IMG/VR virus record: IMGVR_UViG_3300017766_003100
Coordinates: 64,001-128,000 of that record
From: a virus
Taxonomy: Duplodnaviria; Caudoviricetes
DNA length: 64,000 bases
Direction: 5' to 3' (one strand)
Below the pieces are notes generated by a model that had not been told where the DNA came from, searched no databases, and worked only from the letters and a program-made list of their open reading frames with translations. The translations under genes were made by a program, and so were the position numbers. Positions 1 to 64,000 of this stretch are shown here, piece by piece (positions within the stretch are counted from its first letter, which is position 1; the number at the start of each line of letters is the position of its first letter).

Positions 1-3000
1 GCAATATTATATTCATCATCAACTACACCACAATCAAGTGCAATCTCTTATGTTGAGAATGTAAGATTTGGTTCTAATTATACTCACGCCAAAGTTGTCG
101 CTTCAAGTGGTGCTAACATCATTATGCAATGTTCCAATGTTAAGTATGGTGGTTACCCATTCACTATTGGTTTTTATGCAACAAATGATGGTAGTGGTAT
201 TGGTAGAATGCAATTAAGAAATGTAACATCAACTAATGGTGGAATTGTTACAACAACAGGATTGATTTTTGCTAAGGCTGATGCTCAAAGTTGTGGATTT
301 ATTGTTAATGGTTGTTTATTAACTAAAGCTGTAGGTGCTGCCGCGGGTACTGGATTTTATGTTGAAAATGGTGGGTTCTTAAGATTAACCGCTGTTAATT
401 TTCAAAGATGGTCAGTAGGTATTGACGCACCTCAAATTGGTTCTGCTCCAAGTATAGATGCAATTGCTCTTAATTTTGAAAACAATACAATTGATGTTAA
501 TATTGTACATTCAGGTACAACTGGTAAAATACAAGGTACGGATAATTTTTTAAAGACATTAATAAACATTAATGCCCCAATTTATGAAGTTAACCAAGAC
601 CCAAGACAAATAACTGTAGCTAAAAAAGGTGGTGATTTTTCATCAATTAAATCAGCCGTTGATTATTTAATTGCGTCAGGTAACACATCATTATCAAATA
701 GATTTGTTATTACTGTAGGACCTGGTTTTTTTTATGAAAATGAAATTGATTTAACTCAAACACCTTATGTAAGTATTGTTGGTAGTAATATACAAACAAC
801 ACAAATTCTTCCAAATTCAAGTACACAACATATCTTGAAAATAGGTCAAAATAATGAAGTTTCATTTTTATCATTCTCTGGTGCAGGTTTAGGATATGCC
901 GCAATTTATTGTTATGATATTGGGGATTTTGGTCAAGCACATAAGTGTTCATTCACAGATTGTGATACCAATGTATGGGTTGAATCGGTAACACAAGATA
1001 CCAATTTTTATGGGGAGTATTTAGATTTCAATGGTTCTTATACTTACGGAACGAAAGTAATTGCAACAAATGGTTTTGTTGCTCTTGCAAATATGGAAAA
1101 CTATTATAATTTCCCAATAGGAACTGGTATAACATATTGTAATTATGCTACAGGTAGTGGAGCAACATTAAGTATATTCGTTGGTGATAATCAATCAAAT
1201 GGTGTATCAGGTTCAACAGCTTATTACATACAAGATGGTGCTGAATTAAACGCTTCGACTATAACCATAGATGGATTTACATATGGTATTAGAAATCCAA
1301 ATATTGGTGATGGGGTAAGATTTGATGTTGACAACGCAAGTGTTATTAATGGTGAATGGGATTTATATATTGAGAGGTCAACAACTTTTGGTACATTTGG
1401 GGGTAGCTCCAATCACCAAAAAATATTCACAAATAGTTCAGACGTTTATTGGGTGTTTTTGGATATTGATGATGGTGAATTAGATATAACTAGAAAAGCA
1501 TCAGTAACATTTACCGATGGTTCACATACTGACTTCACTACATTGATATTTGAAGGTGGTTCAATGGGATTAATTAGTGGTGGTAGTTTGAGTGTGGTTA
1601 GTGGAACGACAATCCAAGCCGATGGTGGTTTTGGATATTTAGAAAAATCAGATAATAGTGGAATTGTTAGAAGAATTGATTGGATAAATAATCTTATAAC
1701 ATTATCTGCAAATACTGATGAATATATTTTTATAAATGAAAATAGTAATTTAAGTAGTTCTGGAACAAGACCTAATTCAGCATACAACATATTGTTGGGT
1801 AGGGTTGTAACAAATTCAACTGATGTAGAGTTCATTGATTTAAGTCCATTTAATGCTGAACATACTTCAAATAGATATGGTGACCTTTTATCAAATGCGT
1901 TAGGACCTATTTATGCTACAGGGTCAATTGTAACTGAAGGTGTTACACCATTCACACTTGATGTTACAAGTGGGGAATATTACTTTGCAACAAATCAGTT
2001 TTTACCATCAGGTGGAACTAATTTACAATTTGTACAATATTATAGAAACGGAACTGGTAGTACTTGGGTAACATCAGCAACAACTTTTGTAAATAATACA
2101 AGTTATGATAATAATGGAACACTTACAGGATTAACTACGAGTTATTTTACTAAACACACCTTGTATCTTGTTGGTGAGGGGTCATTAGAAAATTATTTTT
2201 TAGTATTAGGTCAAAATGAATATTCAACTTTACTTGCAGCTGAAAATGGTTTGTTACCCACACCACCATCATTCTTCTCAGATTCAGTAACTCAAATTGC
2301 AAACATTTATGTTCAACAAGGTGCAAGTGGTGTTACAATTATTGAAGATATTAGACCAACTATTGCATTTAGAGCTGGTGGTGTAAACGCGTCTTCAGTT
2401 CACGGAAACTTATTGGGTTTAAGTGCTGATGACCACACACAATACTTATTAGTTTCAGGAGCAAGAGCAATGTCAGGTAATCTTGATATGGGATTAAATG
2501 ACATAACTAATGTTGGTCTTGTTGATGGTGTGACAGTAAGCTCTCATGCAACAAGACATCAATTTGGTGGAGCTGACCCTGTGGGAACAACAACACCATC
2601 ACCAAATGCAATACCTTACGCTGATGTAAGTGGAACTTTGGATGATTGGATTTCAACTGGAACAACATCAACTTTAGGTAAAGTTAAATTAAGTGTTTCC
2701 CCAATATCAGCGTCAGACCCAATTGTTGTTGGTGATAATGATTTAAGAGTTACTCAAGCAATAAGTGGTGGTAGTTTCAATAATTCTACTGATACACTAA
2801 CATTAAATAGAAATGATGGTACTACATTACAAATAACTGGTTTTACTGATGTGTTTGTAACGGGTGGTACATTTAATAGTGGTAGTTTAACATTTACAAA
2901 TAATACTGGTGGTACATTTAGTGTATCAGGTATATCATCATTTGATACATTTGTCACAGGATTTACTTATTCAGATAATACATTTACAATATCTCAGAAT

Positions 3001-4065
3001 AGTGGTACATCGTTAACTGCAACAATTAATTCAGTAACAGGATTAACTGCGTCAACAATATCTGCAGCAACATTTAATGGGAATATTGTAGCACTAAACG
3101 GAACATCAGTTACAAATCCAACATATAGAACATCATTAGCGGGTTCTAATTTAAGTCCAAGGGCGACATTTGGTAGTGAAACAACTGCAGCTAACACACA
3201 TAGATATATTTTTGACCCAGTTAATCAAAATGGTTTAGTATTTTCTATAGCAAATAATGGTAGTGTTTATATTGCAAGAGGTGGAATTGTTGCTGGTGGT
3301 TCAGGTTCTATATCACAAGAAATTGGTGATTTAAGATTTTTTACTTTAAATTCACCTAATGCTACTTTGTTCTCAGAAAGAATGAGACTAGACCATTTTG
3401 GTAATCTTGGTATTGGTACAACATCTCCATCTGAAAAATTAGATGTTGTTGGGAAAACAAAGACATCAACATTACAAGTTACATCTGGTGCAACAAATGG
3501 GTATACTTTAATTTCAGATTCAAGTGGTAATGCTATTTGGACACCATTACCAACTTTTACAGGTGGTACTGTAACTGGTAGTACAAATTTTACAAACGGA
3601 TTAACCGCTAATACAATATCTGCAACAACATATCAAAACTTACCAATAGATGTATTCGTAACTGGAGGTACTTATTCAAATGGGGATGTTTTATTCACCA
3701 ATAATACTGGTGGAACATTTAATGTGAGTGGATTTTTTACAGGTTATACGAATGTAGTTAATTCAGTTACTGCTGGTGTAGGTTTATCAGGTGACACAAC
3801 AACTGGAGATATAACTTTAATTAATACCTCACCTGACCAAATTGTTACAATCAGTGGAGGAACTGGTATTACAACGGGAGGAACATATCCTGATTTTACA
3901 ATAACGAATTCATTACCTGACCAAGTTGTTACATTAAGTGGGGGAACTAATATTTCTATTACAGGAACTTATCCTAATTTTAATATATCATTTACAGGTT
4001 CAACAACATCAACCTTTGATTATGGTAAAACTTATGCAATATCAAATAGTTTTCAATTAATTTAA
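1..4065 (+). CDS. Large virion structural / tail-fibre-like protein, 5'-truncated (frame is open from base 1)
   Basis: No stop in frame between base 1 and the ORF-track ATG at 124. Gly/Thr/Ser-rich beta-type sequence with the fibre-typical motif GNLGIGTTSPSEKLDVVG. Internal repeats DVFVTGGT...FTNNTGGTF.VSG (2848-2931, 3649-3732) and PDQ.VT.SGGT.I...GTYP.F. Confidence 0.65.
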   Translation, partial: AILYSSSTTPQSSAISYVENVRFGSNYTHAKVVASSGANIIMQCSNVKYGGYPFTIGFYATNDGSGIGRMQLRNVTSTNGGIVTTTGLIFAKADAQSCGFIVNGCLLTKAVGAAAGTGFYVENGGFLRLTAVNFQRWSVGIDAPQIGSAPSIDAIALNFENNTIDVNIVHSGTTGKIQGTDNFLKTLININAPIYEVNQDPRQITVAKKGGDFSSIKSAVDYLIASGNTSLSNRFVITVGPGFFYENEIDLTQTPYVSIVGSNIQTTQILPNSSTQHILKIGQNNEVSFLSFSGAGLGYAAIYCYDIGDFGQAHKCSFTDCDTNVWVESVTQDTNFYGEYLDFNGSYTYGTKVIATNGFVALANMENYYNFPIGTGITYCNYATGSGATLSIFVGDNQSNGVSGSTAYYIQDGAELNASTITIDGFTYGIRNPNIGDGVRFDVDNASVINGEWDLYIERSTTFGTFGGSSNHQKIFTNSSDVYWVFLDIDDGELDITRKASVTFTDGSHTDFTTLIFEGGSMGLISGGSLSVVSGTTIQADGGFGYLEKSDNSGIVRRIDWINNLITLSANTDEYIFINENSNLSSSGTRPNSAYNILLGRVVTNSTDVEFIDLSPFNAEHTSNRYGDLLSNALGPIYATGSIVTEGVTPFTLDVTSGEYYFATNQFLPSGGTNLQFVQYYRNGTGSTWVTSATTFVNNTSYDNNGTLTGLTTSYFTKHTLYLVGEGSLENYFLVLGQNEYSTLLAAENGLLPTPPSFFSDSVTQIANIYVQQGASGVTIIEDIRPTIAFRAGGVNASSVHGNLLGLSADDHTQYLLVSGARAMSGNLDMGLNDITNVGLVDGVTVSSHATRHQFGGADPVGTTTPSPNAIPYADVSGTLDDWISTGTTSTLGKVKLSVSPISASDPIVVGDNDLRVTQAISGGSFNNSTDTLTLNRNDGTTLQITGFTDVFVTGGTFNSGSLTFTNNTGGTFSVSGISSFDTFVTGFTYSDNTFTISQNSGTSLTATINSVTGLTASTISAATFNGNIVALNGTSVTNPTYRTSLAGSNLSPRATFGSETTAANTHRYIFDPVNQNGLVFSIANNGSVYIARGGIVAGGSGSISQEIGDLRFFTLNSPNATLFSERMRLDHFGNLGIGTTSPSEKLDVVGKTKTSTLQVTSGATNGYTLISDSSGNAIWTPLPTFTGGTVTGSTNFTNGLTANTISATTYQNLPIDVFVTGGTYSNGDVLFTNNTGGTFNVSGFFTGYTNVVNSVTAGVGLSGDTTTGDITLINTSPDQIVTISGGTGITTGGTYPDFTITNSLPDQVVTLSGGTNISITGTYPNFNISFTGSTTSTFDYGKTYAISNSFQLI

Positions 4066-4084
4066 AATAAAAAAATAAAATAAT

Positions 4085-4504
4085 ATGCCAGCTAACACAT
4101 CACCAATTTTTACACTAACACCTGATATACAATGGACAGATGCTATGACAGTAGCAAATACCACAAAAGATTTAACATCAGGTACGATTTATTTAGTATT
4201 TACCGCAGGAGCTAATGGAGGTTATGTACAAAGAATAAGATTTAGAACCTTAGGAACAAACTCGGCAGCAACTGTCGCAAGGATTTGGATTAATAATGGA
4301 AGTACTACATCAACCTCATCTAATAATGTTTTATGGGATGAGATAACATTACCGACAACAACTAACTCAGAGGTTGCAGCACAAGCCAACTATGAACTAC
4401 CATTGAATTTTGCTTTACCTCCAAGTTACGCCATGTATGTTACTTTAGGTACCGCCCCAAATGCGGCAGGTTGGGATGCAACAATAATTGGTGGAGAATA
4501 TTAA
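4085..4504 (+). CDS. Small beta-rich protein, probably virion/fibre-associated
   Basis: 139-aa ORF directly after the fibre-like gene with similar Thr/Gly/Asn-rich composition; no motif recognised. Confidence 0.5.
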   Translation: MPANTSPIFTLTPDIQWTDAMTVANTTKDLTSGTIYLVFTAGANGGYVQRIRFRTLGTNSAATVARIWINNGSTTSTSSNNVLWDEITLPTTTNSEVAAQANYELPLNFALPPSYAMYVTLGTAPNAAGWDATIIGGEY

Positions 4505-4518
4505 AATATTAATTATAT

Positions 4519-4692
4519 ATGTTTACTTATGCACTTTGTGAATTTCAGTATGGTTATAATGGTCAATTTTATCAAAGAAATGATGAACTTGGTAATACAG
4601 TTTTTTTTAGTTTAGTGGGAGATATATTAGATTTAATTCCTCCTTATGGGTATTTTATTGTTGAAACTGATGTTACACCACCTTGGGTTTAA
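4519..4692 (+). CDS. 57-aa hypothetical protein missed by the ORF track (MFTYALCEFQ...DVTPPWV)
   Basis: ATG at 4519 to TAA at 4690-4692; exactly fills the gap between two co-oriented genes and has an A/T-rich start context like its neighbours. Confidence 0.6.
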   Translation: MFTYALCEFQYGYNGQFYQRNDELGNTVFFSLVGDILDLIPPYGYFIVETDVTPPWV

Positions 4693-4705
4693 AAATTAAA
4701 AATAT

Positions 4706-5602
4706 ATGATTGATTATAACAACTTAGCCAATATAGATAAAAATATTTCCGTGTTCACCGCAGTAGGGGCATCGGCTTGGCAAACTTGGCAAAAACCGAG
4801 AGGTTGTAAGTTTGTATATATGTTTGTTATTGGTGGAGGTGCTGGAGGTGGTGGAGGTAGGTCAACTACAGGTAACAGAGGAGGTGGTGGTGGAGGTGGT
4901 TCTTCAGGAATAAATAAAGGTATGTTTATGGCAAATACTATACCTGATACATTGTATATAAATGTTGGGGTAGGAGGTGCAGGTGGTTCTGCGGGTGGTA
5001 CTGGAGTATCAGGTACAATTTCTTATGTATCTGTACAACCAAATACTACCGCAGTAAATGTTTTATTATATTCTAACTCATCAGTACCAACAGGAGGTGC
5101 ATCAACTGGAGGTGCGGGTAATACTGGAGGTGCAATCACAACAACTAATCAAATAATTAGTTTTGCGGGAGTTACTCAATATAGTGCAGGGTTAAATGGT
5201 GGAAATGGTGGTGCGAATACTGGAGGTGTGGGTACATCAATAGGTATGACAACAATTGTAACAGGAGGGGCTGGTGGTGGAGGTTCAAGTACTGCAAACG
5301 TAAATGGTGCTGGAGGTTCAGTTACACTTGGTACGGGTTTACCTACAATGTCAGGTGGGGCTGCAGGTGGTACAAATAATGGTATGGATGGATTTAATGG
5401 TTTTTTACCAACACAAAATAATATAATAAGTGACGCCTTTGTTTTTGGAGGAGGTGCTGGAGGTGGAGCTAATGGTACTGGAATAGGAGGAAATGGTGGA
5501 AACGGAGGATATGGATGTGGTGGTGGAGGCGGAGGAGCTGGAACAACTGCAGGTAGAGGTGGAAAAGGTGGTGATGGTTTGGTAATAATAATTTCATATT
5601 AA
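4706..5602 (+). CDS. Glycine-rich protein, paralogue 1 (polyglycine-type fibre/adhesin-like)
   Basis: N-terminal W.KP.GC.FV...GGGAGGGGG and C-terminal GCGGGGGGAG...GG.GGDGLVII motifs shared with the next two genes. Confidence 0.7.
   Translation: MIDYNNLANIDKNISVFTAVGASAWQTWQKPRGCKFVYMFVIGGGAGGGGGRSTTGNRGGGGGGGSSGINKGMFMANTIPDTLYINVGVGGAGGSAGGTGVSGTISYVSVQPNTTAVNVLLYSNSSVPTGGASTGGAGNTGGAITTTNQIISFAGVTQYSAGLNGGNGGANTGGVGTSIGMTTIVTGGAGGGGSSTANVNGAGGSVTLGTGLPTMSGGAAGGTNNGMDGFNGFLPTQNNIISDAFVFGGGAGGGANGTGIGGNGGNGGYGCGGGGGGAGTTAGRGGKGGDGLVIIISY
4838..4893 (+). repeat. 56-nt direct repeat, copy 1 (identical to 6628-6683)
   Basis: ggtgctggaggtggtggaggtaggtcaactacaggtaacagaggaggtggtggtgg is present identically in paralogues 1 and 3. 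Confidence 0.9.
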
Positions 5603-5606
5603 TATT

Positions 5607-6491
5607 ATGTTAGATTTATTTAATTTTGCGGATACTAATTACAATACCCAGGTCTTTATGAGAACTGGAGAATGGGAAACTTGGTACAAACCAAAAGGTT
5701 GTAAATTCGTTTTTTTTCTAACACTTGGTGGTGGTGCTGGAGGTGGTGGAGGACAATCAGGTGCTGCTGCGTCAACTCGTACAGGAGGCGGAGGAGGTGG
5801 TAGTAGTGCTTTAACAACACTATTAATGCCCGCAATAGCCATACCAAATAAATTAAGTATATCGGTTGGAATTGGTGGAACTGGTGGAAGTGCTGGAGGT
5901 AATGGAACTGCGGGAACTAATAGTTATATTTCAGTGTATCCTCAAAGTAGGTCAGTACAAAATCAAATTTTAGCGAGTAGCACTTCAAATAATATAGGAG
6001 GAACAAGTGCGGGTACTGGAGGTGGTGCGGCTAACGCATCCGCTTTATCCGAATGTAGACTAAGTGGTCCTGGTATTATTAATAGTATCGCGGGACAAGC
6101 AGGTAGTGCTGGAGGAGCTACGAGTGGTTCTGGTATTGTTGTAAATAGACCTATAAGTGGTGGTGCTGGTGGTGCGGGTATTATAGGGTCAGGCCCATTA
6201 GCTGGTGGGACTATACAAGTAGGCGGATTTATACCAAATATTAATACACCAGCAGGTGCTGGTAGGTCAGGGTTAGATGGATTTAATGGATTTACCCCAT
6301 CTTCATTAATATCAACAAAATTACCATTATTTTTTACAGGTGGCTCTGGAGGCAATAGTATTGATAGTGGAACAGGAGGAAATGGTGGAAATGGTGGATT
6401 TGGATGTGGAGGAGGTGGTGGTGCTGCAGGTACTACTGGAGGAAGAGGTGGAAATGGAGGTAATGGTTTAGTAATAATAACTTGTTGGTAA
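5607..6491 (+). CDS. Glycine-rich protein, paralogue 2
   Basis: Same architecture as 4706-5602; ends GG.GG.GLVIITCW. Confidence 0.7.
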   Translation: MLDLFNFADTNYNTQVFMRTGEWETWYKPKGCKFVFFLTLGGGAGGGGGQSGAAASTRTGGGGGGSSALTTLLMPAIAIPNKLSISVGIGGTGGSAGGNGTAGTNSYISVYPQSRSVQNQILASSTSNNIGGTSAGTGGGAANASALSECRLSGPGIINSIAGQAGSAGGATSGSGIVVNRPISGGAGGAGIIGSGPLAGGTIQVGGFIPNINTPAGAGRSGLDGFNGFTPSSLISTKLPLFFTGGSGGNSIDSGTGGNGGNGGFGCGGGGGAAGTTGGRGGNGGNGLVIITCW

Positions 6492-6495
6492 ATAT

Positions 6496-7403
6496 ATGAT
6501 AGATTATAACAATTTAACAAATATAGATAAAAATATTTCTGTATTCACCACAGTAGGTGCATCAGTTTGGCAGACTTGGCAAAAACCAAAAGGATGTAAA
6601 TTTGTACAATTTCTTGTAATAGGAAGTGGTGCTGGAGGTGGTGGAGGTAGGTCAACTACAGGTAACAGAGGAGGTGGTGGTGGTGGCGGTAGTTCGGCAA
6701 TTAGTAAATTATTTATTAGTGCTAATTTGATACCTGATGTATTATATGTTTTAGTTGGGGTTGGGGGTAATGGTGGTACTGCTGGTAATTCAGGTAGTGT
6801 TGGTCAGGTGTCTTATGTATCAGTTCAACCTGATTTAAGTCTTTATAATGTTTTAATTGGGAGTAGTAATACTCAACCAACTGGAGGTGTTGGGTCAGGA
6901 GGTAGTGGTGGTGGTGGCGGTGGTACAGGTGCTGCCGCTTTTGTACAGGGTACGGGGATACCTAGTTATAATGGTATTTTTACTTCAAATGTGGGTGTAA
7001 ATGGTGGTGGAGGTGGTTCGGCTGGTACTGCGGGGGTATCGATATCAATAGCAAATATTGTAACAGGTGGAGCTGGTGGTGGTGGAGCTAATACTTCAAT
7101 AGGGTTAGCTGGAGGTAACATCACAGGTAGTGGGTTTGTCCCAACCATATTAGGTGGTACTGGGGGTACTTCAACAAGTGGGTCAGGAAATGCGGGTTTT
7201 GGGGAATATAGAATGTGTGATTCATCAAGACCTCAAAGTATTTTTTTACAGGTGGTGCTGGTGGTGGAGCTAATGGTTCTGGAAATGGAGGTAATGGTGG
7301 TAATGGCTCTTATGGATGTGGAGGAGGAGGTGGTGGTGCAGGTTTAATTGGTGGAAGTGGCGGAAAAGGTGGAGATGGTTTGGTAATAATAACTTGTTGG
7401 TAA
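6496..7403 (+). CDS. Glycine-rich protein, paralogue 3, with a one-base frame break near 7241-7247 (frameshift, phase variation or assembly error)
   Basis: The zero frame stops at 7347 with an aberrant Val/Met/Glu tail. The -1 frame (open from 7221) encodes FFTGGAGGGANGSGNGG...GLVIITCW to TAA 7401-7403, matching the C-terminus of paralogue 2. Confidence 0.75.
6628..6683 (+). repeat. 56-nt direct repeat, copy 2
   Basis: Identical to 4838-4893. Confidence 0.9.
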
Positions 7404-7415
7404 TATTTATGACAT

Positions 7416-7949
7416 ATGCCACATCAAATATCAATATCAGCAGTTACAGGAACACCCCCATATTCAATCACAGTTTGTGATACCACATTAGTTTATTGTT
7501 ATTTAATAACGGGGTCAACTACTATTCCACCCACATTTACGTTTGATGTACCACCACCATTAGATGTTGCGGATAGTGTTATTGTTAAAGTTATGGATAG
7601 TAATGGATGTGAAATATTTTTACCATATTCTTGTCCTCCAACACCTACACCTACTCCAAGTTTTACTCCAACACCAACACCTACACCAACTGGAACTTGT
7701 AGATGTATTCAAGTTACAAATACGGGAACAACTGGAGGAACATTTTATTATACTCAATGTGATGGAACTATAACAAGTGTTTTACCAATCAATTCTGGAA
7801 CAACATTATATTATTGTGGAACTAATCCAATAGCATTAACCGAATGTGACATTTATATTGGTGACAATTGTGTTAGTAATAGTTGTGTAAGTATTACACC
7901 AACACCCTCAGTAACACCAACAATTACTCCTTCACCAAGTAGTCCATAA
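7416..7949 (+). CDS. Cys-rich protein with mucin-like Pro/Thr repeats, probably virion-associated
   Basis: PTPTPTP tracts at 7635-7691 and 7896-7946; many Cys; TATTTAT motif at 7404-7410. Confidence 0.6.
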   Translation: MPHQISISAVTGTPPYSITVCDTTLVYCYLITGSTTIPPTFTFDVPPPLDVADSVIVKVMDSNGCEIFLPYSCPPTPTPTPSFTPTPTPTPTGTCRCIQVTNTGTTGGTFYYTQCDGTITSVLPINSGTTLYYCGTNPIALTECDIYIGDNCVSNSCVSITPTPSVTPTITPSPSSP

Positions 7950-8008
7950 AATTTATATTTAATATATCCTTTTATTTTGATTTTTTTATTTTTTAAATAA
8001 AAATAAGA

Positions 8009-9259
8009 ATGTCAACAATATTTGTACAAATAGCCTCATTTAGAGACCCCCAACTCAATCCAACCTTAGAAGATTTAATATCCAAAGCAAAATACCCTAA
8101 AAAACTTAGAATTGGTATTTGTAATCAATTTAATGAAAATGATGAATTTAATCTTGACCATTATAGAAAGGATAAAAGATTTAGAATTATTGATGTAAAA
8201 GATATAGATTCACCAGGTGTTTGTTGGGCAAGAAATCAAGTTCAACAATTATATTCAGGAGAAACATATACATTACAAATTGATTCCCATATGAGATTTG
8301 AACAAGATTGGGATGAAATATTAATTAATATGTTAAAAGACCTTCAATCAAAAGGATATCCAAAACCTTTGTTGACTGGTTATGTCTCATCATTTGACCC
8401 AGATAATGACCCACAAGGTAGAGTAACTGAACCTTGGAGAATGACATTTGATAGATTTATTCCTGAAGGTGCTGTATTCTTTTTACCCGAAGTTATTCCA
8501 AATTGGAGGGAATTAAGTGGGCCAATTCCCGCAAGATTCTACTCAGCACATTTCTGTTTCACATTAGGTGAATTTAGTAATGAAGTTCAACACGACCCTG
8601 AATATTATTTCCACGGAGAAGAGATATCTGTTGGTGTTAGAGCATTCACCCACGGATATGATTTATTTCATCCACACCGAGTTATTATTTGGCATGAGTA
8701 TACAAGAAAAGGAAGAACCAAACAATGGGATGTTGATAAAGTTTGGTTTAAGAAAAACGAAAAATCCCATGCAAGAAATAGAAGATTATTCTCGATGGAT
8801 GGTGAAGTATATAATCCTGAAGAATTTGGTAAATACGGATTTGGTACTGAAAGGACTTTAGAAGATTATGAGAAATATGCAGGTATAAAGTTTAATAGAA
8901 GGGGTGTACAGAAATATACAACGGATAAAAACTATCCTCCTAATCCATATAATTTTGAAACTGAGGAAGAATACTTAAATAGTTTTGCAAGTGTATTCAA
9001 ACATTGTATTGATGTTCATTTTGGTCAAGTACCTGAAAAGGATTATGATTTTTGGGTTGTAGCATTTCACGATAATAAAGACGAAACGATGTTTAGACAA
9101 GATGCTGATATCAATGAAATTAATAGAGTTTTACAAGACCCTGATGGTTATTGTAAAATATGGAGGGAATTTAATACCATAACAAAACCATCTTATTGGG
9201 TTGTGTGGCCACACTCAAAATCAAAAGGATGGTGTGATAGAATAACAGGTAATTTATAA
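8009..9259 (+). CDS. GT60-like (GlcNAc family) polypeptide GlcNAc-transferase
   Basis: Motifs IFVQIASFRD, LQIDSHMRF (DxH), FHGEEIS and RAFTHGYDLFHP, recalled as characteristic of the Skp1/mucin GlcNAc-transferase family. Confidence 0.75.
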   Translation: MSTIFVQIASFRDPQLNPTLEDLISKAKYPKKLRIGICNQFNENDEFNLDHYRKDKRFRIIDVKDIDSPGVCWARNQVQQLYSGETYTLQIDSHMRFEQDWDEILINMLKDLQSKGYPKPLLTGYVSSFDPDNDPQGRVTEPWRMTFDRFIPEGAVFFLPEVIPNWRELSGPIPARFYSAHFCFTLGEFSNEVQHDPEYYFHGEEISVGVRAFTHGYDLFHPHRVIIWHEYTRKGRTKQWDVDKVWFKKNEKSHARNRRLFSMDGEVYNPEEFGKYGFGTERTLEDYEKYAGIKFNRRGVQKYTTDKNYPPNPYNFETEEEYLNSFASVFKHCIDVHFGQVPEKDYDFWVVAFHDNKDETMFRQDADINEINRVLQDPDGYCKIWREFNTITKPSYWVVWPHSKSKGWCDRITGNL

Positions 9260-9261
9260 AG

Positions 9262-9945
9262 ATGAAAGAAATATATAAAATAATTCATAATTTTAAAATT
9301 GATAAAAAGTTTTGGACTTATGATAATTTAACTGGAGAAGATTATGATTTCAAACGTTCAAAACCTGCACCATATTTAAAAGTTGCAATTCAGATTGCCA
9401 AGTTATTAAATTTAAAATCAGTAGTTGAGATAGGTTCAACTAGATTTGCGGTAACTCAAAAGTGTATAGATTATTATAATTCTGAAAATAACGCTTTTTT
9501 ATCCCCACCATGTTGTTGTGATGGTCATGGAGGATTCTTTTGGACTGAAGCGGGATTTGATGTTTATACTGTTGATATTGATACTAATTGTTTAAATGGT
9601 ATAAATTGGTCGTATAGTAACTTAAATAGAAATAAACCATCAAATCTACAAGTTAATATTCCAAAAGATGGGATTGAATTTTTAAATGAATTCAACAAAA
9701 ATATTGATGTGTTATTTTTAGATGGGTGGGACAAAGGTACACCTAATTACGCTGAAAAACATTTAGAAGCTTATTTTGCCGCTAAAGATAAACTTTCAGA
9801 TATAAATTTAATTTTAATTGATGACACTGATTATATAACAACTGATGGTGGTAAAGATATGTTATTATCACCAATTTTATTAGATGAGGGATATATCCCA
9901 TTATTTAACGGAAGACAAACATTATTTTTGAAATGGAACAAGTAA
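9262..9945 (+). CDS. Putative class I SAM-dependent methyltransferase
   Basis: SVVEIGS (motif I-like), YTVDID, DVLFLDGWD and ILIDD patterns typical of small O-methyltransferases. Confidence 0.55.
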   Translation: MKEIYKIIHNFKIDKKFWTYDNLTGEDYDFKRSKPAPYLKVAIQIAKLLNLKSVVEIGSTRFAVTQKCIDYYNSENNAFLSPPCCCDGHGGFFWTEAGFDVYTVDIDTNCLNGINWSYSNLNRNKPSNLQVNIPKDGIEFLNEFNKNIDVLFLDGWDKGTPNYAEKHLEAYFAAKDKLSDINLILIDDTDYITTDGGKDMLLSPILLDEGYIPLFNGRQTLFLKWNK

Positions 9946-10685
9946 TAATAACATTAACAACAATACCCAATAGATTAAACACTACTAATGGTGGATTAAA
10001 ACCAGTAATAGATAAAATGTTAAATTTATCATATTCAAATTATGTAATTCATTTGAATATACCTGAAATTTGTAAAAAATCTGGTGAAAAATATATAATA
10101 CCACAATGGTTAACAGAAATTAATAATCCAAAATTAAAAATTTTTAGAACTGAAGATTATGGTTCTTTAACTAAAATACTTCCAACATTGATGAGATTGG
10201 ATAGGAATGATAATAGTGTTTTAATTACTATTGATGATGATTTAGAATACATTGATGGTTTCATTGAATATCATTTGGAAAAAAGAAAACAATATCCAAA
10301 TTCTGCTTTGGGATTTGCTGGGTTATCCGCTATTGATGGTAGTTGTCATTTTTGTACAACTTTAAAAAAAGATACAAGAGTAAAGATTTTAGAAGGATAT
10401 AAAACAATATCATATGTTAATAGTTTTTTCAAACAAGATTTTTTTGATGAATTTGTTGGTAAATCTTGGAGTGATGATATTATAATATCTGCTTATTTGG
10501 GGAAACATAATATTGAAAAAATTGTTATGAACTATAATAAGGATTCTGATTTCAATCCAAGAGTAGAATCTTTTCCAATTGTAGGTCATCTTCCAAATGA
10601 AAGGGGTGGTTGTTTTTGGTTTAGGAATGAAAACATAAATGACAATGCCGATATATGGTATAAACTTGGTTATTTAGAAAGATAA
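9933..10685 (+). CDS. GT-A-fold glycosyltransferase
   Basis: N-terminal VIITLTTIPNRL and DxD-containing ITIDDDLEY, plus SDDIIISAYL. Confidence 0.6.
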   Translation: MEQVIITLTTIPNRLNTTNGGLKPVIDKMLNLSYSNYVIHLNIPEICKKSGEKYIIPQWLTEINNPKLKIFRTEDYGSLTKILPTLMRLDRNDNSVLITIDDDLEYIDGFIEYHLEKRKQYPNSALGFAGLSAIDGSCHFCTTLKKDTRVKILEGYKTISYVNSFFKQDFFDEFVGKSWSDDIIISAYLGKHNIEKIVMNYNKDSDFNPRVESFPIVGHLPNERGGCFWFRNENINDNADIWYKLGYLER

Positions 10686-12358
10686 TGAATAAAATAACAT
10701 TAGTAACAGGATTATGGAATATTGGGAGAGATAAACTACAAGAAGGTTGGTCAAGGTCTTATCAACACTACTTGGATAAGTTCTCCCAATTATTAGAAGT
10801 TGATTGTAATTTAATTATTTTTGGTGATAATGAATTACAACAATTCGTTAATGATAGAAGAAATAATAACAATACTCAATTCATTTTAAGAAACTTGGAT
10901 TGGTTTACCAATAGTGAATTTTATCCAAAAATACAAAACATTAGACAAAAACCTGAATGGTATAATCAAGTTGGTTGGTTAAAAGATTCAACCCAAGCAA
11001 AACTTGAGATGTATAATCCTTTGGTTATGTCAAAAGTATTTTTATTACACGATGCAAAACTTTTGGATAAATTTGATTCAGAATATATGTTTTGGATTGA
11101 CGCTGGTTTAACAAACACAATTCATCCTGGTTATTTCACCCACGATAAAGTATTAGATAAATTACCAAAACATATTGGTGATTTTAATTTTGTTTGTTTC
11201 CCCTATGAAACAACAACAGAAATACACGGATTTGTCATTTCTGAAATGAATAGATTAACTAATTCAAAAGTTAATAAAGTCGCAAGAGGTGGATTCTTTG
11301 GTGGAAAGAAAGAAGTTATATCTGAAATAAATTCAATATATTATCAATTATTATCAGATACATTAAATAGGGGTTATATGGGGACTGAAGAAAGTATATT
11401 CACTTTGATGGTTTATCTATTTCCAAATTTGGTAACTTATTTTGATATTGAACCAAATGGATTGATGGGTAAGTTCTTTGAGGATATTAAGGTTGATAAG
11501 TTACAACCCAAAAAAGAAAAAAAATTAAATCAAGTTCAAAATAATACCTCAATAGATAAGGTGGGTTTGTATGTTATAACTTTTAATTCACCAAAACAAT
11601 TTGAAACTTTAATCCAATCTATGTTGGAGTATGATGCTGACTTTATAAACAAACCTAAAAAATTTCTATTAGATAATTCAACAGATTTAACAACAACACC
11701 AAGATATAAAGAGTTATGTGAACAATATGGTTTTGAACATATTAAAAAAGATAACCTTGGTATAATGGGTGGAAGAATATTTGTCGCTGACCATTTTAAT
11801 GAAACAGATTTGGATTATTATTTTTGGTTTGAGGATGATATGTTCTTCTATCCAAAAAATGAAACTTGTAAAAATGGTTTTAATAGATATGTTAAAAATT
11901 TATATAGGAAAAGTTTGGAGATTACTCAAAAAGAAAACTTTGATTTCCTCAAATTGAACTTTACAGAATTTTATGGTGATAATAATACACAATGGGCTTG
12001 GTATAATGTCCCACAAGATTTTAGACAAAAACATTGGCCGAATAATCCAAAATTACCACAGATGGGATTAGACCCCAATTCACCAAAAACTGAATTTAAA
12101 CATATTAAAACACATAAAGGTATTCCATATGTAAGTGGGGAAATATATTTGTGTAATTGGCCGATAATAATGAATAAGGAGGGAAACTATAAATGTTATT
12201 TGGAAACAAGATGGACGCATCCTTTTGAACAAACTTTGATGAGCTATTGTTATCAAGAAACAATTAAAGGTAATATTAAACCTAGTTTATTGTTATTAAC
12301 ACCAACTGAACATAATCGCTTCGACCACTATGATGGCAAACTTAGAAAAGAAAATTAA
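10685..12358 (+). CDS. Two-domain glycosyltransferase: HtrL/YibB (WlaTC)-like domain plus GT-A-like domain
   Basis: ITLVTGLWNIGR, YMFWIDAG and GGFFGG...GTEESI fit the HtrL family; the second half has LYVITFNSP and FWFEDD. Confidence 0.6.
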   Translation: MNKITLVTGLWNIGRDKLQEGWSRSYQHYLDKFSQLLEVDCNLIIFGDNELQQFVNDRRNNNNTQFILRNLDWFTNSEFYPKIQNIRQKPEWYNQVGWLKDSTQAKLEMYNPLVMSKVFLLHDAKLLDKFDSEYMFWIDAGLTNTIHPGYFTHDKVLDKLPKHIGDFNFVCFPYETTTEIHGFVISEMNRLTNSKVNKVARGGFFGGKKEVISEINSIYYQLLSDTLNRGYMGTEESIFTLMVYLFPNLVTYFDIEPNGLMGKFFEDIKVDKLQPKKEKKLNQVQNNTSIDKVGLYVITFNSPKQFETLIQSMLEYDADFINKPKKFLLDNSTDLTTTPRYKELCEQYGFEHIKKDNLGIMGGRIFVADHFNETDLDYYFWFEDDMFFYPKNETCKNGFNRYVKNLYRKSLEITQKENFDFLKLNFTEFYGDNNTQWAWYNVPQDFRQKHWPNNPKLPQMGLDPNSPKTEFKHIKTHKGIPYVSGEIYLCNWPIIMNKEGNYKCYLETRWTHPFEQTLMSYCYQETIKGNIKPSLLLLTPTEHNRFDHYDGKLRKEN

Positions 12359-12386
12359 AAAAGGGTGAGAAATCACCCTTTTTTTT
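12357..12386. terminator. Bidirectional intrinsic terminator
   Basis: AAAAAAGGGTGA-GAAA-TCACCCTTTTTT(TT) between convergent genes. Confidence 0.9.
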
Positions 12387-13908
12387 ATGATTTTATAAAT
12401 CGATATGTTGTATAATTTTTATCTGTCTCAACAACAATATTATAAACTCCAACACCAAAATTATCTAAACTTAACATTTCTATATTAGAAATCAAAAATA
12501 TATTAGGTCTTGAATAAACTAACTGACCCATATTATTATAAATTTTTAAATTAAAAGTTTCACCCTTAACACTAAAATTTTCTAATATCAAATTATTATC
12601 TTTTGTGTAAATAAGAACATCATTTAATTTTGGGTCATTTATTGCAACCGCGGATATGTCAGAATATAACATTTGACCATCTTCAAACCATTTTAATCTG
12701 TAATAAGTAAATCCATTTGGTTTGGGAAAATTGTCATTAAAATCATAATATCTTTTTCCTAAGTTTGTGACATTAACAATACCAATAGAATCAAAATTAA
12801 TTCCATCTAATGATTTTTCAATAATAAACCCATCAATATAGTCATCAACAATAACATCCCAAGTTAAATAAACATCTTTATAATCTTTTCTATATTCGGC
12901 ATTAAATGATAATAATTCAAGGGGAAATAATACACAATCCAATGTTGCAGTACCACCAAATAATAATTGATAACCATTGCCAGTATTAGATAACCACTCA
13001 TCTACTACCAAATAATAAGTTTGACCTGCAGTTACATTCATTTGAGCTAAAAACCCATCTCCTGTAACACTTTCAACATTATCAACTGCTGTTGTATTTA
13101 ATCCAGTATTTCCAGTATTGCCTGAGTCTGAACATCTTAATGGAGTTCCCAAAGTACCACAAGTTACATTAGGACCATATATACTAAAGTCATAATCATC
13201 GGTATTTGTTTGTGGGTCAATTGTAAATCTAAGAGTACCACTAGATAATATTTCAAATTGATACCAATTAGAGTGGTTTTCACCACCAGCAGGACAAGTA
13301 GTACCAACACATCCTTCAGCTGTAAGTCCAGGTCCTCTTGCATTTACATTGGTTGTTATGTCTGAACAAATAAAAGTTGCTCTTGAGCAATCATTATTAT
13401 CTGTTATATTTGGGCCATTAGTAGGTGTTGCACAAGGGACACAAGACAATGAAGCACTCCATCCTGCGTCAGTTATTGACCCATCAGAAGTGAATCTAAA
13501 AGTTAAACATCCACTAGGATTGTTAGCTGTATATGTAAATGGTACGGCAGGTGCTCCTGAAATTCTACCATTTGGTACTGTGGCTGGAGGTGTTGTAAAT
13601 ACTGGTGAATTTTGGGTTGCACCATTACCTATGGTTAAAAAATCAAAACCAGTTTCAGTTCTAAATGAATTAAATGTCACCCTAACACAATTACCAGGGA
13701 TTGTTGGACAAAATACACGATAAAGTCCACCAAGAATACTATTTGAGTAGTTACCTCCAGCACCACCATTATCAAGATAAGTTCCACTACAAGTAGATAC
13801 TAAACAATTGGTAACTCTTTCTCCTTGAATACCTGTTGTACCATGTAGATAGGTTTGTGACCATAATAGGGAGGGAATAAAAATAAGTAGTAGTAAAATG
13901 TTTTTCAT
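12385..13908 (-). CDS. Secreted CUB-domain protein with a T9SS type A-like C-terminal sorting domain
   Basis: Signal peptide MKNILLLLIFIPSLLWS|Q. CUB-like segment (CSGTYLDNGG.GGNYSN...VRVTFNSFRTETGFDFLTI). Ig-like PLELLSF...YYRLK module. C-terminal IYNNMGQLV...GVYNIVV...RFIKS. Confidence 0.8.
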   Translation of the reverse strand: MKNILLLLIFIPSLLWSQTYLHGTTGIQGERVTNCLVSTCSGTYLDNGGAGGNYSNSILGGLYRVFCPTIPGNCVRVTFNSFRTETGFDFLTIGNGATQNSPVFTTPPATVPNGRISGAPAVPFTYTANNPSGCLTFRFTSDGSITDAGWSASLSCVPCATPTNGPNITDNNDCSRATFICSDITTNVNARGPGLTAEGCVGTTCPAGGENHSNWYQFEILSSGTLRFTIDPQTNTDDYDFSIYGPNVTCGTLGTPLRCSDSGNTGNTGLNTTAVDNVESVTGDGFLAQMNVTAGQTYYLVVDEWLSNTGNGYQLLFGGTATLDCVLFPLELLSFNAEYRKDYKDVYLTWDVIVDDYIDGFIIEKSLDGINFDSIGIVNVTNLGKRYYDFNDNFPKPNGFTYYRLKWFEDGQMLYSDISAVAINDPKLNDVLIYTKDNNLILENFSVKGETFNLKIYNNMGQLVYSRPNIFLISNIEMLSLDNFGVGVYNIVVETDKNYTTYRFIKS

Positions 13909-14011
13909 AATTCAATTTTTTTTAATTAATAAATGTTCGTTAAACAATATAGGTAATTTAAATGTCAATATAAATATGGTTATAATTTTTTATAAAAAAA
14001 TACCCAAACTC

Positions 14012-14042
14012 TTTGGATATTTATAAAGAACCCCTATCTTTG
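14012..14042 (+). promoter_or_regulatory. Bacteroidota primary-sigma-type promoter
   Basis: TTTG (14012-14015), 19-nt spacer, TATCTTTG (14035-14042), matching the -33/-7 consensus TTTG-N19-21-TAnnTTTG; a TATTTAT motif lies in the spacer. Confidence 0.65.
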
Positions 14043-14046
14043 TAGG

Positions 14047-14230
14047 ACAATAAATGGTTGATGACTTACCAATAAAAGTTAGGGTGATGAAAAATCATCG
14101 GTGGACGAAAAAGATACATAGGTAAAATACATCGTAAGATGGTGTCCATTGGCTCTCCAGTATAAAGCCTAACTGGCGAAACCTTGATGAGAAGTAGGAA
14201 GAAAGGATGACGTAATTGTCATCCTTTTTT
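14047..14230 (+). ncRNA. Candidate structured non-coding RNA (~185 nt), family unknown
   Basis: Bounded by the promoter and a terminator; less AT-rich than the flanking intergenic DNA; several helices; only a 23-codon ORF. Confidence 0.4.
14202..14230. terminator. Intrinsic terminator
   Basis: AAAGGATGAC-GTAATT-GTCATCCTTT followed by T residues; may also serve the convergent minus-strand gene. Confidence 0.8.
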
Positions 14231-14813
14231 AATTTTTAATGGGATTACATTTTTGATATTTTTTATCATTAAATTTTTCTCCTTTCAATTGTGTCACCAT
14301 AATAATGTCATATAATCTTTTACCTGAAAAATTTTTTTGTATTTTAATTAGATTCGTATATTCAAGGTCATTATTAAATGTTATTAACTTTAAACAAATT
14401 ACCCTCTCCGACCAATTAAAATTTTGTATGTAATTAGTTATTTTACCCATACTTGAAAAAAGTAAATCAATTCCTTCAGTTGTTGTTGGGTCAACAATAT
14501 TTGGGTTATTTTCGTATTCAGGTTCTTTTTTTCTATCTAATCTTTGTAACCAATGGTCTGAAGGTTCAATAGTAAACCCCATTTTACTATTGGTATCATA
14601 ATAATATTCATCACCATTATTTTGATTTATTTGATTATAATGAGATTCAATATAATCTAACACATCATTCTCTTTGTCCACATCAATTTTAACTGTGGCA
14701 ATACCTTCGGTGAGGATTAGATATTTTTTTAATTCATAAAAACTAATTTGTTCAACTATTGTTTTTTGAGTAAAAAATTCCTCAATTAATATTTTTCTTA
14801 TCAAATTTCTCAT
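14229..14813 (-). CDS. Hypothetical protein with N-terminal MRNLIRKILIEE motif
   Basis: 194-aa ORF; TATTTAT on the minus strand at 14820-14826. Confidence 0.6.
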   Translation of the reverse strand: MRNLIRKILIEEFFTQKTIVEQISFYELKKYLILTEGIATVKIDVDKENDVLDYIESHYNQINQNNGDEYYYDTNSKMGFTIEPSDHWLQRLDRKKEPEYENNPNIVDPTTTEGIDLLFSSMGKITNYIQNFNWSERVICLKLITFNNDLEYTNLIKIQKNFSGKRLYDIIMVTQLKGEKFNDKKYQKCNPIKN

Positions 14814-14859
14814 ATGAATATAAATACTAATTAAATGAGTATTTATATATAAAAACTGG

Positions 14860-16785
14860 ATGGAATTTTTTATAAAGAAGAACGCAACGTTACCTCTTCT
14901 TAAATTACAAGTGGTTAAGAATGGTAGATTGGACTACAACAACTTTATGAGTTTGATAGAACAATCCGCTTTATTTTTTTCTATGGTTGATACAGAAACT
15001 GGCGTTGAAAAGATTGTTTCAAGACCTGCAGGGTTTGTTGAGAAGACGAATGTTGACCCAAATACTGAAAAGGAATATTATCTGTATTATCAATTCCAAA
15101 ATAGAGATACAAATAGAGTTGGTAGATATGAAGGCCAATTTATGTTAAGAAATTCTGATGGTGTTTTAATATTACCCATTAGAGAAAAATTATATATAAA
15201 TGTTCAAGAATCTTATATTGCTGATGATTTGGAATATGATTCTTGTTACATATCTGAATTTCCTTGTTGTGTTAACGGACCTACAACTGCAATTACAATA
15301 AATTTAAATATAGTAAGTGTTGTTACGATTAGTTCAGTAAAGGTTGATTATATTGTAACATCTTCTGATATATTAACAGACACACTAACATTAAATTTTA
15401 CAAATACTTTAGGACAATTAGTTGGAACTGGTCTAACAATTTCAACAGGTATTACAATAAATGCGGGGTCAAATATTGGATTTGGTGAGGTTATATTACC
15501 TGATGATTATTATAATTTGGATGGAACTTCAAAATTTAGTAATATTTCGGTTGTTTATCCAATAGCTTACAATTTTGTGGAATCATTTAATACAATATTT
15601 CCTCCACAGCCAACACCCACACCATCACCAGTACAACAAATAATTGACGCAATTTTAACTGATGAAACTGATGTATATATTGAGGTTGGTAGTGATGAGT
15701 ATTTAAGTTATGTTGACCCTAATTTAATATATAATGTTAATGTTTACGTGACTAGTGGTTCAATTGTTACTTACTTTACAGTTACTAGTAACATTCCAAT
15801 TAATCAAAATGTTTCATTATTAGTTAATACAAAATTATATTTAATTGGTGGGGGAAGTATTGATATTGGTTCAACGGTAATAATTTCATCGAATCAAACT
15901 ACAGGTCAAACAATTACAACAAATCCATCTCTTAACTATTATTCACTTGATAGGAGTGGTGAAATATTTGTAACATCACCTGATATTGATTTTCCATTCA
16001 CCATTCTAGCTGAACCACTTCAGTTTGAACAGGAACCAAGTCCAACTCCTACGCCTACTATAACACCAACACCTACACTAACACCTACACAGACTCCGAC
16101 ACCAACACCAAGTCCAGTACTTAACCCATTTATATCTGTTTGGAGAACAACAAAACCAAGTGCAGTAATTTCATTACCATATAATCCAAGTGGTAATTAT
16201 AGTGGTACTATTGATTGGGGTGATGGGACAATAACCCCAAATGATTTTGCAAACAAAAGTCATACATATGTTGACGCTGGTGATTATATTGTAACTATTA
16301 ATGGAATTATTGATGGTTTTAGTTTCCAATTATTTAGTTCAGGTGGAGTAGGTAACTTAATTGAAATTACACGTTGGGGTTGTTTAGAAATTAGGGATTT
16401 AGGTGGGGTTTTTCAAGGTTGTATTAATTTAGTTTTGACTGGTGTTACGGATACCCTAAATTTGGCGGGTGTAACAACACTACAAAATATGTTTAATAAT
16501 TGTATTAGTATTACAACTATTAATAATCTTGATTCTTGGGAAGTTAGTGGTGTTACTAATATGAGTTCTATGTTTTATGGGGCAACATCATTCAATCAAG
16601 ATATATCAAGTTGGGATGTCAATAATGTTACTAATATGGGTAATATGTTTCAAAACGCAACCACATTCAATCAAGATTTAAGTGGTTGGTGTGTAACAAA
16701 TATACCAAGTTTACCAACTAATTTTGACTCAGGTGCTACATCTTGGGTATTACCAAAACCAGTTTGGGGAACTTGTCCCCCATAA
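14860..16785 (+). CDS. Modular virion protein: BppU-like N-terminus, Pro/Thr linkers, PKD-like segment, BspA/DUF285-type repeats
   Basis: MEFFIKKNATLP.LKLQV N-terminus; PT tracts at 15601-15630 and 16036-16116; IDWGDGT...HTY...G.Y; repeats FNQDISSWDVNNVTNM..MF. Confidence 0.65.
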   Translation: MEFFIKKNATLPLLKLQVVKNGRLDYNNFMSLIEQSALFFSMVDTETGVEKIVSRPAGFVEKTNVDPNTEKEYYLYYQFQNRDTNRVGRYEGQFMLRNSDGVLILPIREKLYINVQESYIADDLEYDSCYISEFPCCVNGPTTAITINLNIVSVVTISSVKVDYIVTSSDILTDTLTLNFTNTLGQLVGTGLTISTGITINAGSNIGFGEVILPDDYYNLDGTSKFSNISVVYPIAYNFVESFNTIFPPQPTPTPSPVQQIIDAILTDETDVYIEVGSDEYLSYVDPNLIYNVNVYVTSGSIVTYFTVTSNIPINQNVSLLVNTKLYLIGGGSIDIGSTVIISSNQTTGQTITTNPSLNYYSLDRSGEIFVTSPDIDFPFTILAEPLQFEQEPSPTPTPTITPTPTLTPTQTPTPTPSPVLNPFISVWRTTKPSAVISLPYNPSGNYSGTIDWGDGTITPNDFANKSHTYVDAGDYIVTINGIIDGFSFQLFSSGGVGNLIEITRWGCLEIRDLGGVFQGCINLVLTGVTDTLNLAGVTTLQNMFNNCISITTINNLDSWEVSGVTNMSSMFYGATSFNQDISSWDVNNVTNMGNMFQNATTFNQDLSGWCVTNIPSLPTNFDSGATSWVLPKPVWGTCPP

Positions 16786-16822
16786 TTTAAATAAATTAGA
16801 ATATTTATATATAAAAAACAAA

Positions 16823-19531
16823 ATGGCAACTTTAACAGGAAAAACAATTGGTGAATTAGCACTATTAACAGGAATAACATCAGATACATTATTTGCTGTA
16901 GAACTTAGTGGAGCAACATATCATATACCTTATTCAGGATTATCAATAGGGGGTAGAGTAACTTACGATGAGTTATATTCAATGTTCGGTAATTCAATGT
17001 TAATCCCAGGGGCATATTATTTAATTACAGATTTTCAATCAATTTATGACCAACCTGATTTTGATAAAAATGGTGACCCAATTTTAACTGGTACTTCTAG
17101 AACTGGTATAACTGAACAACTCTTGGTTTTTGCAACAAGTGTGAGCACTTTATCAGAAAAGGTTTACTCTTTGGACAATCCATATGATAAAATCACATAC
17201 GATATTAATTTCAATACCACTGAAGTTTCAAATACACCCGCAAAAGGTAGAATCACAGAAAGAATAGATGAGTTTAATAACAGAACTGATTATGACCATA
17301 GAAACATATACTTCAAAAGATATAAGTTATATACATACAGACAAGAATTACCACAGAATGGTCAAATTGAGATATTATCTGGCGGCACTGTAACAGGTAA
17401 CTCAACATCATTTACCCTTCTATCACCAAAACAAGTAATTTATTTACCTAGTTTCAATCTATATTATGAAATCACAAGTATAACTGATAATACCACAATG
17501 ACAATCTCAGGGGAAACTATAGCTGAAACTGGTGGGTATTATAATTTTTATTTAGGTATTGAAGAAACAAATGGTAGTAATGGTTATTTCTCTTACAGAA
17601 AAAATAATATTCAAGTAGATGATTTTATTGAGTATACAACTTTTGGTGATGCACTTTCTCAAAGTTATGTTAAAAATACGTTTATTGGTGATTATGCTAA
17701 CAACTATTCTCAAATAGGAATTAGTCCTTTTATTTTATCAAATAATGTGTTTTTGGAGGGTGGGTATGAAAGTAATAAAATAGGTAATTATTCAATAAAT
17801 AATACTTTTGGTACGGATAACTCTAATAATATTTTTGGAGATTATTGTATTAATAATGTATCAACCAATGATATGGATGATAATATTATTGGAAATAATT
17901 TCAGTGACAATATAATAAATACAAATTTACAAGATAATATAATTAGTAATGATTTTTCAGGTAACTTTTTATTTGGGGAAAATGGTTCTAGTTTCAGTGA
18001 AAATTTTATAGGTGAAAATTTTAGATACAACAGAATTTATTCAGGTTTTTTTGATAATAAAATTGGAAATGGTTTTGAAAGTAATTTACTTGGTGATTAT
18101 GGAAATTTAAGTAATTTCCAATTTTATGGAAATGTAATTGGGGTTAATGTTAATAGTAATTCATTTAGACAAAATTTTTACAATAATAATATAGGTAATA
18201 GTTTTTATTCTAATCAAATAAATAGTGATTTTTACAGAAACACGATTGGGGTAAATTTTAATAACAACAGAATTGGTTATGAATTTTATGATAATCAAAT
18301 GGGAACTGATTGTTATAATAATTATATATCTGAATATTTTTATAGAAACAAAATCGGAAATCAATTCTATGGGAATTATATTTCATATAATTTTAATAGA
18401 AATGAAATATCTGATGATTTTAATGGTAATAGGGCTGGTGACTTATCAAAGTGGACTTGGTATGATTTGAATAATGTTTCAGGTAGAACCTATAACGATT
18501 TTGTTTCAGCTCTTGATGGTGCTGTTGGGCATATTGTGATTGGTAAAGAATTGATAATGTGGGATACTGTAAGTAATGAATACCATAAAGTAATCTTCAC
18601 CCAATGGACACAAAATAATAATGGTGGAGGTTTCCAATATACAAGAGAGTTGATTTACCCAACTTCAGGGCCCGTAATCACATTTACTAAAACAAACTAT
18701 GGGTCTGAAGTAGATGTTATTGTTCCTGGTGTTTTAGAAATAACAAGAGGTAATAATAATCAAATCTATAATATTGCAGTTGAACCTAACGCTGGTGGAG
18801 GTTCTCCACAAGGAACACAATGGAACTCTGAATATACAACACAATTGAGTGGGGATAATTTTATCCAAAATAAAATTGGTAATTATTTTGCAAATAATAT
18901 TACCCAACAAAGATTTGGTTACAATAAGATTGGTAATAATTTTTATAACAACAATATAGCAAGTGACTTTGGATATGGTGGAGGTAACGACTATGGTAAC
19001 GTAATCGGTGAAAACTTTAATAACAATACTATAGGTGAATATTGTTATAACAATCAAATATCAAACTACTTTTTTAGTAATACTATTGGTGATTATTTCC
19101 AATGGAATGTAATTAACACTCAAATAAATAGTACAAATTTTATCACATATTATGACACAATAACTGGTTTTACATATTCAGCAACAGGTTCTTCAGCATC
19201 AGATAATACTTATAATGGTTTAACTGGTGCGACTAATGCAAATGGTATTGATGCGACTTTTGACGTTGTTGTTAGTTCAAGTGCTGTAACAAGTGTCACA
19301 ATAGTACAGACAGGTAACTATTATCAAGTTAATGATACTATTACAATATTAGGTAGTCAAATTGGTGGTACAGATGGTATTGATGATGTTGTTATAACAA
19401 TAACTCAAATTATAGAACCATCAGTTTATGAATCATATACTTGTCAAATTTTTGAAAGACAAGGTGGTGATAAAAGATTATCTTATTACGATTCATCAGA
19501 TACTTTAATAAGTACAGACGTAAATTTATAG
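16823..19531 (+). CDS. Tail-fibre-like protein with Asn-rich beta-helix repeats (start corrected from 16724)
   Basis: In-frame ATG 16823 follows TATTTAT (16802-16808) and avoids overlap with the upstream gene; many N.IG..F..N repeats. Confidence 0.6.
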   Translation: MATLTGKTIGELALLTGITSDTLFAVELSGATYHIPYSGLSIGGRVTYDELYSMFGNSMLIPGAYYLITDFQSIYDQPDFDKNGDPILTGTSRTGITEQLLVFATSVSTLSEKVYSLDNPYDKITYDINFNTTEVSNTPAKGRITERIDEFNNRTDYDHRNIYFKRYKLYTYRQELPQNGQIEILSGGTVTGNSTSFTLLSPKQVIYLPSFNLYYEITSITDNTTMTISGETIAETGGYYNFYLGIEETNGSNGYFSYRKNNIQVDDFIEYTTFGDALSQSYVKNTFIGDYANNYSQIGISPFILSNNVFLEGGYESNKIGNYSINNTFGTDNSNNIFGDYCINNVSTNDMDDNIIGNNFSDNIINTNLQDNIISNDFSGNFLFGENGSSFSENFIGENFRYNRIYSGFFDNKIGNGFESNLLGDYGNLSNFQFYGNVIGVNVNSNSFRQNFYNNNIGNSFYSNQINSDFYRNTIGVNFNNNRIGYEFYDNQMGTDCYNNYISEYFYRNKIGNQFYGNYISYNFNRNEISDDFNGNRAGDLSKWTWYDLNNVSGRTYNDFVSALDGAVGHIVIGKELIMWDTVSNEYHKVIFTQWTQNNNGGGFQYTRELIYPTSGPVITFTKTNYGSEVDVIVPGVLEITRGNNNQIYNIAVEPNAGGGSPQGTQWNSEYTTQLSGDNFIQNKIGNYFANNITQQRFGYNKIGNNFYNNNIASDFGYGGGNDYGNVIGENFNNNTIGEYCYNNQISNYFFSNTIGDYFQWNVINTQINSTNFITYYDTITGFTYSATGSSASDNTYNGLTGATNANGIDATFDVVVSSSAVTSVTIVQTGNYYQVNDTITILGSQIGGTDGIDDVVITITQIIEPSVYESYTCQIFERQGGDKRLSYYDSSDTLISTDVNL

Positions 19532-19556
19532 AAATCCGAGTTTATAATTAATAAAA

Positions 19557-19585
19557 TTGACAAGTTGTAAAGGTATCATTATACT
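19557..19585 (+). promoter_or_regulatory. Sigma70-consensus promoter of the polymerase gene
   Basis: TTGACA-17 nt-TATACT. Confidence 0.7.
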
Positions 19586-19651
19586 TATAAGGACAAGGTA
19601 AATGTCATCACTTTAGTATGACAGCTAATACACCATCTAAAATTAAGTATA

Positions 19652-22372
19652 ATGATATCACAAGAACAAATTGAAATGTTCCTTAATGGGAACGACCCCG
19701 AACAATTTATCGTAGCAGTAGAATACGATTACGCAACAGATTCCGTTTTTAAAATCAAAGAAATTCCTGGTAAAGGAAAAGAAATAAGAAAAGACACATT
19801 CACAGCCTTCGCTTGGGTTGGTGATTTACACGGTCTTAATTTCTATAAGTCATCCAAAGGTCTTCAAAAAGAAGCGATGATAAAACACGGAATCCTAATA
19901 GAAAAATTACAAACTGGTGACAATGAAAGATTGGAAAATGGACTTAAATTTATGGTTAAGTCCCTTAAAGGTTATAGAAATCTAATCCAATTCTTTAAAG
20001 AAGGTGGAGTTGACCCTTGGGGTGAAAAAACCAAGGATTTAATATTAGTTCTACCTCCAGTTGAACAATACCTTATCCAAAAAGAAAAAAGATTATTTAA
20101 AGGTTATGAAGAATACAATGATGTAACAAGATTTGGATTCGACTTAGAAACTACCTCTTTAGAACCTAAAGATGGTAGAATCTTTATGATTGGAATCAAA
20201 ACAAATAAAGGATTACAAAAAGTAATCGAATGTTCCAACGAAGACCAAGAAAGAGCTGGTTTAGTAGAATTCTTTAGACTAATTGATGAAATTAAACCAA
20301 GTATTATTGGTGGATACAATTCATTCAACTTCGACTGGTATTGGATTATGGAAAGATGTAAAGCTCTACATTTGGATATTAAAAAGATTTGTAAGACTCT
20401 ACATCCTGAATATAAATTTAAACAATCTAATGGGATGTTAAAGTTGGCCAATGAAGTTGAATCCTTTAATCAAGTTAGTATGTGGGGATACAATATTATT
20501 GATATTCTACACTCAGTTAGAAGAGCACAAGCAATCAATTCAAATATCAAATCAGCTGGTCTTAAATATATTACCCAATATATCAATGCTGAAGCCAAAG
20601 ACCGAGTTTATATTGACCACTTGGATATTGCACCATTCTATTCAAAAAAGGAAGAGTATTGGTTGAATATTGAGAATGGTAAATATAGAAAAGTGGGAGT
20701 TGACCCAAAGATTGATGTTGTTTGTGAAAAACATTCAAATGTTTATATCAAAACAACTGGAGATAATCTTGTTGAGAGATATTTGGATGATGACTTGGAA
20801 GAAACCCTTAAAGTGGATGAAGAATTCAATCAAGGAACATTTATGTTGGCATCAATGATTCCAACAACTTATGAAAGGGTTTCAACTATGGGAACGGCAA
20901 CACTATGGAAAATGTTGATGTTGGCTTGGTCTTATAAATATAAATTGGCAATTCCACAGAAAGAACAAAAGAAAGATTTTGTAGGAGGGTTATCAAGACT
21001 ATTAAGAGTTGGTTATTCCAAGGATGTATTAAAACTTGACTATTCTTCTCTATATCCATCAATACAATTGGTTCACGATGTATTCCCTGATTGTGATATT
21101 ATGGGAGCAATGAAAGGTATGTTATCTTATTTTAGAAGTGCTCGTATTAAATACAAGAACTTGGCAGCTGAATGGTATGATAAAGATAAGAAGAAATCTC
21201 TATCTTATGATAGAAAACAATTACCTATCAAGATATTCATTAACTCGATGTTTGGTGCGTTATCAGCACCACAAGTATTTGCGTGGGGTGATATGTATAT
21301 GGGTGAACAGATTACTTGTACAGGAAGACAATATCTACGTCAGATGTTAAAGTTCTTTATGAAGAAGGGTTATACACCACTTGTATGTGATACAGATGGT
21401 ATGAACTTCTCATTACCTAAAGGTGGTGTTGATGACAGAGTATATGTTGGTAGAGGATTAAATTGGAAAGTTAAAAAGGATAAAGAATACAAAGGTTATG
21501 ATGCTGATGTTGCTGAGTTTAATGATACATTTATGAGGGGTGAGATGGCGCTGGATTGTGATGGTACTTGGAAATCTTGTATAAACTTGGCAAGAAAGAA
21601 CTATGCAACAATGGAACATAATGGTAAAGTTAAACTTACAGGTAATTCAATCAAATCCAAAAAACTTCCATTATATATTGAAGACTTCTTGGACAAAGCA
21701 ATCAAACTTTTATTGGAGGGTGAAGGTCAACAATTTGTTGAGTGGTATTATGAATATCTTACAAAGATTTATAATAAAGAAATCCCACTCCTTAAAATTG
21801 CACAAAGAGCAAAAGTTAAATTGAGTATTAAAGATTATATTGATAGGTCAAAACAAACTACTAAATCAGGTGGTGCTATGTCTAGAATGGCTCATATGGA
21901 ATTGGCCATTAAACACAATCTAAAAGTTAATCTTGGTGAAGTAATCTATTATGTTAATAATGGAACTAAAGCAAGTCACGGAGATGTACAAAAGAAAAAG
22001 GATGAAATATTATTGAATTGTTATATGTTAAATTCAAATGACATTGAAAATAATCCTGATATGACAGGTGAATATAATGTTGCGAGAGCTATTACAACAT
22101 TTAATAATCGTATTGAACCTTTATTGATTGTTTTCAAACAAGATGTTAGAGATAACTTAATTGTTGATAATCCTGAAAAAAGAACTTTCTTTACAAGTCA
22201 ACAATGTGAATTGATTAATGGTGTTCCATTTGAAGAAAAAGACCAAGATAAAATTCAAGAAGACTTATTAGATTTAGAACCAAAAGAATTGGAGTATTGG
22301 GAAAAGAGAGGAATTGACCCCAACTATATCTATGACTTGGCAGAAGAAGGATGGGAAAGATATATTGATTAA
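19652..22372 (+). CDS. polB: Family B DNA polymerase with 3'-5' exonuclease
   Basis: ExoI FDLETT, ExoII YNSFNFDW, motif A LDYSSLYPSI, motif B KIFINSMFG, motif C CDTDG. Confidence 0.95.
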   Translation: MISQEQIEMFLNGNDPEQFIVAVEYDYATDSVFKIKEIPGKGKEIRKDTFTAFAWVGDLHGLNFYKSSKGLQKEAMIKHGILIEKLQTGDNERLENGLKFMVKSLKGYRNLIQFFKEGGVDPWGEKTKDLILVLPPVEQYLIQKEKRLFKGYEEYNDVTRFGFDLETTSLEPKDGRIFMIGIKTNKGLQKVIECSNEDQERAGLVEFFRLIDEIKPSIIGGYNSFNFDWYWIMERCKALHLDIKKICKTLHPEYKFKQSNGMLKLANEVESFNQVSMWGYNIIDILHSVRRAQAINSNIKSAGLKYITQYINAEAKDRVYIDHLDIAPFYSKKEEYWLNIENGKYRKVGVDPKIDVVCEKHSNVYIKTTGDNLVERYLDDDLEETLKVDEEFNQGTFMLASMIPTTYERVSTMGTATLWKMLMLAWSYKYKLAIPQKEQKKDFVGGLSRLLRVGYSKDVLKLDYSSLYPSIQLVHDVFPDCDIMGAMKGMLSYFRSARIKYKNLAAEWYDKDKKKSLSYDRKQLPIKIFINSMFGALSAPQVFAWGDMYMGEQITCTGRQYLRQMLKFFMKKGYTPLVCDTDGMNFSLPKGGVDDRVYVGRGLNWKVKKDKEYKGYDADVAEFNDTFMRGEMALDCDGTWKSCINLARKNYATMEHNGKVKLTGNSIKSKKLPLYIEDFLDKAIKLLLEGEGQQFVEWYYEYLTKIYNKEIPLLKIAQRAKVKLSIKDYIDRSKQTTKSGGAMSRMAHMELAIKHNLKVNLGEVIYYVNNGTKASHGDVQKKKDEILLNCYMLNSNDIENNPDMTGEYNVARAITTFNNRIEPLLIVFKQDVRDNLIVDNPEKRTFFTSQQCELINGVPFEEKDQDKIQEDLLDLEPKELEYWEKRGIDPNYIYDLAEEGWERYID

Positions 22373-22378
22373 AATAAA

Positions 22379-22403
22379 AAACCCCACTCAAAAGGTGGGG
22401 TTA
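22379..22403. terminator. Bidirectional intrinsic terminator
   Basis: AAACCCCAC-TCAAAAG-GTGGGGTT between convergent genes. Confidence 0.8.
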
Positions 22404-22408
22404 AATTT

Positions 22409-22747
22409 TTATTCTAATTTCATTCCATCTGAGGAGATTATATACCAACCGCCTTCAACATATTCAAGTTCAACACAAGCACCATTATCAATTTCAATTT
22501 CATCATATTGTTCATCAATCAAAGAATATTTTGGAATAATACTTGTTTTGGTTAAGACTTTAATTTTAACAGATTCTGTGGTATAACCATCCAAAGTGAT
22601 TGTACATTTATCAACATCTTTAACAATTAAAAGATATTCACCATTTGTTTCATAAGTTGGTGTATTGACAATCTTTTTAATTTTGGTGGATGGTGATTGA
22701 CCATATCTTAATGTTTTGGTAACTTCTCCAATTTTTTTCTTTTCCAT
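22409..22747 (-). CDS. Hypothetical protein
   Basis: 112-aa ORF, last gene of a minus-strand run ending at the terminator. Confidence 0.6.
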   Translation of the reverse strand: MEKKKIGEVTKTLRYGQSPSTKIKKIVNTPTYETNGEYLLIVKDVDKCTITLDGYTTESVKIKVLTKTSIIPKYSLIDEQYDEIEIDNGACVELEYVEGGWYIISSDGMKLE

Positions 22748-22748
22748 A

Positions 22749-23375
22749 TTATCTTGGTTTTACCATATTATAGATATATTCAGCAGCTTTATCAATGTTA
22801 TCAACACCCTTTCTCGTTAATTCAGTTCTAATTGTGTACAACATATATTTAAATCTAGATGCTGAAGGATTGTCACCATAACCTTTACGTGTTTTCACAT
22901 CCATAGGTAATAATTTTTTTTGTTGTAATTCTCTAACTTTTCTTACTGCAAACTCATCGGCAACAGCTTCATATTTCGCCATAGATTCGGCTGCTTCATC
23001 TAAAGGTATTTCGTTTAAATAAAGACCCATCATTTTTCCCTCACCATATTTTTTAAATTGATATTGATGTGCTAATTCGTGAAAGATAATAAAAAGTGTT
23101 TGAGCAATAGCGTTACGGCCATATATAGACATATACTTCGTATCTAAAACAATACTATTAATTACTAATTTATTATGTAAAGCTAACCCCATAGGGCCTG
23201 ATAAGTTTTCAAACGAAACTTTTTTACAATCAGTTTTTTCAAATATTGATTTCACTTCATCAATTAGTTCATCACTTAATTTTAATTCGTTTTTTAAGGT
23301 TTCAAGAAATTCATCCAAACCTTCAGTAGCTTCTAAAAGAAGTTTATATTGTGATTCTGTTATTATTATTTTCAT
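22749..23375 (-). CDS. Putative zinc metallopeptidase (HExxH)
   Basis: IIFHELAHQYQ and downstream YEAVADEFA, a zincin-type third-ligand pattern. Confidence 0.6.
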   Translation of the reverse strand: MKIIITESQYKLLLEATEGLDEFLETLKNELKLSDELIDEVKSIFEKTDCKKVSFENLSGPMGLALHNKLVINSIVLDTKYMSIYGRNAIAQTLFIIFHELAHQYQFKKYGEGKMMGLYLNEIPLDEAAESMAKYEAVADEFAVRKVRELQQKKLLPMDVKTRKGYGDNPSASRFKYMLYTIRTELTRKGVDNIDKAAEYIYNMVKPR

Positions 23376-24496
23376 TAGATTACATATATTTGTCTTGGCA
23401 TAGCTTGGAATTTCTTTACCTTGTTTAGATTTTCAGCAATTAAAGCTTCTCTTTCCATTACCTTTTCAGGTCTTAATCTACTTAGTCTACCTTCGGTACC
23501 AATTAATTCTTCAACTAATTTAGTTTTTTCATCCTTACCTTCAGTGGCTAAAGATTGATAATCCATTGTAAGTTCACTATCTGGTGTTTTAATGTTACCA
23601 CTAAACTTACCTCTAACTTTAGATAAGGTTTCTTTGGCTGTAGCAAAAAACCATTTACGTACCCAAATTTGTGCGGGGTTATTTAAATCAACCCAACTTA
23701 TTTTATCAAAAGGAACATCAGAAGGTAATTTAATAATATCAGGATTCTTTTTTAAACAATCATCTCTGTCAGCACCATCAACTTCATAATACCAATACCA
23801 TACTCTCCCTTTCATAAGTGTATTGTTACCAAAGTCAAACTTACCACCAGGTGTTTGCATTAAGTGAACGGCTTTTTTACCATCAGGTAATGCTGTTACA
23901 CGATAAGTCAAATCCCCCGCAATAATTCTTCTTTGGATATTAATTTCTTGCATTCTTAATAACATATCAAATGCTGGCATCATAAAGTATGAACCAGTAT
24001 AACCCATTTGTGAATAACCTGCAGGACCACCTAAACCCGCACCACCCAAAGCACCAAAACTCCAAGGGTCAAATAATAAATTATTTAATTCACCAGGTGT
24101 AAACCATAAAAGTTCATTTAATTCTCTACCCGCAGGTATTTCATATATTTGTTGGCCAGGTACAAGTTGTATGTAATCTTTTTTCATCACATTATCACCA
24201 CCTGCTTGTAAACCAACTATTTTAGAATAGGCATAAGAATATCGGTCTTCAAAATCAAAACTTTTGGTAATGAATGCTTTGGCTAAAGATTGGGTGTCTA
24301 AATTAAGACCATATAATGAAGTCCATTGTGATTCAATTAACCAATCTTGTATATATTGAGAATAATCCTCAATAGATAATTCTAATAAAGAGTCTAACAT
24401 TTCATCTTCCAATTCTATACTTCTTAGAGGAGCACCTAATAGGTGTCTTAATTTGGTATATAGTTTGGTTCTTTCTGGTTCGGCAATTATTGACAT
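23375..24496 (-). CDS. Neck / head-tail adaptor protein (T4 gp13-like)
   Basis: N-terminal LRHLLGAPLRSIELEDEMLD...SIEDY resembles gp13 (LRRLGAPIINVEL). Confidence 0.75.
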   Translation of the reverse strand: MSIIAEPERTKLYTKLRHLLGAPLRSIELEDEMLDSLLELSIEDYSQYIQDWLIESQWTSLYGLNLDTQSLAKAFITKSFDFEDRYSYAYSKIVGLQAGGDNVMKKDYIQLVPGQQIYEIPAGRELNELLWFTPGELNNLLFDPWSFGALGGAGLGGPAGYSQMGYTGSYFMMPAFDMLLRMQEINIQRRIIAGDLTYRVTALPDGKKAVHLMQTPGGKFDFGNNTLMKGRVWYWYYEVDGADRDDCLKKNPDIIKLPSDVPFDKISWVDLNNPAQIWVRKWFFATAKETLSKVRGKFSGNIKTPDSELTMDYQSLATEGKDEKTKLVEELIGTEGRLSRLRPEKVMEREALIAENLNKVKKFQAMPRQIYVI

Positions 24497-24518
24497 AATT
24501 AGTTTTTAATTATAAATA

Positions 24519-27248
24519 TCACCAACAATCAATCTCTTTAAAATCATCCACTTTAATAGGTTCAGTATTCAATTGAAGTTCATTAGTGTTTCTATCATAG
24601 ATGTATGATATTGCATTTTTGTCAATAATTTTAAAACGAATACTTAATCGACTTTCACTACAAGTTTTTTGTCCTTTGTTTGACCAATAAAGTTTAATAT
24701 GTTGGATTGGCACTACAACATTATTTTCAAAGAAAATACCTGCAATATTATTTCTAATTTTTTCTAAGAAACTTATAGCTATAGGATGGTCAAAAAGTTC
24801 AAGGTGTAAATAATTGATTATTTGATTATATACATCTAAGTGAGTTTCCTTAATTTTTTTAATTATTTTACTTCGTTTGAAAATTGAGAAGAATTCTGAA
24901 AGATAACTATCAACATTAGTATTCATCATTTTTACTTCAAATTTGTCACCCTTTTTGAAGATTACTTTGTCATTATAATAAAAATCTGACTTAGCAATTA
25001 AATCCGCTTTAATTGGATTTGTTTGTTTCATATTGTTAGTGATACATTTAACTAAATCATTTATAACTTCATCCAAACCTTTTTGACCACTTTTAACCAT
25101 TTCAACAACTTCAGCAAAATTACGTCTTTCAAACTTGTCACAAGTATATTTTAATTCTAATGACGTTTTAAATTCACCCATATAATCACCCTCCAAACTT
25201 GTTTCATAATTTGAATAAGCCTTTTCTCTAACTTGACTTAAAAAATTATCAAGGTTTTCAGTTTTAATATCAGATTTATTTTTTAATCTTTTCAATCTAA
25301 TTTCAGTTTCAGTATTATCAAATGTTGGGTCTGTTATAAATTTGGCAATAGTTTTGATAAAATTACCAGGTAAATCATTTTTTAATGCTAATTCTAATAT
25401 TTTATAAACTATACCCCTACCAAAGACTATGTGTCTAACTTGTCCTTTATCTTTTAATCTTGTGGACATTTGTGGATAATAAAAATTAATTATTGTATCT
25501 GCAGCTTTTATTATTTCTTCTTTTTCTTCACCTTCAATACTATCAATTACTCGTTGGAAATGACAATAGATATTATCAACTTTTTTGAAATTACATAGTT
25601 GTTCAATTAAATTTTCTTCTTTTTGAAAGATAATTGCTTCTATAAGTTTTTTTTGTTCTTCAGTTATTATTATTTTTTTAAGTTTTGATTCCGTAATTAA
25701 TTTGTTTAATCTTAAACTTGGGGATTTAAACTTAATTTTTTCAGTTTTAAAAATATAAGAATATCTTTGTAAAGATTGAGTTCCTTCATCTTTAATTTCA
25801 ATATTATCAAAATCAAAGAATATGTAGTTATCTTCATTATCAATGAAAGCAAATATTTGAATATTTTCAGGTTTATATTTGTTTTTACTTTTAAAAATAT
25901 AATTTAATTTACCATCCATTTCTTCTTCAAATAAATCTTTTGTTGGTTTCACTTGAATATTTTTGGACACCCCATTTTTGGTTACCATCATATCTTGTCC
26001 ATTGTATTTGTCTCTAATATCACCATCACAATATCTTAATACATCTAAATTTTTATATTTAGAGTTTAAAAGTTTAACGGCCAAATTTTCACGTTCAGAA
26101 CCTTGGTCTAATGTCCCTTTTTTGGTTTGAGGATTCATTATTACGTCTGCTAAAGTTTTTGTAAATTTACCCTCGTCACCAAATAAAACATTTTTCATTC
26201 GGTTCATCCAAACGCCAAAATCCAAATTATCCCTATTGTATTTTTCAAAAAACTCCAATATTTTTTTACTAACAATAACATTTGCATCAAACCAATTTAC
26301 TACTGACCATTCACCAACACCACCTCTTTGACTTACAGCATATTTCCCACCAATTACACCATAGTTAGTTTTACAATCATTTGTATCAATTTTACCATAA
26401 CAGGGAGATTCAATATGATTGTTAGCTGAATAATTTTTAATAATTTCAGGAGAACATTTTGGGTATACTTTTGATAACATTTCTTGAATAAACTTATAGT
26501 TAACCCTTCCGTTTGGTAATAAAGGTTCAGTTTGTTCAGTTATAACTTTTTTAGAAGTTATTGATTCTTTTAGTTTTGTTTTTAGTTTTGATAAATAAAC
26601 ATCATTAACGAATTCCCAATTCACAACATCCCAAAACCTTTTAATATATTCATCTCTTTTACTTTGATATTTCAAATAATAGGCGTGTTCCCATAAATCC
26701 AATCCCAATAAAGGATAACCACCATCAATATCATTCATTTGAGGATTGTCTTGATTTGGGGTTGTCATAATTTTCAGTCTATTGTTTTTGGTTAATACCA
26801 ACCAAGCCCAACCTGACCCAAATCTTCCAATAGATTCTTCTTCAAATTTTTTCTTAAATTCTTTGTAAGAACCAAATTCTTTATTTATTTTGGTTAATAT
26901 TTCTCCTTTGATTGTTTGTTTCTCAGGAGATAACATTTTCCAAAATAATGAGTGGTTGTAAGCACCGCCACCATTATTTCTAATTACTTTTGGATATCTT
27001 GTAATTGATTTAATTATATCTTCCAATTCAACATTACCATAATTCTTTTTTGATAAGGCATCGTTAAGTTTCTTAACATATCCTTTATAGTGGTTGTTAT
27101 AATGAACATTCATTGTTTTTACATCAATGAATCTTGTAAGGGAATCATAACCATATGGTAATTTATCAATACCAATCTTTTTGGCTTCAGTTATTAAACT
27201 TTCACCTAATAATATAGTTTCTTTTAATAGTTCTAATTTCTTTTCCAT
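24519..27248 (-). CDS. sodA: Mn/Fe superoxide dismutase fused to two large domains with nuclease-like motifs
   Basis: LPYGYDSL, HYNNHYKGYV, NNGGGAYNHSLFW, FGSGWAWL, NQDNP, DLWEHAYYLKYQ; then about 680 extra aa. Confidence 0.9.
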   Translation of the reverse strand: MEKKLELLKETILLGESLITEAKKIGIDKLPYGYDSLTRFIDVKTMNVHYNNHYKGYVKKLNDALSKKNYGNVELEDIIKSITRYPKVIRNNGGGAYNHSLFWKMLSPEKQTIKGEILTKINKEFGSYKEFKKKFEEESIGRFGSGWAWLVLTKNNRLKIMTTPNQDNPQMNDIDGGYPLLGLDLWEHAYYLKYQSKRDEYIKRFWDVVNWEFVNDVYLSKLKTKLKESITSKKVITEQTEPLLPNGRVNYKFIQEMLSKVYPKCSPEIIKNYSANNHIESPCYGKIDTNDCKTNYGVIGGKYAVSQRGGVGEWSVVNWFDANVIVSKKILEFFEKYNRDNLDFGVWMNRMKNVLFGDEGKFTKTLADVIMNPQTKKGTLDQGSERENLAVKLLNSKYKNLDVLRYCDGDIRDKYNGQDMMVTKNGVSKNIQVKPTKDLFEEEMDGKLNYIFKSKNKYKPENIQIFAFIDNEDNYIFFDFDNIEIKDEGTQSLQRYSYIFKTEKIKFKSPSLRLNKLITESKLKKIIITEEQKKLIEAIIFQKEENLIEQLCNFKKVDNIYCHFQRVIDSIEGEEKEEIIKAADTIINFYYPQMSTRLKDKGQVRHIVFGRGIVYKILELALKNDLPGNFIKTIAKFITDPTFDNTETEIRLKRLKNKSDIKTENLDNFLSQVREKAYSNYETSLEGDYMGEFKTSLELKYTCDKFERRNFAEVVEMVKSGQKGLDEVINDLVKCITNNMKQTNPIKADLIAKSDFYYNDKVIFKKGDKFEVKMMNTNVDSYLSEFFSIFKRSKIIKKIKETHLDVYNQIINYLHLELFDHPIAISFLEKIRNNIAGIFFENNVVVPIQHIKLYWSNKGQKTCSESRLSIRFKIIDKNAISYIYDRNTNELQLNTEPIKVDDFKEIDCW

Positions 27249-27362
27249 AAAATATAAATATCTTCTAAAAAATAAGTTTTAAATTGTATTTTTATTAATT
27301 TTGTGAACCAAAGTATAACTTTATAAGTTAATTATATTATTTCATCAAAAAATTAAAAAGTT

Positions 27363-27764
27363 ATGTCCCACAATATTGAAAATGGAGTTAAATCCAACAA
27401 TGGATTAAATACTGAGAAAAAATTTTCAGATTTAACAAATCTAAAAAAGACTTCAAATAATGAAAAACCTAAATTTATTAACTCGTATGGTAATGAACAA
27501 ATTATTGATTTTGATTTTCATACTACAAAAAATGATGTAAAAATATTCATTGATGTTTGTAGTACATTTAGAAGTGATAGAGCAAAACAAAAAGGTTATA
27601 ATGCTTTACTATATAAAATGTTTATTAGTACTAATTGTAAGTTCTATATTGGTGTGGGTTCATTAGTTGAAAATGGTTCTATTGTAAATCCAAAGAACAT
27701 AGAAGGTATTGATGGAATATATCATATTGATGAATTATCCAAATTGATTAATGAACATTATTAA
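27363..27764 (+). CDS. Small PD-(D/E)xK / restriction-endonuclease-like protein
   Basis: G...E..F helix, IIDFDF, IFIDVCSTFRSDRAKQ pattern; inserted opposite to its neighbours. Confidence 0.45.
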   Translation: MSHNIENGVKSNNGLNTEKKFSDLTNLKKTSNNEKPKFINSYGNEQIIDFDFHTTKNDVKIFIDVCSTFRSDRAKQKGYNALLYKMFISTNCKFYIGVGSLVENGSIVNPKNIEGIDGIYHIDELSKLINEHY

Positions 27765-29514
27765 TCCTATTCATAATTTGTTCAATGAATTCAGCCTTAT
27801 CCAAATTGTCACCCATCACAGTGTCAATGATATTCTTTTTATTGATTAACATATCATAGATAACACCTTCAATTGTATTTTCAAATATGGGATAATAAAC
27901 TGAAACACAATTTTTTTGACCATATCTATAAGCTCTATCTTCCGCTTGTTGGTGATGTGCGGGAACAAAAGATAAGTCATTAAACAATACAACCTCACCA
28001 GCAGTTAATGTAATACCAACACCTGCGGCTTGAACATTTCCAACGAATACTTTTATTTTATCGTTTTCTTGGAATTGGTCAACCGAATATTGTCTTTGAG
28101 TTTTACTACAAGTCCCATCCAAATAAACCGATTGTTTTCCAAAATGGGAATGTATTTTTTGTAAACTATCTGTAAAGTTCGTAAATACAATTACCTTTTT
28201 ACCTTGTTCCAATATATTCTCAATTAAACCAATTGTCTCCTGAACTTTCTCATCAGCAATAACTTGTCTTACTTTCATAAGTTTATTGAATTGCACAGTT
28301 AATGACTTTGATTCTTCAGGATGTTTATTATACCACTCATAATATTCCCCCATCAATTCTTCATATTGTTTTGATTTTAATCTCAAATAGATTGGGGTAA
28401 TAATTTTTTCAGGTAAATCTAATACATCAGTTTTTAATCTTCTCAATACTTGTCTTGATGTTCTATCTCTTAACTCTTCCAAGTTGGATGCACCATTAAC
28501 ATTCCAAACTTTTCTATTCCCAGCTTTAAATTGATAACCTTGACAATAACGTATAACATAAGCCATCCAATTTTGAGCAACAGGACTTTCAATTAGATTC
28601 AATAAGTTATAATAATTAATTGGTCTATTTGTCATTGGTGTACCAGTTAACAGCCAAAGATATTTTGATTTCTTTACAAAATCATTTATTAGTTTTGTTC
28701 TTGCTGCTTGGGGATTGGAAATATAATGAGCTTCATCAATTATAACCAAATCAAAATTAGCTTTTGCTATTGGTGAATTCTCTTTATTCTTTAAATCATA
28801 AAAGTTTTTAAGGATATCATAATTCACAATAACAAAGTCGTGGTCAGTAGAAAAATTCTTTCCCTCCGATATATAAACACTTCTATCTGTATAATTCCTA
28901 ATTTCTCTTTCCCAATTTATTTTAAGTGATGCTGGACAGATAATTAATATTTTCTTGATATCAGTTTCAAGTGCCGCGATGATTGTACTCGTGGTCTTCC
29001 CCAGTCCCATATCGTCAGCTAAAATAAATCTTTTACTACCAACCAATTTTTCTATTGCAATTTTTTGGTGTTCAAGTGGTGGTCTATGACCATACTTTGA
29101 ATAATCAATCTTAACTTCCTCTGTGTTGTGAGTTTTTAATAATGCGGCCTTGGGTAACCAAATATCAGTTAAAGTGTCACCTGAGTTAAATCTACCCCAA
29201 ATATGATATGATTTATCTTTATCCACCAATAACTTTTCAACCCAAATATCAGTTGGGATTGTTAACATATTTTTTTCATCCGCGATTTTATTTGCAAAAT
29301 AGGGTTCAATATTAACCCACTTCTTGGCAACCTTTGGTTCAACTGAATGATAGTTAATTATATATTCAGCTTGGGAACGAGTGGGATAGAATTTCTTATT
29401 GGTTTCTTTATGATTTTTTAGTTTTAAAATAAAGTTATTTCCACCTGAATATGTGTCCAAAATATCAAGTGCTTTAGATTCAATAAGATTAGATGTTTTA
29501 CCTGTTAAACTCAA
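27748..29514 (-). CDS. SNF2-family (SMARCAL1/HARP-like) helicase/translocase
   Basis: LADDMGLGKT, IIDEAH, LTGTPMTNRP, QAEDRAYRYGQ; TTG start. Confidence 0.9.
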   Translation of the reverse strand: MSLTGKTSNLIESKALDILDTYSGGNNFILKLKNHKETNKKFYPTRSQAEYIINYHSVEPKVAKKWVNIEPYFANKIADEKNMLTIPTDIWVEKLLVDKDKSYHIWGRFNSGDTLTDIWLPKAALLKTHNTEEVKIDYSKYGHRPPLEHQKIAIEKLVGSKRFILADDMGLGKTTSTIIAALETDIKKILIICPASLKINWEREIRNYTDRSVYISEGKNFSTDHDFVIVNYDILKNFYDLKNKENSPIAKANFDLVIIDEAHYISNPQAARTKLINDFVKKSKYLWLLTGTPMTNRPINYYNLLNLIESPVAQNWMAYVIRYCQGYQFKAGNRKVWNVNGASNLEELRDRTSRQVLRRLKTDVLDLPEKIITPIYLRLKSKQYEELMGEYYEWYNKHPEESKSLTVQFNKLMKVRQVIADEKVQETIGLIENILEQGKKVIVFTNFTDSLQKIHSHFGKQSVYLDGTCSKTQRQYSVDQFQENDKIKVFVGNVQAAGVGITLTAGEVVLFNDLSFVPAHHQQAEDRAYRYGQKNCVSVYYPIFENTIEGVIYDMLINKKNIIDTVMGDNLDKAEFIEQIMNRINNVH

Positions 29515-29561
29515 AGTAAATTTTTAACATAAAAATAGTTGATATCTTAATATTTATCAAT

Positions 29562-30080
29562 ATGACAAATAAAATACCTATAACAAGGATTGGTAAATTC
29601 TTTGATGCTAATGATTATCAATTGGATATATCAATGGGTGAGGAATGGTTATATGGGGATATGAACTTCACCATTGTATTATATCGTATAGATAGAATGA
29701 AAACAAAGACTGACGATGTATATGGTGAAGCATTAAAAGATGGAATTAAATTTCTACCCCCAATTGAATTGAAAGGATATGTTCAAATATCTGCACCTGA
29801 GAATAAAATGATTGCTGGTAACAAACCTGGTATTAACCAAACTGAACCTGGTAATATGAGATTTTCAATTTATCAAAAACAATTGGATGAATTGGGAATT
29901 GATATTAATTTTGGGGATTATTTGGGTTATAACGAAACTGAGAACAGAATTAGATATTATGTTGTAAATAATGATGGGAGGGTTGTTTCGGACAATAAAC
30001 ATAACTATGCTGGTTATAAACCATATTATAGAACAATAACAGCTTCGGCAGTTATAGATAATGAATTTAGAGGATTGTAA
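29562..30080 (+). CDS. Head-closure / neck protein (gp14-like)
   Basis: LYRIDRMKTKTDDVYGE pattern and position before a gp15-like gene. Confidence 0.6.
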   Translation: MTNKIPITRIGKFFDANDYQLDISMGEEWLYGDMNFTIVLYRIDRMKTKTDDVYGEALKDGIKFLPPIELKGYVQISAPENKMIAGNKPGINQTEPGNMRFSIYQKQLDELGIDINFGDYLGYNETENRIRYYVVNNDGRVVSDNKHNYAGYKPYYRTITASAVIDNEFRGL

Positions 30081-30082
30081 TT

Positions 30083-31120
30083 ATGCCACTACCAAAGAAA
30101 ATAAAAAAAGATATACCATTAACTGAGTCAAAGATTCTTTTAGAAAGGAGAAAAGAATTGGTTGATAAGATTAACAAAGATGGTACTTATTTACCCAAAT
30201 CTTTATTACACGCAGATTTGGATGGTGGTTTTTTGGATTTTGTTAAGAATGAATTAAAGACTATTGTTGATGGTAAAGTTATACCAACAATTGATATATT
30301 AATAACAACTCAAAATTGGGCACAATTTACTGAAACTTGGGATATTCAAAATATAGACAAAAATGTTGAACTTCCTTTTATATCAATTGTAAGAATTCCT
30401 GAAGTAAAGTATGGTACTAATCCCGCTGTTTTATATACAATACCAAACAGAAGATTATTTTTTTATGCTCAAGTCCCAACTTGGGATGGTAATAGAGTTG
30501 GTATGGACATATATAAAATACCACAACCTGTACCAATTGATATTACATTTCAAATAAAAATTGTATGTAATAGAATGAGAGAACTTAATGCTTTTAACAA
30601 AATAGTAATTGAGAAGTTTTCATCAAGACAAGCGTATACAGTTATAAAAGGACATTATATTCCAATTGTAATGGGTAATATTTCTGATGAATCTGTAATG
30701 GATATGGAAAAGAGGAAATATTATATTCAGAGTTATGAATTTACAATGTTGGGATTTTTAATTGATGAAAATGAATTTGAAGTAAGTCCTGCAATAAATA
30801 GAGTTTTACAAGTTTATGAAGTTGATACAAGAACAATTAAAAGAGGTGTAAAAAAAGAATTACCTAATAACAAAATTGAATTAGACGCATTGTTTAAATT
30901 AGGTATTACCACAATATCTGAAAAGTTTGATTATACAACGAATATTACTATAGACACAACAACTAATGTTGATAGTTATGATGTTTTCATAAATAACGAT
31001 TATTATGGTACTAGTGTGAATTCAATACAATTGAATGATGGGGATATTCTTAAATTTGAAATAATTAAAAATGACAACTCATTAGAAAGTAATATAAAAC
31101 TGATAAGTCAGGTTATCTAG
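30083..31120 (+). CDS. Tail terminator / sheath stabiliser (gp15-like)
   Basis: LPFISIVR and PQPVPIDITF motifs; located between the gp14-like gene and the sheath. Confidence 0.6.
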   Translation: MPLPKKIKKDIPLTESKILLERRKELVDKINKDGTYLPKSLLHADLDGGFLDFVKNELKTIVDGKVIPTIDILITTQNWAQFTETWDIQNIDKNVELPFISIVRIPEVKYGTNPAVLYTIPNRRLFFYAQVPTWDGNRVGMDIYKIPQPVPIDITFQIKIVCNRMRELNAFNKIVIEKFSSRQAYTVIKGHYIPIVMGNISDESVMDMEKRKYYIQSYEFTMLGFLIDENEFEVSPAINRVLQVYEVDTRTIKRGVKKELPNNKIELDALFKLGITTISEKFDYTTNITIDTTTNVDSYDVFINNDYYGTSVNSIQLNDGDILKFEIIKNDNSLESNIKLISQVI

Positions 31121-31281
31121 TTATCACCATAGATATCTTTTTTTTCTTTACACTTCTCAACAATTAGTCTTTCTAAAAAACGATACATTTTAATCCCGTT
31201 TTTGTCACAATATTTTTTTAGAATATCGTGAACCTCTAATGATATTTTAAGATTTTTTATTTTCTTTACACTTTTATCCAT
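31117..31281 (-). CDS. 54-aa ribbon-helix-helix-like DNA-binding protein (missed by the ORF track)
   Basis: MDKSVKKIKNLKISLEVHDILKKYCDKNGIKMYRFLERLIVEKCKEKKDIYGDN; ATG at 31281, TAG at 31117-31119; strand-helix-G-helix pattern. Confidence 0.65.
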   Translation of the reverse strand: MDKSVKKIKNLKISLEVHDILKKYCDKNGIKMYRFLERLIVEKCKEKKDIYGDN

Positions 31282-31293
31282 AGTAGAAAAAAG

Positions 31294-31309
31294 GTAGAAT
31301 TTATTCTAC
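31294..31309. promoter_or_regulatory. Perfect inverted repeat, candidate operator
   Basis: GTAGAAT-TT-ATTCTAC, plus an extra GTAGAA half-site at 31283-31288, just upstream of the RHH gene. Confidence 0.4.
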
Positions 31310-31360
31310 TCAATTTACATATACATATTACGAAGTAAAGTATTTTGCATTTTTGTTCAA

Positions 31361-31376
31361 TATTTATGTATAAATA
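31361..31376. promoter_or_regulatory. Palindromic pair of TATTTAT motifs (sheath gene and RHH gene)
   Basis: TATTTAT-GT-ATAAATA. Confidence 0.5.
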
Positions 31377-31397
31377 AATTATTAAACATAAAAAAAA

Positions 31398-34300
31398 ATG
31401 GCAAATACAAAAGTTTTCGTATCACCAGGTGTTTATACTTCCGAAGTTGATTTAAGTTTTGTATCACAAAGTGTTGGTGTCACAACATTGGGTATTGTAG
31501 GGGAAACATTAAAAGGTCCTGCATTTGAACCAATTTTCATCAGAAACTTTGATGAGTTTACAGCTTTTTTCGGTGGTACATCTCCTGAAAAATTTATTAA
31601 CACACAAATACCAAAATATGAGGCATCATATATTGCAAAGGCTTATTTGCAACAATCCAACCAATTATTTGTAACTAGAATATTGGGATTGTCAGGTTAT
31701 GATGCGGGTCCTTCTTGGTCTATAACTACTGTTGCAAACGTTGACCAATCTACGGTTGGTTTTGAATGTTCAAGTGCTACAACAGCAAATTGTGTTTCTC
31801 AATGTGTTGAGTATACAATTGTTGATTACACTATTGATTTTACTGGTTGTACAAACGACTCAAGTACAATATCATTTACATTCAATTCAAGTTCGGATAT
31901 TTTAACACCTGATTTTAATTCATCATACGAATTATTTAATGGAACAACATCAATTATTTCTAATGATTTAAAAAATCAAATTTCTCAAGTAATGAGTACT
32001 CCATCTAGTTCGGCTTACTCAATAAATTATTTTGGTGTAATTTCAGGAGGTACTTATGATTCATTATCAGCATATACTGCAAGTACAAATGTATTTGGTG
32101 TTGACAATGTAAGTTCAGATTTAGCTGATTATACTGCACCAATTAATGATACTTGGTATTATGCTACCTTTGATAATATTGGTGGTGGTGATTATTCAGG
32201 TTATTCATTCTATAGTACGATTACTGGTTTAACTGAAACATCAGCTTTATCAAATTGTGCTTCATTCTATAGTTTTGAAGTTAGTTCAACAACAATTAGT
32301 ACTGTGGTTGGGGCAATTAACTATAACACTAATACAATTAGTATTTGTTTACCATCAACAGCAACTACTGCAGATTATTCAGCAATGACCGTAACATTTA
32401 GTGCTTGTACAACTGAAAGTTTAAGTGGCGTAAGTAGTAATGGGGTTGTTCAATCAGCAATCACAGAAAATGTAAACTTTAGTGCATTAACTAAGTCTTA
32501 TACAATAACATCTGATGATTTAACGGCTACTTCTGCTTGGACAGTGAATGTAACAATAACAGACCCTTGTGGACTTTGTTCTTCAGGTAATACAGGTACA
32601 ATACAATCAGGAACAACAACTTATTGTTATAGTGGTACTGTAATGGGTAAAATATTTGTTTACACTGGTGATTCTTATACTAATTACGATGACTTAGTAA
32701 TTGCTACACTTCGTTCAAGAGGTATTGCAACATATAGTAATGATAATGGTGCAGTTTATGAGGTTCAAGATTTAAATGGTGTTTCACTTGATTGTACTGG
32801 TTCTTACTCAGCGGTAACTAAAAATCCTTTTTCAACATTTGGTGTAAATGTTACAAGTAAAGATGGTGACACTTATTTCTTTGAAACATCATTCTCTAAT
32901 TCTAATGTAAATTACATAGGAAAAGTTTTTGGATATTCAAACTTTGCAAAACCAAGAACTGTAGTTCCTCTATTCTTAGAAGAAAGATTCCAAACTTTAT
33001 TAAATTATGGATATAGAAAAGGTTACATTAGAGGTTTAAGTTGTGACTTAACTGCATTACCTGAGTCAAGAAATGGAGATTCTACTTCAATTGGTTGGTA
33101 TATGGAACAATATCAATCACCTGAATCACCTTGGGTTGTTTCTGAATTAAGAGGTAATAAAGTATTTAACCTATTTAAATTTATAACAATAGCTGATGGT
33201 GAATCTGCAAATACTGAAGTTAAAATTTCAATCGCTAACATTTCATTTAATAATGGGACATTTGATGTATTAGTAAGAGACTTTTTTGATAACGATTCAA
33301 ATCCAGTTGTGATTGAGAAATTCACTAATTGTACAATGAATCCAAACGAAAATAGTTTTATTGCTAAAAAGATTGGTACTAATGATGGTGAATATGAAAT
33401 GAATTCTAAATATATTATGATTCAAATCAACGAAGACGCTCCAATTGATGCTCTTCCTTGTGGATTTGAAGGTTACACATTTAGAGAATATGCTGGAGTA
33501 AAATCACCATTCCCAATTTATAAAACTAAGTACGATTTCCCTGGTGAAGTTATATACAATCCACCTTTTGGTTTAGCATCTGGTTCTGATGACGCAACAA
33601 GAAGTTCAGGTGATAACGTAAGAAGAACTTATTTAGGTTTATCTGATACACTTGGATATGATATTGATTTCTTTGGTTATAAAGGTAAACAAGTACCATT
33701 AAGTGTTTGTGATGATACATCAGGTAGTGATTGGGCGTTCAGAACTCAAGGTTTCCATATGGATATAAATGCTTCAGGTATTACAATACCTAACATTTAT
33801 ACATCAAGTGGTACATCTGCATTCCAAGTTGGTTCAGCACCATTTATTACAGACCCTGATAATGAATCAAATCCATATTACAGATTATTTGCACGTAAAT
33901 TCACTTTATTTGTAAATGGTGGTTTTGATGGATGGGATATCTATAGAGAATCAAGAACAAATACTGATAGATTTAGATTGGGTGGTGCAGGTTATTTAAA
34001 AGGTGCTTGTACATCAATAAGATACCCTAGTGCAACTGGTTTTGGAGCGTTCAAACGTATTACAGTTGGTAATAATAATCAAGATTTCGCAAACACAGAT
34101 TACTACGCTTACTTGTTAGGCCAACAAACATTTGCTAATCCTGAAGCTGTTAATATAAATGTATTTACTACACCTGGTATTGATTATGTAAATCATTCAA
34201 ATCTTGTAGAATCTGCAATTGAAATGATTGAATTTGATAGAGCGGATTCAATTTATATCTGTACAACACCAGACTACAATATGTTTGTACCTGTAACTAC

Positions 34301-34985
34301 AGATAACGCTGATTTGATTTACCCAACTGAAGCAGTTGATAATTTAGATACAGCTGGTATTGATTCTAACTATACTGCAACTTACTATCCTTGGGTTTTA
34401 ACAAGAGATACAGTAAACAATACTCAATTGTATATTCCACCAACAGCGGAAGTTTGTAGAAATCTTGCCTTGACTGATAACATTGCCTTCCCTTGGTTTG
34501 CTGCGGCAGGTTATACTCGTGGTATTGTAAATGGTATCAAAGCAAGAAAGAAACTTACACAAGAAGATAGAGATACCTTATATAAAGGTAGAATCAATCC
34601 AATTGCAACATTCTCAGACGTTGGAACTGTAATTTGGGGTAACAAAACTCTACAAGTTAGAGAGTCAGCATTAGATAGAATTAACGTAAGAAGACTTTTA
34701 CTTCAAGCACGTAAATTAATATCTGCAGTTTCTGTAAGATTATTATTTGAACAAAACGATGCTAAAGTTAGACAAGACTTCTTAGACGCAGTTAATCCTA
34801 TTTTGGATGCAATTAGAAGAGACAGAGGTTTATATGATTTCCGTGTAACAGTTTCTTCTGACCCTGCTGATTTGGATAGAAATCAACTTACTGGTAAGAT
34901 TTATATCAAACCAACCAAAGCATTGGAGTTCATCGATATTACATTCTATATCACTCCAACTGGTGCATCATTCGAAAATATCTAA
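31398..34985 (+). CDS. Contractile tail sheath protein with a large insertion
   Basis: VSPGVYTSEVD N-terminus; PWFAAAGYTRG; INPIATF...IWGNKTL; RINVRRLL C-terminal sheath motifs. Confidence 0.95.
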   Translation: MANTKVFVSPGVYTSEVDLSFVSQSVGVTTLGIVGETLKGPAFEPIFIRNFDEFTAFFGGTSPEKFINTQIPKYEASYIAKAYLQQSNQLFVTRILGLSGYDAGPSWSITTVANVDQSTVGFECSSATTANCVSQCVEYTIVDYTIDFTGCTNDSSTISFTFNSSSDILTPDFNSSYELFNGTTSIISNDLKNQISQVMSTPSSSAYSINYFGVISGGTYDSLSAYTASTNVFGVDNVSSDLADYTAPINDTWYYATFDNIGGGDYSGYSFYSTITGLTETSALSNCASFYSFEVSSTTISTVVGAINYNTNTISICLPSTATTADYSAMTVTFSACTTESLSGVSSNGVVQSAITENVNFSALTKSYTITSDDLTATSAWTVNVTITDPCGLCSSGNTGTIQSGTTTYCYSGTVMGKIFVYTGDSYTNYDDLVIATLRSRGIATYSNDNGAVYEVQDLNGVSLDCTGSYSAVTKNPFSTFGVNVTSKDGDTYFFETSFSNSNVNYIGKVFGYSNFAKPRTVVPLFLEERFQTLLNYGYRKGYIRGLSCDLTALPESRNGDSTSIGWYMEQYQSPESPWVVSELRGNKVFNLFKFITIADGESANTEVKISIANISFNNGTFDVLVRDFFDNDSNPVVIEKFTNCTMNPNENSFIAKKIGTNDGEYEMNSKYIMIQINEDAPIDALPCGFEGYTFREYAGVKSPFPIYKTKYDFPGEVIYNPPFGLASGSDDATRSSGDNVRRTYLGLSDTLGYDIDFFGYKGKQVPLSVCDDTSGSDWAFRTQGFHMDINASGITIPNIYTSSGTSAFQVGSAPFITDPDNESNPYYRLFARKFTLFVNGGFDGWDIYRESRTNTDRFRLGGAGYLKGACTSIRYPSATGFGAFKRITVGNNNQDFANTDYYAYLLGQQTFANPEAVNINVFTTPGIDYVNHSNLVESAIEMIEFDRADSIYICTTPDYNMFVPVTTDNADLIYPTEAVDNLDTAGIDSNYTATYYPWVLTRDTVNNTQLYIPPTAEVCRNLALTDNIAFPWFAAAGYTRGIVNGIKARKKLTQEDRDTLYKGRINPIATFSDVGTVIWGNKTLQVRESALDRINVRRLLLQARKLISAVSVRLLFEQNDAKVRQDFLDAVNPILDAIRRDRGLYDFRVTVSSDPADLDRNQLTGKIYIKPTKALEFIDITFYITPTGASFENI

Positions 34986-35003
34986 AATTAGATAAAAATA
35001 ATT

Positions 35004-35032
35004 GGGGGAGACAAAATCTCCCCCTTTTTTTT
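35004..35032 (+). terminator. Intrinsic terminator
   Basis: GGGGGAGA-CAAAA-TCTCCCCC followed by T8. Confidence 0.9.
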
Positions 35033-35053
35033 AATTAAGACATATTTATTAAT

Positions 35054-35938
35054 ATGAAAAATACTATAATCAGAATTCTTAGAGAAATAGAAGAAAGAGA
35101 AATACCTATGAAGTATTACGCTTTCGATTGGGATGATAATCTAATGTATATGCCAACACAAATTTATTTATTAGATGATGATGGTGAAGAAGTTGGTATG
35201 GGTACTGAAGATTTTGCTGAACACAGAACAGAAATAGGTAAAACACCTTTTGAATATAAAGGTTTTACAATTGTTAATTTTGCACCAAATCCTTTTAGAG
35301 ATTTTAAAACCGATGGGGATGGTAAGTTTTTAAGAGATGTTATGAGTGCTGAACTTGCTGAGGATGCTGCTTGGCCTGATTTTGTTGAGGCAATTAATAG
35401 TGGGTCATTATTTTCAATAATAACAGCTAGAGGACATAGACCTAACACATTAAAAAGTGGGGTATTAAAATTAATTAATTCAAATAGAGGTGGAATTGAT
35501 TCTGATGAATTATATGCTTCTTTAGTAAGAATGAGAAAAAATGCTGGTGAAAAACCTAAAGATAAAGATACTGAAATTAAAAAGTATTTAGACTTATGTA
35601 GATTCTATCCTGTTACATATGGAGAAGGTTCTGCAGCAAATCCTGAAGTTGCTAAAATTTCAGCAATGAATAAGTTTAAAAGTTATGTTCAAGCTCAAGT
35701 TGATAAACTTAATATTAGATTATCCAAAAATATTGAAAATAAGATATCTAATAAATTTGTACCAATTATTGGATTTTCAGATGATGACCCAAGAAACATT
35801 GAAGCAATGAGTAAGGGTGTAAAGGATATTAAGATTTATTCAACACATGGTGGAAAGAAAAAATTATATAAAAGAGAAGAAGATGAATTACAATTAGAAT
35901 ATAAAATAAAAAGTATTATTAAAAAACTAATTAAATAA
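35054..35938 (+). CDS. HAD-superfamily phosphatase-like protein
   Basis: YYAFDWDDN (DxD motif I), IITARG (motif II), GFSDDD..N (motif IV). Confidence 0.7.
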   Translation: MKNTIIRILREIEEREIPMKYYAFDWDDNLMYMPTQIYLLDDDGEEVGMGTEDFAEHRTEIGKTPFEYKGFTIVNFAPNPFRDFKTDGDGKFLRDVMSAELAEDAAWPDFVEAINSGSLFSIITARGHRPNTLKSGVLKLINSNRGGIDSDELYASLVRMRKNAGEKPKDKDTEIKKYLDLCRFYPVTYGEGSAANPEVAKISAMNKFKSYVQAQVDKLNIRLSKNIENKISNKFVPIIGFSDDDPRNIEAMSKGVKDIKIYSTHGGKKKLYKREEDELQLEYKIKSIIKKLIK

Positions 35939-36035
35939 TATAATATTTATAATAATATTATATATAATAATAAATTCCTTATATAGAGGATATTTCATTT
36001 CAAAAAAAAGTAAATAGAAAAAAAATTCAAATTGG

Positions 36036-36050
36036 ATATTTATAATAATA
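36036..36050 (+). promoter_or_regulatory. Extended TATTTAT motif upstream of the tube gene (second copy at 35943-35957)
   Basis: ATATTTATAATAATA occurs twice in this 140-nt AT-rich spacer. Confidence 0.55.
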
Positions 36051-36080
36051 AAACGAATAAAAATTTAAAAACAATATAAA

Positions 36081-36569
36081 ATGGCTGATTTATTAATGAA
36101 AATGCCGGTTCCATATGAACCAAAAAGACAGAATAGATTTATTTTAAGGTTTCCATCATCTTTGGGTATCAATGAGTGGTTTGTTGAGTCTGCAAAAAGA
36201 CCATCAATTAAAGTTAACTCAGTTGCTATTCCTTTCTTGAATACTTCAACATATGTTGCAGGACGTTTTGAATGGAATGAAATTGGTATTAAATTAAGAG
36301 ACCCTATCGGACCATCAGCGGCACAAGCAATTATGGAATGGATGCGTCTTTGTGCTGAGTCTGTAACTGGTCGTATGGGTTATGCCGCAGGTTACAAGAA
36401 AAATGTTGACTTGGAAATGTTAGACCCAACTGGTGTTGTTGTAGAAAAATGGATACTAGAAGGTACTTGGATGACAAGTGCTGACTTTGGTTCTCTTGGT
36501 TATAGTACTGATGCTTTGGCTGATATCAGTGTTAACTTAAGAATGGACCGTTGTATATTAGTTTACTAA
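36081..36569 (+). CDS. Tail tube protein (T4 gp19-like)
   Basis: EPKRQNRF.LRF, WMRL, WILEGTW and D...L....DI.V.L..D patterns; follows the sheath. Confidence 0.85.
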   Translation: MADLLMKMPVPYEPKRQNRFILRFPSSLGINEWFVESAKRPSIKVNSVAIPFLNTSTYVAGRFEWNEIGIKLRDPIGPSAAQAIMEWMRLCAESVTGRMGYAAGYKKNVDLEMLDPTGVVVEKWILEGTWMTSADFGSLGYSTDALADISVNLRMDRCILVY

Positions 36570-36651
36570 AAAATATTTTAACTTAAAATCTAATTCCTAA
36601 ATGTATTATGTACATTTGGGAATTTTTTTTTATTATGTAAATAAAAAAACT

Positions 36652-37404
36652 ATGAATATTGAAGAAATTGGACAAGCTAATTTTAGTTTACCACACGATT
36701 TAGTACCACTTCCATCCCAAGGTATATTTTATAAATCAAAAAAGAAAGCAATCAAGGTTGGTTATTTAACTGCAAATGATGAAAACTTTTTGGTTAGTGG
36801 AAATCAAGTAAATGGTGGTAATATTATTTTAACTCTTTTGAGAAATAAAATATATGAACCAGATTTAAGACCTGAAGATTTATTGGAGGGTGATATTGAA
36901 GCTATCTTGATTTTTTTGAGAAATACGGCATTTGGTCCTGAATATCAAATATCTTTAACTGACCCTATTACTAACAAACAATTTTCAGCTGATTTATTAA
37001 TTGATGAATTAAAAATAAAACAAACAAAAGAAAAACCAGATGAAAATGGTTTTTTTACTACAAGACTTCCAAAAACTGGGTCAGTTGTTAAATTAAAACC
37101 ATTAACTTATGGTGAAATAGTTGAGTTGGATAAAATGGCAGAACAATATCCTAATGGTAGAGTAGTTCCTAAAATTACATGGAGATTAAATAAAATTGTT
37201 CAAGAAATAGATGGTGATAGTGATAGAACTAACATTGCACTTACTATTGAGAACTTACCAATAGCGGATTCAAAACATATAAGAAATTTTATAAAAGATA
37301 ATACACCATCATTAGATTTAAGTAAGACCCTCCAAGCCCCTTCAGGAGAAAAGGTAACATTTGATGTTACTTTTGGGACTGAGTTTTTTCGTCCTTTCTT
37401 CTAA
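36652..37404 (+). CDS. Tail assembly chaperone / gp26-like baseplate hub assembly protein (start corrected from 36601)
   Basis: LPSQGIFY...YLTANDE motif; lies between tube and tape measure; ATG 36652 has an A-rich context. Confidence 0.7.
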   Translation: MNIEEIGQANFSLPHDLVPLPSQGIFYKSKKKAIKVGYLTANDENFLVSGNQVNGGNIILTLLRNKIYEPDLRPEDLLEGDIEAILIFLRNTAFGPEYQISLTDPITNKQFSADLLIDELKIKQTKEKPDENGFFTTRLPKTGSVVKLKPLTYGEIVELDKMAEQYPNGRVVPKITWRLNKIVQEIDGDSDRTNIALTIENLPIADSKHIRNFIKDNTPSLDLSKTLQAPSGEKVTFDVTFGTEFFRPFF

Positions 37405-37546
37405 TCACCGACAATATCTTTTGGATGATTATTATATAATGGCTAAATTTTTAAGAACTAGTTGGAGTGATTTTTTATCAATACCAACTTATGCAAGAAA
37501 GTATTTAATAAATCTAATAATAGAACAAAATACCCCGAAAGACTAA
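37361..37546 (+). CDS. Short gp51-like / chaperone C-terminal extension in the +1 frame overlapping the chaperone end
   Basis: LLDDYYIMAKF...WSDFLSIPTYARKYLINLIIEQ resembles small gp51-type chaperone parts; ends just before a terminator. Confidence 0.6.
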   Translation: MMLLLGLSFFVLSSNHRQYLLDDYYIMAKFLRTSWSDFLSIPTYARKYLINLIIEQNTPKD

Positions 37547-37567
37547 TTCCAAAAAATTAGTCTTTTT
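37538..37567 (+). terminator. Intrinsic terminator
   Basis: AAAGACTAATT-CCAAAA-AATTAGTCTTT(TT). Confidence 0.65.
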
Positions 37568-37594
37568 GTGTATTTATAATAAAAGTAAAAATAA

Positions 37595-39466
37595 ATGGGT
37601 GACGAAGATAAAAAGTTTGAAAATGTTTTTAAAGCTTTTGGTACTTATGCCGAAACTGTTGGTAAAGCGTTTGCTACCAATTTTATGGCAACCGAAATTG
37701 ATAAAACAATTAAACAATATGAGACCTCAGCCGTAAATGTATTAAAAACATTTGGTACAGGTAGAGACAGAATTGTTGAATTAAAGGCCTCTATGGCTGA
37801 TGCCGTAACAAGTGTTAAATTGTTAGGTGGAGAATTTACTGATGTTGCAAATATTGCTGAAGGTATTGGTAAATCACTTAATAGAAATTTAATTTTAACA
37901 AGCCAATCATATGAAAAATTATTTGCGACTCAAAAAGTAACTGGTATAGATGCTGGAACATTAGCAACTAATTTTAAAGATGCGGGGTATTCAGTATACC
38001 AAATTGGACAAAATATGGAAAAAGTTGTTAATACTGCAAGAGCACAAGGTATTAACGCAAGAGAAGTTTCATCCCAAGTTGTACAAAATATGGGATTGAT
38101 GGACAAATATAATTTTGCTGGTGGTGTTGAAGGTTTGGCAAAAATGGTTACACAAGCAACAAGTTTAAGAATTTCGGTTAGAGATATTGCTAATACAATG
38201 CAAAAAGCTTTTGAACCTGAAAGTGCAATTGAAATGGCAGCCGCATTACAAAGATTAGGTATGGCTCAAGGTGATTTATTAGACCCACTTAGATTAATGG
38301 ATTTAGCCCAAAATGACCCAGCGGAATTACAGAATCAAATTGCTGAAATGAGTAAAACATTTGTTGAATTCAATCAACAAACAAAAGCATTTGAAATAGC
38401 ACCTGGGGCTAAACGACAATTACAAGAGGTAGCACAAGCATTAGGTATGCAACCTGAAGCTTTTGCCAAGATGGCTAAGTCAGCAGCTGAGATGGATGAC
38501 AAGTTATCAAAAATTTCTTTCCCTAATACGTTTACAGAAGAACAAAAGAAATTTGTTGCCAATATGGCTGAGATGGGTGAAGGTGGTGAATATATGTTGA
38601 GAGTTGACAACAAAGACTTAAAACTTGATGAAGCTATGAAATTATTTGAGGGTGACTCAAAAAAACTAGAAAAGTTTATGAAAGAATCCCAACCAAAATC
38701 AATTGAAGACTTGGCTAAAGAACAATTAACAACTTCACAAAGAATGGCGGCAAACGTAAACGCTATTGCTAATAGAATGGGGGCGGCGGTTGCAAGTTCT
38801 GAAAGTCAAGAAATGGCAAATCAGGCAAGTGTTCAATTAAGTGAAGCTATTCCTAAAATGTTAAGTGGTGAAAAATTACAAGTTCAAACTATGAGAGAAT
38901 TTGGTGATAAAATGGCTCAAGATTTAATTAAAGATGCTCAATCGGGTAAATTAGTTGAAGGTTTAGGTAAAGCCGAAAAAGCTCAGGAAAATTATTTTAC
39001 TGGTGCATTAGATGATATGTCAACTGGAGTACAAACGGCATTTAAAGGTTTGAGTGAATCAACTAATCCTTTGATTCAAATAACAAGTAATTTAGTTGGA
39101 AAAATGGGAGACCTCATCATTAAAAATGAAAATTTAGATTCAAGTTTTTTTAAATTAAAAACTAGTGCTGATAACGCGGCAAATGGTTTAAGTAAAACAA
39201 GTACCGAAACTGCTAAAACAAATGTAAATGTTACACCACCACCACCAACAACTACGAAAGAAGAGATGAAATCACCATTAAAGAATAATGAAACTTCTAC
39301 GACAGAAATGAAATTTACTAATCCAATTGAAATAAAAGTTACATTGTCAGGATTCCCATCTGGTATGACAGAAGAAAATATTAAGAAAATGATAGAAGAG
39401 GGTAAATTCAGTCAAGAAATTGTTAAAGCAATAAGTGATGCTGAAAAACAAAAAACTAAACAATAA
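37595..39466 (+). CDS. Tape measure protein (putative)
   Basis: Helical, Ala/Gln/Met/Lys-rich 623 aa directly after tube and chaperone. Confidence 0.7.
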   Translation: MGDEDKKFENVFKAFGTYAETVGKAFATNFMATEIDKTIKQYETSAVNVLKTFGTGRDRIVELKASMADAVTSVKLLGGEFTDVANIAEGIGKSLNRNLILTSQSYEKLFATQKVTGIDAGTLATNFKDAGYSVYQIGQNMEKVVNTARAQGINAREVSSQVVQNMGLMDKYNFAGGVEGLAKMVTQATSLRISVRDIANTMQKAFEPESAIEMAAALQRLGMAQGDLLDPLRLMDLAQNDPAELQNQIAEMSKTFVEFNQQTKAFEIAPGAKRQLQEVAQALGMQPEAFAKMAKSAAEMDDKLSKISFPNTFTEEQKKFVANMAEMGEGGEYMLRVDNKDLKLDEAMKLFEGDSKKLEKFMKESQPKSIEDLAKEQLTTSQRMAANVNAIANRMGAAVASSESQEMANQASVQLSEAIPKMLSGEKLQVQTMREFGDKMAQDLIKDAQSGKLVEGLGKAEKAQENYFTGALDDMSTGVQTAFKGLSESTNPLIQITSNLVGKMGDLIIKNENLDSSFFKLKTSADNAANGLSKTSTETAKTNVNVTPPPPTTTKEEMKSPLKNNETSTTEMKFTNPIEIKVTLSGFPSGMTEENIKKMIEEGKFSQEIVKAISDAEKQKTKQ

Positions 39467-39501
39467 AATCTAATAAATTCTATTTATATAAAAACAATTA
39501 A

Positions 39502-42500
39502 ATGTCAGATAGTACTTTATCATTTAGTAATAGTGCAAGTTTTAGAAATAGTTTAATAAGTAGAAATTTAGCACCTTATAATATACCTGGGTCGTATACA
39601 CCACCATCAGGTTCACAGAACTATGAATTTTCAGTTTCAAGTTATAATGTTGTTGATTCACCAAATGATTTAATAGCAAGTAATCCATTTGTTAATGATA
39701 ATGTTACATTGAATGAATATGGTCCGAACAATGGTTACCAACAAGTTATTGTAAATAATAATTTACCTGTTGACCCTAATCAGGGTGAATATAATCCAAA
39801 CGATACTGTTTTGGATTTGGTTAATGAATTTTATATTGATGCTGCGTATATTGAAAATAGATTTGGTCCTATAGGTGGATTTCAAAATATGGTTGTTATT
39901 GATAGTATTCAAAACAATAATAAGTTATATACACCATATTGGGACCCTCCCACATTTATACCTTCAACATATTCACCATATACGATATTATTATCTAATG
40001 ACCCATCAGGGTCTAATGGATTATTATCACAGGATTCATTTATTGCCAAACTGGGAGCACTTTCATTAAAAGATGCCCTCCAAGCAAGGATTGATTCCGA
40101 AATCTTTCAGAGAAGTGTTGGAGTCGTTAATCTTGATGCTTTATCAGACCCATTTGAGGTTGCATTATTGGCAACAGGAAAAGAACCTTTAATCTATAAA
40201 GATTATAGAATAACTATACCTGAAAACCCATTAGTTGCTGGGGCTGAATTAATAACAAGATTATCAGGAGCAATATTTCCTTTATCAACAATCCCTGGTA
40301 ATTATTTTTCTGATGTTGAACCAAGTGGTGGTTCGTCAAAACAAATTAGTAATGCTTTAAATGTTGTTAATCAACTTACGGGTGGATTTTTAGGACCGAT
40401 ATTAAACACTACAAGAAATCCTTCTGAATTGTTTTTGGCTAATACTGGAAATGGACAACGTTCAGTTTTATTCAGAAGTATTAGTTATAACAGATACCAA
40501 CCATCATATGATAAAAATTTTGGAGGTATTTTAGGTGCCACTCAAGGTGTTGTTAATTTGATTGCCAATGCTATCAATCCTGACAATGGAACTTTAGTTG
40601 GTGGATATTATGTGGGTTCAAGAAATGCTGAACCATCAACAATTACATCACCTCCAAATCAATTACCTGTTGACCCATTTGGTAAACAAGTACAAACACC
40701 AGTTTATGGTCCTTCTGAACTTGGTATTTTATATGAAGGTAATCAGAGTCAACTTAATTTTGGTTTAGCGGGTAAATCATTTTCAGATGAAGGTGGTATT
40801 GATGGTCAATTTGTTTGGACTTCACCTAAATATAAAGGTGCTGCAGGATTTAAGGCAACACCAGGTGGTGGTAAAGGTTCGATAGATAGTGAATTTAGAG
40901 AAATTGAATCTCAGTTTCAAAAAAATGAATCAACTAATATTACTTTTAAACAGAGTTCTATATTAGACCAAACTCAAAGATTAATTGATTCTGCTGATAA
41001 TGTAGCAGGAATATCAAAATTAAAACACGTTGGAAATGCAATTAATCAAGTTAGTAAAGTTTTTAATGATGGGTATAAAGAAATAACTAAAGGTTCAAAA
41101 GTTTTATCATATGTTGATAATACAACGGGACAAGAAGCTGGTATTGAATATTGTAGAGTTTTTACTAAAGATACTCCTTATTACACATATGCTGATTTAC
41201 AAAAAACTGATGGTATAACAGAATCAGGAAGAAGATTTACAAACTCAGTATTTGACAACACGTATAATCTTAATATTGCACCAATTAAAGGTGATAATTC
41301 AACTAATCTAAAATTAGATGCTAAAGGTAATTTAGTAGCTAAAAAATATATGTTTTCTATTGAAAATCTTGCTTGGAGAACATCAAGTAGACCTGGTTTT
41401 ACTTGGGATGATTTACCTGCTTGTGAGAAAGGTCCTAATGGAGGTAGAGTTATGTGGTTTCCACCATATGATTTAAAGTTCTCAGATTCAAGTTCTGCGA
41501 GTTTTACTCCTACTAGTTTTCTTGGGAGACCTGAACCTATTTATACTTATAAAGATACAAGTAGAAAAGGTAATATATCTTGGAAGATAATTGTTGATAA
41601 TCCATCAATAACAAATTTATTAGTAGACAAACAATTAAAAAATATTGATAACCCAAAAATTAATTCAATTATGGATTCTTTTTTTGCTGGTTGTGTAAAA
41701 TATGATATCTATGAATTAGCCAAAAAATTTAATACAATCCCATTATCTGATTTATACACTTACCAAGAAATATTAAATAATCCAAGATTAACTGGTGAAG
41801 AATATCAAAAAGTAGTTGAAGAAATACCTAAAAAACCTGATGATGGAAACAGTCAAGGTGGTGGAACTACTAATAAAAACGTTGAACCACAAGTTAAAGA
41901 TGACCCAAGAATACAAGAAATTAAAGATGCTTTTAATGGATTAGCATTTTATTTCTTTAATGATATACCAGGTCCTAACTTTGGTGCAGTATCAAATCAA
42001 GCGTATCAAGATACATATGCTGCATATACAGCACCAAGTTTTATTACACAATATCAATCACTTGCTAATAGTACATTTTCACCTGATTCTTCATATTGTA
42101 AAAAAAATGGTACAATAACTACAGCTGATGGTTCTTCTATTAGTAATAGTGAATATTGTACAAGACAAAAAAATACAACAGATTTCTTTAATAATGTTAT
42201 TAAACCAAATTATGAAAAATTTGCAACAAAAGAAGGTAATTTTGTAACTAAAGTATATCAATTACTATCTGAAAGCCCTGAAAACAAAATAACGTTGAAT
42301 ATGATTGGCTCGGCTTCAGCCCCTGGTAGTGTTGAATATAATGTTGATTTATCAAAGAGAAGAGTTGATTCAGTACTTAAATTTTTTGAAACCTACAAAA
42401 TAGGTGATGCAAATTTAAAAAAGTTCATAGATAATAAACAATTAATAGTTAAACCACCATCAACTGTGGGGGAAGTGATATCAATTCCTAAAACCGAAAC

Positions 42501-44556
42501 TGGAGATTATGGTTTTGCGGTTAATTGTTCAGGAGATACTATTGGTGGTAATGGTTTTGTTACACAATCTTCTCAAATTTATTCAGTAAATGCAATGGCT
42601 TGTAGGAGAGTTAGAATAGAAAATATTGTTGTAACCATACCACAAGTAACAACAACTACAACAACAGTAGCACCAGCTAAAAATGTTGACCCTCAAGTTA
42701 CTTTAAAACCAATACCAAGAATTCAACCAACAGTTGACATTCAGAAAAAATTAAAAGAAGGTATTGGTAAAAGAATATTGAGAAATTTATTGACTGAATG
42801 TGATTATTTTGAATTGATTGAGAAAGAAAACCCAATGGTTTATTCTTCGTTCAAAGAAAAAATAAAATACTTTAATCCAACATTCCACTCAATGACACCT
42901 GAAGGACTTAATGCAAGATTAACGTTCTTGAATCAATGTGTTCGTCCTGGTGAAACAATACCTATTATTGGAACAGATGGAAAACCAAAATATAATGACT
43001 CTTTAAATACGGCATTTGGAGCACCACCAATCTTAATATTAAGAATTGGGGACTTTTACCATACCAAGATAGTACCAAATGGTGTATCATTTACATATGA
43101 CCCAATAGTTTATGATATGAATCCTGAAGGTATTGGTATTCAGCCTATGATTGTAAATGTTAGTTTGGATTTTAATATTATTGGAGGTATGGGTCTTGCG
43201 AAACCTATTGAGGAATTACAGAATGCACTTTCATTTAACTACTATGCAAATACTGAGGTTTATGATGAAAGAGCAACACCAACAGAAGACACCTCAACTA
43301 TAGATAAAGAAATTGTAGATGCTTTAATTTTAAATCAACCAAGTGTTACAACTAATCAAGTTACAAATATACAACCAAATCCTGGAGGTAATACAATTGG
43401 TAATATTATTACAAATATTCCTGTGACTGGTGGTCAAACTGGTGAAACATCTTATAGTACTATTATGGACCAATTATTAACTGAAACTAAAAATTATATT
43501 AATTTATTAACTAATAAATTGGAAAGTATTAATAATTCTTATAATTATGGTATTTTACAATTAATTGAACTTAATAGAAACTATACTAAAGGTAAATTAA
43601 ATTTGGGAGATGAACAAGATGATGTTGAAATATATGGAAAACCTGAATTTCAAAGTAAATTAGACGAAGCTTTTACAAACGTATTAGCTGAAATTGATAA
43701 TGATAGTAATGTAATAATAAGTGGACTTAGTAAGTTTTATAAAAATGAAATAACACCAATACCTCTAGTTAAAGAAAATTTAAAAAAATACATAACAGAT
43801 TTAAAAGGTGAATTTTCAAATGGTTTAACTACAATAATTCAAGAATTAAGTACTGGTCAACAAAATTATGTTCAAATAATAAGAAAATTAAATGTTGTTT
43901 TGGATAAATTAGATGGTAAAATATTGGATACAGGTAAACCAAGAATGTATAGTTTAAGTCCAACAACAACAGCAACTGGTGATACATACACTGAATTACA
44001 AGACGATTATAATACTTTACAAAAAGTATTAAGTTTTGGAGATGAAAGTATCCGAGGTATTTTGGATAAAAACAGAATTGCTTTTATGGGTGACATATAT
44101 AAAGATGGAAATTTTAGAGTTTTTTTAGAAAATAAATTGACTAACTCTAATGAAAAACTTTTCTATATGATTATGGCAAGAATAATTAGTGATAAAAATA
44201 AAAAGAAACAATTTATTGATAGTGTTATTAAAGGAGATGAATTAAAAAATTGGAAAACTCCAGTTAATCTATTGAATAAATTTGAAAATATAGTTAACGA
44301 CTTAGATAGAGACTATTCACTTGAATTAAGTAAAGAAGAAAATATGTTTAAGACTTTGAGAAAAGATAAATTATTCAAAGATTTGGTTGATGGGATAAAT
44401 AAAAAAATGTATGTACCTGGAAAACCTAGAAAATTTGAATATACTACAGTCGGTGATTTAACTTCACAAGAAAGTAAAATTTTGAATTTATATAATGGTC
44501 AAAATGGTAGTGATGCCGATAAAACAAATTTTGACAATAAAATAACGTTTAATTAA
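39502..44556 (+). CDS. Large baseplate/tail-initiator protein with an internal OmpA-like domain
   Basis: WFPPYDLKFSD...W....FLGRPEPIYTY tube-initiator-like segments; IGSAS...YNVDLSKRRVDSV and CRRVRI OmpA-like motifs. Confidence 0.55.
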   Translation: MSDSTLSFSNSASFRNSLISRNLAPYNIPGSYTPPSGSQNYEFSVSSYNVVDSPNDLIASNPFVNDNVTLNEYGPNNGYQQVIVNNNLPVDPNQGEYNPNDTVLDLVNEFYIDAAYIENRFGPIGGFQNMVVIDSIQNNNKLYTPYWDPPTFIPSTYSPYTILLSNDPSGSNGLLSQDSFIAKLGALSLKDALQARIDSEIFQRSVGVVNLDALSDPFEVALLATGKEPLIYKDYRITIPENPLVAGAELITRLSGAIFPLSTIPGNYFSDVEPSGGSSKQISNALNVVNQLTGGFLGPILNTTRNPSELFLANTGNGQRSVLFRSISYNRYQPSYDKNFGGILGATQGVVNLIANAINPDNGTLVGGYYVGSRNAEPSTITSPPNQLPVDPFGKQVQTPVYGPSELGILYEGNQSQLNFGLAGKSFSDEGGIDGQFVWTSPKYKGAAGFKATPGGGKGSIDSEFREIESQFQKNESTNITFKQSSILDQTQRLIDSADNVAGISKLKHVGNAINQVSKVFNDGYKEITKGSKVLSYVDNTTGQEAGIEYCRVFTKDTPYYTYADLQKTDGITESGRRFTNSVFDNTYNLNIAPIKGDNSTNLKLDAKGNLVAKKYMFSIENLAWRTSSRPGFTWDDLPACEKGPNGGRVMWFPPYDLKFSDSSSASFTPTSFLGRPEPIYTYKDTSRKGNISWKIIVDNPSITNLLVDKQLKNIDNPKINSIMDSFFAGCVKYDIYELAKKFNTIPLSDLYTYQEILNNPRLTGEEYQKVVEEIPKKPDDGNSQGGGTTNKNVEPQVKDDPRIQEIKDAFNGLAFYFFNDIPGPNFGAVSNQAYQDTYAAYTAPSFITQYQSLANSTFSPDSSYCKKNGTITTADGSSISNSEYCTRQKNTTDFFNNVIKPNYEKFATKEGNFVTKVYQLLSESPENKITLNMIGSASAPGSVEYNVDLSKRRVDSVLKFFETYKIGDANLKKFIDNKQLIVKPPSTVGEVISIPKTETGDYGFAVNCSGDTIGGNGFVTQSSQIYSVNAMACRRVRIENIVVTIPQVTTTTTTVAPAKNVDPQVTLKPIPRIQPTVDIQKKLKEGIGKRILRNLLTECDYFELIEKENPMVYSSFKEKIKYFNPTFHSMTPEGLNARLTFLNQCVRPGETIPIIGTDGKPKYNDSLNTAFGAPPILILRIGDFYHTKIVPNGVSFTYDPIVYDMNPEGIGIQPMIVNVSLDFNIIGGMGLAKPIEELQNALSFNYYANTEVYDERATPTEDTSTIDKEIVDALILNQPSVTTNQVTNIQPNPGGNTIGNIITNIPVTGGQTGETSYSTIMDQLLTETKNYINLLTNKLESINNSYNYGILQLIELNRNYTKGKLNLGDEQDDVEIYGKPEFQSKLDEAFTNVLAEIDNDSNVIISGLSKFYKNEITPIPLVKENLKKYITDLKGEFSNGLTTIIQELSTGQQNYVQIIRKLNVVLDKLDGKILDTGKPRMYSLSPTTTATGDTYTELQDDYNTLQKVLSFGDESIRGILDKNRIAFMGDIYKDGNFRVFLENKLTNSNEKLFYMIMARIISDKNKKKQFIDSVIKGDELKNWKTPVNLLNKFENIVNDLDRDYSLELSKEENMFKTLRKDKLFKDLVDGINKKMYVPGKPRKFEYTTVGDLTSQESKILNLYNGQNGSDADKTNFDNKITFN

Positions 44557-44558
44557 TT

Positions 44559-44882
44559 ATGGCAAGACAAAACTACAATAGATATAAGGATTTTGTTATT
44601 AATGGGGAACAAACAATTGTACCCTATATAACTCTTCCATCTAAAAGTACGGATAAAAAATATATCTATAAGATTGGTATGTCAAGGATGGATAAGGTAT
44701 CTCAACAATATTATGGTTCTCCTTTATTTGGATGGTTAATTATGCAAGCAAATCCACAATTCAGTGGTAATGAATGGAGCATTCCTGATGGTTCTATATT
44801 GACAATTCCATATCCTTTAGTAGCTTCATTACAAGACTATAAAAATCAATTGGACGAGTATCTTTTCTATTATGGTAGATAA
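44559..44882 (+). CDS. LysM-like baseplate wedge protein (gp53/gpX-like)
   Basis: RMDKVSQQYYGSPLFGWLIMQANP...G..L.IP. Confidence 0.75.
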   Translation: MARQNYNRYKDFVINGEQTIVPYITLPSKSTDKKYIYKIGMSRMDKVSQQYYGSPLFGWLIMQANPQFSGNEWSIPDGSILTIPYPLVASLQDYKNQLDEYLFYYGR

Positions 44883-47800
44883 ACAAGAAAACATTTTGGT
44901 GGAATTCGATTATAATAACATTATTATAATTGACCCAAACAAAATTATAGATGAAAATGGTAAATCTAAACAAAGATTGGTACAACACGAAAATCTCGTG
45001 ATGTATGCCAATTTGGAATGTGATGTATTACCAAGAACTAAATTGGCAATAGGTGTTGCCCCAAATGACGCAATTGAAACAATATCAGTTGCTAAAATTA
45101 ATTTTTTGAAACCTGGAGGTAAGACGTTCTTGGACACTTCTTGGACTGATGAAATTACAGGTAAAGGAACTGTAACAGGTGATGGTGTTAATCAACCAAA
45201 ACAAACATCAATTAAAAACCCAAATAAAGATAACGATTTTTATATACGTCAAACAATCCAATCAGGAGGAAAACCTGGTTCAGTTGATAATGGATTATTG
45301 GGTATAACATCAATTAATATTAGACAAACAACTGCGTTTATGCCAACAATATCAATTGAATTGGTTGACATAAAAGGTAGGGCTTTGTTTGAATCTGGAG
45401 ATAATTCACCTTATGCTGCGTTTTTTAATTTACCATACCCATTATTTTATTTAACTATAAAGGGTTATTATGGTAAAGCTGTAAGATTGGGATTAATGTT
45501 ACAGAAATTCAATGCAAGATTTCAACCTGAGTCAGGTAACTTCAAAATTGATTTGATGTTCTATACATACAAGTACACAATACTAAGTGAGTTGAGTATG
45601 GCGGCACTTATAGCTGCACCTCATATGTATAAAACAAGAATCTCAACACAATCTAGTAGTGGAGGTCCTACAACTTTAGTAAAAGTAAATGAATCAATAA
45701 CTGAACGAGGATACCAAAAGATTAAAGAATTATATAGTGAATATAAATCAAAAGGTTTAATTCCTGATGATTTACCTGAATTAACTTTGGTACAACTTAA
45801 AGAAAGATTGGATACTTTCATAAAAGATAAATTAGACACATTTACTAAACAAAATTTAGAACCTATTTCAGGTTGTGATGACTATCAAAAAAATCTAAAA
45901 GAATATCAAGGAGCAATATATTATTATACAGCGGGAAGAATATCTTGGTTTAATAAGTACTTGGATAAAAATAACTTTTTTGTCCTTAATAATAATACTG
46001 AAACTAAAGTTTATACTTTTAAAAAAGAAATAAACACCCCTGATTTAAGACAAGCAGCAGTTTCTGAATTAGATGGAATTGTTCAAGAATTTAATAAAAA
46101 ATTAAATAGTAATCCAGTTGTTGGGGAAAAGGGTAACTATAAAATTGATGGTAAAACATTTAATGTATCGGTTTCAAATCCAATAACAACGAATGTATTC
46201 AATGTTAGTGTTAATTATACAAATATTAATACAAAACAAACTTATATTCAAAGGAAAGGTTCTGAACCAAATAGTGACCAGCTGGCTCAATTTGAAAAAG
46301 AATTGGCACAAGCGTTTATTGTTAATACAAGTGAAGCAACATTAAAAAATGGAACTAAATTACCTATAACTAATTTTTATATCTTTGAAGGTCCTAATAC
46401 ATTTATCGATTTAACTGAAAAAATGGGTAGAGACCTTAAAGTTATCAGAGAACAAATTGAACAAGAACTAACATTAGCCTTAACTAATTTATTAGAAAAT
46501 AAAAGTGATGGTATTGGATTTGTTCCTAATATGAGGAATGTTTTAGCTGTTGTATTTGCAAGTGGTGAGGCATTCTTAAGAATGATGGATGATGTTCATA
46601 CCAAAGCTTGGGATTTAAGTGATAACCCAATTAGAAAACAAATAGTACTTAATACACAAACGGCAGGTGCTTCTCAAGAAACATTTAATAATGGGGATAT
46701 TCAAAATACACCAATTTATCCTTGGCCTCAATATATTGAAGAAACAACAGGGGAGAATGGACACGAAAAGTATGAATTACGTTATCCTGGTGATTCTTCG
46801 GTAATATCTAAAACCAAAGGGTATTTGTTGGATGTATGGCCTGAGATTGAATTTGTTGAAGAATTTATCAAGGGGTTTACGGAAAGAAAGAGTCCACCTG
46901 CAGAAAATAAAAATAGTAATGAGGTTACTGAAGTAAAAAGAGTAAGTCTTAACGCAATTGAATTTCCGATTGGTAATTATGTATTCTCAAACAAGGAAGA
47001 AGTTAAATTCTTTTTTGAAATTTATGAGAGAATGTTGTATTTGTCTAACTATTCTAAGTTGTCAAGAGTTTCTGATGCACCTAGTTTTACAGACCCAATT
47101 GTTAAAATAATTTCTGAATGTGAAAAAATTAATATTAAAAATGGTCTTAGTGATGGAGCACCATTTATCAAAGATAAACTTAAAAATTATTTAATAAGTT
47201 CTGGTAACTTTTTACAATTATTGAGACAATTCTCAAATAATGGTAGGGGTGAAAGTTGGCAAAATTATATAAGAGGTATTTTTAATACAAAATATATTAA
47301 AAATACTATTAATAATGCAAGTTTTGAATTCTTGGATTCAAGAATATTAAATGAGAAATTTACTCAACCTGCAATTACATTAACTGATGAAACTAAAATA
47401 CAAGATTTCATAAGTTCATCTACAAATTCTAAATTTGATTTTACAGATACATTCCCATTTACAAATAAAAATTGGGTTAAAACGTATTTAGCACAATCAT
47501 CAACAATTGATACACCAGAATCTGCGTTTAAAACACCCGAAGTACTTAAATACAATCAAACAAATAAAATTATTGCTAATTTTTTACCTACAGCAACTAA
47601 TACTTTTGCCAGACCATTTACAGTATTTGTACAAGAAAATGGAACTGAACCAAATCCAATTCCAAATAATGCTCAAAACTCACAAGTTACAAATAGTCAA
47701 TTAATAGATTTTTATCAAAGACCATCTGATAAACAAATTATAACTGAAGGTAGAATTAGATATAACAATTATAGTGGGTCTGTTAGTTTTGAACAAACAA

Positions 47801-50800
47801 CATCAATACTGAATACACCATATTTTGTTAATTCAATTCAAATTGGGCAGAAAAATTTTAGAAATTATGACAAACATCCATATGTAGCTTCAGCCTATTT
47901 GTTGTTGAATAGTTTACCATTAATAACACTTAAAGAAAAATATACAAAATATGAAAATGATAAGACCATTTTTATGGATTATATATTTGCAACATTGAAA
48001 AAATTTGGTGCAATACATAAAGTTCCATATGTTTGGATTCTTAAAATGGGTTCTGTTTGGTATCGATATAAAAAATATGTTGAAGAAAACGTGGATATTT
48101 TAGATGAATGTTGGAAAAGTTTTGATAGTGTTCCAAACTATGACCCCATTACATCTGCAGCAACTAAAACATATAATTTAACTATCAATGGTTCACCAAT
48201 AGATTTAGTTTTGGAAGATAATAACGTAATTGGACTTGAAACTTCTTCATTAATTAATGTTGGATTTTATCCAAAACTAATTAATGACTTTAATGTTTTC
48301 TTGAATGGTTATGAAATAATTCAGTCTAATTCTCAAGTTAATGGGACTTGTAGTGTAACTGGAACAACATTAACTATAACACAAGTTAATTCAAATACAT
48401 TACAACCAGGCTACATTTTAGCTGGAATTAATTTACTTCCAAATACAACAATAATTTCTCAAATTGGGGGAACACCAGGTGGTGTTGGGACTTATGAAAT
48501 AACTCCGACACAAACTGGTTCTACTGCATTATTTTCTGTTACTAATGCAACAAGTGTTGGTTATACAAGTTCAAATATACAAAGTGCTTTAGATTTTTCA
48601 GGTTTATCAATGTATTATGTGAGTAATGCAATTATCAATGAACCTGAAGGTGTTGACCCAAATAATCCTTTGAGAGATTTAAGAATTATACCTTGGAGTT
48701 TATCTGTTGATACAAACAACAAAAACTTTATGTATGTTTTACCATCAAGTGGTAGTTTGTTTAATCAGACCAAAAATGAATGTTTTGATAATAACAACAA
48801 ATTAACTCAAGAGGTAACTGGTAATACATCAGTACATAATGGAGCTGTAAGATTATTTTGGACAGCACCAAACTATGGTTATTTTGATAACACTAGAATC
48901 ACGAAAGTTAAACCTAATGAATATCTTAAAAGAGTTTTAACCGCTGACACATATCAAGATATATTCACTTTAACTGGTTTTGGTGATGAATATTCTAAGA
49001 TTGATGAAATATTTTCAGTATTTGAAAAAAGTGTGTTAGATGGTTTTGAAAAAGAATTTTTGAAATTCTCAAAATCAATATATGATTACGAAGATGATTC
49101 TTCATCTAATTTAACTCTTACAACAAGTCAAACATCAACAACTACAACCACTACAAAATCTTCAAGTGGTCAAGATACAAGTACAGAAATTACATCAGCA
49201 GTTAATGATATTACTAAATCTTTAAAGGAAGTAGGGGATACTATAATTGATAAGAGAAATAGAAATTTCCAACAATTAATGAGAACATTATTATCTGTAC
49301 CAAAAATTACAGGTAATACAGGTTATGAATATGTTAAAAAAGTTCAATCGTCTCAATTTAGTACAATCAAATCAGTCCTATCTGATTTTTTAAATTATGA
49401 TGTAACATTTAAATATGGAAATCCTTCTGCTTTTGATAGAAAATTATTTAATACGTTTTCAACATTACCATTTACAGACCCATATGAATGGGATACATAT
49501 ACAAATTCAACACCAAACGCTCTACCTAAATTAAATGGTACAACTACATTAAGTAGTTCTCAAATAATTTATTCAGGTGCTTGGGCTACCCTACAAACTT
49601 ATGTCGGATTTTCAGAAATACCTGAATTAAAATATAGTAATAATGGTTCATATATTACTGACTTCTTTATTGATTTGAATGTTGCATTTACACCTGAAAA
49701 TATAGAACTTTTTGCTCCGATAATTAAGATTTATGCGACTCAGAAACTAAATCAATTTCAGTCTAATTATATACCACCACAACAACCATTACAACCATCA
49801 CCTGATGTTGTTGCAACAGCTTTCTTAAAGAGTGGTGGGACAGTGAATGTTGAAAAATTAGGTCCTAAATTTAGAACTACATATTATAATAGTGATAATG
49901 TATTATTATTTGAAGGTGCGTATACTTTTACATTTAGTAATGATGTATATACTACTTCAGGTTCGGAGATTTATTATACAGCATTAATTAATGAAACAAT
50001 TATTGGAATATTTGGTAGTACAACAACCAATCCAACTGACCCTCAATATATAACAACATTTGATAGGGTAACACCAACAACATATAATCCTGAACCTAGT
50101 TCCTCAAATAGGAATAATTCATCGGCTTTCTATGAAGCTATGGACAATTATTTAAACAAAATAAATAATTTCCAAAATAAAATTATAGATTCAACAATGA
50201 TTGATGTTAGAAATTCTTTAGATTCTATAACAATCAATGCGGAAGAAAGAGACCAAAGTGTTTTACAAGGTGAACCTCAACCAAAGTTGGAAATTTGGGA
50301 AAGTTTTAAAGCATTAAATGATAAATGGATTGCTGGTGGTGATTTTAAAACAAAAACATTATTTGAGGATGTATTATTATTGGATAGAGCAAGCAGAAAT
50401 ATTGGTGATAAAGTTTTAGTTGACATATATAAACTTAAAGATAGATTACAAACTGTAATTGAGAAAGAAACTAATAAAACAACAATGTTAATTTTTGTTC
50501 AAAACATATTAGTTGAGAACAATTTTGTGGTAATGAATTTACCATCTTATGTTAATTTTTATGGAGTTCAAGACGCAGTTAAAAACCCAAAACCAAAAGT
50601 TGAAGATACTTTGGATTTTGCGAACACTATGTTTGGAACTTTCTTAAATGTTGACTATAGGGAATCATCAGCAAAAATGGTTTGTTTTTATGGTGGTAAA
50701 CCAAGTGAACAATTGGATTTAAAAAACAATGTTGATTATCGTAAAAGAAGTGACGCTTTTGAGCTTAGAAGAGCGAGTGATAACCCATTAGTTGAAAACC

Positions 50801-51897
50801 TAATAGGTAAAAATGATTGGGATAAGTCAAACAAAGTTGTTGGTTTTAATGTTGATGTTGGTCCTCAAAACCAAGGTATTTTTATTAGTTTTAATGTTGG
50901 ACAAGATGCTGGAAAAGCAACTGCCGAGTCATTAGAAGCTACAAATATGTTGGCAAATCAAGGTAATAACAGAGCGGGTTCATCACAAAGTATTTCATTA
51001 TATAACTTGTATAAAAATAGAAGTTATAGTTGTGAAGTTGAAATGATGGGTAATGCCTTGATTCAACCCACAATGTATTTCAATTTGAGAAATGTACCAA
51101 TGTTTAGTGGGCCTTATAAGATTTTGGAAGTTAACCATAGTATTAGGCCTGGTATGTTTTCAACTAGATTTAGTGGTATAAGACAACCAACTGCCGCATT
51201 ACCAAAGATTGACAATTTCTTACAATCTTTAAAACAGAATTTAGTTCAGACTATAATTGAAAAGAATAAACAAGAAAAAGATGCTAAACAAAAGAAGGAA
51301 ACAAGTACAAATAGTGTAACAACTAGAACTACAACACCAACTAAACTTAATTCAGTAGGAAGTACTCAGAATTGTACAGCATCAACAAAATATAATACTT
51401 ATGTTGCTGAAAAACCATCATCAACATTCCAAACACTTCAAAATTTGATTAATCAAATTTCTACCAAAACAGATGATGTGTTAATAAGATATTGTATGTT
51501 TGCAAGAATTTATTTAATTTCAGGTGGTGATACATTAATAGAATCTTATGCTAACAACTTAGCGGGTATTACATTAAATCAAGATTGGGGTCCTGCGGAA
51601 AGTTACTTTTCAAAAAGTAAGAAATTCTTCTGTACACCAGCAAATAACCCAATGGTTTATTTTGATACCTTGGATGACCAACTAAATTTTATGTTTGCAA
51701 GATGGAGAAATTATCCATCATCATTAAAATTACAAAATAATGTAACTGATATTACAAAGTTTGCTATTATAACTTTAAGTGCTGACGCGACAAATGGTCA
51801 AGAGGTATATAAATCATATATTGGAACCAACGATTTGAAAAATTATGAATCTATTATACAGAAATCTATCGATTTATATAATTCAGTAATTAGATAA
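44872..51897 (+). CDS. Giant baseplate hub-like protein (2341 aa)
   Basis: N-terminal GITSINI...ISIEL.D..GRALF and late SCEVEMMGNALIQP...FSGPY.I.EV.H.I..G.F.T.F.G hub (gp27/late control D-like) patterns. Confidence 0.6.
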   Translation: MVDKQENILVEFDYNNIIIIDPNKIIDENGKSKQRLVQHENLVMYANLECDVLPRTKLAIGVAPNDAIETISVAKINFLKPGGKTFLDTSWTDEITGKGTVTGDGVNQPKQTSIKNPNKDNDFYIRQTIQSGGKPGSVDNGLLGITSINIRQTTAFMPTISIELVDIKGRALFESGDNSPYAAFFNLPYPLFYLTIKGYYGKAVRLGLMLQKFNARFQPESGNFKIDLMFYTYKYTILSELSMAALIAAPHMYKTRISTQSSSGGPTTLVKVNESITERGYQKIKELYSEYKSKGLIPDDLPELTLVQLKERLDTFIKDKLDTFTKQNLEPISGCDDYQKNLKEYQGAIYYYTAGRISWFNKYLDKNNFFVLNNNTETKVYTFKKEINTPDLRQAAVSELDGIVQEFNKKLNSNPVVGEKGNYKIDGKTFNVSVSNPITTNVFNVSVNYTNINTKQTYIQRKGSEPNSDQLAQFEKELAQAFIVNTSEATLKNGTKLPITNFYIFEGPNTFIDLTEKMGRDLKVIREQIEQELTLALTNLLENKSDGIGFVPNMRNVLAVVFASGEAFLRMMDDVHTKAWDLSDNPIRKQIVLNTQTAGASQETFNNGDIQNTPIYPWPQYIEETTGENGHEKYELRYPGDSSVISKTKGYLLDVWPEIEFVEEFIKGFTERKSPPAENKNSNEVTEVKRVSLNAIEFPIGNYVFSNKEEVKFFFEIYERMLYLSNYSKLSRVSDAPSFTDPIVKIISECEKINIKNGLSDGAPFIKDKLKNYLISSGNFLQLLRQFSNNGRGESWQNYIRGIFNTKYIKNTINNASFEFLDSRILNEKFTQPAITLTDETKIQDFISSSTNSKFDFTDTFPFTNKNWVKTYLAQSSTIDTPESAFKTPEVLKYNQTNKIIANFLPTATNTFARPFTVFVQENGTEPNPIPNNAQNSQVTNSQLIDFYQRPSDKQIITEGRIRYNNYSGSVSFEQTTSILNTPYFVNSIQIGQKNFRNYDKHPYVASAYLLLNSLPLITLKEKYTKYENDKTIFMDYIFATLKKFGAIHKVPYVWILKMGSVWYRYKKYVEENVDILDECWKSFDSVPNYDPITSAATKTYNLTINGSPIDLVLEDNNVIGLETSSLINVGFYPKLINDFNVFLNGYEIIQSNSQVNGTCSVTGTTLTITQVNSNTLQPGYILAGINLLPNTTIISQIGGTPGGVGTYEITPTQTGSTALFSVTNATSVGYTSSNIQSALDFSGLSMYYVSNAIINEPEGVDPNNPLRDLRIIPWSLSVDTNNKNFMYVLPSSGSLFNQTKNECFDNNNKLTQEVTGNTSVHNGAVRLFWTAPNYGYFDNTRITKVKPNEYLKRVLTADTYQDIFTLTGFGDEYSKIDEIFSVFEKSVLDGFEKEFLKFSKSIYDYEDDSSSNLTLTTSQTSTTTTTTKSSSGQDTSTEITSAVNDITKSLKEVGDTIIDKRNRNFQQLMRTLLSVPKITGNTGYEYVKKVQSSQFSTIKSVLSDFLNYDVTFKYGNPSAFDRKLFNTFSTLPFTDPYEWDTYTNSTPNALPKLNGTTTLSSSQIIYSGAWATLQTYVGFSEIPELKYSNNGSYITDFFIDLNVAFTPENIELFAPIIKIYATQKLNQFQSNYIPPQQPLQPSPDVVATAFLKSGGTVNVEKLGPKFRTTYYNSDNVLLFEGAYTFTFSNDVYTTSGSEIYYTALINETIIGIFGSTTTNPTDPQYITTFDRVTPTTYNPEPSSSNRNNSSAFYEAMDNYLNKINNFQNKIIDSTMIDVRNSLDSITINAEERDQSVLQGEPQPKLEIWESFKALNDKWIAGGDFKTKTLFEDVLLLDRASRNIGDKVLVDIYKLKDRLQTVIEKETNKTTMLIFVQNILVENNFVVMNLPSYVNFYGVQDAVKNPKPKVEDTLDFANTMFGTFLNVDYRESSAKMVCFYGGKPSEQLDLKNNVDYRKRSDAFELRRASDNPLVENLIGKNDWDKSNKVVGFNVDVGPQNQGIFISFNVGQDAGKATAESLEATNMLANQGNNRAGSSQSISLYNLYKNRSYSCEVEMMGNALIQPTMYFNLRNVPMFSGPYKILEVNHSIRPGMFSTRFSGIRQPTAALPKIDNFLQSLKQNLVQTIIEKNKQEKDAKQKKETSTNSVTTRTTTPTKLNSVGSTQNCTASTKYNTYVAEKPSSTFQTLQNLINQISTKTDDVLIRYCMFARIYLISGGDTLIESYANNLAGITLNQDWGPAESYFSKSKKFFCTPANNPMVYFDTLDDQLNFMFARWRNYPSSLKLQNNVTDITKFAIITLSADATNGQEVYKSYIGTNDLKNYESIIQKSIDLYNSVIR

Positions 51898-51936
51898 ATT
51901 TTTAATTAAATTAAGATATTTATAATAAAAAATATT

Positions 51937-52161
51937 ATGAGCGTAAAAATATTATTAGATAATTATTTAGGTAAAAACACCAAAACAACTGAAAAAGACT
52001 TAGGTGATGGTTCTAAACAAGTATGTGATTTAGAAACTGGTGAATGTTATGTTGTTAGAATGAAAGATGGTTTAATTGAAAGAGTAGATAATACACTCAA
52101 AACACACAAAAGAATCCAAGTTGAAACTACTAACGGAATAAAACAACTTTTAAATGGTTAA
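51937..52161 (+). CDS. Hypothetical protein
   Basis: 74-aa ORF with TATTTAT at 51917-51923; contains VCDLETGECY. Confidence 0.6.
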   Translation: MSVKILLDNYLGKNTKTTEKDLGDGSKQVCDLETGECYVVRMKDGLIERVDNTLKTHKRIQVETTNGIKQLLNG

Positions 52162-52165
52162 TAAA

Positions 52166-52876
52166 ATGAAAGTAGATATCAGAATACTTAATGAAATAAG
52201 ACGATACAAAGACATTAATAATTACATTTTTGAACAAGATGTACCACCACCACCTCCTGGTGAGGCAGGAGCCGCTGCACCGCCTCCACCACCCGCTGAT
52301 GCTGGATTAGGTGCACCTCCTCCACCCCCTGCTGGTGAAGTACCTGGTGGAGCACCCCCACCTCCTGGTGGTGTAGCCCCAATTACGCCTTCACCTGAAC
52401 CTGTTAATGTTGAACAAGACCCTGAAGTTGAAAAGGTTGATGATAAGACAAAAGAGAAGAAAATTAAGGTAACTGATTTAGTTAAGGGACAAGAAAATGT
52501 TGAAAAGAAACAAGAAACATATTTTGAGAATCTATTTCAGCAACTTGATGATTTAGAAAATAAATTATCAAGTATGGATAGTATTATTGACAAATTAAAT
52601 TCTATTGAAACAAAAATAGAAAAATATAGAGTAAAAACACCTGAAGAAAAATTACAATTAAGAAGTTTAGATTCAGGTCCTTTTAATCAAAAGTTAAGTC
52701 AATTCTTTGATGAAAAGGAAGATGAATTTGAAGAGACAGGAAAAGAACAATATATTCTAACTCCTGATGAGGTTGAAAATTATTCTCCGAATGAAATTAA
52801 AAAAAGTTTCAGAGAATTTAAAGATACTGAAGACTTCGATGGATTTAATAATAGTGGATTTCAAAAAATTTACTAG
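52166..52876 (+). CDS. Proline-rich, coiled-coil hypothetical protein (likely start 52166)
   Basis: Poly-Pro/Ala tract followed by a heptad-rich segment (LDDLENKLSSMDSIIDKLNSIE). Confidence 0.6.
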   Translation: MKVDIRILNEIRRYKDINNYIFEQDVPPPPPGEAGAAAPPPPPADAGLGAPPPPPAGEVPGGAPPPPGGVAPITPSPEPVNVEQDPEVEKVDDKTKEKKIKVTDLVKGQENVEKKQETYFENLFQQLDDLENKLSSMDSIIDKLNSIETKIEKYRVKTPEEKLQLRSLDSGPFNQKLSQFFDEKEDEFEETGKEQYILTPDEVENYSPNEIKKSFREFKDTEDFDGFNNSGFQKIY

Positions 52877-52884
52877 TTTAAAAT

Positions 52885-52913
52885 TTGACAAACTCACGGC
52901 TGACACTTATAAT
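52885..52913 (+). promoter_or_regulatory. Sigma70-consensus promoter of the SSB/recA region
   Basis: TTGACA-17 nt-TATAAT. Confidence 0.75.
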
Positions 52914-52950
52914 TGTGTATAATATTTTCTAATTAAAAAATTTAAAAAAC

Positions 52951-53799
52951 ATGGCGACAAATCCTTTAGATGCGATTTTGGCTCAGTACGAGCAATCACA
53001 AAAATCAAGCACAAACACCAACAAAATGTCTCAAGATGAGAGAATGAAGAAATACTTCGCAGCTCTATTAAAAGACAATGAAAAACAAGGACAAAAAAGA
53101 TTAAGAATTTTACCAACCAATGATGGTACTTCACCTTTTAAAGAAGTATGGTTTCACGAAATCCAAGTTGATGGTAAATGGCAGAAATTCTATGACCCAG
53201 GAAAGAACGATAATGAACGTTCACCACTTTCTGAAGTGTATGAAGAATTAATGGCGACAGGTAGAGATGCCGACAAAGAACTTGCCAAACAATATAAACC
53301 TCGAAAATTTTACATCGTTAAATTAATTGACCGTGACAACGAGCAAGATGGTGTAAAATTTTGGAGATTTAAACACAACTACAAAAACGAAGGTATATTA
53401 GATAAACTAATTCCTATCTTCCGTGCTAAAGGTGATGTAACTGACCCTGAAAAAGGTAGAGACATTATCCTTGAAATGACTAAAGCCAAAACACCAAAAG
53501 GTGCAACGTACACAGTTATACAAACAATTATGTATGATGACCCCGCACCAATTCACACAGATAAATCAACTGCTGATGGTTGGGTGAATGATGAATTAGG
53601 TTGGGCAGATGTTTATTCTAAAAAACCTGTAGAATACCTAGAAGCTATTGCAAGAGGTGAAACACCTAAATGGGATAGTGAAAAGGGTGGTTACACTTAT
53701 GGTAACTCCGATGCTGGTGAAGTATCCTTTGGTGGTAAATCTTCTTCTTATGAAGACCCTCAAGTTGACTTTGAGGCTGATGGTGACCTACCTTTCTAA
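52951..53799 (+). CDS. ssb: Single-stranded DNA-binding protein, T4 gp32-like
   Basis: RLRILP...PF.EVWFH, KPRKFY, GVKFWRF, GRDI.L patterns; acidic tail ending DGDLPF. Confidence 0.8.
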   Translation: MATNPLDAILAQYEQSQKSSTNTNKMSQDERMKKYFAALLKDNEKQGQKRLRILPTNDGTSPFKEVWFHEIQVDGKWQKFYDPGKNDNERSPLSEVYEELMATGRDADKELAKQYKPRKFYIVKLIDRDNEQDGVKFWRFKHNYKNEGILDKLIPIFRAKGDVTDPEKGRDIILEMTKAKTPKGATYTVIQTIMYDDPAPIHTDKSTADGWVNDELGWADVYSKKPVEYLEAIARGETPKWDSEKGGYTYGNSDAGEVSFGGKSSSYEDPQVDFEADGDLPF

Positions 53800-53814
53800 A
53801 AAAAACAAAAAAAG

Positions 53815-53848
53815 CATAGACATTATATAGACAAAGTGTCTATGTTTT
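53815..53848 (+). terminator. Possible intrinsic terminator with two alternative 5' arms
   Basis: CATAGACA (53815) or ATAGACA (53827) can pair with TGTCTATG (53837-53844), followed by T4. Confidence 0.45.
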
Positions 53849-53875
53849 ATTATTTATTCCTTTAAAAATTATATA

Positions 53876-54877
53876 ATGGCAATTAAGAAAAAAGAAATAA
53901 CTTTGGATTCTATCAAATCCAAGTTTTCGACTAAAACTAAGTATAAACCAGAAACTTTCTATAATTGTGGTGATGCTTTTATGGAAGCTTGTGGGTTACC
54001 AGGTCCTGTTATGGGAGGTATTAACATTTTCTTGGGGCATACGAATACTTCGAAAACTACAGCTTTAATATTAGCCGCGGCTGATGCTCAAAAAAGAGGA
54101 CATTTACCTGTGTTTATTATTACTGAAAAGAAATGGAATTGGCCTCACGCTGTTGAACTTGGTTTGCAAGCAGAAATGGATTCAGATGGAAATTGGGATG
54201 GAAATTTTATATTTAATGATAGTTTTGATTATTTGGAACAAGCAACAGATTACATCAATGACTTACTTGATGCACAAGAAAAAGGAGAACTTCCCTATGA
54301 TTTACTTATTTTATGGGATAGTGTGGGTTCTTTACCTTGTCAAATGACATTTGAAGGTAAAGGTGGAAAAATGCACAATGCCGCAGCTCTTGCAGATAAA
54401 ATAGGTATGGGTATTCATTCTAGAATTACGAAATCTAAGAAAGAAGATTACCCATATTATAATACTATGGTTGTAATCAACCAACCTTGGGTTCAATTAC
54501 CCTCTAATCCTTTTGGTCAACCAAAAATTAAAGCTAAGGGTGGTGAAGCACTATGGTTAGCGGCTTCTTTGGTCTTTCTTTTTGGTAACGAGGCCGATAA
54601 TGGTATAAATCATATTACGGCAACAAAAAATGGAAGAACTGTATCATATGCTGTTAGAACTAAAATCTCCATATTAAAAAATCACGTAAATGGTATTGCT
54701 TACAAGGATGGAAAAATTATTGCAGTACCTCAAGGTTATATTTCTGATACAAAAGAAGCATTAGAAAAATATAAGAAAGAATTTTCACAATATTGGAATG
54801 CGATTTTGAGTGGTACGGGTGAAATCACTTTGGAAGAAAGTACATCCGACATTAATGAAATTTCTTACGAAGATTAA
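53876..54877 (+). CDS. recA: RecA/UvsX-like recombinase
   Basis: P-loop GHTNTSKT, Walker B ILWDSVGSL, VINQ, GGEAL, RTKISILKN. Confidence 0.85.
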   Translation: MAIKKKEITLDSIKSKFSTKTKYKPETFYNCGDAFMEACGLPGPVMGGINIFLGHTNTSKTTALILAAADAQKRGHLPVFIITEKKWNWPHAVELGLQAEMDSDGNWDGNFIFNDSFDYLEQATDYINDLLDAQEKGELPYDLLILWDSVGSLPCQMTFEGKGGKMHNAAALADKIGMGIHSRITKSKKEDYPYYNTMVVINQPWVQLPSNPFGQPKIKAKGGEALWLAASLVFLFGNEADNGINHITATKNGRTVSYAVRTKISILKNHVNGIAYKDGKIIAVPQGYISDTKEALEKYKKEFSQYWNAILSGTGEITLEESTSDINEISYED

Positions 54878-54926
54878 AAAAAGTAATAAAATTATTACTT
54901 TTATAAATTTCGATATATTTATTAAT

Positions 54927-55091
54927 ATGGGAAGAAAGAAAATTGAAGAAAATAAAAAAAAGGTAAAAATTTCAGTTGCAATAGACCCTGAACTCCCAAA
55001 TCTTTTTAAGTTGAAACATATAAATCTTTCTTCCTTAGTTAATAAACTATTAAAAGAATATATTGAAAATGAATACAAAAATTTGTTGTAG
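54927..55091 (+). CDS. 54-aa ribbon-helix-helix / CcdA-like protein (start corrected to 54927)
   Basis: KVKISVAIDPEL...INLSSLVNKLLKEY; TATTTAT 4 nt upstream of the ATG. Confidence 0.6.
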   Translation: MGRKKIEENKKKVKISVAIDPELPNLFKLKHINLSSLVNKLLKEYIENEYKNLL

Positions 55092-55638
55092 ATGTGGTGA
55101 AGAAAGAAGTATTACTGAATTTCGTAAAGATAGTTCTAAAAAGGATAAAGTAAGACCTGAATGTAAAATCTGTTTGAAAACATCTGAAATGATTTTTAGA
55201 AATGAAAATCCAAAAGAAATGGGTGAAAGATTAAAAAAATTCTATGAAAAAAATCCTGATAAAAGAAAAAAATATCGAGAAAAATATAGAACAAGAAAAC
55301 AAGAACGAAAAAAAGAAAGAACAGAAACAGACCCTACTTACAACCTTGTAAATCGTATTAGATGTAGATTATGGAAATATCTTAAAATTCATAAAATATA
55401 CAAAAACAATAGTACTTTTGAAATAATTGGATGTACTCCATCAGAGTTGAAAGAACATATAGAAAAACAATTTATAGATGGTATGAATTGGGATAATAAA
55501 GGAAATTGGCATATAGACCATATCATTCCCTTATCATCGGCAAAAACAGAGGAGGAACTCATCAAATTATTTCACTTTAGTAATTTACAACCATTATGGG
55601 CTATAGATAATATCAAAAAGAGTAACAAAATACTTTAA
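55069..55638 (+). CDS. HNH endonuclease, probably homing, with an N-terminal Cys zinc-finger
   Basis: KICCRCGEE...ECKIC; WHIDHIIPL...NLQPLWAIDNIKKSNK. Confidence 0.85.
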   Translation: MNTKICCRCGEERSITEFRKDSSKKDKVRPECKICLKTSEMIFRNENPKEMGERLKKFYEKNPDKRKKYREKYRTRKQERKKERTETDPTYNLVNRIRCRLWKYLKIHKIYKNNSTFEIIGCTPSELKEHIEKQFIDGMNWDNKGNWHIDHIIPLSSAKTEEELIKLFHFSNLQPLWAIDNIKKSNKIL

Positions 55639-55673
55639 TTGATTTTAACAAAGTTTTTATTTAAATTTAAATT

Positions 55674-56681
55674 ATGAATAAATTAAAAGTTATATCACTA
55701 TTTTCGGGTTATGGGACACAAGAATTGGCACTAAAATATATTGGTGTTGATTTTGAGAATGTTGCAAATTGTGACATCCTTAAAACCGCGAATATTACTT
55801 ACGATTCATTACATACAACAACATTGGGTAACTTGGGGGACATTTCTAAGGTAAATGAGAATGAGTTCCCCCAATGTGACCTAATGACTTACTCATTCCC
55901 TTGTCAAGATATATCAATATCAGGAGTACAAAAAGGAATTCAAAAAGGTACGAGAAGTGGTTTATTATATGAAGTCGAAAGAATTTTAACAAAGAATCAA
56001 CCAAAGTATCTTTTGATGGAGAATGTTAAGAACTTGGTATCTCACAATCATATAGATAACTTTAAAGCTCATATATCATTCTTAAATGAATTGGGATATG
56101 GATGTTCTTGGAGGGTTTTAAATGGTGCTGACTATGGTTGTCCCCAAAATAGGGAGAGAGTCTTTATGATGTCAGTTTTTGGAATGACAAATGATGAAGT
56201 TGGGAAGATTATGGATGGTGTTGAAAAACACAAAAAACAAAGAGTACCAATGAGACCATTCATTGAAAATGACATTGTGGAGGACTTATTTATTGAATGT
56301 GAAGTTACACCTAACGAACCCAAAAAGAATAGTGTGTGTAGACTTGTGGGACGTAGAAACGATGTAAGTTACGACCAAGCAAGACGTATCTATTCTATTG
56401 ATGGTTGTTCACCTTGTTTAACTACAACTGGTTCACCACAGATTATGACAGAGGATGGTAGAATTAGAACAATTACTGGTAGAGAAGGTTATCGATTTAT
56501 GGGTGTTAGAGAAGAAGATATTGATAAATTATTATCAACAAGTCTAACAACAAACAATCACGTTGCTTTGGCAGGTAACTCAATTTGTGTTCCTGTAATG
56601 GAAGCAATATTTACAGAATTTTTGGGTGAATACATCACATCCGAATACAAAAAAGAAGAAAACAATTTTGTTAACCCTTAA
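55674..56681 (+). CDS. dcm: DNA (cytosine-5)-methyltransferase
   Basis: LFSGYG (I), SFPCQDIS (IV), MENVKNL (VI), PQNRERVF (VIII), LAGNSI (X). Confidence 0.95.
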   Translation: MNKLKVISLFSGYGTQELALKYIGVDFENVANCDILKTANITYDSLHTTTLGNLGDISKVNENEFPQCDLMTYSFPCQDISISGVQKGIQKGTRSGLLYEVERILTKNQPKYLLMENVKNLVSHNHIDNFKAHISFLNELGYGCSWRVLNGADYGCPQNRERVFMMSVFGMTNDEVGKIMDGVEKHKKQRVPMRPFIENDIVEDLFIECEVTPNEPKKNSVCRLVGRRNDVSYDQARRIYSIDGCSPCLTTTGSPQIMTEDGRIRTITGREGYRFMGVREEDIDKLLSTSLTTNNHVALAGNSICVPVMEAIFTEFLGEYITSEYKKEENNFVNP

Positions 56682-56690
56682 AAAAAATTA

Positions 56691-57698
56691 ATGACAAAAA
56701 CATTATTAATTGATGGTAATAACCTAATGAAGATTGGATTTCATGGGGTTAAAGAATATTACCACAATGGTAATCATATTGGGGGTATTTGGCACTTTTT
56801 AAATACAACCAAAAGGTTTATTGAAGAATACAATTTTGATAAAGTAATTGCTTTTTGGGATGGTGAAGGTAATTCAAGTAAAAGAAAGATTATATACCCC
56901 CAATATAAAGAAAATAGGGTAGTCGAATCCAATGTGTTTAAAGAAGAATCTTTTTCATATCAAAAGGAAAGGGTTAAACAATATTTGGAAGAAATGTTCA
57001 TTAGACAAGTTAACATTGAGAACAATGAGGCTGATGATTTAATTGCTTATTATTGTCAAATCGCAACAGACGAATTAATTACAATATTCTCATCTGATAA
57101 GGATTTAACACAACTTATTTCCCCAAATGTTTCAATTTATTCACCATCCGCAAAACAAATGTATAGAAATGGGGATAAGATTAAATTAAAAGAACATTCA
57201 ATTCCCCATAATAATATTTTGACATACAAGGTATTATGTGGTGATAAATCAGATAATATTGATGGGATATATTATTTGGGTGATAAAACTTTATTTAAAT
57301 TTTTTCCCGAACTACTTGAACAAGACGTAACAATTGACGATATTTTAACCAAGGCTGAAAACCTTTTGAAAGAAGATAAAGAAAACAATACCATTAAAAA
57401 CCTTTTAACTGGAAAAACAAAAACAGGAATTTATGGTGATGAATTCTTTGAAATCAATAAAAAGATTGTAGATTTGTCCCAACCATTAATTGACGATGAA
57501 GGAAAAGAGATGGTTGAACTCTATTATAAGGAGACATTAGACCCTGATGGTAGAGGACATAGAAATCTGATAAAAATGATGATGGAAGATGGGTTCTTTA
57601 AATTTCTTCCAAAAGGTGATGATGCTTGGGTAAATTTTTTAAAACCATTTTTGAAACTTACAAGAAAAGAAAAACACAATTTTAAAACAAAAAAATGA
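56691..57698 (+). CDS. 5'-3' exonuclease / flap endonuclease (T4 RNase H or PolA N-terminal-like)
   Basis: LLIDGNNL, EADDLIA, SSDKDLTQL, GDKSDNIDGI..LGDKT. Confidence 0.9.
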   Translation: MTKTLLIDGNNLMKIGFHGVKEYYHNGNHIGGIWHFLNTTKRFIEEYNFDKVIAFWDGEGNSSKRKIIYPQYKENRVVESNVFKEESFSYQKERVKQYLEEMFIRQVNIENNEADDLIAYYCQIATDELITIFSSDKDLTQLISPNVSIYSPSAKQMYRNGDKIKLKEHSIPHNNILTYKVLCGDKSDNIDGIYYLGDKTLFKFFPELLEQDVTIDDILTKAENLLKEDKENNTIKNLLTGKTKTGIYGDEFFEINKKIVDLSQPLIDDEGKEMVELYYKETLDPDGRGHRNLIKMMMEDGFFKFLPKGDDAWVNFLKPFLKLTRKEKHNFKTKK

Positions 57699-57704
57699 TT
57701 AACA

Positions 57705-58160
57705 ATGAGAGAACAAAATGATGTAACCAAACTGGAATTCTTGATGATGGTAAATGATAACATTATCGTACAAAGATTTTTCAACGTAAGAGACTATAAT
57801 CCTGATACAAGGAATTCTATGGAATTTCTTGATTATATGAATGATTTAGTCGAAAGACTTAACTATCAACTTAAGATGAAGTCGGTAAGTTATTTATTGG
57901 AGAATCAATATGATATTACCAATAATCCTAGTTTACTTAATACTTCATTTGTTGAAGGACCAGAGTACTTTAACATTTATTTAAAACACGGAGATAGATT
58001 ACTTTGTCACAGAAGATTTGATGCTAAAATCTATCCTCCTAAAGTCAGATATACAGTTGACATTAGACAAACAATTAAGTTAATCTTACAAGATTTAACA
58101 AGTTTATTTTCAGCAAGAGACCTTTCTTTTGATTATCTTGGACTTAATACAAGAGTGTAA
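57705..58160 (+). CDS. Hypothetical protein
   Basis: 151-aa ORF tightly packed between exonuclease and helicase. Confidence 0.65.
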   Translation: MREQNDVTKLEFLMMVNDNIIVQRFFNVRDYNPDTRNSMEFLDYMNDLVERLNYQLKMKSVSYLLENQYDITNNPSLLNTSFVEGPEYFNIYLKHGDRLLCHRRFDAKIYPPKVRYTVDIRQTIKLILQDLTSLFSARDLSFDYLGLNTRV

Positions 58161-58187
58161 TATTTATTCATACAACAATTCAAACAT

Positions 58188-59567
58188 ATGTCATCTAACA
58201 AAAATTTCGATTATTTAGGGAGCTCATTTCAGATACAACTTCTTAATCAAATTGTAGTAGATAAAGAATTTTCAAGGTCTATTGTAGATGTAATAGAACC
58301 AAATTATTTTGATAACAAGTACTTCAAAATCATCATTCAGATGATTAAAGAGTATAGTCAAAAATGGGATGGAGTACCATCTTTTGAAACTTTAGAACAA
58401 ATAACTAAATCTGAATTTCAACAAGAAACTGTTGCTAAAGTTGTGGTTGACACTATCAGAAAAATAAAAGAAGCACCAGTATCAGGTGGAGAGTTTGTTC
58501 AAGAAAAAGCGTTAAAATTTTGTAAACAACAAGAACTACAAAAAGCAATTACTAAAGCACAAAAAGTAATTGATGGTGGTGAGTTTGAAGATTACGATAC
58601 TCTTGAAGAAATGATTCGTGAAGCACTTCAAGTCGGAATTGTTGAAAGTGGGATGTTAAATGTATTCTCAAACTTGGATGATGTTTTAAATGAAGATTAT
58701 AGACACCCAATTCCAATGGGAATACCAGGAATTGATAGACTTTTAAAAGGTGGTTTGGCAAAAGGTGAAATTGGGGTTATATTAGCCCCAACTGGTGTAG
58801 GTAAATCAACAATCCTAACCAAGATTGCCAACCACGCTTTTAATTTGGGTTACAATGTTCTTCAAATATTTTTTGAGGATAATCCCAAGGTTATTCAAAG
58901 AAAACATTTTACATTGTGGACAAAAATCCATCCTGATGATATGTCCAACAAAAAGGAAGAAGTTTTATCTAAAGTAAAGGAGATTGAAAATAAAATGACA
59001 AATCAACTTGTTTTGGAGAAACTTCCATCTGATACAATGACAATGTCACAAATCAAAAATCTAATTAGAAAGAAGATTGCTGATGGGATTAAGATTGATA
59101 TGGTCTTATTGGATTATATTGATTGTGTTGTTCCTGAGAAAAACTTGGGAGATGAATGGAAATCAGAGGGTTCTGTAATGAGAGGATTTGAAGCAATGTG
59201 TCACGAGCTTAACTTAGTAGGTTGGACTGCAACACAGGGTAATAGAAGTTCAATATCATCTGAAGTTGTAACAACAGACCAAATGGGTGGGTCAATCAAA
59301 AAAGCACAAGTTGGTCACGTAATTATATCAATAGCAAAAACACTTCAACAAAAAGAAATGAAGTTGGCCACAATGGCTATTACTAAATCAAGGATTGGGG
59401 ATGATGGTATCATCTTTGAAAATTGTAAATTTGATAATAGTATGTTGGAAATTGATACAGAATCGTCTGTAACATTCTTAGGTCACGAAGAACAAAAAGA
59501 AGAAAATAATAGACAAAGAATTAAAGATTTATTAGAAAAAAGAAAACAAAGAGAACAAAATAACTAA
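58188..59567 (+). CDS. dnaB: DnaB-like replicative helicase (gp41-like)
   Basis: APTGVGKS Walker A, LLDYID Walker B, TATQGNR. Confidence 0.9.
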
Positions 59568-59569
59568 TT

Positions 59570-60520
59570 ATGACAGAAAAAATATTAACAGAGAATCCAA
59601 ATCGTTTTGTGATTTTCCCAATTCAATACAATGATATTTGGGAATTCTATAAACAACACCAAGCGGCATTTTGGACAGCAGAAGAGGTTGACTTGACTGG
59701 TGACATCAGAGAGTGGCAGAACTTGTCAGAGAACGAACAATATTTCGTAAAGAACATATTGTCATTCTTCGCAGCATCTGATGGAATTGTCAATGAAAAC
59801 TTAGCTGAGAACTTTTATAGGGAAGTTCAATATCCTGAAGCAAAATTCTTTTACGGATTTCAATTAATGATGGAAAATATCCATTCTTTAATGTACTCTT
59901 TATTAATTGATACTTACATATCAAATCCAAAAGAAAAAGACGAATGTTTCAATGCTATTGATAGATTACCTGCAGTTCAAAAGAAAGCCAAATGGGCGTT
60001 GGATTGGATTGAGAAAGCATCTTTTCAAGAAAGATTGGTTGCTTTTGCGGCTGTAGAAGGTATATTTTTCTCAGGTTCTTTCTGTTCAATTTTTTGGTTG
60101 AAATCAAGAGGTGTGATGCAAGGACTTTGTAATGCTAATTCATTGATTTTTAAAGATGAAAACTTACATTGTGATTTCGCAATTCATTTATTGAATAATC
60201 ACGTTGAAAATAAACCAAGTGAAAAAAGAATTAAAGAAATTCTATTGTCTGCTTTGGAAATTGAAAAAGAATTTATTACAGAATCTTTACCAGTTTCTTT
60301 AATCGGAATGAACTCAAATCTAATGAAACAATATTTAGAATTTGTAGTCGATGGGTTACTAATAAAGATGGGATGTAGTAAACATTTCAATGTTGAACAA
60401 CCATTCAAGTTTATGGAACAAATTGCTGTTGAAACGAAGGGTAATTTCTTTGAATCAAGAACAATGGAATACCAAAAAGCTAAATTGAACGAAACGATTT
60501 CATTTACAGACGATTTTTAA
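59570..60520 (+). CDS. nrdB: Ribonucleotide reductase class Ia beta subunit
   Basis: [23 protein letters not shown] (radical Tyr present), [15 protein letters not shown]. Confidence 0.95.
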
Positions 60521-60530
60521 AATTATAACT

Positions 60531-62945
60531 ATGTCATTAAGAATTCAAAAAAGAAATGGGGAAGTGGTATCATTTAACCCCACAAAAATACAAACAAGAA
60601 TTAAACGTTCAAGTAAAAACCTAAATGTTAATTCTGACCAAATATTCATTAAAGTTATCACCTCAGTACCAACTGAGGGGGTAATTTCAACTAAACAACT
60701 TGATAAGTTGATTTATGAAATTGCGGCATCATATACTGGAAGTCATCACGATTATTCGAGATTGGCTTCCTCTGTTGCTATATCATCATATCATAAAGAA
60801 ACTAGTGAAAGTTTCTCTAACACAATGCACTACTTACATATTGAAGGTGTAATTAATGATAAGTTAATGGAAACTATTGAAAGTTATGGTGCTTCTAATA
60901 TTGATAGTGTAATCAATCACGAGAATGATTATAACTTTGATTATTTTGCTTGGAGGTCATTATATGAAATGTATCTTCTTAAAACACCACATGGAGTTAC
61001 AATTGAAAGACCTCAACATATGTATATGAGGGTTGCTCTATGGGTTACAAAATCATTTGAAGAAGCTGTTGAATACTACAAGTCATTATCAAACCAACTT
61101 ATTTCTCCAGCAACACCAATTATGATTAATTCTGGTACAAAGATTCCACAATTGGCGTCTTGTGTGTTACATTATAATGATGAAGATTCAAGAGAAGGAT
61201 TATTGAATACAATGACTGATATTTCCACTTATTCGGCTGATGCTGCGGGTATTGGACTTTGTATGTCAAATATTAGAAGTAAGGAAAGTAGATTATCTAC
61301 ATCAGGTGGTTTCGCTGGTGGATTATTAAAATATTTAAAGATTGTTAACGAGTCATTAAGATTCTTTAATCAACAAGGGAGAAGACCTGGTTCTGCGGCA
61401 ATTTACCTTGAACCTTGGCACAAAGATATCATCGATTTATTGGAGATTAAAAAGAATACAGGGGCTGAAGAACTAAGAGCAAGAGATTTGTTCACGGCAT
61501 TGTGGATACCTGATAACTTTATGAGAGCCGTAAGAGAAAATGGTGATTGGTATCTATTCTGTCCTAATGATATCAAAAAGGCTGGATTACCCGCACTACA
61601 AGAAGTTTATGGTGATGAGTATGAGGATGTTTATAATGAGGCTGTACGTATGGGATTGGGTAAGAAAATTAAGGCTCAAGACGTGTGGACAAAAGTTATT
61701 GAATCTCAGATTGAAACTGGTGTTCCATATTTATGTTCTAAAGATAGTGCTAATAAAAAGACAAATCATCAAAACATTGGTGTGATTAAACAATCAAATC
61801 TTTGCAATGAGATTTATCAATATACTGATGAAAAAACTACAGCAATCTGTACCCTATCTTCAATGGTGTTAAAGAACTTTGTACATGATGCACAATTTGA
61901 TTTTGAGGAACTTTATAACGAAACTTGTAAAGTAGTGAGAGCTTTGAATAAAGTTGTTGATATCAATAATTATTCAACTAATAAGGGTGAAAAAGGTGGC
62001 AGAGAACAAAGAGCAATTGCTATTGGAACACAAGGTTTGGCTGATGTATTCTATTTAATGGATTATGAGTTTACCTCCGAAGAAGCTAAAAAATTGAATA
62101 AAGAAATATTTGAAACAATTTATTATGCTGCAATTAGTGAAAGTAATAAATTAGCTCACGATGGCGAATATCCAAAATATGATTTCTTTGAAGGGTCACC
62201 AATGTCAAAAGGTATATTCCAATTTGATATGTGGGGATTAACTGAATCTGATTTATCTGGAAGATGGAATTGGAATGATTTGAAAGAAAATGTAATGAAA
62301 TATGGTGTATGTAATTCATTATTTACAGCACAGATGCCAGTTGCGAGTTCTGCTAAGATAACAGGTTCTTATGAAATGACTGAACCAGCACATTCAGCAA
62401 TCTTTAATAGAAGAGTAGTTGGTGGTGAGATTATGATTGTAAACAAATATCTAATCGCTGACTTTGAGAAACTTGGTATTTGGGGTGAAGATTTGAAAAA
62501 TGAAATCATTCTAAATGAAGGGTCAATTCAAAATATAAATTTCAACAATTACTTAGACACAGAAGATAAAAAATATAACTTCAAAGTTAAAAGGATTGAA
62601 CATTTGATGAAGAAGTATAAAACAATATGGGAAATATCACAGAGAGAATTAATTGATATGGCAGCCGATAGAGGACCTTTTATCGACCAATCACAATCAA
62701 TGAATATCTATATGGGTAACCCAACTTTGTCAAAGATTACTTCATCACATTTCCACGCTTGGCAGAAAGGATTGAAAACATTATGTTATTATGTGAGAAC
62801 TAAGGCAATATCAACTGGTGCAAAACATTTGGCTGTAGATATATCAAAGATAGAAAAACCAAAAGTTACACCAACATTACCACACGTTGAAGTAATTAGT
62901 AAACCAACTGATTCACCATTTGAATGTTTTGGATGTTCATCTTAA
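60531..62945 (+). CDS. nrdA: Ribonucleotide reductase class Ia alpha subunit with ATP-cone
   Basis: IQKRNG ATP-cone, SPATP, SNLCNEI, MPVASS, C-terminal CFGCSS. Confidence 0.95.
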   Translation: MSLRIQKRNGEVVSFNPTKIQTRIKRSSKNLNVNSDQIFIKVITSVPTEGVISTKQLDKLIYEIAASYTGSHHDYSRLASSVAISSYHKETSESFSNTMHYLHIEGVINDKLMETIESYGASNIDSVINHENDYNFDYFAWRSLYEMYLLKTPHGVTIERPQHMYMRVALWVTKSFEEAVEYYKSLSNQLISPATPIMINSGTKIPQLASCVLHYNDEDSREGLLNTMTDISTYSADAAGIGLCMSNIRSKESRLSTSGGFAGGLLKYLKIVNESLRFFNQQGRRPGSAAIYLEPWHKDIIDLLEIKKNTGAEELRARDLFTALWIPDNFMRAVRENGDWYLFCPNDIKKAGLPALQEVYGDEYEDVYNEAVRMGLGKKIKAQDVWTKVIESQIETGVPYLCSKDSANKKTNHQNIGVIKQSNLCNEIYQYTDEKTTAICTLSSMVLKNFVHDAQFDFEELYNETCKVVRALNKVVDINNYSTNKGEKGGREQRAIAIGTQGLADVFYLMDYEFTSEEAKKLNKEIFETIYYAAISESNKLAHDGEYPKYDFFEGSPMSKGIFQFDMWGLTESDLSGRWNWNDLKENVMKYGVCNSLFTAQMPVASSAKITGSYEMTEPAHSAIFNRRVVGGEIMIVNKYLIADFEKLGIWGEDLKNEIILNEGSIQNINFNNYLDTEDKKYNFKVKRIEHLMKKYKTIWEISQRELIDMAADRGPFIDQSQSMNIYMGNPTLSKITSSHFHAWQKGLKTLCYYVRTKAISTGAKHLAVDISKIEKPKVTPTLPHVEVISKPTDSPFECFGCSS

Positions 62946-62951
62946 AATAAT

Positions 62952-62979
62952 AAATCACGACACAATGTCGTGATTTTTT
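62952..62979 (+). terminator. Intrinsic terminator
   Basis: AAATCACGACA-CAA-TGTCGTGATTT followed by T residues. Confidence 0.85.
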
Positions 62980-63025
62980 GTTTTATGGTATTTATTGAAA
63001 AATATTCGGTTATATATTTATTATT

Positions 63026-63484
63026 ATGGCAGATGGTAAAACATATGGGATAAACTTCCCATTTAGAGATTCATATCAAGGTAATTATTTGTCTTTATCA
63101 CAAACATCTGATGAAGAAATAAGAACTAATTTGGTTCACTTACTTTTAACAAGAAAAGGGACTAGATATTATTTACCTGATTTTGGTACAAGACTTTATG
63201 AATATATTTTTGAACCATTGGATGGTCCTACATTTTCAGATATTGAGTCTGAAATTAGAGATTCTGTGGCTGAATATATACCAGGTATTACAATCACAAA
63301 TATATCAATAAAACCTGCTTCTGAAGGTGAAGAAAATAAAGGTACTTTTGTTAATGATGCTAATGAAAGAGAGTATCGTGTAACTAATATTGGTCAGTTA
63401 GAACATACAGCAAAAATTAAAATCGATTATATAGTCACGGATTCAGCATTTAATTCAAGTGATTTTGTAATTATTAACGTATAA
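63026..63484 (+). CDS. Baseplate wedge protein, gp25/GPW family
   Basis: GINFPF, LLLTRKG.RY..PDFG..L..YIFEP. Confidence 0.9.
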   Translation: MADGKTYGINFPFRDSYQGNYLSLSQTSDEEIRTNLVHLLLTRKGTRYYLPDFGTRLYEYIFEPLDGPTFSDIESEIRDSVAEYIPGITITNISIKPASEGEENKGTFVNDANEREYRVTNIGQLEHTAKIKIDYIVTDSAFNSSDFVIINV

Positions 63485-63488
63485 CAAT

Positions 63489-64000
63489 ATGGCAAACAAA
63501 AAAATATCATATACAACCAGAGATTTTCAGTCCATTAGAACAGAACTGATTAATTTTACAAGAACATATTACCCTGAGTTAATTGATAACTTCAATGATG
63601 CTTCAGTGTTCTCAGCTTTATTGGACTTAAATGCTGCGGTTTCAGATAATCTTCAATTTAACATTGATAGAAGTATCCAAGAAACGATTTTACAATATGC
63701 TCAACAACGTTCATCAGTTTTCAATATTGCGAGAACTTATGGGTTAAAAGTACCAGGTCAAAGACCATCGGTTGCTTTAGTTGATTTTAGTATAACTGTA
63801 CCTGCATTTGGAGATAAAGAAGACTTAAGATATTGTGGTATCTTAAGAAGAGGTGCTCAAGTAAATGGTGCGGGTCAAGTATTTGAAACTGTGTATGACA
63901 TTGATTTTGCTTCAGCTGTTGGTGGGGATGGATACCCAAATAGACTTAAAATACCTAATTTTGATAGTAATAATAAACTTTTAAACTATACAATAGTTAA
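63489..64000 (+). CDS. Baseplate wedge protein, gp6 / baseplate J-like, 3'-truncated (not in the ORF track)
   Basis: ATG 63489; MANKKISYTTRDFQSIRTELINF...FNDASV...LLDLNA...AQQRSSV..IA...G.K; open to the window end. Confidence 0.85.
   Translation, partial: MANKKISYTTRDFQSIRTELINFTRTYYPELIDNFNDASVFSALLDLNAAVSDNLQFNIDRSIQETILQYAQQRSSVFNIARTYGLKVPGQRPSVALVDFSITVPAFGDKEDLRYCGILRRGAQVNGAGQVFETVYDIDFASAVGGDGYPNRLKIPNFDSNNKLLNYTIV

Follow-up and report, generated by a model that had tools for sequence, protein, structure and literature searches.

The tail module of a large freshwater T4-like phage, contained in the window (the whole stretch of 64,000 nucleotides analyzed here), raised the question of whether the gene of a gp26-like assembly chaperone gives rise to one protein or to two. 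The 250-aa ORF of this gene ends with GAG TTT TTT CGT CCT TTC TTC TAA (37381-37404), while the +1 frame (37388-37390 TTC, 37391 GTC, and so on) is open from 37361 to the TAA at 37544-37546. An earlier note, which was made from the letters of the DNA only, had given the end of the chaperone ORF exactly, and its statement that the +1 frame runs on to 37546 also held. The note interpreted the pair as the G/GT frameshift of long-tailed phages in an unusual form, +1 or -2. The sequence itself and the frame relation of the two ORFs are established, and the analysis described below supported this interpretation, the +1 shift being favored by the comparison with sister clades. A real programmed +1 frameshift at UUU-UUU-CGU appears likely to us (probability about 0.8), with no experimental evidence available for either product. 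The features of the region are as follows:

31398..34985, + strand: tail sheath gene (context), a large ORF whose counterpart is annotated as tail sheath in relatives having the same gene order
35054-35938: ORF of 294 aa, located after the sheath gene and before the tube gene, without Pfam or PHROGs match
36081..36569, + strand: tail tube gene, gp19-like, 162 aa (phrog_4542, 7.2e-25; weak PF06841 match)
36592..36624, + strand: terminator-like hairpin with a T run, 3′ of the tube gene, 15-pair stem
36652..37404, + strand: gp26-like hub/tape-measure chaperone gene, zero-frame short product of 250 aa (PF12322, phrog_150)
37384..37392, + strand: proposed +1 shift site TTT TTT CGT, a string conserved in the clade
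37388..37546, + strand: +1-frame extension, gp51-tail-like, 52 codons plus stop, conserved in the +1 frame
37537..37566, + strand: hairpin with a U-rich tail just past the extension stop, probable terminator or attenuator
37595..39466, + strand: presumed tape measure protein gene, 623 aa, assigned by position and size only

The order of genes in the window is sheath, 294-aa ORF, tube, gp26-like gene with the +1 ORF, 623-aa ORF, and a 1684-aa ORF. The same order, with an annotated tape measure gene after the chaperone, was found in Flavobacterium phage immuto, Bacillus phage SP-15, and Listeria phage LIS04. The product of 37595-39466 had no Pfam or PHROGs family match and no similarity to the tape measure protein of immuto, and its identification is a presumption inferred only from position and size; the earlier claim that the tape measure gene comes next was upheld in this limited sense. 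The terminator that had been claimed after the extension corresponds to a hairpin with a U-rich stretch at 37537-37566 (12 bp, -13.3 kcal/mol, z -5.75), which was not called by the consensus terminator scan because it contains only two G-C pairs. As a separate observation, a 520-nt contig from the freshwater metatranscriptome run X7 was identical to 36979-37497 of the window, which is weak evidence that this region was present, unedited, in an RNA library, and the region or close relatives of it also occurred in several freshwater or lake metagenomes of different studies.

The start of the gp26-like gene was assigned to the ATG at 36652, because the upstream part of a longer ORF call (267 aa, from 36601) runs through the terminator-like hairpin at 36592-36624. 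The database relatives of the protein are 250 aa long, fitting this start. The 250-aa protein matched PF12322 (T4_baseplate) with an E-value of 1.9e-7 and 31.5 bits over profile positions 10-209 of 219. As this score exceeds the Pfam gathering cut-off of 24.5 bits, membership in the family of the T4 gp26/gp51 hub assembly chaperones can be regarded as established. The protein also matched phrog_150, “baseplate hub” (1.5e-9). The AlphaFold2 model of the short form reached a pLDDT of 84, and its fold matches in BFVD were baseplate hub (assembly) proteins, including gp26 of Aeromonas phage 25. VIA-align, run over 48,161 solved chains, gave tail assembly chaperones as its first two matches, YqbN of B. 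subtilis (Z 5.6 over 81 residues) and that of HK97 (Z 5.5 over 83 residues), both showing a modest similarity in fold to the C-terminal half of the model, and lactococcal p2 ORF12 stood lower in the list (Z 2.5); all of these chaperone matches (Z <6) lie below the caution line of the program, Z 8. No match in the PDB was obtained by Foldseek or by sequence search. Of 4379 database relatives, the best 120 included no in-frame fusion. We infer from these matches that the gene encodes an assembly chaperone of the gp26/gp51 family for the tail hub and the tape measure.

The probability of finding an open frame of 61 codons in DNA of 31% GC is about 0.007 taken alone. The case goes beyond chance, and its main weight is carried by conservation and not by the length of the open frame. 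A scan of IMG/VR yielded 80 loci with gp26-like proteins of 57-89% identity, and the tail was visible in 79 of them; tblastn placed it in the +1 frame in 79/79, its beginning lying 14 nt short of the point where the upstream ORF ends. When distant proteins were used as seeds for three more scans, 170 usable loci from three sister clades were recovered, and a profile of the tail detected it in the +1 frame at 168 of these. The alignment of orthologues, proposed in the earlier note as a check, was thus passed with a conserved +1 relation in both groups, with TTT_CGN in the clade of the window and with YTT TGG in its sisters. The tail always begins at the same Phe-Phe codons that close the gp26-like domain. 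The same +1 relation was recognized in distant relatives that share the gene order, namely immuto, SP-15, and LIS04, as well as Microcystis phage Mel-JY01, Streptococcus phage GXN1, and the uncultured phage LR756508. In the records of immuto and SP-15 only an internal, ATG-started fragment of the tail is annotated, and the tblastn homology reaches upstream into the overlap.

The junctions themselves proved to be strongly constrained. The string TTT TTT CGN CCT TTC TTC was invariant in the 42 distinct junctions of the window clade, except for the third base of CGN. The distinct junctions of the sister clades included TTT TTT TGG CCT (83), TTT CTT TGG (26), TTC TTT TGG (8), and TTT CTA TGG (4), and the motif across the 166 distinct junctions (42 of the window clade and 124 of the sister clades) can be given as TTT TTT CGN or YTT TGG. 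The site in the window is a single T-to-C change away from the common TGG form of the sister clades. The zero-frame stop varies in position among the relatives, lying 4-8 codons past the site, and as its position is not conserved, the shift does not depend on the stop codon. A different frame relation was encountered in a distant member of the family, Xanthomonas phage Xoo-sp13 (L088:4283-4555), where the FF is the same but the tail is encoded in the -1 frame after GCT TTT TTT ATT, which contains the classical heptamer T_TTT_TTT; in this record only a 60-aa internal fragment of the tail was annotated by the depositors.

Purifying selection moves to the +1 frame at the T run. Two codons 5′ of the run, the zero frame keeps Val, Ala, or Thr by means of eight different codons, and the +1 frame at the same position reads Leu, Trp, Arg, Gln, Ser, or stop. 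Still farther upstream, stops abound in the +1 frame, and 31 of the 42 window-clade sequences have one 30 nt before the T run. Past the overlap, the synonymous share of the single-base codon differences is 56% for the +1 frame versus 17-18% for the other two, and the invariant residues of the extension are F1, L3, S4, S5, P33, and R37. This pattern of conservation and selection, which is established, bears on the possibility that the +1 ORF is a decaying or unexpressed remnant and that only the 250-aa protein matters. The absence of protein expression data leaves room for a remnant; however, strong purifying selection in the +1 frame over hundreds of loci all but excludes it.

The main rival explanation dispenses with the frameshift altogether. 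According to this, the extension would be a separate protein of about 55-60 aa initiated at TTG 37373, ATG 37364, or TTG 37361, perhaps by termination-reinitiation coupled with the upstream gene. The earlier note was right that the sole ATG beyond the overlap is at 37439, a start at which would lose about 17 conserved residues, but it omitted these three start codons, which are located within the overlap and 5′ of the T run. Several facts speak for the rival: possible starts are present in the +1 frame of the window 5′ of the T run; a TTG stands at the equivalent place, a few codons upstream of the run, in 41 of the 42 distinct members of the window clade (an ATG in 25 of the 42); and two IMG/VR relatives, L125:2217-2549 and L131:2214-2510, encode the module as a separate, non-overlapping ORF starting with ATG.

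The evidence against separate initiation came mainly from the junctions that lack any start. The open +1 frame upstream of the site contained no ATG, GTG, or TTG in 46 of the 166 distinct junctions, 45 of them among the 124 of the sister clades, where in many cases a +1 stop directly precedes the T run, and one (L023) among the 42 of the window clade. In L023, a TAG is located one codon before the T run, and the next start codon occurs only well inside the conserved tail. The existence of such startless relatives is established, but since TTG is present in 41/42, the direct exclusion of separate initiation within the window clade rests on L023 only, beyond which the argument is one by analogy with the sister clades. 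The TTG can be explained as arising incidentally from TTT GGG, the conserved codons for Phe-Gly in the zero frame, and from this TTG to the T run the +1 frame undergoes radical replacements, among them a stop in L023. Furthermore, a separate protein would need neither the strict +1 relation nor the overlap at the same FF codons, whereas in the real split forms, L125 and L131, the ORFs do not overlap, the +1 continuity is lost, and about 20 extra N-terminal residues (MENIDNLLREIQ...) are present. The slip motif of L125 has decayed to TTC TTG TAT. Finally, the corresponding tail of T4 gp51 is fused in frame. Considering all this, we judge a separate small protein to be unlikely and prefer the frameshift. 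L125 and L131 are regarded as natural “split” forms of the long chaperone, and their separate ATG-started genes indicate that the tail module can work unfused. The earlier note had accepted as refutation a conserved start codon belonging to the small ORF, or a lack of conservation of the frame relation and the motif; neither was observed, apart from these two split loci.

As to how the shift would proceed, the following mechanism is proposed. Most ribosomes would read the zero frame, stop at 37402, and release the 250-aa short form ending with ...EFFRPFF. A minority would pause while tRNA-Phe in the P site is paired with UUU 37387-37389 and the A site presents CGU, a rare Arg codon, and tRNA-Phe would re-pair one base forward on UUC 37388-37390, which is the better match for its anticodon GAA. 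Reading would then continue in the +1 frame as GUC CUU UCU ... to 37546, resulting in a 297-aa long form (...GTEFF-VLSSNHR...) with the expected +1 junction peptide VTFDVTFGTEFFVLSSNHR. The long form would bear a 51-residue, probably helical C-terminal module, and the phage would possess two N-terminally identical chaperones in a fixed ratio, the long one with an extra binding module. The actual shift of the ribosome, the exact slip codon, the efficiency, the binding partner of the tail, and the requirement for both products are inferred from sequence alone. A complex prediction for the extension and the tube protein returned a score of 0.00 and no answer, which is uninformative either way.

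All junctions permit the +1 re-pairing, being UUU_C, UUU_U, or CUU_U. The T-to-C change that distinguishes the window clade makes the +1 P-site codon UUC, a Watson-Crick match for tRNA-Phe(GAA), and the A-site codon CGN. Codon usage was counted in the 31 long ORFs of the window (18,443 codons), where CGN codons amount to 2.9 per 1000 (CGT 2.0, CGC 0.1, CGG 0, and CGA 0.8) and AGA to 25; among all these codons the site discussed here is the only in-frame TTT_CGN. The rarity of CGN is established in terms of phage codon usage, not of host tRNA levels. The window contains no tRNA genes. A complete relative of 317 kb, IMGVR_UViG_3300032242_003291 (L102, L089, L099, L092; 131.6-138.9 kb), carries 21 of them, including Phe(GAA), Arg(ACG), Arg(TCT), and Trp(CCA), which serve the codons in the P and A sites of either type of junction. 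The tRNA-Arg(ACG) is a caveat to the rare-CGN argument. No unusual tRNA was detected in this relative besides a degenerate His-like copy, which adjoins the tRNA-His gene (Rfam 36.6 bits) and was not called by ARAGORN.

The same long product could also be obtained if the ribosome slipped by -2 on the T6 run or if the RNA polymerase dropped one U. The T6 run is invariant in the window clade, tRNA-Phe would re-pair perfectly after a -2 slip and reach the same frame, and neither possibility can be excluded from the window clade alone. The sister clades, however, contain TTC TTT TGG (8) and TTT CTA TGG (4), at which the -2 slip cannot re-pair and the +1 slip can, and it is because these junctions fit +1 only that the +1 slip was preferred. 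These two forms and TTT CTT TGG (26) have no homopolymer for the polymerase to slip on. The metatranscriptome contig covering 36979-37497 showed no indel compared with the DNA, though contigs hide minor variants, and six T residues are short for polymerase slippage in general. Both alternatives are thus very unlikely, and the +1 slip of the ribosome remains the reading followed here. Neither the surroundings of the site nor the sequence past it showed a conserved RNA structure, the energy given by RNAalifold for 0 to +66 being 0. In the window itself, a local hairpin, GGGAC/GUCC, encloses the site across the T run without covariation support. A conserved Shine-Dalgarno-like element next to the site was likewise not found in the window clade.

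The tail-assembly-chaperone frameshift is conserved in long-tailed phages and is also known from P2 as E/E+E' (Xu, Hendrix and Duda 2004; PMC9024508 ref 38). The G/GT frameshift belongs to the most conserved recoding events of tailed phages. The locus would share with gpG/gpGT of lambda the N-terminally identical products, the overlapping frames, the position of the gene between tube and tape measure, and the slip site at the end of the short form, and the two inferred forms would be the functional counterparts of G and GT. What can be expected of a G/GT system was met here in two respects: the ORF pair overlaps between the tube gene and, judged by position, the tape measure gene, and the overlap has a conserved slip-prone sequence and a fixed frame relation without an independent start in 46/166 junctions. 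A -1 shift on an X_XXY_YYZ heptamer, also expected of such a system, was not met, as the relation is +1; G_TTT_TTT (-1) at the site in the window would enter a frame that closes after 17 codons. In contrast to lambda, the shift is +1 and not -1 and lacks such a heptamer, the extension is only about 50 aa, and the protein, a member of PF12322 instead of a classical TAC family, has roughly double the length.

Among the known +1 sites, the UUU_CGN motif of plant amalgaviruses and of influenza A PA-X (Nibert et al. 2016, PMC5052127) has the same core. Its requirement is fulfilled by the in-frame TTT CGT at 37387-37392 with rare CGN, and the systems would have in common the re-pairing of P-site UUU on UUC and a genome-rare CGN Arg codon in the A site. 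They differ in that eukaryotic ribosomes act there and bacterial ones here, where the motif is derived from the UUU_UGG of the sister clades. The +1 site of bacterial prfB (RF2) is CUU_UGA_C with an upstream Shine-Dalgarno element. The phage sites would, like this one, rely on a P-site slip onto a codon starting with U, and the CUU_UGG of the sister clades is one base from CUU_UGA. Unlike prfB, the phage sites have CGT or TGG and not a stop in the A site, and no Shine-Dalgarno-like element is found 3 nt upstream; a site of the prfB type, defined by its stop, is not given, with the stop at least 4 codons downstream and mobile. In Listeria phage PSA, +1 frameshifts were described for capsid and tail proteins (Zimmer et al. 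2003; PMC9024508 ref 24). There too, +1 recoding leads to C-terminally extended proteins of the phage structural module, but these are the major capsid and tail proteins, not a chaperone, and the PSA site is reported to be different, with a proline codon before the stop.

The earlier note had called the +1-frame segment conserved-looking and gp51-like. Its conservation was confirmed as described above, and a resemblance to the C-terminal tail of T4 gp51 was indeed seen. Each of the T4 proteins gp26 (208 aa) and gp51 (249 aa) matches PF12322 over its whole length (8.8e-64 for gp26, 3.9e-52 for gp51), and the two match each other with an E-value of 2e-6, which identifies them as paralogues; their genes, 26 and 51, are on opposite strands. 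The greater length of gp51 is due to a tail of about 48 extra residues at its C-terminus, and gp26 ends with KEFFELL at the same FF motif. When the frameshift-tail profile was aligned with that of the T4-like gp51 tail by hhalign, 38 columns were matched with P 9.7e-5 and a probability of 58%, and when the full-length profiles were compared, the tail-to-tail match again ranked first among the local alignments. By eye, a YS..MP..R..L..IE pattern is shared by the extension and the gp51 tail, and the junction reads EFF-VPD or EFF-TPD in Firmicute phages versus LL-VNPD in T4-like gp51. The homology of the extension with the gp51 tail has modest support from these data. The tail was seen only by profile comparison: BLASTP of the fused product against T4 gp51 gave nothing significant; the extension alone matched no family in Pfam or PHROGs and nothing in the phage collection searched by tblastn; and the Pfam and PHROGs profiles do not extend into the tail, the phrog_150 match growing by a few positions in the fused product.

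It is likely, as far as can be inferred from the sequences only, that one gene here yields the short/long pair that T4 holds as genes 26 and 51. The likeness consists in the PF12322 family, a short form ending at the ..EFF.. motif, and a long form with a C-terminal tail whose homology has modest support, while the T4 proteins are encoded by two diverged paralogous genes on opposite strands without recoding, and here there is one gene. gp26 and gp51 are listed as hub assembly chaperones by Leiman et al. 2010 (PMC3004832, Table 2); gp51 is described there as an essential protein that is not part of the particle and whose function is unknown (PMC3004832). The label “tape measure protein assembly chaperone” has already been given to gp51 in one GenBank record. 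A further arrangement was noted in Klebsiella phage Lemur_ER36 (L110:2087-3381), where the tube genes are followed by a gp51-like (247 aa) and a gp26-like (184 aa) gene arranged in tandem on one strand, unlike the divergent pair of T4.

No published recoding in the gp26/gp51 family was found in the literature searched, which was an incomplete set. With a single frameshifting gene, the T4 pair could be understood simply, both in its evolution and in its function, as short and long tape-measure/hub chaperones, and a natural sense-codon +1 site would be added to the few known for bacterial ribosomes. It also implies an annotation fix for hundreds of phage genomes, in which the tail was missed or called from an internal ATG, as in immuto and SP-15. 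A bolder reading, which we consider possible but not more likely than not, is that YUU_UGG_CCU and its derivative UUU_CGN_CCU represent a widespread, undescribed class of +1 signals in bacterial phages. If this were true, the signal would require neither a stop codon nor a Shine-Dalgarno element nor any RNA structure, T4 gp26/gp51 would be the long-missing G/GT equivalents of T4-like phages, and the availability of tRNAs for Trp or Arg, phage-borne ones among them, might adjust the ratio of short and long forms. The claim of a frameshift is directly testable because cultured relatives exist, namely immuto, Mel-JY01, and SP-15.

Two minor observations concern the surroundings of the site. The synonymous position of two Gly codons upstream of it was invariant in 42/42 distinct members of the window clade: one is the GGG at 37375-37377, a codon making up 9% of the Gly codons in the window, and the other is the GGA within AGGAG, 37344-37348. 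These may represent an extra signal or mere chance. The hairpins with T or U tails at 36592-36624 and 37537-37566 flank the chaperone gene on both sides, and it is possible that the expression of the chaperone is attenuated by them relative to that of the tube. An annotated terminator is also present 3′ of the tube gene in SP-15.
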